Origin: Octopus sinensis
Lineage: Eukaryota
DNA length: 64,000 bases
Direction of reading: 5' to 3'
Assembly: GCF_006345805.1 (NCBI RefSeq)
Contig: NC_043003.1
Span: 112,716,001-112,780,000, forward strand
Position numbers and translations under genes: made by a program. Under the pieces are notes generated by a model that did not search any database, was not told where the DNA came from, and saw only the letters and a program-made list of their open reading frames with translations. Position 1 is the first letter of the stretch. Each line of letters opens with the position of its first letter. Shown here piece by piece: positions 1-64,000 of this stretch.

Positions 1-203
1 TCGTGATCAGAGATGCACATATCGTCAGCCACTAAGGGACATTTTCATCTGGTTAAGGTCAAACAACTGACAAGCAAATCTGTGGTATTGAGCAGAATAT
101 TTACTGTAGCTCATCTTTTATACCAAGACAAAACAAGGTACATGATAACACTTCCAATCAGTTAAGATCAGAAGCCATGAGAGCCACTGCCTGGTACTGC
201 ATC
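1..203 (-). repeat. Interspersed repeat (family D), partial copy abutting (TAA)n
   Basis: Reverse complement matches 36421-36570 (ATGGCTCCTGATCTTAACTGATTG...TTGCTTGTCAGTTGTTTGAC). Directly followed by (ATT)n at 204-277. Confidence 0.8.
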
Positions 204-224
204 ATATTATTATTATTATTATTA

Positions 225-264
<40 letters not shown>

Positions 265-292
265 ATTATTATTATTGCTATAAATGCAGTGT

Positions 293-462
293 AACTAGCA
301 GAATCGCTAGCTTACCGGGAAATTGTTCGGCGATATATCGTCTGCCTTTACGTTCCTAGTTCATTCTTTCGGCTTTGATAAAATGAATACCAGCTGGGCA
401 CTGGGTTTGATGTAATCGACTTGGAACCTTTCCCTGTTTTTTTCTAATATTGTGCCAAATTT
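293..462 (+). mobile_element. Degenerate SINE, family A
   Basis: Diverged match to the 4942-5175 family: GCAGAATCGCTAGC, TTACGTTC, GATAAAATGAATACCAG, GATGTAATCGACTT. Confidence 0.6.
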
Positions 463-1224
463 AAATATCATTATTATTATTATTGCTGTGGCTGTCATTA
501 TTATTTACGAACTGGTGCTTGTGATGATGTTTCTTGTGGTGGTCATTATTGCTTTCAATATTGATGGTGATATTTTGAAGGTGATGCAGAATACTGATTT
601 CATAATAATGCACTGATGCAGTAGTAGTGTAGTTCATAAGTTTGCTAATACATATATGTACGAATGTGTGTATGTAATATATGCGATATATATATATATA
701 TACATACACACACATACCTGCAAACGTACACACACACACATATGTATTAGTACAGCACAAACTACACAATATATGCAAAATTGTAAATATTTTTTCATGT
801 AGTGTGTGTGTGTGTGTGTAAATATACGCATACACACATACACACATACGCATACATACATATGTCGTATATAGCTTCTTTCTCATAAATTATTTAAATA
901 TATTTGACACACTCATCATTCTTATTGACGTCATCAGGCGATGTGATATCATCATAATCATCTTTATGATCATCATGGTCACCATGATCATCATAATCAT
1001 TGTTATCGTCCTTCTCTGTCTCTGTCTCTCTCTCTCCATCACTCTCACTGTCTCTGTCTATTTATCTACCTCTATCTCTCTGTTTTCTCTTTATACTCAT
1101 GTATATATGCATGTATGTATGCCATTATTCAGTTTTATCTCAACATTTCTTGCCAATAGAGTAAGTGCCGGTTTCTAACCTAGCCAACGTTAGATAATCC
1201 CATATGTGTATGTAAGTGTGTTTG

Positions 1225-1255
<31 letters not shown>

Positions 1256-1523
1256 CTGGGTAAAATGTAGCTACTGCTTCGCTAAGAATTTTAGGTGCCT
1301 ATGTAGTCACAAGAAGGTATATGCATTCTCTCCACTCTCCCTCCTTTAAACTCGGATGCACTTCCAGGATGTGATAGCTGCGCAGAAAGAGAGCTGAACC
1401 AACCGCTTCGGTACACAAATGCAGCTCAGTACATACGTGTGTGTGTGTAGATAGATAGATAGATTCATACATACATAAATACATACATACATACATGCAT
1501 GCATGCATACATACATACATACA

Positions 1524-1554
<31 letters not shown>

Positions 1555-1620
1555 GCAGTGGGAATATATATTCAGTACCAGGTGTTGATATGACTGCGTG
1601 TATATTATTACAAGAGTTCA

Positions 1621-3165
1621 TATAGTGATGAAGAATAAATTCAAGAACTTATATATTTACTACATAAAAATATATTTTATTTACTGGTCGATGATGATAC
1701 GTGATCAAAATATAGAATCTAGTTGAATGAAGTAATCTATGGAAGAAAGTTCAGAGATAGGAAATATAGAAATAACAGCTAAGTGGTGGCTTTCAGTCAT
1801 GTGGCCTAGAGAAATAGACAGTCATAGCAATGACGTGAATGGTTCGAAGTCTAATCGACTAAGAAGCGAAGAGCAGGGTTAGCAAGTTGTTTTTATGAAT
1901 GGAACGCTAGACATTCTAGAAACTTCCAAGAGAAACGCTAAGCTTCTTGAATAAGTAAGAATCACGTCTCATGACACCGATGCTTCGAGAAACTTAGTAA
2001 AAGGTGGTTACTCTATAATCTTTCTTGCCAGGGAGATCATTCAACTATCTAGCTACCGTTACACATCCTCTAGGCAGAGGTCACGGTAGACAATAACGAA
2101 AATAACAAAAATGTATACATCATAAAATATCAAAAATTGATGAAAACAGAATGGAACAAATGCAATATTTTCGGGTCCAAAGTGAAAACTCAACGTTCAA
2201 ATTTCTGTAACATGTGTGTGTGTGCATGCAATATAGAGGTAGAGAACATTTTGCATCTCGGGAAACAGAATCCGAGAAAATATACAAAGAACAGGATTTG
2301 TTCGAATAACAGTGTCGTTTTGCGTGCGCAGAATGCAGAAAAGGCCAGTCAGAGAGTTACCAAGGCAGAATGTGTGTGCACACGAGTGGCAAAAACCGAC
2401 AGTGATATGCTAGCGCGTTGCAAGAAACAGGCAACTTTCTCTTTATAGCGTGACCATCCAGGGGTCTAATAGGGTTAAGTTGTGTCTTACAAGGGCGCGG
2501 TGAGCATGAGAAAGCAACCCAAAACTATGGTATATAGTGCATATGTATAACTGGGTGAAGGCATGCAAGCATGTGTGCGAACGCTGCAACAGTTTTACAA
2601 ATATACAGAATATTCGTAAAAATATATAGGTACGTGAATAGATGTTCTGAAAAATTAAAACCTAAGTGATATACAAAACTGAACAAATGCAAAGGAATGA
2701 CAATATAACATGGAAAGGTAAGCAACAGAAATGCCCATCTAGGCGCAAGCTAAGGGAATGTTCCAGTCTATGTGCAAGTGTTCAATTTAGTTCAAGTCAT
2801 GCAAGTTTTTAGAAAGTCCACAGAATCTGAATCCAACAATGCGAAAAAACGGAAAGTTATGTATATACATGATGTATCTATAGCGCATGCATACTCTAGG
2901 TGAAAACAGTAGTTCAAGGCATTGTCAAAGTACATGCAGGAAAATTCTTCTGAAAAAGTTTAGTACGCCAAGAAATTAAGTCTTGCAATTTCATATCAGA
3001 CGAAAATGACAAATGACAAAAGCTGTAACGCTGAAAGTTAGCGATAAACTTGTAGTGGCAAGAGATGAGCTGGTGCGAGGATGATAATGAGAAACTTAAT
3101 AAAGGGCGGTTACTCTATAATCTTTCTTGCCAGGGAGATCATTCAACTACTTAGCTACCGCTACA
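1621..3165 (+). mobile_element. Decayed, internally deleted LTR retroelement-like unit
   Basis: ~62-bp direct repeat (GGTTACTCTATAATCTTTCTTGCCAGGGAGATCATTCAACTA...CGYTACA) ending at ~2063 and at 3165. The right copy 3051-3165 has TGTAGTGG...CCGCTACA inverted termini. A-rich degenerate interior. The left boundary is uncertain. Confidence 0.5.
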
Positions 3166-3297
3166 CATACATACATACATACATACATACATACATACAT
3201 GGGATGTAACTAACCTTAGATCTAGGTTAGAAACCGGCTCTCTCTCTCTCTCTCTATTAGCAAGAAATCTTGAAATAAGACCGAATAATGACATACA

Positions 3298-3346
<49 letters not shown>

Positions 3347-3558
3347 CGTGTAAAGAGAAAACAGGGAGAGATAGAGGTAGACAGACAGACAGAGTGAGGG
3401 AGGGAGAGAGAGCATGATGATCGAAATGATTATGAAGATCGTGATTATCATGGTGATCATGATGATCATATGTGTGTATAAATACATGTTTTACATATGC
3501 ATATGTATATCTATATATCTACATCTATTTATCCATGAATGTGTGTGTGTGTACAAAT

Positions 3559-3624
<66 letters not shown>

Positions 3625-4941
3625 GCATAAAAGTGTTTGAGTAGTGACAAGAGTTTGCTTGTCTGTAGAATATGATGAGTCAATGAAACCACCATGTAAT
3701 GGTTGGACTTTCCAGAAATAGCAGCCAGAGTTCTTCAAATCCCACCTGTCATCATGAAAAAGGAAGGACACATTACATGTAAAAAGATAAAGAAAATCAA
3801 CACTTAATTTCAGAATGATTACTTACCCGAACAGTAATGTTTTGAATTTGGCATTCTGCTCAGAAATTTCTTCGAATTTCTGCTTTAAACATCAAAAATT
3901 AAGACTCAGGAAAAATATTATGCACAATTGGAATTTTTGTTTCATTTCTTCTCACTACCACACCCCACCCCTTCATCGCCTCTGCAAATGGTGGACTTTT
4001 TCTTTGCATAGATTGATGCACAATTATTTGCTTCAACAAAACACATTTAAAAGCTTAGAAAACAATTACAGACGGTGGAATGCAATTTGAGGCAATTTGG
4101 CTGTTATTTCTTGCCTGACGAATTTTCAAGTATAGAATACCTTATTTACAATGTTTTAGTCGTCGACGTTACACTTCCACCGTCGCCGCTATATTAAACA
4201 AATTTATATCTATAAATATTATATCTAGTATAATAAACATCGTTAAATTGTATATATATTCGCGTGTTCATGTGAGGCTGTGTAAAATGAACGAAATGTG
4301 ACTGAAATATTTCTCATGTACTTGTTTGTGTGTGTAAGAGTACGCGTGTGTTTGCATAGGTCGCTGTCTATATTTGTATATATTGTTGATAAAATGTTAT
4401 TGAAATATTTTTAATGTATGTTAATGTATGTTAATGACTGTGTTTGCTTGTATGTAACATGACGTAGGTTTTTACATACGCCACATTTTATTTGCATATT
4501 TGTAGATGATGTGTCATTGTTTTCGTATCAGTCTTCTACATACATTATATTCATAATTGAAACATCGTCTGTCACTGTGTTTGCGAGATCTCAATCGCTT
4601 ATTACGAATATCAAAATAATGTAGTTTTATTGCGTTTATGTGCATCTTGCTCTGTGTTAAGGATTCTTTGCGGTTAGGGCTAACAAGGGAGAAAACAAAA
4701 CAATGACTTCCGTTAGATATTAAACCTTAAAGTTACCTATTTTTTTATTTTTTTCGGCTTCGATATATCTATCCGTCGAAATGCGTAAACATAAATTATT
4801 ATTGCGACGTTGATAATGTCAGTGAATGTGTTTATGTATGTGTTAATGTATGTGTGTGTGTATGTATGTGCGTATGTATGTACGTATCTGTGAATACGAG
4901 TATGTGTATGCGTACCCATGTATGACTGTGTATGTTTTGCC

Positions 4942-5175
4942 GGGCGGCGAGTTGGCAGAATCGTTAGCACGCCTGGCGAAATGCGTAGCCGTATTTCGTC
5001 TGCCGTTACGTTCTGAGTTCAAATTCCGCCAAGGTCGACTTTTCCTTTCATCCTTTCGGGGGTCGATAAATTAAGTACCAGTTACGCACTGGAGTCGATG
5101 TAATCAACTTAATCCGTTTGTCTGTCCTTGTTTGTCCCCTCTGTGTTTAGCCCCTCGTGGGTAATAACGAAATAT
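4942..5175 (+). mobile_element. tRNA-derived SINE, family A, full length
   Basis: A-box-like TGGCAGAATCGTTAG, B-box GAGTTCAAATTCC, central TTTCATCCTTTCGGGGGTCGATAAATTAAGTACCAG. Near-identical copies at 26101 and 61791. Confidence 0.9.
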
Positions 5176-5319
5176 ATGATTGTGCTTCTGATTGAATCGT
5201 TGTAATTTCATTGGATAAAAATGCTTCCCTATTAAGTTCGGCGCATGCGGCTTTTATTCAAACGTGTATTCAAAATACGATTATGTTTCAGTTATAACAA
5301 TTTTATTTATGTATTTATT

Positions 5320-5775
5320 TCATTCCCAACCTCGTAGTCCTAAGTTTAGTCTCACTGCGTAGCATTTTGAGGAGCTGTCGCCTACTACAGCCTCAGGCCG
5401 GCGAAGGCCATATGAGTGTATTTGGTAAACGGAAACTGAGAGAAACCCATCGTATATGTGTGTTTGTGTTGGGTGGAGGTGCGCGCTTGTGAGTGTGCGC
5501 GTATGTTTGTGTGCGTGTGCGCGCATGTGTGTATCTGTGTGTGTGCGTATCTATGTGTGTGTGCATTTGTGTTTGTGTTCGTCCACCACTGCTAGCCAAA
5601 TAGTGGTTACTTGATTGCATCCCTGTAACTTAGCGGTTGGGCAAAAGAGAGCGATATAATTAGTACCAGGCTTTAAAAAATGTGATCTAGGATCGATTTG
5701 TTCGACTAAAATACATCAAGGTAGGGCTTCTTCAGCATGGCTGCAATCCAGTGACTGAGACAAGAAAAAAATAGA
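5320..5775 (+). mobile_element. Degenerate SINE, family B
   Basis: Collinear with 13799-14200: internal TG microsatellite, GTAACTTAGCGGTT, CAGCATGGC...GACTGAGACAAG tail. Confidence 0.75.
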
Positions 5776-5942
5776 AGATTTGCTTTCATATTTTTGTATG
5801 CATCCCATGCAGTACATTTGGGAAAACATACATGGCGCTTTGTTCCGCTGTCGACGCCTCCTAAATTTTTTTTCCGTCGCACGGCGGCCTCGCACCGCTG
5901 CTTTCCTTCATTACGTGTAGTAGTAGTAGTAGCAAATACCGA

Positions 5943-6026
5943 AACCCTGGACGGGGGATCACTCGGCTCGTCCGTCGATGAAGAGTGCGGGTATCCGCGT
6001 GAACTGATGCGAATTGCAGGACTCAG
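5943..6026 (+). pseudogene. Orphan 5.8S rRNA 5' fragment (with upstream ITS1-like GC-rich sequence ~5830-5942)
   Basis: AACCCTGGACGGGGGATCACTCGGCTCGTCCGTCGATGAAGAG...GTGAACTGATGCGAATTGCAGGAC matches the conserved eukaryotic 5.8S motifs GGATCACTCGGCTCG, GTCGATGAAGA and GAATTGCAGGAC. Truncated at roughly half length, with no 18S or 28S nearby. Confidence 0.88.
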
Positions 6027-6131
6027 TATATCACCAATGTTTCTTGACTCCGACAGCTTTATCTCCAGGATATGACGTGTTATTGGAATATATAACTCAC
6101 ATTAATGGTAATGGGAAACGAATATGATGTA

Positions 6132-6643
6132 CTAGCAGTATTGCCCGGCTTTGCAAAATGGTCACATTTAATTCAAAGCGTTATAAATGTTATGAAAACA
6201 ATTGGTATGTGTTCACAAAGTCCAAACGATTAATACGGAAAAACCTTCCAGATTACAACCCGGAAATTCATTTCTTTGCCGAATTTCTACAATGTTTACG
6301 GCGATTCGTTTTTATATCTTGATTTTTTTTAATTTTTCATGCAATTTGCGCATGCTTGCACGCGTGGTGAACACAGTTCATGTCAAACAGCTGACCGAGT
6401 AAAGTTCACTATTCAATGCATGGGATAAGACCTAACCAAACACATTATCGATTTTTTAACTTGCGAGATGAATTTCGGAACAGAAATAGCGCAGTTCAAT
6501 TTTCATTTGCCTAAACTTTAAGTGACCCATTTTTGGTGGTTCTATGATTTGTTGGCTAGGAGGAGGTGTGCCGGCAATTTAAACACACAGACACGCAGAT
6601 AGATACACATACAGACACACAAGTTGAGTTTTATATATATAGA
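6132..6643 (-). mobile_element. Non-autonomous Helitron-like element
   Basis: Minus strand reads A|TCTATATATATAAAAC...GCCGGGCAATACTGCTAG|T: 5' TC, 3' CTAG, AT target, no TSD. Ends shared with 19268, 47014 and 59706. Confidence 0.7.
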
Positions 6644-7299
6644 TGTAAACATTATTGACCGAGATTATTTACACTTTCATGAGTAGATGCGCTAAGCAGT
6701 GACTGAGAGCAAAATAAACTTGCTATGTTTGAGATATCTGAACGCCTATAAAGGCTTTTCACTGCAATTTGTCATGCAGAAGAGACCAACAGATATAAAG
6801 GCAAATTGGTCAGTTCAAAGTGTAAATTGGACATGTGGACGCATGCATTTCCGAGTAGTTATCTTCCCGTCAGTACCAGGTACGAAAGAAGGATTTAACA
6901 GAAGGCTATAATATTTACACGTACGTCATATACACGTCATATACAAAATTCACGTGTAACAGATCAAATTTCAAATTTCGGTGATTACCATCAGGGAAAT
7001 CTGTTCGGGCGAAACTCTACGTAAATAAAACTTGCCTCCTAATAACACTACACTTATTCAACATGAGACTTTGACATGGATTTAGGAATGGATTTAGGAA
7101 TTTAAGTGATCCAGCTGAACTGAAAAAGACTCATGTATGGAATATAACATTTCAAAATGAAATAAAATAGAATGATATTCGCATTTTCTATGCCGTTACA
7201 TAATATATACATATATTTTTTCTATACTGTGTGCGCATACATATTTTATGATCTATATGATATATACAGATATATAGATAGATAGATAGACAGATATAC

Positions 7300-7657
7300 A
7301 CTTTTACTCTTTTATTTGTTTCAGTCAATTGACTGTGGCCATGCTGGAGCACAGCCTTTTAGTCGAGCAAATCGACACCAGGACTTATTCTTTGTAAGCC
7401 TAGTACTTATAGTATCGGCGTATTTTGCCGAACCGCTAAGTTACGGGGACGTGAACACACCAGCATTGATTGTCAAGCGATGTTAGGGAGACAAACACTG
7501 ACACACAAACATATACACACACATACATATATACATATACACGACGGGCTTCTTTCAGTTCCCATCAACCAAATCCACTCACAAGGCTTTGGTCGGCCCG
7601 AGGCTAAAATAGAAGAAACTCGCCCAAGATGCCACGCAGTGGGACTGAACCCGGAAC
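7300..7657 (-). mobile_element. SINE family B, 5'-truncated
   Basis: Reverse complement of 13850-14200. Confidence 0.85.
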
Positions 7658-7699
7658 ATATCTACTCTATGTATGTATGCATATAATATATACATATAT

Positions 7700-7788
<89 letters not shown>

Positions 7789-7800
7789 AGTACATTATAC

Positions 7801-7834
<34 letters not shown>

Positions 7835-7875
7835 TTATGAATAATGCATATATACATATACACACATATGTATAT

Positions 7876-7931
<56 letters not shown>

Positions 7932-8105
7932 GAACACACACAGAGTGCAAGAGGCTGTCAATGGTGCAGAATTTTTTACATTTAATTGGAATAAGAAGAA
8001 CTTACTCTTGATTGTTCACAGCTTCATTCATATATATATTTCAACGTATATATACATACATACAGACATATGTATGTGTGTGTGCGTGAGAGAGAGTGTG
8101 CGTGC

Positions 8106-8138
<33 letters not shown>

Positions 8139-8609
8139 CTGAATAAAGAAAAAAGCAATTTCGATGAAGAACATTGTTGAATGAATTGATGTCAATCTAC
8201 TGTTATCAATTATGTTCTCGTCATATATTCGTGTACTTTTACGTATGAGGGCAAAACTGTTATCTGTTTATCTCTCTCTCCCTATATATATATATATATA
8301 TATGTATATACGTATACACATATATATGAGTGTGTGTAAGTATATATATAAACATATATATATACGTATGTGTACATATATATGTTTTTATATATATATA
8401 AACATATACATATATATATATATATATATATGTTCATATACTTATGAATAATTCCTCAATTTTGTCAATTATCCCTTATAAATCGATGCTTTTGAGTATC
8501 ATTCATCAGATACCTGTCAATTTCTCAATGGGTTTACTAGCTATATAGATGTGTGTGTGTGTGTAGCAAATGAAAGACAAAAGATGGAATATACGAGAAT
8601 TTATCATTA

Positions 8610-8715
8610 ATCACGACAATTGTTTCGATATATCTAACATCGATTCCTCTTGGGTGTCACACTCAACAACTGGTTCAGAGGCATCCAGTGGTGCAGATGT
8701 ATCTCCTCGGGTGAT
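8610..8715 (-). ncRNA. Type I hammerhead ribozyme motif (U4C core variant)
   Basis: ATCAC-CCGAGGA-GATACATCT..AGATATATC-GAAA-CAATTG-TC-GTGAT: stem I 5 bp, stem II 8 of 9 bp, palindromic stem III, GUC triplet. Confidence 0.7.
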
Positions 8716-9776
8716 AAATAAATATATATATAAGAGAGAGATAAGTTATATTAAATCACTGAGCTAGAGATAAACAGTGACAGTACGGAATCGTCATAAA
8801 AACTTTGCCAACTAAATGTGGCGGTACTATAGAGTGCGGTACTACGATTGTTTTTAGCCCCATGAAGACATCTCCTCCAACTGGTCAACGACACGCAGTC
8901 TGTGTCCGATTAGTATTTGCGAGGGAGGTCATCGCTTCCATCTCTAGCCTTACGTGATACATGCAGACCCGACTTTCTGTGTGGTTACCCGTCTTCAGTG
9001 TGTGTTAATCACAAAATGATGTATCCTTTTTCTAGCGACACACTGTCGCTGATCTTATAAAGGAGAGAGATAAGTTATATTAAATCTCTGAGCTATGCCG
9101 CCATTCGTCTTTCCACACGGCCTCAGACGCAACATGGAGGCCTACATCAAGTGTAGGTTTCAAATTTCTTTAGCAATTAAAATAATTTCGCTTCAAAAAT
9201 TACTATTAAATGTGGTTTTGGTCGATTTGACTGCTTCTTCTAGCGTGTAAAAATACCTGTTAAAGGTAGTTTTCTTTTGTCTTTAAATGTACACTTTTAT
9301 ATTGAGTATATGTTGTCTATTGACTATTTATACACTGGGCCACTGGTGGTGATATTTCTAAAAATATTCGCTACCTTACATATGTATCTTACGAATATGA
9401 TCTTAGCATTTTCGAAGATCAGCTCGGCAGTATCTACTTACTGCCGACTGAAACCGCACTTACGCGCTGAATTTTAAAACGTTATAACATATGATGAAAC
9501 ACGTGTTATTTGTCTCTAAATTATAAGCTGGTTGTTAAGGCACGGTTACTGATGAGAATTCGCCTAGCAAATTATTTTGTTTGCCAAAGAAATTTGAAAC
9601 CTTGGGTTAATCGCAAAAAATAACAAGGTAAAAGTTTTTATTTTTTATTCCCTTCGAAAATTGCTATTAAATGTGGTTGTGGTCGATTTGACTGCTTCTT
9701 CTAGCGTGTAAAATTACCTGTTAAAGGTAGTTTTCTTTTGTGTTTAAATTTACACTATTTTACATTGAGAATATGT

Positions 9777-9825
<49 letters not shown>

Positions 9826-11365
9826 GCCGAATAGCCCGTCGTTACCAGGCAATTCTTACAATAGAATTTCTTATATAAATCTTCGTTTATTCCATGTCAG
9901 ACCATGCCTTCCCTGACAGATAGGCCTCTTGATCAGGACAGATTTGTGCAATTTTTCCCAAAAAACTTCGTTTAGTGTTTTTATGCTTTTTAAAATATTT
10001 ATATGTCTGTTTGACCGTTTCACGTGACTGTATTCATTACAACTTCAGAAATTGTTACAACTTTCGTCGTCGTAATGCTTTGGTTTCGATTGTTTAATAA
10101 AAATTCCTCCTCCTAATGATTTTGTTTTTATTTTGTGATAAACAGCCATCATGCAGAAAATGCCAGCTGTCATGCAGCTACCATGTAGAAAATGCCAGCT
10201 TCCAAATCCCGTTTTCTGCAATTTTTCTGGAACAAATCAATCACAAAAATGGTTTTAACGTGGAAAATTATTTTAACATACCAAATTTGAAAATTTTGAC
10301 GTAATTTCACAATGTATGAGAGTAACATGGAAGACCCTAAAAAAGTAGAGAGACAGATAGTTATAGCACGTGACACACACAAATTTACAAAATAGTGTAT
10401 AGTAGACATGTATGTATATATACGTATATATATGTTTGTGTGTGTGTCTGTATGTGAGTGTTTCCTTGGACATCAGAAAAGCTACCTACCCCCTCTCTCT
10501 TTAAAGCTACGTATTCCTTACACCCACCTTTCTCTCCGTGTGTGTTTGTGTGTGCGTGAGTGTGTGTGTGTTGTATCTATGTATTTACGAAAGTATGTAT
10601 ACAGCGTCGCGTGTATATGACAGATGTGTTAACGTCACCATCCCATTGCCACTCTATAATTGTCGCTTATATAACGCTGCTCTCGCCTGCCCTGATATAT
10701 CTCCCCCTAACTATGCTACTGCGTTTCCTTCAGACTAATACTTTCCGCACACTTTTCATTTTGTCATATAATTCGCCCAGCCCCATCCTGGGGAGCGCAT
10801 TATAGATTTTTATTGAAGTCCAATCAGCCTATTATTAAACTGGACGTTAGTGTAACATGTATGCAACATTTCGTGAATATTGGTTCACTGGTTAGACAGT
10901 ATGATGGTAACGGACAGGCAGAAATTACCATCTATTTACGGTGCTTTATTTGGTTGGAAAGTGATACTTTGGATTGAAAAGATATTTTAATTTTTTTTTA
11001 AGACTTTTTACTGATCTCGGCGCTGTTAACGACTCGGCGTTCAGTCGAAAATACTGGCAAGATGTAGCAATATGTTAAAATTGTGTCTCAGCTGACGAGG
11101 ACTAATCAAAGTTATTTTGGAAAGACCGAAACTAGCGCCCTAGATTATCTATTCTGGGTTGTCCTTTTTTACGATGTTCGTCCAAGAAGACAAAAATTTT
11201 TAAAGTTCGCTGCTCGCATACATCTATACGTCGTATCGTTATCGACTGCTATTTCCAGCAAACATTGGTGTCTTGTACCACTATTCTTATTTATAATTCT
11301 ACCTTTGCGGTGCTTTATTTGGCTGGAAAGTGATACTGTTGCATTGCAATGATATTTAATATATA

Positions 11366-12656
11366 CGAGGGGCGTTCAATAAGTAATGCCTCTGACCCAC
11401 TTGCAGTTGTTTGATCTAGCTGAAATTGTGCATGTGCAATTATTTATATCTCTATAGATTAAGTAACAAATTACAGCTCTGAACTAATTGTGGTTTCCAA
11501 TTTACAGGTTTTTGAACTGAGTCAAGGGTGAAATAGAGCATGTTGAGTGTCGAGCAGTGATCCGGTTTTTGTATTTAAAAGGACGCACACCACGGGAGAC
11601 TTTTGATGAAATGAAAGTAACTTATGGTGATGATGCCCCATCATATGACCTTGTAAAACGCTGGCATCGTGAATTCAAACATGGTCGGAACACTGTGGAA
11701 ACAGCTCCCAGATCCGGTCGCCCCCTTCTGCCATTGATGAGGCATATGTCTGTCAAGTTGAGGCTGCCATTTTGGAAGATCGACGCATAACTATTCGCCA
11801 AATAGCCCATGAGGTCAAGATTAGTACCGGGTCTGTGGAAACTATCATTCATGACCATTTGCATATGCAAAAGGTGTCTGCCAGATGGATTCCCAGGTTG
11901 CTCACACCTTTCCAGAAGCAAGAACGCGTCGATTGCTCGTGGATGAATTTGGAGACGTACCAAGGAGATGAGTCAAACTTTTTCAAAAGACTGATTACAC
12001 GGGATGAAACCTGGGTCCATCACTATGATCCAGAGACCAAAGCCCAGTCAATGCAGTGGAAGAACCGTGACTCACCTCCTCCAAAGAAGGCAAGGGTGCA
12101 GCCCTCCGCTGGCAAGGTCATGCTTACAGTATTCTGGGACCAGGAGGGAGTAGTGAGGACAGATTTCCTGGCAAAGGGTGCCACAATTACAGGAGTCTAT
12201 TATGCTTCACTTTTGAGGAAATTAAGAGAAGCTCCCAAAATCAAGAGGCGGGGCAAGATCAGCAAAGGCATCCTCCTCCTGCAGGATAACGCTCCGATCC
12301 ACAACTCGCGTGTCGCCAGATCAGAAGCACAGGCGTGCGGATATGAACTCATCCCCCATCCCCCCTACTCTTCTGACCTTGCACCCTCTGATTTTCACCT
12401 CTTCCAGCCATGAAGTTGTTTTTGAAAGGAAAGCGTTTCCCAGATGATGCAGCCTTGATTTCTGAAGTCACGTCGTGGTTGGAGGACCAAGTTGGGGTCT
12501 TCTACAAAAAGGGTCTTCAGAGCTGCATCAAACAATGGGAGAAATGCGTAACTCTGGGTGATTCCTATGTAGAAAAAGACTAATAACTGTTCCAAGTTTC
12601 GTTGCTCTACTGCTATGGGAAGTGGGTCAGGGGCATTACTTATTGAACGCCCCTCG
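11366..12656 (+). mobile_element. Full-length mariner DNA transposon (DD34D, irritans-like)
   Basis: ~37-bp TIRs CGAGGGGCGTTCAATAAGTAATGCCYCTGACCCACTT, TA on both sides, 1291 bp. Confidence 0.97.
11533..12583 (+). pseudogene. Mariner transposase pseudogene (start codon appears mutated to ATA; two frameshifts)
   Basis: RAVIRFLYLKGRTP HTH; SARWIPRLL; ITRDETW, LLQDNA and HPPYSSDLAPSD (34 aa between D2 and D3). The C-terminus MKLFLKGKRF...WEKCVTLGDSYVEKD* is in another frame. Confidence 0.93.
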
Positions 12657-13798
12657 TATATATATATATATATATATGACTATTCCCTTCCGTCAGCTTC
12701 CTTTTCTCCTGTCGCTCTTTCTTCCGACTTCAGTACTGACATCCCTTGTTCTTATTGCTGTAATTTACCTTACAATTGTAAGTCTTCTTGTCCCTCCCCC
12801 GTTTGTCAAGAGCTAATGTCCAATTTTAAAAACAATTAACTTATGATAGATTTTTGTGTTACACTTTTTTTCATTATGAGCCAGGATATATACACTTTTG
12901 TTTTCTTCTTTGTATGATTTCGGTCTGAAAAACTAATGTAATTTCTTGTTCTTTTTTATTATCATTTTCCTTCAACCACTAAGACCTAACTGTATTGTTT
13001 TGTTGTTCTATGAGTTATATCTCTTCCTGTCGCTTCCAATTATTCCTTATCTAAATCTTTTCATGTCTCGTTGTTTTGTCTTAACCGTTGTCTCATTCAC
13101 AGTACTTAATATTTACTTCATCTCCTTAAGTCTTCTTGTCTCGTTTTCACCAGTTCAGACCTCCAGCATTTTATCCAGGGCTAATGGTGCAGGCTATGCA
13201 TAAGCAACACTGTCCGAAACACCGAAATTACAATCTCCTTTATTAAGACAGCTGATGAAAGGACGTTTGTTTTATCTGTTGTCTAACAGCACAGTTTGTA
13301 GGATGAAAGAGGAGAAAACTGTGGAACGATCGGTCTATATACATTGGAAAATTTCTTCTGGCTGTTTATGTTACGAGTTAAGTTCACACTGAAGTCAGTT
13401 TTATGTTTAATCTCACCAGAATCATTAAAAATAGTACTATTCAAGAACTAGGACTGATTTAATCTACTAAACCTCTTCTACAAAATATCTCCGGTCTTCT
13501 GCTTACGATATACACAATTATTAATACCGCATCTATCCATTACTAATACGCTTTGCAAATTCCAAAGTGAATATCTGATCGCTGATAATTTTTGCCAACA
13601 AAAAACACATCCATTTAGACGATGAGTGTTCACAGCACATGTGATTCATAAGGAGACTTTGAGAGACTGCGTTGTTTCACCTCGTCGTGTGCTAATTCAG
13701 TGAAAGCTACTCCAGCGGACCGGTGAATCTGGTTAGAACATGACTTCCTACATAAATACCTCAATTACTATAAACAGGATCTCATGCTCTTACATATA

Positions 13799-14200
13799 GG
13801 CGTAGGAGTGGCTGTGTGGTAAGTAGCTTGCTTACCAAAACACATGGTTCCGGGTTCAGTCCCACTGCGTGGCACCTTGGGCAAGTGTCTTCTGCTATAG
13901 TCTTCGGCCGACCAAACCCTTGTGAGTGGATTCGGTAGACGTAAACTGAAAGAAGCCCGTCGCATATATGTATATATATGTAAGTATGTATGTGTCTGTG
14001 TGTCTGTGTTTGTCCCCCCAACATCGCTTGACAACCGATGCTGGTGTGTTTACGTCCCCGTAACTAATCGGTTCGCCAAAAGAAACCGATAGAATAAGTA
14101 CTAGGCTTATGAAGAATAAGTACTGGGGTCGATTCGTTCGACTAAAAGGCGGTGCTCCAGCATGGCCACAGTAAAATGGCTGAAACAAGTAAAAGAGTAA
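13799..14200 (+). mobile_element. tRNA-derived SINE, family B, full length
   Basis: A-box TGGCTGTGTGGTAAG, B-box GGTTCAGTCCC, internal (TA/TG) microsatellite, tail TGAAACAAGTAAAAGAG. Multiple copies in the window. Confidence 0.9.
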
Positions 14201-15251
14201 CGAGTAAGAGTATATGCATCTTATTTGATAACGTAGCTTATTTGATAATGTATGGAGTCCATATTCTATGTTATAAAACACTGTATATTGTTTATGACTC
14301 TATGTTTCCGAATAGTGAGTTCACTGTTGCAATCACTACTAGTACAATCTACTAGTGTTCCATATTGTTCCAGCATTGCGAGTTTCTAATTCTGATTACC
14401 AATACGTTACCCAACTCGTAGTGAGGCTGTTCTCTAACCGTAATGATGTTTTGAAGAACCCTCTTGGAGTTATACAAACTATCGTTATATTTTATTATCA
14501 TCAGAATGTATTGAACTGTATTCCACTTATTAGAAATAAAAATTATTTCGTTTCAAATGAATTCTTATAGTTTTAGTAAATGATAGGATGAATAATGTCG
14601 CGCAGGAACTATATTTCATAAAAGCTCTAATGACCACTGTTTCAATGCATTTCGGGAACGTTATTCTTCAGGAAAGGCAGATTTGGGGGAGGGCTAAATG
14701 ACAATAACAATAAATACTGATTCAACTTTAGCAATGTTTGTTTTATTTCTATCAGTATTGTAAAATAACAAAAATTATTTCCTTTTCCGAGAATTACTTA
14801 ACGAAACGGGATATGTAATAATCTACAATTTTGCACTTATTTGCAATAAATCCTCTTATAATACAAATTCCCCACACCAGGTAGAGTTTTGTATTTCGTT
14901 CTGGAATATTTAAGCTATAGAAATTTTCATTAGCTTAACGATTAATCCCTTTTTCGCATGGCCATAAATCTAAGGAGCGAATACTTACATCAATTACATT
15001 CATATCTTTCAATTCATCCTCCCAGTTTCTAGTTTTAGAGTATTAAACAGTGTTTCTAGATATAACGATCAATGCAATAAACATCTAAGCATGATGTATA
15101 TCCTGGCATGATAATCTATTTGCTAAATACATCATTCTATGATATTTGTTTCCATTCTTCTGTTCACACAAGTGTATATGTGTGTGTATGCGTATATGCA
15201 TGTACGCGTGCTTGTCTATATGTACGTTTACATTCATACATACATACATAA

Positions 15252-15293
<42 letters not shown>

Positions 15294-15454
15294 TATATAT
15301 ATTATATATATACATGCATACATATAAATATATATATGCATACATACATACACACGCATATATACGCCTACATACGCATGTATATATGTATGTATATATA
15401 TATACTGCTTCCCATACATATATATATATAGATATATTCTGATATCCTTTTATT

Positions 15455-15680
15455 CTTTTACTTCATTCAGTCATCTGAATTCAACCATGCTGGAGCAACA
15501 CCTTGAAGTGCTTTTGTCGAACAATTCGACTCCAGAACATATCTTCAAGCTTAGAACTTATTGTATCGGTCTCTTTGCCGAACAGTTGGGTTCCGGAGAC
15601 GTAAACACACCAACACCGGTTGTCAAGTGATGATAGGGCGACAAACACGGACACAAAGACACACACAGATACATACATAT
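15455..15680 (-). mobile_element. SINE family B, 3' half
   Basis: CCATGCTGGAGC...GTAAACACACCAACACCGGTTGTCAAG matches the family B tail. Confidence 0.75.
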
Positions 15681-15774
15681 ATATCATAAGGGTACACGAA
15701 GCGCTTACCAGCTAGAAAGTGAAGTTAAAACCCTCAACTTAACCACAAACGGCACTGAAAAATACAACAGATAC

Positions 15775-16052
15775 AACGTGCCCCCTTAACGTAGTTCTTG
15801 GGGATATTCAGCGTGACACAGAGAGTGACAAGGCCGGCCCTTTGAAATACAGGTACAACAGAAACAGGAAGTAAGAGTGAGAGAAAGTTGCGGTGAAAGA
15901 GTACAGCAAGGATCACCACCATCCCTGCCGGAGCCTCGTGGAGCTTTAGGTGTTTTCGCTCAATAAACACTCACAACGCCCGGTCTGTGAATCGAAACCG
16001 CGATCCTACGACCGCGAGTCCGCTGCCCTAACCACTGGGCCTTTGCGCTTCC
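15775..16052 (-). mobile_element. tRNA-derived SINE, family C
   Basis: Minus strand begins GGAAGCGCAAAGGCCCAGTGGTTAGGGCAGCGGACTCGCGGTCGTAGGATCGCGGTTTCGATTC (tRNA-like A and B boxes). Body shared with 58835-59055. Confidence 0.85.
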
Positions 16053-16326
16053 ATTTCCCTACTAAACCGTGTAGCACAGAAAGATGTAACATAAAAAAAT
16101 ATTATTTTCACTTCTTTCTAATAGAACATGCAGTTGTTTTGTATGCCTCGCCCTTTGTAGTGCTTATCAATTGTCTATTAATGTTGCTGTCACACAATCG
16201 GAATACACGCACGCACACACACATGAACATACATACACATACAGAGAGAGAGAAAGAAAGAGAGATAAATAAATACATACGTACATAAACATGCATATAT
16301 ATATTATATGTATATATTATATATAT

Positions 16327-16359
<33 letters not shown>

Positions 16360-16666
16360 GCTATACCTATTTATAGATATATAGGTATATATATCTATAT
16401 GAATTTATGTATGTATTCCTGTTTGCATGTGCGTCTTCAATCCCATTTCTGATTTTGCTTTGTTGTTTTATTTTGTTTTCTTTCTTGCTACTTTTCTGAC
16501 GAAGACAATTAATAGCCGAAAAAAAATTACATTTTTATAAGAAAATTATGAATAAATTCCTTTATACCCGCGAACAAAATATCATTGTATCTTTTAGTAG
16601 AATTGTTGATTCTCTATTCTAATGATTAGGTATATCTAACACACACACACAAACGTATATATGTAT

Positions 16667-17025
16667 GTCTCTCTCTATATATACGGCAAAATGTCTGTAT
16701 GTCTGTGTGTGTGTATCCTTTATAGAAATCCGAAATGTTTCAGTTACAGGGCTCGCACTTTCTATGGTCATTCAAAACCGTCCAAGAGTGGTCGTGCAGA
16801 TCTTTACATTTCCACAGTCACCCCGCAAAGCCATTAAAAAATCAATGGAAGTGATTTTTTTGTGAATTTTCTATCCAAACCCAATCAAAATGCCCGAAAC
16901 TTGATACGCCAATTAAATGCCAGCTAGCTGTATGTGATTGGTCGGAGATTTGGACAGTACTCGCGTGTATGTGCGCACGCACGCAGCTGTATATGCAAGC
17001 ACTAGCACTATGACCCGGGATTGCC
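16667..17025 (+). mobile_element. Helitron-like non-autonomous element, 3'-truncated
   Basis: 5' TCTATATATACGGCAAAATGTCTG resembles the 5' end of 19268-19791. It ends in ACTAGCACTATGACCCGG, one arm of the family's terminal hairpin. Confidence 0.5.
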
Positions 17026-17106
17026 ATCATGGCCACAGTCACTGTGGCCCTGCTCCATCATGGCCACAGTCAAAATGACTGAAAAAAGTAAAGGAGTAAA
17101 TCTGTA

Positions 17107-17141
<35 letters not shown>

Positions 17142-17388
17142 CGGACATACACACACAAACACACACACACTCGCGCCCGTTGAAATATAATACGCGGTTA
17201 TATTTGCTCATTGAAAGAAGACTAAAAGAAAGCTATAACAATTGCATACGTGTCAGTATGCGTAGGATTTTTGTGTGTGCGTGCTTGTGTGTGTGATGTT
17301 TAATTTATGTATTATCATATATTACGATAGTATATTAATTTCGAAGATAAAAAGAACTGTTTACACACACACACACACACACACACAC

Positions 17389-17421
<33 letters not shown>

Positions 17422-17508
17422 GCGTGCGTAGCGTGCCAAAGTATGGTGAGAGATGTGTCGCTTCTATTTTAATGTCTGCCAGCGATATTTGCCACGCTTT
17501 TTAATATT

Positions 17509-17570
<62 letters not shown>

Positions 17571-17584
17571 GAATGTATATATAT

Positions 17585-17624
<40 letters not shown>

Positions 17625-18184
17625 TATATACGAAATAAAATTTTTATTAAAGAAAAAGTACATATGTATATATATATATATATTCAGAAATCTGCTCTAT
17701 CAATGAACTAGTAAATTTGGTTAGAAAGACCGGATCAAAGAAAGAATTATTTATATGTTTGTAAATGTGTATTCGCTTCTACGTATATATGTTTCTGGGT
17801 TAATAATATGAGTGTATGAAGAAGTAGAGACAAACAGGAAGTAAGAGTGATGTAGAAAAAGTGATGGCATTAAACTGGGATAATAATGTTTTCTGAAGAG
17901 TTAATTTTTATTCACATGTGTATACGTTTTGTTACGCATTTATGTATTTATGTGCTTGTGTGAGTATGTTTGTGTATATGTATGTGTATGTGGATGTGCG
18001 TGTGTTTGTGTTGACCAAATCTGTGCCGTGATGACGCAGTGTTTCGTGTGTTTCGTGTATGAGTCTCATATATTACTTAGTTGGTATGATTTTATTATGG
18101 TGAATATATGAAAAACGAAAATCGAGCTTCTAAAAGGGAAATGCAATTTATTCTAGAGAGAAGCATTCAGACGTACAGTGATGA

Positions 18185-18274
18185 GTATGTATGTATGTAT
18201 GTATGTATGTATGTATGTATGTATGTATATAAGTATGTAATGTATGTATGTATGTATGTATGTATGTATGTATG

Positions 18275-18305
<31 letters not shown>

Positions 18306-18622
18306 TGTATGTATGTATGTATGTATATGTATATATATATGTATGTATGTATGTATATATGTATGTATGTATGTAATGTATGTATGTATATATGTATGTA
18401 TGTATGTATATATGTATGTATGTATGTAATGTATGTATGTATGTATGTATGTAATGTATGTATGTATGTATGTATGTATGTATGTTTGTATGTATGTATG
18501 TATGTATGTATGTACGTACGTACGTATGTATGTATGTATGTATGTAATGTATGTATGTATGTATGTATGTATGTAAGTATTATGTATAGATAGACAGACA
18601 GACAGATAAACAGACAGGCAGC

Positions 18623-18697
<75 letters not shown>

Positions 18698-18746
18698 ACG
18701 GATGGATGGATATATATAGGTACATACATATATATATGTATATATA

Positions 18747-18790
<44 letters not shown>
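18185..18790. repeat. Compound microsatellite (TATG)n/(GATA)n/(TA)n, representative of dozens in the window
   Basis: Seen directly. Similar blocks at 22700-22950, 39345-40020, 44720-44823, 51800-52270, 52810-53090 and 57600-57706. Confidence 0.98.
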
Positions 18791-18796
<6 letters not shown>

Positions 18797-18879
18797 CTAT
18801 ATTCAAATATGAATTAATAACATCCGGGAAGTATAAACAATATCGAACACTCATACTCAATTTATTATTTTGCTAGTTC

Positions 18880-19267
18880 GTGGATAGGCTGCGCTTATAG
18901 ACTCCGACATTCCGGATGTTCAAGCAAGTCGCATAAAGACTGATGTAAGTCTTTCGTTAAATCCAAATGGAAGAAAAGTAGCTGATGAAGAGAATAGAGG
19001 AATCAAACTTATGAATAGTAAAAAGTACCTGCTAATTGGAACATTCAATGTAAGAATACTTAGGGAGAAAGAGAAACGTCTGGAGATGGACCTGAACGTT
19101 GCTCACTAATAACAACAAGTGCATGGATAAGTACTAATGGTGCTGCAGCAGGAGGGGTAGGATTAGTAATCAACAGAGAAAGCATCGGCCGAAGTAATAT
19201 CAGTAAATGACAGAATAGTAACAGCCACATTTAATGGAAACCCATCCACTACAGTAGTTAATAACTA
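18880..19267 (+). mobile_element. LINE AP-endonuclease remnant (RTE-like)
   Basis: Translates to LLIGTFNVRILREK, GGVGLVINRE and VNDRIVTATFNGNPSTTVVNNY. Cut by the Helitron-like insertion. Confidence 0.75.
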
Positions 19268-19791
19268 CTAGCAGCATAGTCCGGCATTGCCCGGGTATGC
19301 AAGAGCCCCTGGAACAGACTTGAATCTCGCTGTGAATTTAAAAAAAATTCCTGCCAATTTGTGAAAGATATTGTCGAAAATATGTCATCTTGAATTTGAA
19401 CGCGATTTCCCAAAATGGCATGATTTTATCGCCTTTTTCTGATGGTAAGGTATTGCATGGAAAAATAACGTCAGAATTAAGTTTCTTAGGGTAACATTAA
19501 GCTTCACCATGAGTTTGGTGAAAATCGATTGCAAGTTGCGAAAACTACAACAGAAAATGTGTTGCAAATAAAAAGCTTAGATTCTCGACCCCATGTCGAA
19601 TTTATCGATTTTTTCAGAACTCGGGGAACTTCTTAAAATTTTCGCTACGTCAGTTTTGAATTATGACATTGGGCTATGTGTGTGTCAAGTTTCATCAGAA
19701 TCGGTTGAACGCCGAGGTCAGGGTGAGGGTACAAACTGACAGACACACAGACACACAGACAGACAAACTGCCGTTTATATATAGAGAGAGA
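19268..19791 (-). mobile_element. Non-autonomous Helitron-like element
   Basis: 5' TCTCTCTCTATATATAAACGGC, 3' hairpin CCCGGGCAATGCCGG followed by CTAG|T. Confidence 0.75.
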
Positions 19792-20502
19792 TGCACTCAC
19801 AGAGGTCGGCAATGCCTTTCATTTTTTCTGAGTTGATAAAATAGTACCAGTTCAACACTGGGGTCGATGTATTCTACTTAACCTTCCCCCTAAGTTACTT
19901 GCCTTGTGCCAAAGTTTGGAACCAACATGTAGATCTTTATCCAACATACACTGACATCCAAATATTCACTTCCATATCCATATTCACCAATATACTGATA
20001 TACATAATAACATACATATACAGACATACTCTGACACAAAGCTGTACACAGTGATACAAATACAGGCGTATAGAGAAACTGTGATATATAGATATACACT
20101 CACTGACAAACACTGATATATACCTACACACAGAGAAACAGACATATAGATATTTGATCATATGAATATATAAGTGTCCATTTAAAGGCATAACGCAGAG
20201 ACAAATTGGCATCGATTTATGGATATACTTTAACATATAAGGATACGCTTACATACAGATACTGACCGACATACAAATATAACACAACATATACAAGATG
20301 AATGATAATTACATTTGAAATATGTTTATATTCTCCACTAAGTAGTGTATCTATGTTCGAAATACTTTTTAGATTGATTTTTACTTCCTATACTATATAT
20401 GTCTATATTTGTAGTGTGCTATCATACATACATGTTGCGATATAATTTTATGGTTCAATGATTCAGAACTGCGATTCTGCGACAGAATCAAAAGGGTCGA
20501 AA

Positions 20503-20543
20503 GGAAATACTTGAGTTTTATGTGTGATATCTCATCAGTTCTC
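20503..20543 (-). ncRNA. Degenerate hammerhead ribozyme motif
   Basis: GAGAA-CTGATGA-GATATCACACAT-AAAA-CTCAAG-TA-TTTCC. G12A change and imperfect stems. Confidence 0.4.
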
Positions 20544-20804
20544 ACCAGTTCTGACTTCAATAGTTTATAATTTGCTGCCGATATGCAAACATGAAAAGAA
20601 GTCTGAGAAATATTTCCAAATGTCATGAGCACAAAACGAAATCAACAAGAGAAATGATAATTTGCAACACTGGGAAAAGAGAAAGCATTTGGTGTGCAGA
20701 GTGAGGTGGTAAGTTATGAAATTTTACTTCAGTTCTTTAATGTTCTCAAAGCACATGACCTAGCGGTTAGTGATGCATTCACAATCTTAGGGCTTATGAG
20801 TGAA

Positions 20805-20995
20805 GGCGCCTGGCCTAGTAGTTAGGGTGTTGCAGTTACAATTGTAAGATTGTGGTTTCAACTTCCGGATCGAGCAGTGCCTTGCATTCTTGAGTAAAAC
20901 ACTTCGTATTACTTTGCTCCAGTCGACTCAGCTGTAAATGAGTTTCAGCAACCCCTGGGAAGTTGACCCTGCAACGGACCGCTGTGGCCCGTTCA
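20805..20995 (+). mobile_element. Degenerate tRNA-derived SINE (family C-like head)
   Basis: GGCGCCTGGCCTAGTAGTTAGGGTG...GGTTTCAACTTCC then TTGCTCCAGTCGACTCAGCTGTAAATGAGT. Confidence 0.6.
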
Positions 20996-22449
20996 GGTTG
21001 GCAAATTGTTTATACTCAATGGACACAGGGTTAAGTTCTATCTTTATGAGTTCTAAGATTCACGACAGAACTATGTCTAAGTCTTTAGATTATTGTATAG
21101 AGCCCAAAGAGCGTCGATCTGGCAGAATTGCTAATGCGCAGAACGAAATACAAGGCGATAATTTCTCTCAGCTGTTTACGTTCTGGTTTCAAACCCCATC
21201 GTAGACAACTTTTCCTTTCATCACTTCCAGGGTTGCTAAATAAACTATAAGTCAAGCAATAGATCCAACGGTATTGACTAACCCACTTCCTGTAAAATTA
21301 TTGGCTTTGTGCCAAATTCGAACGTATTTCATAGATTGCAGACTAACGAAAGGCAACATATGAACACCGAACGTAACTATCGTAAAGATATATGACAAAA
21401 TATTTTGTCCGACATAGCGATTCTGCCAATTCTGGCTCCAAGGAACAATAATGAATACAACCGTTATTTTATATTGATAAAAAACTATATATCTTCAGGT
21501 ATATTGAACTCTGAATTCTGGTATAAAACTGGTGCATATTTATTGGTATTTTTCAGGAAGCTTTGAGAGATATCAGTTGTTTAAAGATAAATATTACAAA
21601 TTAGAGGGTTTGCGGATAAAACTAAAAAGTTTAAGCCATTTCTTTCACTTTCTACTCCATGTTTAGTGTCACTCCATCGAACATTTATATCTTTGTCCAT
21701 TTATTTTTTTTAATTCTACCTTTTTCTTTTTGATAAAAATTTCTGAGAACATAGAATATGTAAAGCAGCATGACAATTCTAGTACATTACCGGTAAGTAT
21801 TCAATCGATTCCTACAGACAAAATCTTAAAGGCAAAAATATTAAAGGATGGGTTTGAAACTTAGTAGGAAAAATAAATCAACGAAACTTGGACAGAAAAA
21901 CTATTTAATCCGACGACGACGTTCTATTTTCTTTCACTCAGGCGCTGCAATTAATCATGATACAATAAACAAGAAAAAACGCTTAAATAATAAATATATA
22001 AATAAATGATTGATTGTCTTCGTTGTTTTACAGCGATATTGGAAGAAAGCGTAAGTCTATTCAGTTCAAACAAGTCTGCCTATAATTGATGTCTCTAACA
22101 GAATAATTTGTAGATATTGAAATATTTAAAGATATTTGTCATTCTAATGAACTTTAATTGGTTTTAGATCAAATAAACAATCATTTGTTTCAAATAACGC
22201 AATCATTCGTTTCATTAGCACAGTTAATGAGATTCGACTGTAATTAGATTTTTGTTTATTTTATATACATACATACATACACACACACACATATATATAC
22301 ATATAGATACGTATATATGTGTACTTATATATACGTACGCATATATACGTATATACATATATAAATGTATGTATTATATATTACAAAACACTACATCTTT
22401 TCATTATATATTTAAACGTTTATATGTTTTAGTATTGTTTCCCATCTTC

Positions 22450-22516
<67 letters not shown>

Positions 22517-22794
22517 GTTATGATTGAAGTAACTTGGAAACTGTTGCAGACAGAAAGAACGAACATGATGTTGGAATATGTAAAACAAAAGACAGAATTT
22601 TTTGCGGTTGACCTCATTATGACGTGGTGTTTGACATTTTGATAAAACATAATAAGAGATTAAATTGAATTAAATGCTGTGAAATTTTATAAATATATAT
22701 ATGTGTATGCATGTATGTATGCATGTATGTATGTATGTATGTATGCATGTATGTATGTATGTATGTATGTATGTATGTATGTATGTATGTATGC

Positions 22795-22827
<33 letters not shown>

Positions 22828-23470
22828 TGTATGTATGTATGTATGTATGCATGCATGTATGTATGTATGTATGTATGTATGTATGTATGTACACATGTAT
22901 GAATGTATGTATGTATTTTATGTACACATGTATGAATGTATGTATGTATGTATAATTCCACACTGCTACACTATACCAATAGTTGTTAGCGCTGTTGTTT
23001 TTCTGTCGTTGTTTACTCAGCCCTGAGAAGACATAATCGAAGGAGTTTTACTTATTTATACGTGTGTGTATGTTTGTGCGCGCGTGTGTGTGTGTACGTG
23101 CTAATCAAAAGGGTCGAAAGGAAATACTTGAGTTTTATGTGTGATATCTCATCACACATGTGTGAGAAAGAGAGAGACTGTATGTGTGTTTGTGTGTGTG
23201 CACAATGGCTGGCATGATGCTAGTTTATGAGTCGGTATAGGTAGTTAACAAGTAGTGCTCAGAAAGAACGAAATCTGAAACAGGCGTAAGGAAAGTGTTT
23301 ATATGTAAACATGCAGACACAATTTACATGATGTAATCAAGTCTATCTTACATCGTGTAAATCATATACGCAAACATCTGTTTTGTTTGTTTGTCTTTCT
23401 ATTGGGGAGGTGTGTGTGCGCGAGCGTAAACACATACACACAAATACACACACACACACACATATATATA

Positions 23471-23531
<61 letters not shown>

Positions 23532-23767
23532 TACTACTATCATGGCACTCCCAAATTATTATTATTATTATTCCCCTTCTCCTCCTCCTTCCTTTTCTTC
23601 TTCTTCCTCTTCCATACCAATAATCCACAAGGACCTCGAACCCACAAGAGTAAACAAGAGAGACAGAGACAGACAGAAACAAGGAAAATGCCACTTGTAT
23701 TTGAACACTATACAAATATACTTTTAAAAAACATTTCTTTTAATTTTTCTAAATTTAATTAATTGTT

Positions 23768-23805
23768 ACAGTTGAAAAAGTTTCAATGACTGAAACCGGT
23801 ACTGA
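23768..23805 (+). ncRNA. Minimal hammerhead motif with U3-A8 core
   Basis: CAG-TTGAAAA-AGT TTCAATG ACT-GAAA-CCGG-TA-CTG. Confidence 0.5.
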
Positions 23806-23886
23806 AATGTTTTTTTATAAAATTATTTTAGCATTTTCTATCTTGACTTTTTTTCCAATATATATATATATATATATACATATGTA

Positions 23887-25302
23887 CGAGAGTAAGTCAA
23901 ACATTATACTCCCTCTTGTTCTGTAATTTATGAAAATAGAAGCAGGGATTGAACAATTAAGTGACTTTTTCGAATTAGTCTTCGTGCTTTTCTATGCGCT
24001 TCTTCCAGTGGTTAACAATCTGACTTATTCCATCGACGAAGGTTTTCGGCTGGTTCCGCACCCATTTATGCACATTTTCCTACACTTCGACGTACGTAGC
24101 AAATCAATGACCTCTTAAAGTATGTTTGCGCGGTCCAAAGTGATGGAATTCGCAAGGGTCGAAAGTGTATACAAGTGTTTCGGCGACTCGAAACCAAATG
24201 TTTTAATGGTTTCAATGGTATGGCCAGCCGTATGTGGGCGTCCATCGTTGAGTAAACAATAACATTTGCTTAGAAAATAAACCTCGGTGTTTGGTGCAAA
24301 TTTCTAGTTTCTCGGTCAGCATTTCACTGTAGCCTACACTGGTTACTGCGGATCCCGTTTCCCGGGTAATGTTCCTGTATAGGCCCTTTTGCGTCCTAAA
24401 AAACGGATAGCAGCACTTTTTCTATAGAAGGTTGAATCTTGAATTTCTTTTTCGCTTTCGATTGCAGGTTTCCCCACTCCATAGTCTGCCTTTTAGATTC
24501 TGATTCCAAGTGATGGACCCAGGTCTAATCTCCTTTGACTATTCTTTCAAACAAAAAAAAAGAAAGAAATTACCGAGATGTACTTGCATAGTGAGATGCA
24601 GCTCGAAGTTTTGTCAGTAAACAGGTCGCGGTCTCAAAGCGACGAAAATAAATTGACAAATTAAATTTATATTTTGAAGTGAATCTAACGGTTTTGTGTG
24701 TTTCTTAAATGGCTTATAAACGCCTTCCACGCTGCAAAAAAACAAAACTTCGCCTGCATTGTTGTAGCGGTCGAGTAAGCGTTAGCAGATGTCCACAGGC
24801 TTTAAGGCAGCGAAGCATGTGGGTGTTTTCACACACATAATGACGAAAATTTACAGAGGACATGCCACCATATCGATGATCACCCGTCGGGACACTGGAA
24901 CCATCTCTCAAGTTGAATCTTCGCGTCAGCAGAGGTTGATGCGCGTCCTGCTCCTTCTTCGTGTTTCACGCTTGACCGGAATTTTTAAGCTTCTTGATCC
25001 CCCTCATGCACATTTTTACGGGGTAGAATACAGTCTCCGTATTGTATTGAAAGCCTGCGGTGAATGTAGGCCTCTGACATACTAACAGACCAGACTGATC
25101 TCCATTTTTCTTTGGTGCACGTTGTCATCGAAGTGGCCATGTTTATTTTGTAAAACAAGAAAAAATAACTGAAGCGATCAAGCTCAAACCTCAGTTGCGG
25201 AACAACAAGGGTACCGCTTTTTAGCATGCGAGCGTTGGAGGAATTGCAACCGGCCCAAAGAAAGTTTTGACAAAAGAGGAGATAATTTTTGAATTCCACT
25301 TC
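23887..25302 (-). mobile_element. Old mariner transposon, decayed transposase, with nested insertion
   Basis: Imperfect TIRs (CGAGAGTAAGTCAAACATTAT / ATAATTTTTGAATTCCACTTC) with TA flanks. Minus strand gives MATSMTTCTKE, IHRRLSIQYGDCILPRKNVHE and IVKGD*TWVHH. Confidence 0.85.
24590..24740. repeat. Interspersed repeat nested in the mariner (second copy at 50520-50696)
   Basis: GATGCAGC.CGAAG...TCTCAAAGCGACGAAAA...GAAGTGAATCTAACGGTTTTG...CTTAAATGGC is shared by both loci. Confidence 0.8.
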
Positions 25303-25346
<44 letters not shown>

Positions 25347-25361
25347 TGTGTGTGCGTATGC

Positions 25362-25396
<35 letters not shown>

Positions 25397-26100
25397 CAAA
25401 CATACAGAGGTTCTACGGGAAAGTATGGAAACTTGAGTCTAGCTTTCTTTTTAACTAACGTAGGTCTTTCAAATTAGACATGATGTTAGGGCAGGAATAA
25501 ACGTACCGCTACGGATTATATTATCTAATATGTTCTTTGGTATTGCACCAGAAAACGATTTCAGTGAATTTCGCTGCTAGCTTCAAAAATATAGAGATAA
25601 TGAAGAGACTCCGCCCTTTCGTCTTGTGTTTGACATTAAATGATTGCTCTGCAAGCTATACTTTGCCAGCAATAATTGATTTCGGCACAAGAAAACCTTC
25701 GGTCAACGCTGCACGTATGAAATAATGTAACTTTCTCGTAAAAGAAATTATGCAGTTTTTTTGTTGTAATTGTTTATCTATCTATATTTAGATTTTACTT
25801 TTATTTGATAATTTTGTGTACACTGTAGTTGCTATTAAATCCCCAGATTAGTTTTAGTTGGGCAATTATACGATACTAGTCTGCAACGATTTTGTTGCTT
25901 TTTTGGGGTGGAAAGAAGCGGTTAAGAATGCATATACACACTGGAAATTAAAGGCTTTTAATGCAAAATTTGAATAAAAGCAGAAATCCAGTGCAAATAC
26001 AGCTACGTTGATAATATCCTATGCAACAGGAACGAACGCCATGCATGAGGGTGACCATCCAATTGTAAGGAATGTCTCTTCTAAAATTGTGGGAAAGGGG

Positions 26101-26326
26101 ATCAGCTGGCAGAATCGTTAGCACGCCGGGCGAAGTGCGTAGCCGTATTTCGTCTGTCGTTACGTTCTGAGTTCAAATTCCGCCGAGGTAGACTTTGCCT
26201 TTCATCCTTTCGGGGTCGATAAATAAAGTACCAGTTTCCCACTGGGGTCGATGTAATCGACTTAATCCCTTTGTCTGTCCTTGTTTGTCCCCTCAATGTT
26301 TAGCCCCTTGTGGGTAATAAAGAAAT
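26101..26326 (+). mobile_element. SINE family A
   Basis: Near-identical to 4942-5175. Confidence 0.9.
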
Positions 26327-26566
26327 ACATTTATGGTAAACTAATGCAGGACTTACACCTATTGAATCGTAGCACTAGATTTCCACTTGTATTAAATATC
26401 ATTGGAGCTCTAAGTTATGTAATAATAAATCTCTTCGAAAACGTGAGAATTGTGGAGTTCTTCAAGAGAGAAAAAAAACATCAGACTCGTGTCCTCCAGG
26501 TCTAATCCATAAGTAGTTCAGTGAATATTTATAAAACGTTACAAATATTCCTTTTTCACTCATACG

Positions 26567-26626
<60 letters not shown>

Positions 26627-27069
26627 CACATACATATGTATACATATACATATAATATATGTATATGTATGTACATATGTGTACGTGCATATATAACATC
26701 ACACACACACACACACACACGCATATATATATAGAGAGAGAGGGAGAGAGAGACAGAGAGAGAAATAAGATTCGGCTGAATTAGGTACTTAAGTTGGCAC
26801 CAAGTCAAAATCTATATTTTACAAATTTATTGAAACAAACGATCCATGTTCTTTTTTACGCGGTAGAATACAGTCTCCGTATTGTATTGAAAGCCTGCAG
26901 TAAATGTAGGCCCCTGACATACTTACAGACCAGACTGATCTCCATTTTTCTTTGGTGCACGTTGTCATCGAAGTGGCCCTTGACATACTTACAGACCAGA
27001 ATGTAGGCCCCTGACATACTTACAGACCAGAATGTAGGCCCCTGACATACTTACAGACTTACAGACCAG

Positions 27070-27789
27070 CTTCAACCAGTTTCCTCAAATGGCCAGGAAT
27101 GGAATGAACAACCTTCTGAAAGACGTCGTCTGCGATATCATTGAGAACCTCCTGAATCCGTGTCTACAAGTCCTCCAGTGTGCTAGGTTTTGTTTTGTAC
27201 ACCTCTTTTGTGTAACCCTACAAGTAAACATCACATGGAGTGAGATCTGGACTTCTTGGACTTCTGGACTTTTGCGGTCACAGTCTTTAGGTTTTAGCTC
27301 CTGCACATAATGAGGTTTCCACGCACGAAAATTCAATTCCTTATGCAACATCGTACGTATTGCGGGTCTTGTTAGTCCACTTTCATGATTTGTTTAACGT
27401 GTTGACTTTTGCGGGCTTCGAGTAAACATTTCCTGCACTGTTGTCACGTTTTCTACTGATCTGGATGTGGTTGGAAGTTCATTTCTTGCATTATAAGCTT
27501 AAGATGAGAACTTTTTATTGTCTCCGGGCGTAGTGTTGCATGCTTACCTTTCCATGCACGCCACCCTCTCTGAACCAAAACAATGAAATTCCACACTTTA
27601 TAGCGTGCTGTTATCTTAGCTCGCTCCTGAGCAGTCACGCGACCGGTCATCTGGAAAATAAGAAGTAAGAAATTTAGAAAATAAGAAGTCCCCATTAGCG
27701 TTGTCTGTTTAAAAAATGTTTTCGTTGTGCCTTCAGTGATTCTACAAATTTTATAAGCAACTTTTAATGCTTAGTTACTTCCACTCCCC

Positions 27790-27792
<3 letters not shown>
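27070..27792 (-). mobile_element. Internally deleted Tc1/mariner-superfamily element (DUF4817-type N-terminus)
   Basis: Terminus TA|CAGGGGGAGTGGAAG. Translates to MTGRVTAQERAKITARYKVWN..VQRGWR, LHKELNFRAWKPHYVQEL and RSPDLTPCDVYL. Confidence 0.75.
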
Positions 27793-27847
<55 letters not shown>

Positions 27848-28046
27848 CCAAAAATTAATTTACGAAGATGTCATTAATTCTATTATTATCTAATGTAACT
27901 ATTTTAAAATTAATTTTGGTGAATTATTTTTCTAGTAAATTTATCGAGATTATTTTACACTGGTGTGTGTTGTGATTTCGGCGCGAAACGAATCAGTTGC
28001 AGCACAGACTTCGAAGCGATGGATTGGGAGTATCTAATCATAGTAA

Positions 28047-28101
28047 CACGTGCTGAAGAAGCTAAGGTTTTATTTTACCAATGCAGAAACCAGTCCGCGT
28101 G
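28047..28101 (+). ncRNA. Type I hammerhead ribozyme motif
   Basis: CACGTG-CTGAAGA-AGCTAAGGT..ACCAATGCA-GAAA-CCAG-TC-CGCGTG: 6-bp stem I, canonical core, GUC triplet, imperfect stems II and III. Confidence 0.65.
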
Positions 28102-28244
28102 AGTCCAAATACTTAAATGTATGTTAGTAGATTGTCTTAACCTGATTTTGCATCAGTGTATTTTTGGCGATTTAATAAGAGTTTTGACCGTTATTTCTAG
28201 CAGGTAGACATACTTAGTATGTCCTTTGATTAATTATATATATA

Positions 28245-28307
<63 letters not shown>

Positions 28308-31300
28308 CGGTCTTCCGCACAGTTTTCTTGTACCAAACATCACGTACAAAGTATTAGCCAAACCGAGGCTATGTTAGAATATCCGCGCAGTGAGACAGAA
28401 ACCAAACCAATGTGAAGTGACTTTCTTAACCCCTTAGTCAAGCTTACAGTCAGAAAATCGATGCTACAACACTCTTCCTTCCCCAAGGTTTTGAAGAATG
28501 ACATTATCACAATCACCTTATTCTGGTATATAATGATTTACAGACAATATTACTATGGAGAATCGCCTGTGTATAATATTCAAAGACCATCAGTAGAAAA
28601 GGGGCCAATTAAAAAAATGCACCAATTCTTGCTGACAGCAGAGTACTTGGTGATTATATATACGTAGTGTAATATGGAATTTTAAATTTGAAGTTTCTAT
28701 AGTTTAATGCAAAATGAATATAACAAATCAGAAGATCTGTGATATAATTAATCAAAAGTGTTTCATATGATACAATTAATCAAAATTTAATTACTTCAAC
28801 TATATTTTATGATGACATGTAAAGAAAAATGTTTACTCAACTCAACCTCGTTTTGCAGATGGCTTGTGAACTAAGATAATTAATGGTAATTAACGTGATT
28901 GACAATGTAAGTAAACATCATCAGCCAAGCGCTTTTCTTAACCATCAGAGTTTCATATAGCAGACATATAGAAAATTAACAACAATCTCCAGTATTTATC
29001 TCTTTAAAATCACGATGAATTCTGTCTATTAATATTTACGCAAGTTTATTCTTCCACGTATAAAATACAAATTATACAAATTTGAAATTTACCCAAAACT
29101 TTAATAAAGAACCTATAATCATTAAAAACAATATACGGTGTTTGTGGTGTTTATTATCAAACGTGTAATGGTTTCCAGTTGCATTTTTAAGCGGAAGACA
29201 TTTCAAAACCGTCAATATTCTCCATCCTGCAAGTCCCTCTCCTACTCAGGAAAGAATATTGGATACATTTTTCAACGTACGTAGCTAATATCTTTTCACA
29301 TACATTTATAATTTGCTAAAGATAATGGACTCGTTTATTATATACAACTATCTCCCACAACATGCATGCTTCTCCCTCCTTAATGAACACCCATAAGGCT
29401 TTCGTGGCTTCACCTCCTCAGCCAAGCTGTTAATCCCTCACATACTCCACTTCATACATCTCTCTTCCCTTTTTCACTCATATATTGTCCCCATCCTTCC
29501 CAGGTTTCGCTCTACGACTAGTCCTTCCTCGCCAGAAGCTCGTTTTGTTTTTTCTTTCTTGTGAATATTTTCCGCCCAGCCCATTGGCTCACAACTATAC
29601 AAGAAGAACCTTAATTGTATTGATCTTGCCGGACTTGGAGAGCGTGGGGAACATTAGAGTACATTCTGCCTTCCTATTAAACCAATATAAAAAACTAATA
29701 GATGTATCCCTTCTGTACATTATCATTTACGCCTTCAACCACTCATCTATGAAATGTAGAAGCATACCTTCTACTAGTGGAATTTCCGAATTGGTTAAGA
29801 ATTATCATATAGTAAAACTCCTAATATTAAACTCCATTCTTGGTCTATGAATGAGCTACGATCGCGGCTAAGTTAAAGCAGTAAATTAGCGCAACGCATG
29901 TCTAACAAACTTATGATCACACCTGCTTACTGTTCAGTAAACTTTGTGCACCCCAAGCCTTGGTATCCTAGACATACATGTCCGTTGGCAGTAGATGAAC
30001 TGTCTCTCGAAAATAACTTCTACTTTCTGCAAATAGCAAAAGTGCAGGCGTTTTTACTCAAGTCTGATGTCCTCAGGTGAAACAATAAACGTATTCTCAC
30101 TGAAACAATAAACATGTTCTCCATTTCCGTTCGACACGTAAGAAACAGCCTTCTTTCAGTTTACTTTTGAATCATATTAGCCACCTTCCTCGAAATACAG
30201 TCCAGGTTTCAATCCATCTGAAGATTATAATCTAACCTAGCTCCAAGCTTTTTGACAAACTCTCGGTTCAGAGACTCACATTGGCCAGTTGGAGCTTGGC
30301 TTTCAATGGGTTAAGGTGCGTTCAACTGGGTGATTTAATCTTTACTCCTGTTGCTAGATCGTATTCCTATAGTTTGGAGCAGGTTAGCTTCATTTCTGAG
30401 ATGTCAAATGACAGAACTATAACCTCATTTGTGTATGCGTTCGCATTCATTTCGTCCCAGCTGGAAAAGAGAGATCTACAAGACAACCAAATTCTGCAAT
30501 GAGAACTGAAAAGCAAAAACGTACTAAAGTAACGATATGAAGTATCATTACTTGAGCTGGAGCTTTTAAATGGTTCTGAGATATGGCCCTCGCCGTTACT
30601 TCCAAACAGAGTCCGCAGTCATAAGCAACATTTCTGCTTCTGAAAAACTAAAATCAATTGTGCTATGATTAACAAGGGAGATTCCCATTGATCTATATCG
30701 ATTAGAGTTCACTAAATGCACGTCTACACCTAACACGCTCTACAATGTTCTACATCAGATGTTGATACTCCAGGAACGATCTTCCTGTAATCAAATACGC
30801 TTACGTAAATCCGATAACGCAGCCAAGGACAAAGGATATATTTTTTTATGTCGCCTCGAGTTTAATCCTTTCTCCACTAAGTTCTAATTTGTCCGCCCCC
30901 TTCTTCATCAATTGCCAGCTCACACAACCAGGAAATTCCTAACAACCGGCATTTAGCTGCACAGTATGTCAACCAAAATAAGCACTTACAAGTGTGTCAC
31001 GTTTAAATAAATTTCATTGGCTGACCATCCATTCCCAAATGTTTGCCTCTTGTACAGTTGCTCTCTTCTTTTCTCATATTAGATATTATTCCCGATTTCT
31101 CTCAATACGTACTGCCATGCGTATTGTCAGTCTAGGCTCTAAAATCTAACACCATTACTTTACTCCTACCTCTCACCATTCTCTCAATATCTTGGATTTT
31201 CATTTTTGTTTGTGTTATGTTTTGCACACGGCACATTGTTACATCGTGTGAAAATATATATATTTAAAAAATCGAATTATAATCAAATTTATATGTCTAA

Positions 31301-31596
31301 AACTGGAGCCTAAAAGCAATAAATTTATGCGTCAGATACATATAAAAGTGATTTTGTTGTTCCCTTATTGGATTTCATCCGGTAAAATTGAAAATTAATA
31401 CAAAATTGAATATTTGCTTATATAGCAAAGATTATAAAGATTTTTAGGCAAAGTGAGTTCGTATACGTACGCCTTTAGTTTCAATTTTCGGCTGGAATTA
31501 AGCTAACACGCGATAGTAATGAACTTCGTAATTACATTGGTGCCGGGTGTTCGAAGAACGAAAAACTGAAGGTAATTCACACAACAACTGCTTTAA

Positions 31597-31812
31597 TTCC
31601 TTTCTACTCTAGGCACGAGGCCTGAAATTTTGGAGGAGGGGTCCTGTCGATTAGATTCACCCCTGTACGCAACTGGTACTTAATTTATCGAGCCCGAAAG
31701 GATGAAAAGCAAAATCGACCTCAGCGGAATTTGAACTCAGAACGAAGAGACAGACGAAATGCTGCTAAGCATTTCGCCCGGTGTGCTAACGTTTCTGCCA
31801 GATCACCGCTTT
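31597..31812 (-). mobile_element. SINE family A (alternative tail)
   Basis: Family A head and centre, with tail CCAAAATTTCAGGCCTCGTGCCTAGAGTAGAAAGG. Confidence 0.85.
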
Positions 31813-31950
31813 AACAACAGCTTTAATTAAGTATTAATCCACCCATCTGAACAGCATTGAAAACATCCATATTCCTATATTCATGTAATTTTATTTCGTA
31901 CAGGTGTGCTATCAACATCATGTCCGTGTATGCGTGTGTGTGTGTGTGTA

Positions 31951-33184
31951 CAGGGTGCGTAAGGTATTTGGGCACATGCATTTTTTGGTTCATTGCTGCA
32001 TTTCTTGATAACTCTGTATAGTCTTTGATTCAGAAAATAATAATGGCAGACCCTCAGCTTACTCAAGAAATGAAGAGGCATGCTGTTATTGTGGTTATTA
32101 AGGCTGAGCATACGGATTTAGAAATATCTCGATTTTTAAAAGTTGCCAGATCTTTCGTCTACAAAGTTTGTATGGAGCTAGAGACTGAAGATGGAAATGT
32201 ATCACCAGTATCAATGCATAAAAAGCATTCTAAACGCTCTGAAATCATCAGAACACCGGAATTTATTCAGCAAGTTCAAGAGACCATTCATTAGAATCCC
32301 AGTCAATGAGGTCAATTGCATAAGATCTCCATGTGTCAGAAGGAACAGTCAGAAATGTTGTCCACGATGACATCAGATATAAGTCTTATATGATGAGGAA
32401 AGGTCAATTTGTCAGAAAAAGTAAAAGAAAATCACTACAACAGATCTAAAAGGCTCTTGAACAAACTGAAAAATCCAACAGAAGATTTAATTTGATTTTT
32501 CTCAAAAGAGCAAAACTTCGACCAAGATCAAAAAACTAATGGAAGAAATGACAGGTAGTTATGTGTAGACCCTTTTGAAGTTCCAAATATGCATGCAAAA
32601 TTTCCTGCAACTGTCGTGGTTTTAGGGTTTGTCAGCAATGAAGGACATGTGATGCCTCCTTACTTCTTTCCACAAGTCCTTAGAGTTAACTCTACCGCCT
32701 ACATTGAGGTCCTGGAAATAATTGTTAAGCCCTAGATAGACAGTGTATGCAATGGAAGGCCATATCTGTTTCAGTAAGACTCCGCATTATCACGCATGAC
32801 TCTAGTAACACAGGAATGGATGGCTGAAAATTTTCATGATCACATAACACCTAACATTTGGCCTCCTAATTCCCCAGATCTTAATCCATTGGACTATCCC
32901 ACGTAGAGAGTTATTGAGAGAGAGGCCTATGAACACGCCCATAACACCAAAAAGGTTTTGAAAGCTGCCATATTCAGAGTAATGTCTAAAATGAACCAGG
33001 ACCACTTGATTCGAGAATGTAGATGATTTAGATCTCATATAGAAGCAGTTGTTGAAACTGAAGGTGATTTTATTGAATAATAGAGATTTATTTTTATCTT
33101 CATAGCATTTTTTGATAATAAACTTATTACCTGTTATTATATATGTTTTTTATAAACAGAAATATGTCCTCAAATATCTTACAC

Positions 33185-33190
<6 letters not shown>
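31951..33190 (+). mobile_element. DD37D (maT) DNA transposon, full length, decayed transposase
   Basis: TIRs CAGGGTGCGTAAGGTATTTG / CAAATATCTTACACACCCTA, TA flanks. ATG at 32043 (MADPQLTQEMKRHAV); FFSKEQNF; FQ*DSA...WPPNSPDLNPLDY with 37 aa between the last two D residues. Several stops and frameshifts. Confidence 0.93.
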
Positions 33191-33247
<57 letters not shown>

Positions 33248-33289
33248 CGTAAATGTGTATGTATGTACATGTGTATGTTATATATTAGC

Positions 33290-33500
33290 TTCAAATGTGG
33301 TACAGTGTCAGCAATTTCAGGGTTGCGAGTAAATCGATTGCATCGACGACAGTGCTCGACTGGCATTTATTTTATCGATCCCGAAATGATGAAAGGTAAA
33401 GTCAACCTCGGTGGGCTTTGAATTCAGAACGCAAAGACGGGCTGAAAGCCACTAAGCATTTTGCCCGGCGTGCTAACGAATCCGCCAGCTCATTGCCTTT
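33290..33500 (-). mobile_element. SINE family A, degenerate
   Basis: GCTAACGAATCCGCCAGCTC head and TTTATCGATCCCGAAATGATGAAAGG centre. Confidence 0.8.
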
Positions 33501-33711
33501 GTATATGTAATATATCAACGCTTTTCTTTATGTGAAGTTATAAATAAAAACAATTTAAGATTAAACTAAAGGATTACTCGATACTTTTTAGTAAAGTACA
33601 TATGAAATAAATTATTCATTTTTCAAAAAAACGGTTCACAGAGAGCAAGCCGAAACTTCAAATACACAGTCAACCTTTTTCTTTCTTTTTTTTTGCTCTA
33701 AACTCCATCAA

Positions 33712-34505
33712 ATGCCAGGAGGGATACGTAGAAGTAGTTGATAGCTTTTGTTATCTAGGTGACCAAGTCACCAGTGGAGGTGGATTCTCGAAGAGCGTAG
33801 CTGCTAGAATGAGAATATGCTGAGCAAAGTTAAGAGCTTCTACCTTTGTTTGGAACAAAGGCCTCTCCCTCAGAGTGAAAGGCAGACTATATGATACCTG
33901 AGTGCGAAAAGCCACGCTACACAGCAGTGAAACATGGCCTGTGACTGCATGTGAAGGCATGAAAGAAATGGATGTAGTATGCTCTGCTAGATGTTAGTGT
34001 GCTTGTATGACAGAGTGTAAGCGTCTTGAGAGAAAATTTGGGCATAAGAGGCATCGGATGTGGCGTGCAAGAGAAACGAATACGCTGGTATGGTCATATG
34101 ATACGTACGTAATGAAGTGCCGATCTCTAACTGTGGAGGGAACCTGTGAAAGAGGTAGACTCAGGAAAACATGGGACGAGGTGACGAAGCATGATCTTCG
34201 AATGTGGGATCTCACGGAGGTGATGACAAGTGATCGTGGCAGCGATTTGGTGTGCTTGAGAAAATTCGCCAAGCCAAGTGAAATCGTAGTTGTAGCCAGT
34301 GCCGGTGAGACGTAACAGCATCCCTGCTGGGGACATGTACAAGTACCTGTGCCGGTGACACGTAAAAGGCACCCACTACACTCTCGAATTGGTTGGCGTT
34401 AGGAAGGGCATCCAGCCATAGAAACCAAGCCAAAATCAGACTGGAATCTGGTGCAATTCTCTGGGTTACCAGTTCCAGTTAAACAATCTAACCCATGCCA
34501 GCACT
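33712..34505 (+). mobile_element. RTE-clade LINE 3' fragment with 3' UTR
   Basis: VEVVDSFCYLGD, LSLRVKGRLYD, HSSETWPV and VEGTCERGRLRKTWDEV. Tail TTGGCGTTAGGAAGGGCATCCAGCC. Confidence 0.88.
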
Positions 34506-34512
34506 AAAAGCA

Positions 34513-34880
34513 GGGTACGGTGAACATGCCGTAAAGAGTAGAATATCCAACGTTTCGGAATCAATCTTTTGTCAGGAAGTAAACAAAAAGATAAGAAAGT
34601 CAAACATAGTTATTTTACATCCTCCTAGCTTAAAAAACTGGCTGCAACTGATAATGGGCGCAGAATAAGACGAGCTGCTAACGTGATACAGAAGTTATGA
34701 GAGGGTGTGTAGAAAGGAGGTGGGAAAAGGTTCACGGAGAGCAAGCCGAAACTTCAAAGACACAGTCAAACTTTTTTGTAAACTCTGTTTGACTTTCTTC
34801 TCCTTTTCTCTACCTACTGACGAAGGATTGAATCCGAAATGTTGGATATTCTACTCCTCACGGCAAGTTCACGGTATCCC
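34513..34880. mobile_element. Fold-back element with ~100-bp inverted arms, each carrying a minimal hammerhead motif
   Basis: 34513-34610 is the diverged reverse complement of 34780-34880. Plus arm CTGACGA-A-GGATTGAATCC-GAAATGTT; minus arm CTGACAA-AAGATTGATTCC-GAAACGTT. Confidence 0.7.
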
Positions 34881-34975
34881 TTTTCACTTTTACATACATA
34901 TCGCCATGTTGATTCGTTAGCTACTGCACGCATTTTTTTTCTCTCCTTCTTTCTGTGTTTTTCTCTCCCTGTGTA

Positions 34976-35013
34976 TCTTTCTGTTGAAGAGCGTAGGCTC
35001 GAAACGTTAAAGA
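34976..35013 (+). ncRNA. Minimal hammerhead motif (CUGUUGA variant)
   Basis: TCTTT-CTGTTGA-A-GAGC GTAG GCTC-GAAA-CG-TT-AAAGA. Confidence 0.6.
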
Positions 35014-35163
35014 CTTGTTTTATTTATATTTCCTGAGCGCCATACTAATACAATTGTTCGTTTGTTTTCCACCTGCCTTCGTCTTTTGTTTATTTTCATA
35101 AAGCTTCCCGTTATATATATATATATATATATACTCAAAATAAGCAACAAGAATGACTCCGGT

Positions 35164-35255
35164 AATTTGGTACGATCGTTTCGTACTACATCATTTTATT
35201 AAATGTTGTAAGTATTACAACAGTTTTAAAATGCTGAGTACTCATCAGCCAATTA
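35164..35255 (-). ncRNA. Type I hammerhead ribozyme, fully canonical core
   Basis: TTGG-CTGATGA-GTACT..(TGTTGTAA TAC TTACAACA)..AGTAC-GAAA-CGATCG-TA-CCAA. G10.1-C11.1 intact, palindromic stem III, GUA triplet. Confidence 0.85.
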
Positions 35256-35340
35256 TAGAGGTTTTCCATTAATACAAAAATGTTCATATCAAGTGGCAAT
35301 ATTATAGAGAAGGTAGATACATAGACAAAGATGTGGATTT

Positions 35341-35494
35341 AAATTTTAAGAACATTTGAGGTAGTGGAGCTCATCAACTGAGTGACTAAGATTCAGTTGT
35401 TCCAAACTACTTTGGAACAAATTTTAAGAACATTTGAGGTAGTGGAGCTCATCAACTGACTGACTAAGTTTCAGTTGTTCCAAACTACTTTGAA
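35341..35494. repeat. Tandem duplication, ~78-bp unit x2
   Basis: AAATTTTAAGAACATTTGAGGTAGTGGAGCTCATCAACTGA...CCAAACTACTTTG occurs twice. Confidence 0.9.
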
Positions 35495-36420
35495 CTCAAA
35501 ACGTAAAAATGGTCAAAATGCTGCTCTGAATTTCACCTGACGTGCTGAAGATTCTGCCTGCTCGCCGCCTAAGAGTTCTGCACATATGGTTAGTTGGTCC
35601 ATGTTATTCCGTGAGGAACACCGCCACCACTAAAACTGTAGCTTTAGAGGTGTCGGTGTCGATGATTGTGAAAGAAGTATGGAAAATACTGCATTTGATG
35701 GTGGTAGTGTTGCTTGTTGACAAAGTAGTGGAGGAGATGACAGACGTCGTTGCAGTAGCAGAAACATGGGTAATAATAGCGGCATTATTGTGGTTGTTAT
35801 TTTTTGTTTTCTGTCATCAGTTTTGTCCTCGTCATCGTCGTCATTGTCGCTGTTGTTGTTGTCATCGTCGTCATCAAAGTTATTGTTGTTCCCCTTCCAA
35901 TGCGAAAGAGTCTGAAGAAGTTGTTGCAGTTGTCGCTATTTTTCGTTCTTCTTGTATTGTTTTTATTATTGTTATTATTGTTGATGTTGATGGTATCCTA
36001 CATAGGTTTCCTGAAATACAATCATACAAATCAAAGTGTCTTTTCGACGAGTGACAGTTCTAAAAGATTGCTAATGAGTTTGTCAGTGCCGCATCCCCAC
36101 AGCTACACACTCCCCACACGCAGCAACGTTGTTGACATTTTTATTATAAGATTGTCTGCTAAACAACAGACAATGACGTAAATACTTGTCTTCCTTAATT
36201 AGGGAAGGACGGAGAGAGATTTTGCCCCCTTCAATGAAAGCAATGAACAGATTCAATAAATACAAATTCAAAATTCTGTCGGCAAAATTTTAAATAAAGA
36301 GAGAAAAAAATACGGAGCTGCAATATGTATGGTTTGTTGCGCTCAGCTAATAATAATAACAATAATAATAATGATGATGATGATGATGATAATCATGATG
36401 ATGATGATGATGATAACAAC

Positions 36421-36815
36421 AGTGGTTCTCATGGCTCCTGATCTTAACTGATTGCAAGTGTTATCATGTACATTGTTTTGTCTTGGTATAAAAAATGGGT
36501 TACAGTAAACATTCTGCTCAATACCACAGATTTGCTTGTCAGTTGTTTGACTTTAACCAGTTGAACATGTTTCTTAAACAACCCTTATTCAGAGACCTTT
36601 TGAGCAGGATGGGCTACTTGACCTGAAGCAAATTCTAACTGGGACCCACCTGCAAGGTCATGTGCTGTTTATCTTGATATGAGATCACCATGTCGCGCAC
36701 ATGTGGTTGTGATGCATGTACCTAGTGTACCTTTAGCAGACGAGTAGTCATGAGGGGTATACAGGGCTTCGTACATTCCACCCCATTGTTACTTTGATGG
36801 CATCTCACTCAATAA
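36421..36815 (+). repeat. Interspersed repeat family D, longer copy
   Basis: Matches 1-203. Preceded by (TAA)n/(TGA)n and ends in AATAAT. Confidence 0.8.
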
Positions 36816-36817
36816 TG

Positions 36818-38480
36818 ATTTCTTTGTTAGCCACATAGGGTTGATTTTATTAGCTACATAGGGTTGAACAATAGAGGACAAAACAAAGAATGTGTGTATA
36901 TGTGTTTGAGTGGGTTATTGTGAGAGTTTTGCGTGTAAACAAGACTAACATTTTTGTAAAATCAGCAATGTGTGGTCCTCAATAGAGAGGAGTCTTTCGA
37001 GTGCTGCTCATGAAAAAAAACCCATAAAAATCATAGCTACCTTGACTGTTGCGGTAGGTGCCTTTTTTCCTTTCTCTTTTTCCAACTACAGGCGTATGCT
37101 CAATTGAGGCCTGTTCACTCGCACCAATCTAACCACTTTCATCCACCTTTCAAACCACTGGCTAGAAGACAACACTTCCCATTCTACCCTTATTTTCCTT
37201 TCAACTGAAACTTGAAGATGTTGATCAGGAATTGACCAAAGAGAAAAGTTTTTTTTTTCTTCAGCTCCTTCAATTTTGTCCACCATATAACATCTTTCAC
37301 CATGGCCACCAGCCACATAAAGACAGCCCGCCCTTCTCGGTTAAAGGAAGGTGATGGGGCGATCTTCACAATGGATCCAGTTGACATCCGGATCCCACAC
37401 GTCATCAATGCTCAGGCACTGGACGAGTACATGCAGGACCGTCTAGCCGTCCTACGCGCTTCTCGGACATGCTCGGTTGTCACCACTTCCATGTCTGTAA
37501 AGTTTATCTCGAACAGGCAAAGCTCCTCGGTAGCACTGTCAGGCCAGAGATTTTTGGAGACTATTCACTGGTCCCGGGCCGAAAGTTCTCCGGAAGAGAG
37601 CAGCTAATTGATCTTCGACGCCCACGATCTCCCAAAGAACGTTGTCGCACTTTTCCTCCACTAAACCTCTAAAATAATCTAAAGTCGACGTTCCACCTAT
37701 TGCAGTGTCCGATTGGCTGAGGGCTGTGAGCGCTTGAAGTCATTCCACTTTCAAAATGCTCCCCTTCGGTTTCTGTTTTACCCATGATTGCAACTCTGTT
37801 AAAGAAACTAGCTGCGGAAATACGTATGTGGCGAACGGTGACCACACCTGTTCACAATCATAGAAGCACTGGAGATGTCGTAGCCTCAGCGCTTATCTGC
37901 GCATCATCAGCCATGGCATGCCTAGTCTACCACTAAGCGGGTGTTGACAGCAGATGGACCGCTTGACCATCGGGATGCATCCCTTCCACAAGAAGCAGAA
38001 GAGTATACTCTCCAGCATAATCAGACTGTGGTCAGGACAAGACACGACGGTCAAGCAATAGTAGATGACGGACGCGATACACGCGTTAGCCACCTTTGAC
38101 CCATCTCTCAGAGATAGCTTTCTCTCGGTCCATTTCTGGGTGAGTGTAGTCACCCTGCTCGTTACCTTGTCCCAATTTTTGTCCATCTGCAGATTCGGAC
38201 CGAATCAGACCCCGAGCAGTTTAACCAGTGCGTCCGTCCAGCGCCCAACGATGCAATTGGATGGCATGAACTTGCTTTCCCAGGTGCCGAACCACCAGCC
38301 CACTGATTTTTCGTGGTCAATCGTCACTCCTGAAATTGCTCTGTTGTCCCTGAGAGCAGTGCCGATCATTTCTATGTGGCTATGATCCGACACCATTGCG
38401 GTGACGCCGTCAGCATATGCCGGCACGCACCTCGCACATCTTAGGTTGCGCAGGATGTCTCTCAGCTTAAGCGTCAGTAC
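36818..38480 (-). mobile_element. L1/Tx1-clade LINE 3' portion (RT, C-terminal domain, 3' UTR)
   Basis: PAYADGVT, VKLLGVWFG-like, WTERKLSL, FLWKG...VKRSICCQHPLSGRLGMP and a C-terminal EH..TC region. Tail CAACCCTATGTGGCTAACAAAGAAA. Confidence 0.85.
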
Positions 38481-38803
38481 ATACAATCAATTTGACAACC
38501 TAAGTAAATATAAAGACCTGGAAATTGAAATACAAAAGATGTGGCATCTTAAAACGAGAACTTTTCCTGTTGTCGTAGGTGCCCTAGGTATGATAAAACA
38601 AGAAGGAAGAATCATGTTTTAGAGAATTATAAAATATTGTACTGACGAGTACAATAGAAAATCCCTAAATGTCTGTGTTGTATTACATGAGGATATTTCA
38701 CTACTCCCCCCCCACCAAGCTTTCAGTTATACTATACCAGCTCTTATCATTCTCTCACCCCAGGAGGCTGGGTGTGTCTCAGTATCAAACATGCAAATTA
38801 AAA
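38481..38803 (+). mobile_element. RLE-type (R4/Dong-like) LINE 3' end
   Basis: LSKYKDLEIEIQKMWHLKTRTFPVVVGALG, followed directly by (TAA)n at 38805-38877. Confidence 0.8.
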
Positions 38804-38860
<57 letters not shown>

Positions 38861-38884
38861 TAATAATAATAATAATCATGATGA

Positions 38885-39125
38885 TACTCGGAGACCAGAT
38901 ATTGTGGTAGATAAAGGAAAAAAGAAAACCAAGTTTACAGATATTGCAATACATGGAGATGCACGCAGAAGTGACAAAGAACTAGAAAAGATTGAAAAGT
39001 ACAGACTACTAAAAGACGAAATGGCAAAAACGTGGACTATGAGGAGAGCGTCTATCATTTCAATAGTTTTAGGGGCCGTCGGAGCACTAACAACCAAGTT
39101 CGAGAAATATGTGAGATAAATCGGA
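38885..39125 (+). mobile_element. RLE-type LINE fragment
   Basis: RPDIVVVDK...DIAI...KELEKIEKY..L..E...W...IVLGAVGA (PD..D restriction-like endonuclease). Confidence 0.82.
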
Positions 39126-39162
<37 letters not shown>

Positions 39163-39346
39163 ATATATATATGAAAATAAGCAACAGGATATCAAGAAGT
39201 GATGTAGTGATGCAGCACTTCGTGATATCCTTCTTGATATCCAGTTGCTTATTTTGATTTTATTCTCCTTACTTCGAACTGTGCGGATAATACTAGACTG
39301 ACTTGGTGCTTCAACTTGGGCACCTAATTCAACTGAATCTCAATTA

Positions 39347-39403
<57 letters not shown>

Positions 39404-39599
39404 GCACCTAAAATATGTATGTATGTATGCATGTATGTGGGTGGAAGGACAACACTTAAGCAATCTACATTCGTACATTTTGTATAGATATCCCACCGTA
39501 TTTTACATGTATACTAGAACACAGAAAGACATTATATACATATATGTATATATATATATAATATATATATATATGTATATATATACATGTATATATATG

Positions 39600-39657
<58 letters not shown>

Positions 39658-40651
39658 CATACTTATGTATATATATATATATATATAATATATATAATAT
39701 ACATATATATATATATACATATATATATATACATATAAATATACATATATATATATATATATATGTGTGTATATACAATGTATACATATATACACGCACA
39801 CACGTGTGTGTGTGTGTGTGAGTGCGTGCATATGCGTGTATATAGAAAAGTACACTCCGATACATTACAGATGAAACTATAAATTAGTGTATGAATACAT
39901 GAAAATATATATATATGTATATACATGTATGTAAGTACGTATGCATGTATATGTATGCATATGTATGTGTATATATGCATGTGTTTATATATATGTATAT
40001 ATATATATATATGCATGTGTATATATGAATGTGCATATGTTTATAACAAGAATGTCCGGAATAATGATCTCTGTATTGCATTCGATATGGCTAGCAGTGA
40101 AAATGTCAAAGTTTGTTGTGCAACACTATTCAGTCTCCATATTAATAAGAGAAATAGCCTTAGAAATAATATTATTCATACATAAAGACCTCCATGATGT
40201 TTTGTCAGCTACTTTTTACATCTTAAAGCGACTTTGCCTCCTTCTCAAACTACACATGACAGTTACACAGTTTCCCCTGCAGCAGCCGAGGTGAGAGAAG
40301 TGCCTTTACATTCCGTACAGCCGTGAAGATCAATTTATATTTAAATGACGCATAGAATAACTGCATTTGTGGTTTTATTTCCTTGCATCCAAATCCAATT
40401 GAAATCGGTTATGGTTCTATGATAAACATTGAATTCTAATTTGTTGACTTTTCATTTGGTTGTTGTGTAACGATGTTACAACGGCGTTTCTCGCTTTAAG
40501 CAGTTTGTACAGCTCCATAAAATATTTGTAGATGGTCTCCGTGTATAAAATTGCTTTACTATTATTAATGCAATGAAAACAACCATTTTGATGAATGAAA
40601 ATCACTTCATTCCGGCTATACACATAAGTTCTAATATATGAGTGTGTGTGC

Positions 40652-40704
<53 letters not shown>

Positions 40705-40809
40705 CATACTACATACATTCCGGCTATACACGTATGTTCTAATATATGAGTGTGTGTGTGCGTATATATATATATACGTGTAGAATATACGTGTATAGCC
40801 GGAATGTAT

Positions 40810-41112
40810 GTCGCCATGGTTTCATCTACTCTACGTTTCGAAGGTGAAGGCGAGACGTATCTTCGATAGCTTTCGTAATACTTTTTTTCGTTCGGCTTAA
40901 CAGCCCTTCTCGTCTTGTTATTCTCCTTGTCCCTGTCTTTTACTGTTTATATTTTGTACTGTCGTTACTGTCCTGTTTTTGTAACCATTTTTACCCCTCT
41001 GCAAAAAGATCTCAAATTTTATTTGATTTGCATTTCGCAGGAAGGAAAGTTTTTATCGAAGAAACGTCTCGCCTTCACCTTCGAAACGTAGAGTAAATGA
41101 AACCATGGCGAC
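40810..41112. mobile_element. Fold-back element with ~58-bp inverted arms
   Basis: GTCGCCATGGTTTCATCTACTCTACGTTTCGAAGGTGAAGGCGAGACG (40810) and its near-perfect reverse complement at ~41065-41111. Confidence 0.75.
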
Positions 41113-41403
41113 TGAAGAAAGGGTGTTTTCCTTGTGTTATTTGTCCTGTACTCTATATTTTTTTGTTGTTTAAGAAAAATGTCCAGTTCCTTGGGTTTGT
41201 GTCTATGTTTTCGTTTCTCATTGTGTTCGACGTTCTTTTGGTGTCCTGTACTCATATATGCGTGTATATATACATGTAGAGGTAGGTACGTACATATATG
41301 TATATATATATGCATATGTTTTATTTATTAATATATATATATATAAATACATACATACATACATTCCGGCTATACGCGTATGTTCTAATATATGAGTGTG
41401 TGC

Positions 41404-41442
<39 letters not shown>

Positions 41443-41552
41443 GATACATGCATGCATGCATGCATGCATACACACACACACATACATACATACATATATA
41501 CATACATACATACATACATACATACACACACACACATACATACATACATACA

Positions 41553-41585
<33 letters not shown>

Positions 41586-42255
41586 GGCGCCTGCTTGTTA
41601 AGCTCTGGTAAAACTTTGAAAAACTACGATCAGATCGAATTGAACTGAAATTTAAATGGTCTCCAGTTGAAATATATTACTGCCAATATACCGTGATTAA
41701 ATATTACCTTTACATCGAGCAACTATTTCACAGTTATTAGGAATTTTCCGACGTGAAATGATCAAAGTCGAGTCACCACGTGGTTGAGTAAATAAATATA
41801 AATTGATATCTACTTTTGACTGTACTTTTCTCAGAGAAATTTCGGTCGTTCAGATTCCAGCTTCTCCAAACCGAACGTTTGTATGCAATTTTGTACATTG
41901 CTAAAATATCCAAAAAAAAACTTTTGTGGAACTTCAAGTTCGTTTACAATTTCGAGAGCGTATCATGTAGATCATATTATTGAATCTATGTAAGTACACG
42001 TGGAACCGGAGAGAATTTTCTTTTGTTTTAATTGGCCGGTCTAAAGTAAGAGAAACAAATATTTTTTTATTCTTTCTTTTTTCTTACTACCTAAATATAT
42101 GCTGATAATTTTTATTCCAATTATCACGTGTCGGGTGTCAGATTGAATTTTTATCGCTGCCTCTGAGTTGTGTCTTTATTCCTATTTACGCTTACGTTGA
42201 TCAATTCCCCTTCCCTTTCCGTCTTTCTTATCTAGTTTTCCTCTTTCTCTTTCTC

Positions 42256-42304
<49 letters not shown>

Positions 42305-43367
42305 ATTTATACGTTCGTTGACCTTTCTTTATCCACATCGATCCTTCTATCTCTTCATTTCTATTTTTGTCGATTTGTCTATTTTTCTCATTATCACGTT
42401 TTCGGTCTTTGTCTCCACATTTCGTTTTACATCTCTCTCTCTCTCAAACTCTCTCTCTGTGTCTCTCTGTCTCTCTCTTTATCTATCTCTATCACTCCTT
42501 TTCTCTCTCTACTTTTTCTTGACTACCTTTCCATCCTTCTCTCTCTCTCTCTCTATCTCTCTTCCCCTCTCTCTTCATACCTGCCTCTACTTCTTCCTAC
42601 CCTCTCTCTCTCCGTATCTCAGCAACATGGACCTTGGCAGAGCCAACTACACTAAAGACAGCATAACCTTTAAAATGCAAAGAAACCGGCAGTTTCAAGT
42701 AATAAAAACAATGCTCCTTGAATGGAACTTAGCAGAAGGGTCACTACCGAGCAATTTAATTGCAAAGACCTTGAAGAGTTGTCTTTTCACAGGACCATGG
42801 CTCAGATCGAAAGGAAAATTGAATGAATGAATTCATTCATATGCCTTGATTAAACGACACATTGATTTATTGGACAATATATTCAAAGGGGAGATAAAAC
42901 ACAAAAAGGCAAAAAAGAAACCTGTGACTTCAATGGAATCAGAGAAAGGTCAGGATGATACTGTGAGAGAGGAACACGAGGAAATGTGAGCCCAAGGAGT
43001 ACAACATCAACAAAGCAAAAGTTCACCAGGAAAAAACAGAAAAGGCTAAATATGAAAATGAAAGCACAATGAAATGAACTGAGGATGTGCAAAGATCCAA
43101 GGTAAGCGCAAAAACAAAAAGGAGTTGAACTTGCGAAAACAAAGTGTCCGAAGAAAGAAAGCTTAAACAGTCCGTAAATTTTATACAAAGGGTAGCTGCT
43201 GGCATGAAGATATTAGAGCTGCAGATTTTCTCGTCTCAAGCCCCACATGAGTGGTACTCGTTTTGCTTAACCCGAGGCCAGGGAGAACTCTTCCAGAGAA
43301 GACAAACACTTCTAACACGATCAACACGGAAACAAAACACCAATCTTTCACTTTGAAATATGTAGAT

Positions 43368-43568
43368 CAGTGGTTTTCAACCAGGGTTCCGCCAGTACTG
43401 TCCAGGGGTTCCGCAAGAAGTTACAAAACTGCTAAAATCGGCAGTAATTTTTAATTCTCCTGTGCAGATATGTGTGCATAAAACTATAAAATTATTGCAC
43501 AGGGGTTCCTCGAGCCAGTGGAATGTTTCCTTGGGGTTCCGCTCCAGCAAAAAGTTTGAAAAGTACTG
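43368..43568. mobile_element. hAT (Charlie-like) MITE, 201 bp
   Basis: TIRs CAGTGGTTTTCAACC / GTTTGAAAAGTACTG. Perfect 8-bp TSD ATGTAGAT on both sides. Confidence 0.92.
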
Positions 43569-44044
43569 ATGTAGATGGTCAACGTACTGCGCTAAAGTGG
43601 ATACAATATGTAGACGCAGTGCGAGCAACCGTTGCTGAACAGCGGTCCTTTTGGAAATGGCAGAGAGGGTTGTAAGGCAGCTGACCGTAAGCGTTTCAAC
43701 GATAACTAACACCCCGTGTTCTCGGCATTGCATACATATGCACATTTATAAGAGAGGGAAAGAAAAAGACAGAGAAAGAGATGTAGAGCGAACAGCTTTC
43801 CTTTCAAAACGAATTGTATTGAAAATAACGAAGTCTTTTGTCTTAAATATTATTCATATATTCATATTTGTGTGTGCGCATATATGTATATTGATATATG
43901 TATTACGCATGTATGTACGTATGTTTGTACGTATGTATGGTTGTATGTATGTTTGTAAGTATGTATGTATGTATGTGCAGATTTGTATGCTTTATGTATG
44001 TATTCTCATGCATATATTTGCATATCTAGACACGCTCATATATA

Positions 44045-44600
44045 TTTAAAAGATAAACGTCTGGAAAGTTTGACAAACTTTTACAGTTCCAGTGATGGAT
44101 TGGATCTGTAGTCTTCGAATAAGCTTTCTCCTTTCTGGTTCTGAGAAGCCTAATTTCTCAAGATTGGTATTTAGGCAGCATATTACATATCCCAGGGCCC
44201 CAATAACTACTGGTATAAACCTGAACTTGTAATCAGGATCGATTAACTGTAGATTTCTCAATAGTTCAGCATAAGTGTTCTCTTTTTCACTGATCTTCAG
44301 TTTTATATTAACATCCGCTGGGCAGCTAATTTCCACAGTTTCTCTTCGCTATCCCAAACCATTATATCAGATATGTTGTGCTTACATTTTATTGAGGTCT
44401 TCACTGGTACATTCTACCAGTATTTATTTTTATTATGAGTGGCTATGGCTTCTACCATATTGTGGGTACCTATTTATTTGTCCGCGGGATTATCCTTCCG
44501 ACGGATTTCATTATAGAGTGCCCTAGCTACAACGTCATGTCTCATCGGTAAATAATACCGTGATGACATTTTCAGACAGCTGCTTATGATATGGGTGACA
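44045..44600 (-). mobile_element. RLE-type (R4/Dong-like) LINE fragment
   Basis: THIISSCLKMSSRYYLPMRHDVVAR, EISCPADVN, FIPVVIGALG and LQIQSITGTVK. Confidence 0.85.
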
Positions 44601-44724
44601 GACAAACTGACAGATAGACGGACAGACAGACACACAGACAGGCACGCAGACACACAGACATATAAGCAGACACACAGACAGACATACAAACAGATACACA
44701 AGACACATACGCAGACAGACACAC

Positions 44725-44824
<100 letters not shown>

Positions 44825-46626
44825 TACCTAATACATTATAAATGTAATACGTAGAGTATTTTCATCTAATACTGTTTCAGGTGTGTATCTTAACTTAAGA
44901 CTCAGTGATTTATGAAAGACATACATTAATTGCGTACCATGAGAGCACAGAAAATATAGTTCAATAATAAAAACAGGGCGGCAACCCTTTCTTCGTCATT
45001 TGTAGACAAGTATACTCTTATACATATTCATATCTCTACATATATTCTGATGTTATGTCTTTCGAGTTATAACAATATCTTCCTCATGGTTAAGATATAT
45101 TCTTACTTACCAGAAAACCAGAAGCCATATTATCTATACCCTTTGTTTACTATACGTTCACTTAGTTACATAACATATATAAGACACACTTGAAAATAAA
45201 GATCAGATGTGGAATAAGAATTTTATTGAATTTCGTATATTCTATGACAGCATTTTTCATTTACACTGATTTTCTATGGACTGCTTATCTCTTTCATTTT
45301 GGAATTTGCTTAGCATCTTTCATGCGGATTACCACGCACGCTATTCCTCAGTTTCGTAACTTCGAGCTTATTCGTTAGAGAAGATTGACATTTTTATTTT
45401 TAGTGACATATACTGACTTTCTAAATGTTAATCTGATTATTATATAACAGTTAACGTGCTACAAGAACTAAGCTCCTGGTGCTGCCAGAGACGAAACACT
45501 TGGTTTTATTGCTGCATAACAAGGTGAACTGGAAATACTCTTTCCAGTTCAAGTCACTTTACTAATGCCTACGAATGGAATCAATGGTTTTCTTTTTCAA
45601 GCATTTTCTTCTTCTGTCTTCTCCATCTTGAGGTAGCAGCTTTGTAAAGGATCGATTTTTGAGACGTGGCATACAACTGACCATACGTACCACTGACTAC
45701 GCATACAATAGATTATGCATATATCTGAGCATTCATACAATTTATAGTACACACAAGAGAGTGCATACCTTTGTGTCTGTGTGTGTGTGGGGGTGAGTTT
45801 GTGCGTGTGAAAATACACTACACAACAGGTTACACGTACAATGTGTAATACAATTTACCATACATACAATTGTCTGTTTATGCATAAGACTTATGTAAAT
45901 AGTTTGTTATACATAAATATGTCGTTACGTACTATTCTCTATACAGACAATTGGCTATCATCATAATAGTCTACTTAGTATCTTAACCGAACATTGCCTT
46001 CCCCCCACACACACACCGCCACCACCACAGCCTTCTAAAGGTTTCTGTCATGTCCTTTTATTCCTTTTCACTTGGTTTCATGTTGCCCATATCGTCTTCA
46101 ATTCTTTTGTCTTCTAATCTCCGTCTGACGATCATCCATGACCCCTTTCTAGGCACAATCAATCCAGGACTACATTGTCTCACGCGATCCCCTTCCTTAA
46201 ACTAAAGACTATGATCTGGCAGTTATTTCTAGGTACAACACAGGGAGTTGTCTTTTCCTTACTAAAGGTGTTGTAAAGAACCATATTCTTGCTCAGGTAA
46301 GACAGCAAGGCAGTATCGATTTTTAGATGAAGATGATTCTGTCTAGCACTATTTTTGGCAAATACATGTGTTGAAAGGGTATATTGTTCTCGATTGAAAA
46401 ATACAAGGCATTGCACCTAGTTTTTAAAGAAACTGATATTGAACTTATTGTTGCGATTTATAAGGCAAAGAAGTGTGCTCAATGGTTTGTTCGTTGTGTT
46501 TTTGTGGGGTTTTTTAATTTTGTTTTTTTTGTTTTTACGGCTGCTTGACCTGTCGTCAACGTTCTCCGCCCGAATTCTATTAGGATTCACTTAAAATAAG
46601 TTGAAAATAGGTACCACTAGTTGCTG

Positions 46627-46658
<32 letters not shown>

Positions 46659-47013
46659 GGTGGTGGTGGTGGTGGTGGTGGCGGCGGTAGCGGCGGTGTT
46701 GAAAGCTATATCAATCGTGAATGGAAAGAAATATTACCAAAGCCCTTCCAGCCGTGACTATCCTGTATTTTTATGGGTATACCTTGGACTACATTTTACA
46801 ATCTATCCTCTTTTAAGATTGTAGTCATCGATCTGAAAGAGAGATTTTACTGGTATTTCTAGCAAGTAGATCAGTTGCCTTGAGAATATCACCTTTGTTG
46901 TAGATAACAAGATTGATAGTATAGTTATCGACTTCAAGCCTGACTTTTGTTCGTAAACCATTAGAGATAAAACATTTATTTTCAAGTTTCTAAAAACCTG
47001 TCAATAGTAGTTA

Positions 47014-47408
47014 TCTCTATATATAAAAGTCAAGTTGTGTGTCTGTCTCCTACGATTTAGATTCCTAACTACTCCCACATTTTGCGGTGCAGTTTAACCA
47101 AAACCGGGTATCTTATAGTCGTGCTTCATATCGAGCCCTTCTGGGTATTAGCGCGCGTCTACAATGAGTCTACGATTTAAAAGAAAATTTACCACCATTT
47201 TTTCCCATTTTAATGCATTTCTTCGCTATTATATAAGGGAAGTAACTCTCTAAAAATGTCTACGATGAGTCAACGATTTTTAAAAAATTACCATCACTTT
47301 TTTTCCATTTTTAATGCATATTTTTGCTATTTTTGGCTATAACTCTCTAAAAATGCTTATATAGTTATTTCCCTTACAAACCCGAGCAACGCCGGGCGAT
47401 ACTGCTAG
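47014..47408 (+). mobile_element. Non-autonomous Helitron-like element
   Basis: A|TCTCTATATATAAAAG...CCCGAGCAACGCCGGGCGATACTGCTAG|T. Close copy at 59706-60077. Confidence 0.8.
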
Positions 47409-47601
47409 TTTCTAATTAAAAAAAAGATATCTTTGTGTGAAACTGTCGTAACGTTTAACGAGGGTAGGTTTCGTAATTCGACCAATACGTTACAAATTAT
47501 TTGTTTCTGTATCCACACTTCCTCGCAGCTTCTCTTTTACATAAGATCTCAAAAATGCTACTAGGGAACGTGCTATTTCTTAATCATGCTTAGTGGACTC
47601 C

Positions 47602-48260
47602 GAAGTCAGGTGATACAGCAGTTTTTCCGCCGATGCTGGACGATTCTCGTCTGCTTCTATGCACTAAACATCCATACAAGAGACTTTCTCAGATGAATTT
47701 TGCAGTATTACGGCACTCTTATAAAACATCCAAGTTAAGTAGGATTTAAAGCCTGTCATTCGGTAATAACACTGCCTCCGTTGCTTGCAGTTGATTTTTA
47801 TCCGGCCTCAAATGAAGGAAGAAATTAATAACATTCGGTGCTGCTGCTGACGAAGTGCAAATCAAACAGAAATCACGTGTTACAGCAGTTCTGCCGCCGA
47901 TTGTGGACTGTTTATGTCTACTCTCAATATCGCTGTGCTTCTATGCACTAAATTTCTATACGAGACACTTTCTGGGGGTGAATTTTGCAGTATTACGCCG
48001 CGCTTATTAAACGTCCAAGTTAAGTAGGATTTAGAGTCTGACATTCGGTAAAAACACTGCCTCCGTTGCTAATATTTGATTAATACCCAGCCAGCCTTTA
48101 GTGACACCAGTGACTGACTAGTCGCTGTTTTTCTGTATATCGGGGGAATGGATAACAGAACAGAAAGCGTTGCTAATGTATGCTACTGCTGATGAGGCGC
48201 AAAACACGCTAAAATCACGCGTTACAGCAGTTCAACCATATATGCTGGATGATTCTGGTC
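47602..48260 (+). repeat. Tandem array of 267- and 342-bp units delimited by hammerhead motifs (retrozyme-like)
   Basis: TACAGCAGTT starts at 47614, 47881 and 48223. Units share CTTCTATGCACTAAA, GAATTTTGCAGTATTACG and CAAGTTAAGTAGGATTTA. Junctions read CTGCTG-CTGACGA..GAAA-TCACGTGT-TA-CAGCAG and CTACTG-CTGATGA-GGCG..CGCT-AAAA-TCACGCGT-TA-CAGCAG. Confidence 0.75.
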
Positions 48261-48266
48261 TGTTAC

Positions 48267-48590
48267 TGTTATGGCAAGAATCATGACACCACTTCTAAGA
48301 ATGGACTTGCTGAACTCGCATAAGTAGCAGCGTTTTTGACTGAGAGCGACAGCTGAGAAATCGCAGGAAGTAGAAAGGTGTCGTTTGTGAGTACGTGGAG
48401 TCGCAAGAAATTGTTGAGAAGTTGTTATAGTTCGTTGAGAGTTGTTTTGGATTGGTTACAGTTGTTGGCAGAGTATTTGGGGAATACATCAAGTGGAGAC
48501 AATTGGTTCCTACCCCGTTCCTTGGTACTCTATACATCACACTGTATTAGTGCACAACACTAAAGGGACATATATAGAAACTACGTTACA
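48267..48590 (+). repeat. 5' LTR of the Gypsy element
   Basis: TGTT...GTTACA followed by a PBS-like TGGCGAC at 48595. The start may instead be 48261. Confidence 0.7.
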
Positions 48591-48594
48591 AAAG

Positions 48595-51000
48595 TGGCGA
48601 CAAGTGATTCGAAGCTTACGTTGGTCATTAACAATTTTTTATGATATAAAAAATTCGTTAATTATGGAAGACCTATTAGTTGGCATATTACAGTAGCAAA
48701 AGCAGCAGCAACAGCAGCAACAGGGGTTGCGCCAACAACTACAACAGCAACAACTACAACAAAATCAGTTGCTGGAACTGCTGCTGCTGAAGTCGGAAAA
48801 CACTGCAAGTTCGCTTTCGCCAGAAGGCGTAGCGAATGCTATAACTGAATTTAGTTATAACCCAGAAAAGGGTATAACTTTTTCGGTGTGCTTGAGAAAA
48901 TACGAAAAAATCCAAAGAAAAATGCAAGTGTTGGACAGTCGATGAAAAAGAGAGACTAGTGTTACGGAAACTAGGTCCTTCAGAACATGAAAAATACGGC
49001 AATTTTATCTTGCTTAAAAAAACAAATGAAATTTATTTCGAGGAAACAATTGAATTGCTATCCCAAATGTTCAGCGATAAGAATTCCCTGTTTAACACTC
49101 GCTGGGAGTATTTGAACCTAATAAAAGAAGAGGACGAATATTTTGTCAGTTACGCTGGAATCGTAAATGAAATGTGCGAAAAGTTTTAACTAAAGGTATT
49201 ATCTTCAGACAGATGCAGAAACACGTGCATGGACTTTTACAAAACTAGTACAGGAGGACCAGAATTTAAATCCGCAGGCAGTACCAGGGGAATGTCACAG
49301 TATTATCAACTTGCAGCAAGACAAGTGAAAATTGAAGAAAAAAAATTTCTCTCAAGTACAGACACGTCGACCAGAAAGAAATAATGAAAAAAGAATGTTA
49401 CGATCGAATCCATGGTATGGTTGTGGAGGTCTGCATTTCAAGAAAGACTGTCCATTTAAAACACGGGAATGTTTAAGTTGTCAAAAAATAGGACCTAAAA
49501 TATCGAACTACATAGCGAAGCAAAAAAGAGCCGAAAAAAATTCTTCTTAAAATGTTTGCTCAACTGAAAGTCGTGACGACACCCAAAGAAGAAAGTATGT
49601 GTATGTAAAAATATACAACCCGAACGTGAAGCTACGACTAGACACAGGTAGCGACATTACAATTATTGATACCGACACGTATCATGGGAGTTCTCCATAA
49701 ATCTGTTCTGTAAAAACATTAATGATTGTTCCTCTAGTAAAAAGTAGGCGTCAGATGAATTGAAGAAAAACATTTTTAATGCTTTTCCTGAAGTGTCGGA
49801 TTGATTAGGTTTATGTAATAAGATTGAGGCATGTTTCCAAAAGTAAGGAAAACACGATACCAGTGTTCAAACCAAAAAGAACGGTACCTTTTGCTGCGAT
49901 AAAACATGTCGATGAAGAATTAGACAGATTAGAGAAATTTAGAGTCATCCAAAAAGTGGAATATGCAAAATAGGCAGCTCCAACGGTGTCTATTAGAAAA
50001 AGGATAACAATATCAGGATGTGTGCCGGTTTTTCCACTGGCTTGAATGGATGTCTAAAAACGTGTCACTCTCCGCTACCTATTCCGGAGGATAATTTTGC
50101 GAAGTTACACGGGGGCGGGGCATGATATTTTCAAAACTGGATCCGTCTGATGCGAACCTACAAATTAGAGTAGATGAGAAATGCTCAAGATACCTAATGT
50201 AATAGATTACCATTTGGTCTAAAGTTTGCACCTGCAATTTTTCAACAGGTTATGGTTGCAATGTTAGCGGACTGTGAATTCGCAATTCCATAGCTGGATG
50301 ATATATTAATTAAAAGTGAATATCTTGATCGTCATGTCGAGCATGTAAATATGCTTTTGAAAAAATAAAAGATTACGGTCTTACACAGAATGAGGAAAAA
50401 TGTGAATTTTGTCTGACCTAAAATTAAGTATTTAGGACAAATTATTGACACGAAAGAACGAGGGAAGACGCAATTAAAAGTATGTCTCCTAATTCTAGCA
50501 AATTATTATAAAAATTAAAAGATGCAGCACGAAGCTTTGTCAGTGAACAGGTCTCAAAGCGACGAAAACATTTTGACAAATTAAATTTAAATGTTGAAGT
50601 GAATCTAACGGTTTTGTATGTTTCTTAAATGGCTTTTAAAACACCTTCTATGCTGCAATTATTTTCGTTCCAGCACACGATCTCAGATCAAGTCACTCTC
50701 CGTAATTATAAAATTTATATACTAAATATGCATGAACTGAGAGCTCCACTAAATTATTTGCTAAAAGAAAGAATTTGAAGTGGTATGAGCCAAATAATTG
50801 TCAAAAGGCGTTTGACGATATTAAAAAAGTAGTAATATCGGATTTGCCGCTGGGTCATTTCGATCCTGCAGTGGAGATTATTGTAGTTTCTGATGCTTCT
50901 GAATACGGCAAAGGATCGTTAATGATACACAAATATAAAGACGGTAATATGAAGGCATTGGTTCATGCCTTACATTCTGTGATAGCGGCAAAGAAAAACT
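48595..51000 (+). mobile_element. Decayed Ty3/Gypsy (Mag-like) gag-pol, 3'-truncated
   Basis: Poly-Q gag start, ITEFSYNPEKG, LRKLGPSEHEKY, zinc knuckle GCGGLHFKKDC, protease LDTGSDITII, RT LPFGLKFAPAIFQ and *LDDILI, RNase H DASEYG. Many stops and frameshifts. Confidence 0.93.
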
Positions 51001-51139
51001 ATATAGATATTACATTAGTAGTGTTAAGAACAACCGTTATAGGAAGACTTTTTCGAGATTACTAAAAAAGTGAATCGTTCATATTTAATAATAAAATATC
51101 AATTCAACAACATTAGAAAACAATGTTTAATATATATTC

Positions 51140-51526
51140 GGATTTTTTCGGTTTGAATGGCAGTTTTTAACATAATTTCTAGGTAACTAAAACATTTTAA
51201 ACTTCGTATACTGGTAGAATGTGTTAATAACACATCTTTTTCTCTTGGCTTTATTGCGAAAATTCTATAGCTTGTAAGATATTTGTTGTCTTTTTTCTCT
51301 TCAATTTCTGCAATTTCAACCAATCAATGACGTCCATTGAGGTAAAAAAAAACATCTGTGCCGTATGAATATGTCCCTCGTTTAAGAAACAGATAGTGTT
51401 TACTTACCCCTAAACCTAACCCTATAACAGATAGAAATGCAATAAATCGATACTAGGGTCATAATTATGGGTGACAATTTCATATGACACCGCTAGAAAA
51501 AACTGCCGTTCAAACCGAAAAGATCC
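51140..51526. mobile_element. MITE with ~29-bp TIRs
   Basis: GGATTTTTTCGGTTTGAATGGCAGTTTTT / AAAAACTGCCGTTCAAACCGAAAAGATCC, flanked by ATATTC on both sides. Confidence 0.85.
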
Positions 51527-51847
51527 ATATTCTCTTATAATTTTCAACATGCTGCAATTTACTACAATAGCTATTTATATTTATGTGTATGTTTGTGTTG
51601 GCTATTTGTGTATGTATGAGTATATGTGAAGACGTGTGTGTGTATATACGTAGGCAAATGTAAGTCTGTGCAGATAGACGAATTTAAATGGGCCCTTACA
51701 ATGCTAAATGAATGCATATATAAACAACTTACTTATAAGAAATATACTTCTGTATATTTCTATGTAAAAATGTGCTGGTGCAATGCATTATACACACACA
51801 CACACACATAATACATATATAACACTATATATATATATATGTATATA

Positions 51848-51884
<37 letters not shown>

Positions 51885-51905
51885 GTATATATATATATAT
51901 GTATT

Positions 51906-51937
<32 letters not shown>

Positions 51938-51999
51938 ATATATATATAACACACATATATATATATAACATATATACACATATATACACATATATATAT

Positions 52000-52037
<38 letters not shown>

Positions 52038-52220
52038 GCATATATATGTGTGCGTGTATGAATGTGTGTGTGATTCTATACATGTATATATGTGCATGTA
52101 TATAATAGGAGAGGGAAAAGGTACAAGAGAGAGCATGTTTGTGAGCGGTATGCATGTAAATGAAATATGATCGATCAATAGATAGATAGATAGATAGATA
52201 GATGGATAGATGGATAGATG

Positions 52221-52273
<53 letters not shown>

Positions 52274-52968
52274 GATTGCTTTGCAACATTTTGCAACGCA
52301 GACGTCTGACAAGCTAATGGAAGTAATAAAGGTAGAAGTAAAACAATGTAGCCATTTGATGTCATTGAATGTCTCTGGAAACTACAGCAAAGGATGCTGG
52401 TAACTTCACTGTTTGAGTCGACTTCACAAATGATGCGGCAAGCAATATTCCTCTGCACTTTAGCTATTTGCTTTCTCTGACCTTAAAACTAAATTACATA
52501 TACGTGTGCGTTTGTGTATGAGCGTGTGTATGCATGTTCGTGTATGTGTGTGGGTATGTGGGTGTGCGTGTTCGTGCATGCATGTATGCGTACAAGTGTG
52601 GCTGGATGACAATGTTGGCGTGTCTTTATGTCGCAGTGCATGTGTATTTGTAGCACTCAATACTGTATATATGTACGTCCTGCTGTAGCCCTGCTTCTAT
52701 ATGCTTAACGTACAGACATATGGATGTGTATATTGTATGTTATATATGTATATCTTTACGCGTGTGTACGTGAGTGAATATGAATATGTACGCGTGTGTG
52801 TATAGTGTGTGTATACATACATACATACATACATATATATGTATGTATGTATATATATGTGTATATATATATATATATATGTATTGTATATATGTATGTA
52901 TATATATATATATGTATATATGTATATGTATGTATATATGTATATGTATGTATATATGTATATGTATG

Positions 52969-52999
<31 letters not shown>

Positions 53000-53015
53000 G
53001 TATGTATATATTATA

Positions 53016-53094
<79 letters not shown>

Positions 53095-54001
53095 CAAAGG
53101 GCGAGAGTGATTGTAAAAGTTTCTTTCCATTTTACATTTTATGTATTATACACATGCATTTATAGTCACATTTATATATGTATGTGTAAACACTTGTCTG
53201 ATTTTATATACACACGCGCGCGATCACACAAACACACACAGATATTTATGTATGTATGTATGTATGTATGTATATATGTATCTATGTATCTATGTATCTA
53301 TGTATGTGTATATATAACTATATATTTATTTGCTTTTACTTCGGCGCATTCATTTGTATCGATGTGTGTTTCCGTACGTGAATGACTGAATGACGGAGTG
53401 TCCATCTATTGGTATTTGTTCATTCGTCGCAGCGAATATGTAATATATTTGTAATTCTCCGTAGACATTGTTTTATACGCAGTTTCTAGCACGAACGAAA
53501 ACGGATTCCCATCAACGTGAACTCGTCACTTACATAGCTTCGTGGTTGCAGTTTTAACGTAGGTTCTATTCCTAATTAAGCTATTTTTGTTCATGTATTC
53601 GTTCTGATTACCATTTTAGACCTTTAGACTTCTACGTTACAGTTATAAGCTTGCAGAGAAGGTGCCACGTAGTGGGATTGAACCCAGAATCGTGTGGTTG
53701 ATATGTATGCTTCTTACCATACCGCCAGCCTACGTCTTTATAAACTAATTGCTTAGTTTGTTTTGTTTGATTGGAGATTTTTTCCATATTGGCGCATGTC
53801 CACAACTGATAGAGGAATAATCGAATAAATTAATCCTGGTATTTGACTTCTATTAATTTTTATCGCCCCCAAATGATGACAGGCAAAATCGATCCGGGTG
53901 GGATTTGAAATCAAAACATAAAGACAAGTAACACATTGTGCCGATTCTTCAAACCGTCTTCCTTTCATATCTGTGATATTTATATATTCTTTAGGAATAT
54001 A

Positions 54002-54210
54002 TGAGCTGGCAGAATCGTTAGTACGCCAGGCAAACCGCATTGCAGCATTTCGTCCGTCTTTACGTTCTGAGTTCAAATTCCACCGAGGTTGACTTTACCA
54101 TTCATCCTTTAGGGGTCGGTAAAATAAATACCTGTCGAATACTGGGATTCATGTAATCGACTCACCCATATCCCCAAAATTGCTGGCCTAGTACCAAACT
54201 TTGAAACCAA
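54002..54210 (+). mobile_element. SINE family A (alternative tail)
   Basis: GAGCTGGCAGAATCGTTAG head, tail GGCCTAGTACCAAACTTTGAAACC. Confidence 0.85.
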
Positions 54211-54255
54211 CATTTTAATCCTGTTTTGGGCGGCGAGCTGGCAGAATCATTAGCA

Positions 54256-54825
54256 AGCCATTGGGATATCTGAAGAAATCACGGCTTGCAAAGCGCAAAG
54301 ACGTGGTATGAGCAAACTCCAGAAGTAGTCACCGAGAATGAAAATTGCAAAATCTTGTGGGGTACAATGATTTAGAACAATAACCTGACCAGACATCGGA
54401 AACCGGACATATTGAGGTGAATAAAAAAGAAAGAACATACTTGTTAATCGACATAGCATGTCCCGATGACAACAAGGTCGAAGAGAAAGAAGAAAAACTG
54501 AACAGCTACAACAATTTGAAGTGGGAAATACGAAGGTTGGAGTCAATGAGAGTAGACGTGATACCAATAGTAGTTGGCTTACTTAGAATTATCAGCACTC
54601 AACTACTAACATGGCTCAAAAAGATTGGTACAAACGTAAAGGTAGAACACCGACAGAAATTAGCATTGCAGCATTGCTTTGAACTGCAAGAATTCTTCGC
54701 AAGGTTCTTGAGATATAACCATTAAACAAGTGTCACAGTCTACTGGCTGTAGACAGCTGACACTTTCCATTATACCCAACAAAATAAGCAGAGAGTTTTC
54801 ATCAAATAATAACAAAAATAATATC
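54256..54825 (+). mobile_element. RLE-type LINE 3' fragment
   Basis: LLIDIACPDDNKV..EKL..Y..LKWEIRRL..VIPIVVGLL, ending in AATAATAAC. Confidence 0.8.
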
Positions 54826-54839
54826 AACATTTGGTAGTT

Positions 54840-55220
54840 TAAGGCAAATTTCTAATGCATCACCTGCTACACCTCCGTGTTGCTGGGGTGTGTGCAGAAC
54901 TGTATTTCCTTTTTTGTTGATGGAGGAGTGCAAACTCTTCTCGTTATTGTATTGCGTGAGTTTGTTTTGTTATAAGGTTTGGTTGCAGTCTTTTGTTGTA
55001 TTAGTGTTTGTATTGTGTTGTGTGTGTAATGCCAATGTTTATTCTTTTCTGCTGAGTAACAAGCCTGTTGGTGGCCGTTTATTTTATTGGATATTTGCTA
55101 TATAGTGTGACTTGTGTTTGTGGATTTCCTTTTGTTTGCATTGTATTATTGAATTGATAGTATCTTCCGAAGAATGCGGGCTGTTGCTGTCAGGGCTATT
55201 ATTTGGATAGTGTTCTTATT
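54840..55220 (-). mobile_element. RLE-type LINE extreme 3' end plus UTR
   Basis: Minus strand IQIIALTATARILRKILSIQ*, preceded by (TAA)n. Confidence 0.65.
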
Positions 55221-55959
55221 ATTATTATTATTATTATTATTTGAGTTTAGATTCCGTCGAGGTCGACTTTTCCCTTCATCCTTTCGGGGTCGGTAAAATA
55301 AATACCAGTTGAGCACTTGTTGTTGTTGTTGCTGTTGTTATTTCTCTCGAAGTAAATATCTTTAAATAACCCAGAGTTTATACCCAGAAAGTTTCTCAAT
55401 AGAAGAAGAATTTTTGAGCTAAAGAATAACCAAGAGGTCATCCATTATAAGCCAAAGTTCTTTCATAAAGGTATATTCGAACTGGGCGATTTCTAGAACA
55501 TTTGCATGTTAACAAACCAATGCTTGGAGAACAGAATGAGTTTATACACAATAATTTATGAAAAGGATGGTACTGGATAATGCAAACATGCTGTAGGGGA
55601 AACCATTGCGTTGGACTGATTACAAAATAGCGCCTGCTTCGATTTTCCATTAAGGTGGAAGGATCAGCCTTCTTTTACCATATTATTTTCAATAATGATT
55701 GCCTATTATAAGCAGGAAATTATCCAAACTTTAAGGTCTTCGTAGAGCCAATGATGATGGAAAATTATAAGCAGGAAATAATGTAAGCTTGACAGTCTTC
55801 CTATAGCCAAATAATTTAGTGATATTAATAAGGCAATCTTTAAGTTGGATAAATGAGAGAGAGAGTTTGTGTGAGAGAGAGTGAGAGAAAGAGAGGTGCA
55901 ATTTCAAACCTTGGAATTATTACACTGATATCACAATTGTACATACTCAATTAACCAGT

Positions 55960-56280
55960 CTATATAGATAGATAAGTTCGCTTCCGAACCATCTGGTTTG
56001 GGGTTCAGCACCACTATGCGGAACCTTGGACAAGTATCTTCTATCATAACCACGAGCCGACTAATGTCTTGTGAATGGATTTGCTGGACAAAAACTGCTA
56101 CTTTCACACCCCTAAGCAGCCGGTGTTGTTTTGCTTACATCCTCGTAAAAAGAGATCAATACAATGAATATACAAGATTTAAAAGGACTGGGGTAGACCG
56201 ATTTGTCCAATTCACTCTGCAAGGAGTTGCTCCAGCATGACATGGCTGCATTCCAGTAACTGAAACAAGTAAAAAGAGTA
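55960..56280 (+). mobile_element. Degenerate SINE family B
   Basis: GGGTTCAGCACCACTATGCGG head, GCTCCAGCATG...ACTGAAACAAGTAAAAAGAG tail. Confidence 0.7.
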
Positions 56281-56593
56281 TCAGTTATTGAACACTTGGT
56301 AATAAAATAAAACTTCTTTCTAATCCCTGAGGAGTTTCTATAACATCTGGATGATATGGACAGGGTATGTTTTATAATAGTCATATATATATCGCAAAAG
56401 ATGAAATGGTTGAAATGATTCTGTCTGTTTGTCCAACGAACGCTAAATCCAGAATAAAAGAAATACAATTAAATTAAATACTGAAACAAATACAACAAAA
56501 ACGTAACCACAGCAACGATAAATCGTAATTTGTAAGGAAAAATACTTCTTAATCCTTGAGAGAATACTTCATGTTACACATTAAAAGAAAATA

Positions 56594-56756
56594 GGTGTAG
56601 GCGTGACTGTACGGTATGAAGTTTGCTTCCCAACCACATGGTAACGGGTTCAGTCCCGCTGCATGGCACCTTGGCAAACATCTTCAATTGTAGCCTCGGC
56701 CGATCAAAGAGTTGTGAGTAGATTTGCTAGACGGAATCTGAAAGAAACCCGTCAAA
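56594..56756 (+). mobile_element. SINE family B, 5' half
   Basis: GGTGTAGGCGTGACTGTACGGTATG...GGGTTCAGTCCC...GAAAGAAACCCGTC. Confidence 0.8.
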
Positions 56757-57628
56757 TATATATATATATAATTTTAACCTTTAAAGGGATTTTAATATGC
56801 TGCCACTTTTTGATGAAATCTTTTTCTGAAAAAAATTTCATCCTATATTAATAGTAGATTTATCACCCTTCACTTAGGGACTGGTAACCATTATAAGCTG
56901 TGGTTTGGAATAGTTCACACGTGTGCTGAGGCTAGTTAAAGGATTTTATATTTAGATATAACTGGGGTACTTATGTGTACGCATGACTTTTGCTTCTGCT
57001 TTTTTCCATGGGTGCGTGTAAGTATTTCATTTTATTTCTTTTCGTATTTTCTACTAATGAGAAAAAAATCCATGGGATTAATTCCGAAATTGATTCAATA
57101 TAGAAATAACGAATTTAAAAAGAAATTCTGTTGACTAGCTTCCCGATTTCAGCACGACGTGTATTTATAGTGAGTGTATAATGATATGTGGAAATTTACG
57201 ACTTAAAGTCTGTTATCAGCATATTGGCATGGAAATAATTTTCTTTTGCCCTTGTTTATAAGTTGGTTATAATTTTAACCTTTAAAGGTATTTTGATATG
57301 CTGCCACGTTTTGGTGAAATTCTTTTCTGAAAATATATATATATATATATTATGTGTTTCAGTCTTTAGACTGCGGTCATGCTGGAGCACCACCTTGATG
57401 AATTTTTAAAACGAATGAATCGACTCCAGTATTTTTTTTAACCCTAGGACTAATTCTAAAGATTTCGATGGCCCTACTTATATTGACCATCTGCAATACA
57501 AAAGCCACATGTACTGTTCGAGGAAATTCAAATAATAATAAAACAAAGCCGCAAACTAAACCTGAGGCTAATCTATGGAATATATATCTATAATGTATGT
57601 ATATGTGTGTATGTGTGTGTGTGTGTGT

Positions 57629-57708
<80 letters not shown>

Positions 57709-58157
57709 TATGAAAATGCATGGTTTCTTGTATGAATACTCTTGAGAATATCCACACGCCAGTTTCCAAGATATACTATTTCTCTATTTGCTTTTTTTCC
57801 AGTATTTGTGCTCTTGTTTGGATACTTCAGAAGACATTTAAAAATCTCTCGTTTAAAAGTAAATTCCTTGACCTGTCTCCTAAGAGTCTGTCAGAAGCGA
57901 AAATCTGGATTATGCAAAAAGCTGTATTTATGTATTTATGTTATTTTTATATAGTTTTATCATATGTATGTTAGTTTGATGTGTTTTTCTTTATAAAGAT
58001 CACAGATTATACGGTTGAAGTAATCTGGAATGTTGTTGACGTCATATATCATAGCCTAGTTTTTGCAGACTTCGTGATTAAACCAAGCGAATACATATGT
58101 ATATATATATGTATGTGTGTGTGTGTGTGTGTGTATGTGTGTGTGTGTATGTATTGT

Positions 58158-58233
<76 letters not shown>

Positions 58234-58684
58234 TGTGTGTATATATATACATTTATACACACAAGCATACATAAATATATGTATATTACATGGACACAAT
58301 GGACAAATGCGAGCAATGGAAATAATATTCTTAAGATTATAAACCTGGAAACTTACAAAAGTTATTACATCAAGTAAAAGTACAGAAGAAGACAATTTTT
58401 ACATAAAATATTGCAGCTAGGGATAAAATTTCAAATGAAATATTTAGATTTAGAAAATATTAGCTTTTATTAAAACTAACAATTTTATTACAAGTTATTA
58501 CTTCTATTTGTTATTCTATTAAGAATATTTAAAAAATTAACTCAAAATATGTTTTGCTGTAGTTAAATGATAACGTGTGTATATATATATATATATAAAG
58601 TTAATCCAAACATGAAAACACAACAACGCGAGGACGTTGAACAAGTATAGTGTTATTGGACGCTCAGGAAAGGCAAGAAAGGAG

Positions 58685-58719
58685 ATTTAACGTTTCGAGC
58701 GGAGCTCTTCGTCAGAAAC
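58685..58719 (-). ncRNA. Minimal hammerhead motif, canonical core boxes
   Basis: GTTT-CTGACGA-A-GAGC TCC GCTC-GAAA-CG-TT-AAAT. Confidence 0.7.
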
Positions 58720-58834
58720 ATAGGAAAAGGAAAGATCCAAGGAAGGGAAGACGGAGGAAAAAAATCGCCAACGGCACACTCGCGGTCACATTTTGAATGA
58801 TATAATATATACAGAGAGAGAGGGAGAGAGAGCA

Positions 58835-59055
58835 TATGGTGGGCACTCCGTCGGTTACGACGACGAGGGTTCCACATAGTCTGATCAACGGAACAGCCAG
58901 CTCGTGAAATTAACGTGTAAGTGACTGAGCACTCCACAGACGTGTGGAGATTCAGCGTGACACAGAGTGTGACAAGGTTGGCCCTTTGAAATACAGGGAC
59001 AACAGAAACAGGAAGAGTGAAAGTTGTGGTGAAAGAGTACAGCAGGGTTCGCCGC
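58835..59055 (-). mobile_element. SINE family C, body and tail
   Basis: CAGCGTGACACAGAG...CCCTTTGAAATACAGG..CAACAGAAACAGGAAG shared with 15810-15910. Confidence 0.8.
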
Positions 59056-59059
59056 CCTT

Positions 59060-60430
59060 ATTGTGATGGTTTCTCCATGAGACAGAGATTAAGATCCATT
59101 TTGCCTTGTTTTTTTTTAGGGAATTTTATTTCTGAAGGAGTAATTTTAGTTCTACCTGTGCCCGTAATATTTTCGTCTTCCGATATAAAATGGGATATTC
59201 AGTTTAACACGAGATGGGTAGCAAGAACTTAAAATCTAGGTATTGGTTTATGTCGATTTCCTTACAACAGAGATCAGCTGCAACAGTTTCATTTAAAATA
59301 TCCAAAACTGTAGATTTACTTCCATTCATTGCTACAGAGTTACTGGACTAATTTATGGATGCAATTTTTTTTTAATTTAAGGATTCCCGTCAGTCTTCTT
59401 TACGTCTGATTCAAAATATGAAGCAGTCATCTGGACATCTTTCTTAGTTTTCTTCAAATGAAAATGCTGATCAAAAGTAATGCAAGATCGGGCAAATGCA
59501 GCTGCAATATTCGTGCCTATGGCCGAACCTTTATTTCAAGGTATTATTTGGAATCAAAGTAGCGGTTTTTTTTTAGTACTTATCCTTCTATTATAAACTC
59601 CCGAGAGATTCTTTGTGAATATCTCCTACATTCTGTGTAAGTATACTTATACTTAGAAACCTAATTCATTTTTTGTTTACCGGACTGTTATGTCGGAACT
59701 ATATATTTATATATAAAAGTGAGGTCTGTCTCCTACGATTTAGATTCCTAACTACTCCCACATTTTGCGGTGCAGTTTAACCAAAACCGGGTATCTTATA
59801 GTCGTGATTCATATCGAGCCCTTCTGGGTATTAGCGCGCGTCTACGATGAGTCTACGATTTAAAAAAAAATTTACCATCAATTTTTCCCATTTTTAATGC
59901 ATTTTTGGCATATATAAGGGAAGTAACTCTCTAAAAATTTATTATTAAATCTCAGAACGTAACACCCCCCCCTTTGTGATTAGCCATATTGAGATGGCTA
60001 TTATACTTTACACCTCTAAAAATGCTTATATAGTTATTTCCCTTACAAACCCGAGCAACGCCGGGCGATACTGCTAGTTCTCTATATTCACGCTTTCTGA
60101 AACGTGATTTTGGAAGTGCATTTCACCTTTGATGAAACAAGAAACGAATTTGTGTAATGGTTTCAAAATTATGTCTGGTAAACTGCTTATTGGTTGAGAT
60201 ATTGTTGTTCGTCCTGCAACAATTGGACATAATTTGAAATCAAACAGTTTGAGAATCTTTGCATTCGGTGTACGAAATTATTTTTAAGATGTTATGCATT
60301 TCTTTAAATTTATGAATTTCCAATTGTGTGTGAAAGTTACATGTTGTACCTCAAAATTAGGTAGCCTATGTTCTTTTCCGTTGAATTGTTGTTAGATTGA
60401 TTTGTTGATATACCAATTGTCGATATTTAC
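59060..60430 (-). mobile_element. Decayed Penelope-like element reverse transcriptase, split by a Helitron-like insertion
   Basis: Minus-strand motifs in correct order: AKILK (~PKIHK), LCPIVAG (~LRPIVAG), GSAIGT (~GTAMGT), PDDCF (~YLDDCF), YLD (~PFLD), YRK. Confidence 0.7.
59706..60077 (+). mobile_element. Non-autonomous Helitron-like element
   Basis: Close copy of 47014-47408 with the same hairpin-CTAG|T end. Confidence 0.8.
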
Positions 60431-60449
60431 GATATAACATACATACATA

Positions 60450-60652
60450 TAGGTTTCAAATTTTGGCACAAGGCCAGCAATTTTAGGGAGGAGGTAAGTC
60501 GATTACATGGACCCCAATGTTGAACTGGTACTTATTTCATCGACCTCTTTCAGAGTCTACTGCAGCAGAATTTAAATTCAGAATGTAAGGACGGACGAAA
60601 TGCTGCTAAGCATTTTGTCCGACTTGCTAATGGTTCTGCCTAGTCGTCACCT
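60450..60652 (-). mobile_element. SINE family A (alternative tail), degenerate
   Basis: GGTTTCAAATTTTGGCACAAGGCC tail, GGACGAAATGCTGCTAAGC head region. Confidence 0.75.
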
Positions 60653-61350
60653 TAACATACATATATTATTCAATATGTCTATATGAATATATGAATGTTT
60701 GAATGGGCAGACGGATAGAGGAAAAAGAAGTGTATGTATGTATATGTGGATACTTGCTAGCATGTATACATGGCTGTATGCATATATATGTGTATGCATG
60801 TATATAAGCATGCATGTATGTAAATATGTATGTATACATCTATGTATGCTTGTATTTCTGTATGCACACATGTATGTTTCAATGTATGTATGCATGTGTG
60901 TGCATGAGTGTATGAATGTGAATATATGGAAGCAAGTATGCAATTTATGCCTATGTATATGTGTGTGTATAATTATATGTATATGTATCTACGTACTTAT
61001 GTATGTTTATATGTACGTGTGTACACATTTATATATGTATTTAAGTATGTATGGATGGATGGATGGATGGATGAAGAGGTAAAGAAAAGCATGAGGAAAA
61101 ATTATAAACTAAACACTAAAGGTGAAAAGAAAGAAAATGAATTTAAAAGAAAACTAAAATTAAAATAAATAGTAGAATAACGAGAAATGAGGAAAACTTC
61201 AAAAGAAGCGATGGCATTTCTCTACAACATGGTGAGGTGTTATCTCCAAATATCTTGTACTATCAAAGTCGCAACGGAAACAACAAATAACCGCTTAGGG
61301 AGAAAGAAATTTCTATGATGATAGCAGTAGTAGTAGTAGTAGTAGTAGTA

Positions 61351-61385
<35 letters not shown>

Positions 61386-61415
61386 TAGTAGTAGTAGTGG
61401 TGGTTGTTGTAGTGG

Positions 61416-61452
<37 letters not shown>

Positions 61453-61790
61453 AGTTGTTGTTTTGGCCTGAAGTCGGCATTAATTGAGTATCCCTATGAT
61501 GAAACCCGTTTCAACCGTTGAAATGCAATCGTTTTTGCTTTTCTATTCATTTTCTTTGGAATACAGTGTGTCATATTATATACACTCTGTCTGTTTTGTG
61601 GGTTTTTTTTCTTTGAGACAGTAGTGTGTGGTTTGCGGGAGACTTATGCGTTATGTTTAGCACGTCGAGCAACTGCGTAAGGGCTGTCATCGGTTCGAGT
61701 CCAAGCAAAAGTAACAAAAATCTGAGGTTACTGTTTGCACACATAAACACACAAACACATATGTATACATATATATGATTGCGCATAAGT

Positions 61791-62018
61791 CGGCGAGCTG
61801 GCAGAGTGGTTAGCACGCCGAGCGAAATGCCTAGCGGTATTTCGTCTGCCGCTACGTTCTGAGTTCAAATTCCGCCGAGGTCGACTTTACCTTTCATCTT
61901 TTCGGGGTCGATAAATAAAGTACCAGTTACGCACTGGGATCGATGTAATCGGCTTAATCCCGTTTTCTGTCCTTGTTTGTCCCCTCTGTGTTTAGCCCCT
62001 TATGGGTAGTAAAGAAAT
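61791..62018 (+). mobile_element. SINE family A, full length
   Basis: Near-identical to 4942-5175. Confidence 0.9.
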
Positions 62019-62149
62019 ATATATATGATTGTGCGTCCATACATAGAAATTCCATAGAGCGATCCTTGGATCTTGGTTATAAACCAGCCCTTTCTCTTCT
62101 ATTGGCAAAAATCCTTGCAATAAAATGTACATACATACAAATGTGAGAT

Positions 62150-63985
62150 ACATAAAGATGGGGGATGGAGGAATATGCTGAGCTTTTGCTGATCAAGAAA
62201 AGCGTAACGTCAGAGTCAGCGGTGCGGCATCATAAGAGAAACCTGATGTCAATGTGGTTAAACTATAAGAAAGCTTTTGATTTTGTCTCCCACTCGTAGA
62301 TGTTGGAAGCCTTTCGACTTGCTAAAGTCCCAGATGAAGTCAAAGCCATAACTGGCCTGACTTCATCTTGTACTAACATCTTGAAATTGAAGACAAAGAG
62401 TGATTATATTATCAGTGGTAGAATATAATATCACAGAGATATATTCCAATGAGATAGTCTGTATGTGTAATAATGCTCATACTTTCAGTAAATCCTTTGT
62501 CATTCATGTTAAGGAAATCTAAAGGGAGGAGACAGAAATATCAAGATCACACACTGCTTCTTTGTAGATGATTTAAAGTTCTATGCAGGACATGCATGAC
62601 ATGAAAAAAAACACTTTGACCTGGTTACATTCTCAAAATGATATAGAGTTGGAATTTGGTCGGGATTAGTGTTCCTATATGTTCTTACGAGAGAAACTGT
62701 AAACCAGTCGAGCAACATCTCCCTCAATCACTTAACTGTTTCTTCTATATCTAAAGAGGAATGTTACCGGTACCTAGACGGAGATAAAAATGTACCTTAC
62801 GATGGCATCTGTAACAAGGAACACATCACTAAGGAATGCCAACAATTAAGTTAATTGATTGGATGTACGATGATATATGAACCATTGATGCGTAAACCCG
62901 AAAGAGACTGGCCAACATAAATAGTTTTCACATTAACAATGAGGTAGACTCGCCTCAGCCTAAAACGAAAACGAGGAGGCAGGTGCTTAACACCAAACAG
63001 CTTTTGAACGCCACATCATATTCCTTCGGCAACATCTTTTAACCACCGAGCGTTAAAATGCTTCCATCTACTAAGCCAACAGCATACAAGAAGCAGATAA
63101 AACTCACGAGACTTAGAATGCAGCTCCTCGATAAATTTTACTTCACTGTTAACTTCATGCCCAAAGAATCTGCATTACTCTACCGCAAAATATTATTAGA
63201 TGAAAGGATGAGTGTTTATCACTAGAAGACCTTGCCTGGATATGTTATCAGAAAGATCCAGGATGACGTAATATTAATAATTAAAGCAGTCTATCATGGA
63301 CCAACAACCAGATCACTAACTCTCACTTTAAAGGGTATGCGTTTGTAATCCAGAAATACGAAATAGCAACCAAGTTCCTGATGCTCGAGAGGGACAGGGG
63401 CGTAGCAAAAGCACAAAATGTAATAAATGAAGCAGACAGTTTGTACTTAACACCGAAGATACCATTTACACCATAAGCAATTGTCTGAAAGTATCTTCGC
63501 ACTATTATCTACCGAAGAGATAATGAGATCCTTCAGAAGGATAATCCTGGGGCCAAAAGATAAGAATCTACAGCGTTTAGAAAATATGATCAGTCATAAT
63601 ACGAAAGAATCCTGTGGAATATCCATATCCAAATCTCGATAAAATCCAAACGTAATAAACCAGACACATTTGTTTGGAGCAAAGAGAAACTAAATCGAGT
63701 AACCGAAATCAGTTGACTTGCGGATGTCAACAAAAGCTAAAAAAATCAGCGAAAAAGAAAGCACCTACACTGAACTGTACATTTACTCCGCCCGGATTAC
63801 AAGTTCACATTATACTCGTAATTATTGAGGCACTAGAATACGTAATAAACTGCCTCAGCACCAATCATAAGAAACTTGAATTCTCTAAACCAAAAGTTGA
63901 GAAACCTAATTAGAAGATATTAGAAGATATTTTGACAGTTCTGTCAAAATATCTAAAAAAATTCCATAAGTTTAGCATATAAGCA
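62150..63985 (+). mobile_element. Heavily decayed R4/Dong-like LINE (RT to RLE)
   Basis: WLNYKKAFDFVSHS, DIFQ*DSL, HCFFVDDLKFYA, YRYLD, RKRGGR and NKPD. The 3' part is collinear with 44045-44600. Confidence 0.85.
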
Positions 63986-64000
63986 CGTATGTCAAGAAAA

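Follow-up and report, generated by a model that had tools for sequence, protein, structure and literature searches.

A decayed tandem array in the Octopus sinensis genome represents an old family of retrozymes with predicted hammerheads, likely copied into DNA by a Penelope-type enzyme

Organization of the array and neighboring elements

The window, meaning the whole stretch of DNA analyzed here, covers 64 kb of a 2.72 Gb genome. We identified in it, on the plus strand, an array of head-to-tail units of 267, 342, and 42 nt, with a junction start-to-start spacing of 267 and 342 nt. Each unit junction coincides with the predicted cleavage position of a type I hammerhead, with CAGCAG directly after TA. 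The original prediction had described 2 full units and a partial one, boundaries between TA and CAGCAG, and a different set of lesions at each junction, and all of these agree with the sequence in letters, positions, and spacing. Junction 1 (47585..47621) is a remnant of a type I hammerhead, reading GAAG-TCAGGTGA-TA at 47602-47615, with cleavage predicted after 47615. It is followed by unit 1 (47616..47882, 267 nt; profile score 188 bits), which corresponds to the 340-nt family unit minus 17 and 57 nt and includes an approximate "tail" segment at 47762..47801, mapped from model positions 161-200. Junction 2 (47841..47888) reads GAAA-TCACGTGT-TA at 47869-47882, with cleavage predicted after 47882, and leads into unit 2 (47883..48224, 342 nt; 272 bits), a full-length family unit with its tail segment at approximately 48047..48086, between the 2 preferred arm ends of the family. 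Junction 3 (48183..48230) reads AAAA-TCACGCGT-TA at 48211-48224, with cleavage predicted after 48224, and the start of unit 3 (48225..48266, 42 nt) is ended by a long terminal repeat (LTR).

The unit-profile match in the window begins at 47597, and family-like sequence seems to start slightly 5' of the array as first predicted, at ~47585 (CATGC-TTAGTGGA), judging from a by-eye match to family copies. Units 1 and 2 share 75% identity over 224 nt, and their alignment has gaps of 17, 1, and 57 nt, with unit 1 the shorter; the 267-nt size is therefore a deletion product and not a second natural unit size. The longest ATG open reading frames (ORFs) in the circularized window units are 38 and 58 aa. 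A search of the window, including the sequence beyond the LTR element, recovered neither the remainder of unit 3 nor an inverted second arm upstream of the array.

A strict type I descriptor (6-bp stem I, CUGAnGA, GAAA, UH) had 1 match in the window, at junction 2, and 0 matches in 100 shuffled windows. An Rfam scan of 40000-56000 returned no hammerhead at E≤1, and a narrower scan returned HH9 only, at 13.3 bits (E=6), well below its gathering score of 52. The array was also missed by Tandem Repeats Finder. Minimum free energy folding of single junctions did not yield the hammerhead fold, which is expected and not informative. Families of this kind, once decayed, escape both Rfam thresholds and tandem-repeat scans.

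The array is interrupted, as had been proposed, by a later LTR retrotransposon, which we take to be of the Gypsy type. Its 5' LTR lies at 48267..48590 on the plus strand. Next come a PBS-like TGGCGAC and an internal region, decayed and extending to ~51065, with an RT_RNaseH_2 domain at 50736-51062; the 3' LTR of the element was not found in the window. This LTR belongs to a family with many copies that are 80-90% like the window copy. The LTR element does not target the retrozyme: of 30 LTR loci, only 1, that of the window itself, adjoins the repeat. Upstream of the array, a younger, high-copy insertion at 47012..47418 (plus strand) ends in a 3' hairpin plus CTAG, presumably the hallmark of a Helitron, on which we base the label Helitron-like. 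It is missing in the ortholog of organism E, and nearly missing throughout that sequencing run, and it reaches very high depth in organisms B-D; it is a lineage-specific burst. Neither of these 2 elements belongs to the retrozyme.

Elsewhere in the window, a recurrent minimal hammerhead-like motif (CUGACGA, short stem II, GAAA) was observed on the minus strand from 58715, and also at locus L006 near 173, in another dispersed repeat. A short remnant resembling a Penelope-like reverse transcriptase (RT) region (31-35% identity over 52-57 aa, E about 1e-5) lies at 60086-60259 on the minus strand.

State of the window locus

None of the 3 window junctions carries an intact hammerhead. At junction 1, reading the family-like start as ~47585, ~26 nt are missing, comprising the 5' strand of stem I, CUGAUGA, and half of stem II, and A15.1 reads G. 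Junction 2 has an intact core and a stem I paired at 6 of 6 positions; its stem II pairs at 2 of 4, with A.A at 10.1-11.1, and its stem III contains a U.U mismatch. Junction 3 has the same kind of U.U mismatch in stem III and a change of G12 to A, G12 being essential for the hammerhead.

The locus was identified, wholly or partly, in sequencing runs of 5 organisms, none of them listed as RNA; assembled contigs of 3 presumed RNA runs likewise gave no match, which speaks neither for nor against expression. In organism E, one contig spans the locus and reaches into the LTR; in this ortholog, 7 nt are deleted at 47883, so that junction 2 has lost the 3' strand of stem I. Over 47420-48266, which is mostly array, 77 of 822 letters of the ortholog are changed, vs. 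24 of 312 letters in the flank (P=0.42); with divergence matching the flank rate, there is no sign of constraint on the array. The distance between the 2 window units is 0.26-0.28 substitutions per site vs. 0.08-0.10 to the ortholog, which makes the array ~3 times older than the lineage split, and the lineages sharing the locus are now ~9% apart. The order of events was the array, the LTR element, the lineage split, and the Helitron-like insertion. Given damage to all 3 hammerheads and drift at the flank rate, the window copy is probably dead. The suggestion that this locus produces circles of 270-340 nt was not borne out, with 3 damaged hammerheads, junction 2 lost in the ortholog, and the 267-nt size due to deletion; judged from the sequence, the array is a decayed, likely inactive genomic copy from which circular RNA output is no longer expected. 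The locus itself is ordinary mobile-element debris.

The repeat family in the genome

Family loci were collected by DNA-similarity searches, in each of which the best 20-40 candidates were scored, and by core-pattern searches, and overlaps were merged into 151 distinct loci. At least 145 loci (145 of the 151 distinct fetched loci), spread over many contigs, match a unit profile built from natural copies, and the locus is thus not single-copy. Intact family units are ~337-370 nt long with a GC content of 0.36-0.45, are non-coding, and have no LTR of their own, the LTR beside the window array being an unrelated later insertion. The tree of 67 near-full units has 3 star-like clades, with the window units as sister tips in clade A. 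Measured outside CpG sites, units of clade A lie at a median distance of 21% from the column majority, those of clade B at 15%, and those of clade C at 13%; clade A is also the most heterogeneous of the 3.

The exact core pattern had 70 matches genome-wide vs. 0 for a reversed control, with at least 6 of the 70 belonging to a different, young family with a 475-nt unit. Of 98 full-span hammerheads recovered by DNA similarity, just 3 satisfy this exact pattern, and scaling the 70 matches by that rate gives a loose estimate of ~2,000-2,300 hammerhead copies genome-wide. The full consensus of the original prediction, used as an exact pattern, had 0 matches, probably due to CpG decay and subfamily differences.

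A genome-wide search for younger arrays, as originally suggested, identified no young expansion of the family among the best 20-40 candidates per DNA search; among these candidates, other loci match family units at 65-89% identity, with the higher values on short stretches only. Near-identical neighboring units on long branches were identified at L208/L217 (G000:C25, about 5653522-5654239) and at L228-L230 (G000:C30), the latter including L230. L208/L217 was considered as a young insertion, its neighboring units being 98% identical, and was set aside on the grounds that local duplication explains the pair equally well, with the nearest other locus at 77% identity and a long branch. These loci are recent local duplications or conversions of old copies, or rare young insertions. 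At L208, 2 hammerheads in succession have intact cores. Of 4 natural monomers folded as circles, only that of L208 folds better than shuffles (z score of -3.0, vs. -0.2 and -0.4 for the window units and +1.7 for L061), decay eroding the folding.

The young 475-nt retrozyme family was identified at L207 (G000:C19:51235500-51240500), L209, L210, L191, and L194, with units that are 94-99% identical. It forms 2-armed arrays, with TA repeats at both ends of L207, and has the TCACGTGA stem III hammerhead in common with the window family, but has no profile match to the unit body or tail of the latter. Further, L183, L186, L188, and L190 have hammerheads with the TCACGTGA stem III and little or no match to the window family's unit, with L183 located in a decayed repeat of about 470 nt. 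There are thus further lineages of the clade of ribozymes with this stem III, and the 475-nt family is better material for expression tests than the old window family.

Hammerhead motif across the family

We analyzed covariation in an alignment of 45 of 51 full-span copies, 6 having been dropped for indels, truncation, or mis-anchoring; 4 of the 45 had been found by the core pattern. Pairing in these 45 copies is 83% for stem I, 79% for stem II, and 91% for stem III, vs. 25-44% for slid partners. Changes on both sides of a pair were counted in 79 cells vs. 35 in shuffles, with 0 of 500 shuffles reaching 79, a count that relatedness and CpG decay on both stem strands can inflate. The stem I strands differ between subfamilies yet pair in each, as CTGCTG/CAGCAG, CTGTTG/CAACAG, CTCCCA/TGGGAG, and CCATCA/TGGTGG. 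At pair 10.1-11.1, 9 copies have A opposite U and no copy has A opposite C. The stem III sequence, TCACGTGA, is palindromic, and the cleavage site is occupied by A or C. A putative distal extension of stem I, 56% paired vs. 70% for a 3-bp alternative, is weakly supported.

Core columns are 80-100% conserved vs. medians of 68-85% in the unit body. Among full-span copies, the whole core is present in 20 of 52, and core plus stems pass in 7 of 52; L033, L036, L040, and L022 are examples of loci with intact natural hammerheads. Across the family, CUGAnGA and GAAA are retained, and the stems pair and covary.

Insertion footprint of the family

The 3' ends of the arms cluster at 2 sites, ~160 and ~200 nt past the cleavage position and ~40 nt apart. 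With model positions counted from just after the cleavage position, and with end windows that were set after viewing the first data, 41 of 126 arms end at positions 140-168 and 52 of 126 at positions 180-210, where ~11 each would be expected if ends were uniform; the 2 end windows together hold 93 of the 126 arms vs. ~22 expected. In a set of 55 loci fetched later, after the end windows had been fixed and with a looser gap allowed in chaining, the same windows contain the ends of 52 of 77 arms. The segment between the 2 sites, a 40-nt tail, is the stretch best conserved between the 3 subfamilies: at model positions 161-200, 33 of 40 columns agree in all 3 clades, the 2 highest bins of the unit.

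Back-to-back arms with their 3' ends outward were identified in 24 of 92 loci. In 12 of these 24 two-armed loci the ends are split between the 2 sites, in 1 they share a site, and in 11 one of them lies outside the windows; of the 7 two-armed loci in the later set, 2 have one end per site and 5 have an end beyond the windows. A microsatellite lies beyond the end in 31 of 92 loci vs. 33 of 270 control flanks (P=1e-5). The same footprint was found in 3 subfamilies of different ages.

The arms are 5'-truncated. A junction is crossed by 73 of 126 arms, and 75 of 201 exceed 350 nt, with 11 arms longer than 600 nt, which makes the template a circle or an uncut multimer rather than a cut linear monomer. 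In 26 of 34 pairs, the inverted arms at a locus resemble each other more than they resemble loci of the same clade, and tandem segments are likewise closer within a locus in 56 of 85 pairs, the pairs being non-independent in both counts; copying from a shared template would produce such closeness. By eye, the 5' ends do not accumulate exactly at the cleavage site, and several of them fall inside the hammerhead, as though reverse transcription stalled at that point. Inversion junctions inside the hammerhead were also observed at L007:1582-1630, centered on the stem III palindrome, and at L009:1654-1739. This Penelope-like footprint can be seen in the family but not in the window copy, which has no inverted arm and whose 3' end is hidden by the LTR.

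Penelope-like elements in the genome

The genome encodes ORFs of 780-883 aa with RT plus GIY-YIG domains. We searched 42 Penelope-region loci (30 + 12) for an autonomous Penelope element sharing the unit, the tail, or the hammerhead of the family, and none was found in this sample, which is narrow, with 22 of the first 30 loci in one cluster and mostly one young family. Most tblastn matches in this partner search were short spurious ORFs of other repeats and were discarded. No RT or GIY-YIG ORF was found in the units of the window family. One Penelope-region locus, L255, has near 5520 (plus strand) a minimal type I hammerhead-like motif with a palindromic stem III (CTCGAG), near a 775-aa ORF.

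Discussion

We put at roughly 85% the probability that the window array, decayed and likely inactive, belongs to an old, dispersed, non-coding repeat family with units of 340-370 nt joined by predicted type I hammerheads, likely copied into DNA by a Penelope-type reverse transcriptase. The original prediction, that the array is an old copy from a non-coding tandem family with type I hammerheads at the unit boundaries, thus stands, the family being multi-copy, its stems covarying, and the window junctions damaged. The prediction of a possibly undescribed retrozyme family stands for the family only, which is new; the kind itself is known, and the window array represents a new, old family of animal non-LTR retrozymes. 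In the active era, transcripts would have been cut at the junctions into monomers and probably then circularized, as the covariation and the known retrozymes suggest. A Penelope-like RT/GIY-YIG protein may have bound the conserved 40-nt segment between the 2 end sites and cut AT-rich DNA, one or both ends of which would then have served as primers for reverse transcription of a circle or of an uncut multimer. This course does not depend on a circle, as uncut RNA was the main template in vitro in the main text of PMC11167929.

Several other explanations were weighed. A chance likeness to the hammerhead inside an ordinary satellite or SINE-like repeat would fit the Rfam score, which is far under threshold; it has a negligible probability in view of the 70 exact core matches against 0 in the control, the compensatory stems across subfamilies, and the conservation of the core columns above that of the body, and it is effectively refuted by the covariation and the genome-wide core pattern. 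The repeats might also be pseudo-LTR fragments, i.e., 5'-truncated copies, of an autonomous Penelope-like element, with no independent non-coding parasite, which would suit an insertion footprint that is the same as that of Penelope elements, the RT plus GIY-YIG ORFs in the genome, and the type I hammerheads borne by Penelope pseudo-LTRs, described as related to retrozymes in the main text of 10.64898/2026.07.22.740005. We consider this origin improbable, given that the units close on themselves with no ORF between junctions, with 11 arms exceeding 600 nt and short reading frames in the circularized window units, that a full-length Penelope ORF match was identified in only 1 of 151 family loci and lies >1 kb from the repeat there, and that the unit profile has no match in the 42 Penelope-region loci.

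For the tandem form of the window locus, local DNA duplication of a monomer or 1.5-mer insertion is the alternative to reverse transcription round a circle or multimer. Such a process occurs in the family, as at L217/L208 and L230, the window units are sister tips with a shared stem, and the stem III lesion is common to junctions 2 and 3 and absent from junction 1. Yet the window units are 24% apart, near the median of 27% for same-locus pairs, so that any duplication here would be about as old as the family burst; moreover, the many arms crossing a junction speak against it, as does the mutual closeness (in non-independent pairs) of inverted same-locus arms, since inverted arms are something that unequal crossover cannot make. 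We regard local duplication as unlikely to be the origin of the tandem form, to which it may have contributed; it concerns the growth of the array and not the identity of the family, and it is compatible with the explanation we favor. The locus might, finally, still yield linear or circular RNA through cutting at junction 2, perhaps as a dimer through the near-palindromic stem III, and possibly be co-opted. Junction 2 does have all core nucleotides and a complete stem I, and salamander hammerheads with a weak stem III work as dimers (main text of PMC7229834). However, a circle requires 2 cuts and junctions 1 and 3 lack core elements, junction 2 itself has no 10.1-11.1 pair and is deleted in the ortholog, and the divergence equals that of the flank, which leaves continued activity very improbable.

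Within the favored reading, a retrozyme copied by a Penelope-type enzyme, we tentatively propose a more specific course of events, with the odds somewhat against it. The enzyme may have copied a single retrozyme RNA circle from 2 start points simultaneously, with the 2 ends of a broken TA-rich target each priming one of them. The 40-nt segment between these points would be the recognition signal by which retrozymes borrow the enzyme, held by selection across 3 successive subfamilies while the ribozyme stems changed compensatorily. If true, this would name a short, testable cis element for an unproven step in the spread of animal retrozymes. The return of retrozymes into DNA is still inferred, with the published support for Penelope in the main texts covered here consisting of co-occurrence and pseudo-LTR similarity. 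The old family described here has the Penelope tail-and-inversion footprint directly, and its 40-nt segment is a candidate signal for enzyme binding and priming.

Comparison with known systems

Non-LTR retrozymes have been described from coral, mussel, and axolotl, with Penelope elements named as candidate helpers (Cervera and de la Peña 2020, PMC7229834, main text). As far as that main text goes, the octopus family resembles them in having non-coding tandem units within 150-450 bp (350-390 bp in mussel), a GC content <50%, one type I hammerhead per unit, no LTR and apparently no PBS or PPT, numerous copies scattered over the genome, and the presence of Penelope elements alongside. Such retrozymes are further characterized by self-cleaving transcripts, linear and circular monomer RNAs, a highly self-paired monomer, and, where present, target-site duplications longer than 4 bp; the flanks of the octopus family are old and rich in microsatellites. 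Unlike the described retrozymes, the window family is old and decayed, and its expression and circularization are putative. The fixed 3' ends, the conserved tail, and the 2-armed insertions are features of the window family for which no description was found in the main text of PMC7229834, which also has 0 mentions of octopus or cephalopods. Within a partial coverage of the literature, consisting of main texts, no work on cephalopod retrozymes or on tail or inversion ends of retrozymes was found.

In vertebrates, non-LTR retrozymes have been presented as derivatives of Penelope-like elements, a link drawn from co-occurrence and homology to the Penelope pseudo-LTR (pLTR), with cleavage in only 1 of 9 tested dimers (Li, Clavereau, and Pollet, 10.64898/2026.07.22.740005, main text). 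The octopus family is like those retrozymes in its tandem type I hammerhead repeats, in its mostly short arrays, and in its co-occurrence with Penelope elements. The link to Penelope differs, being in octopus the insertion footprint, with no homologous pLTR found in the 42 Penelope-region loci. By the rule that the main text of that work gives for active retrozymes, 2 consecutive complete hammerheads, the window locus fails, with 0 of 3 junctions intact.

For Penelope-like elements themselves, the Poseidon PAc protein of Anolis cuts both strands of AT-rich DNA, reverse transcription begins at 2 internal RNA sites bounding the genomic tail of 30-40 bp, and hammerhead cleavage is dispensable in vitro (PMC11167929, main text). 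Partial tandems, inverted 5'-truncated copies, a tail, and (TA)n targets have been described for Penelope-like elements in the main text of PMC8557442. To the extent covered by these 2 texts, the octopus family shares with Penelope-like elements the 2 end sites bounding a tail downstream of the hammerhead, 30-40 bp long in theirs and ~40 nt in the octopus family, along with AT-rich or microsatellite targets, 5' truncation, partial tandems, and an inverted 5'-truncated copy. It differs from the Penelope-like elements of these texts in its predicted hammerhead, with stems longer than those of the minimal Penelope type, and in a unit of 340-370 nt that has no RT or GIY-YIG ORF and closes on itself.
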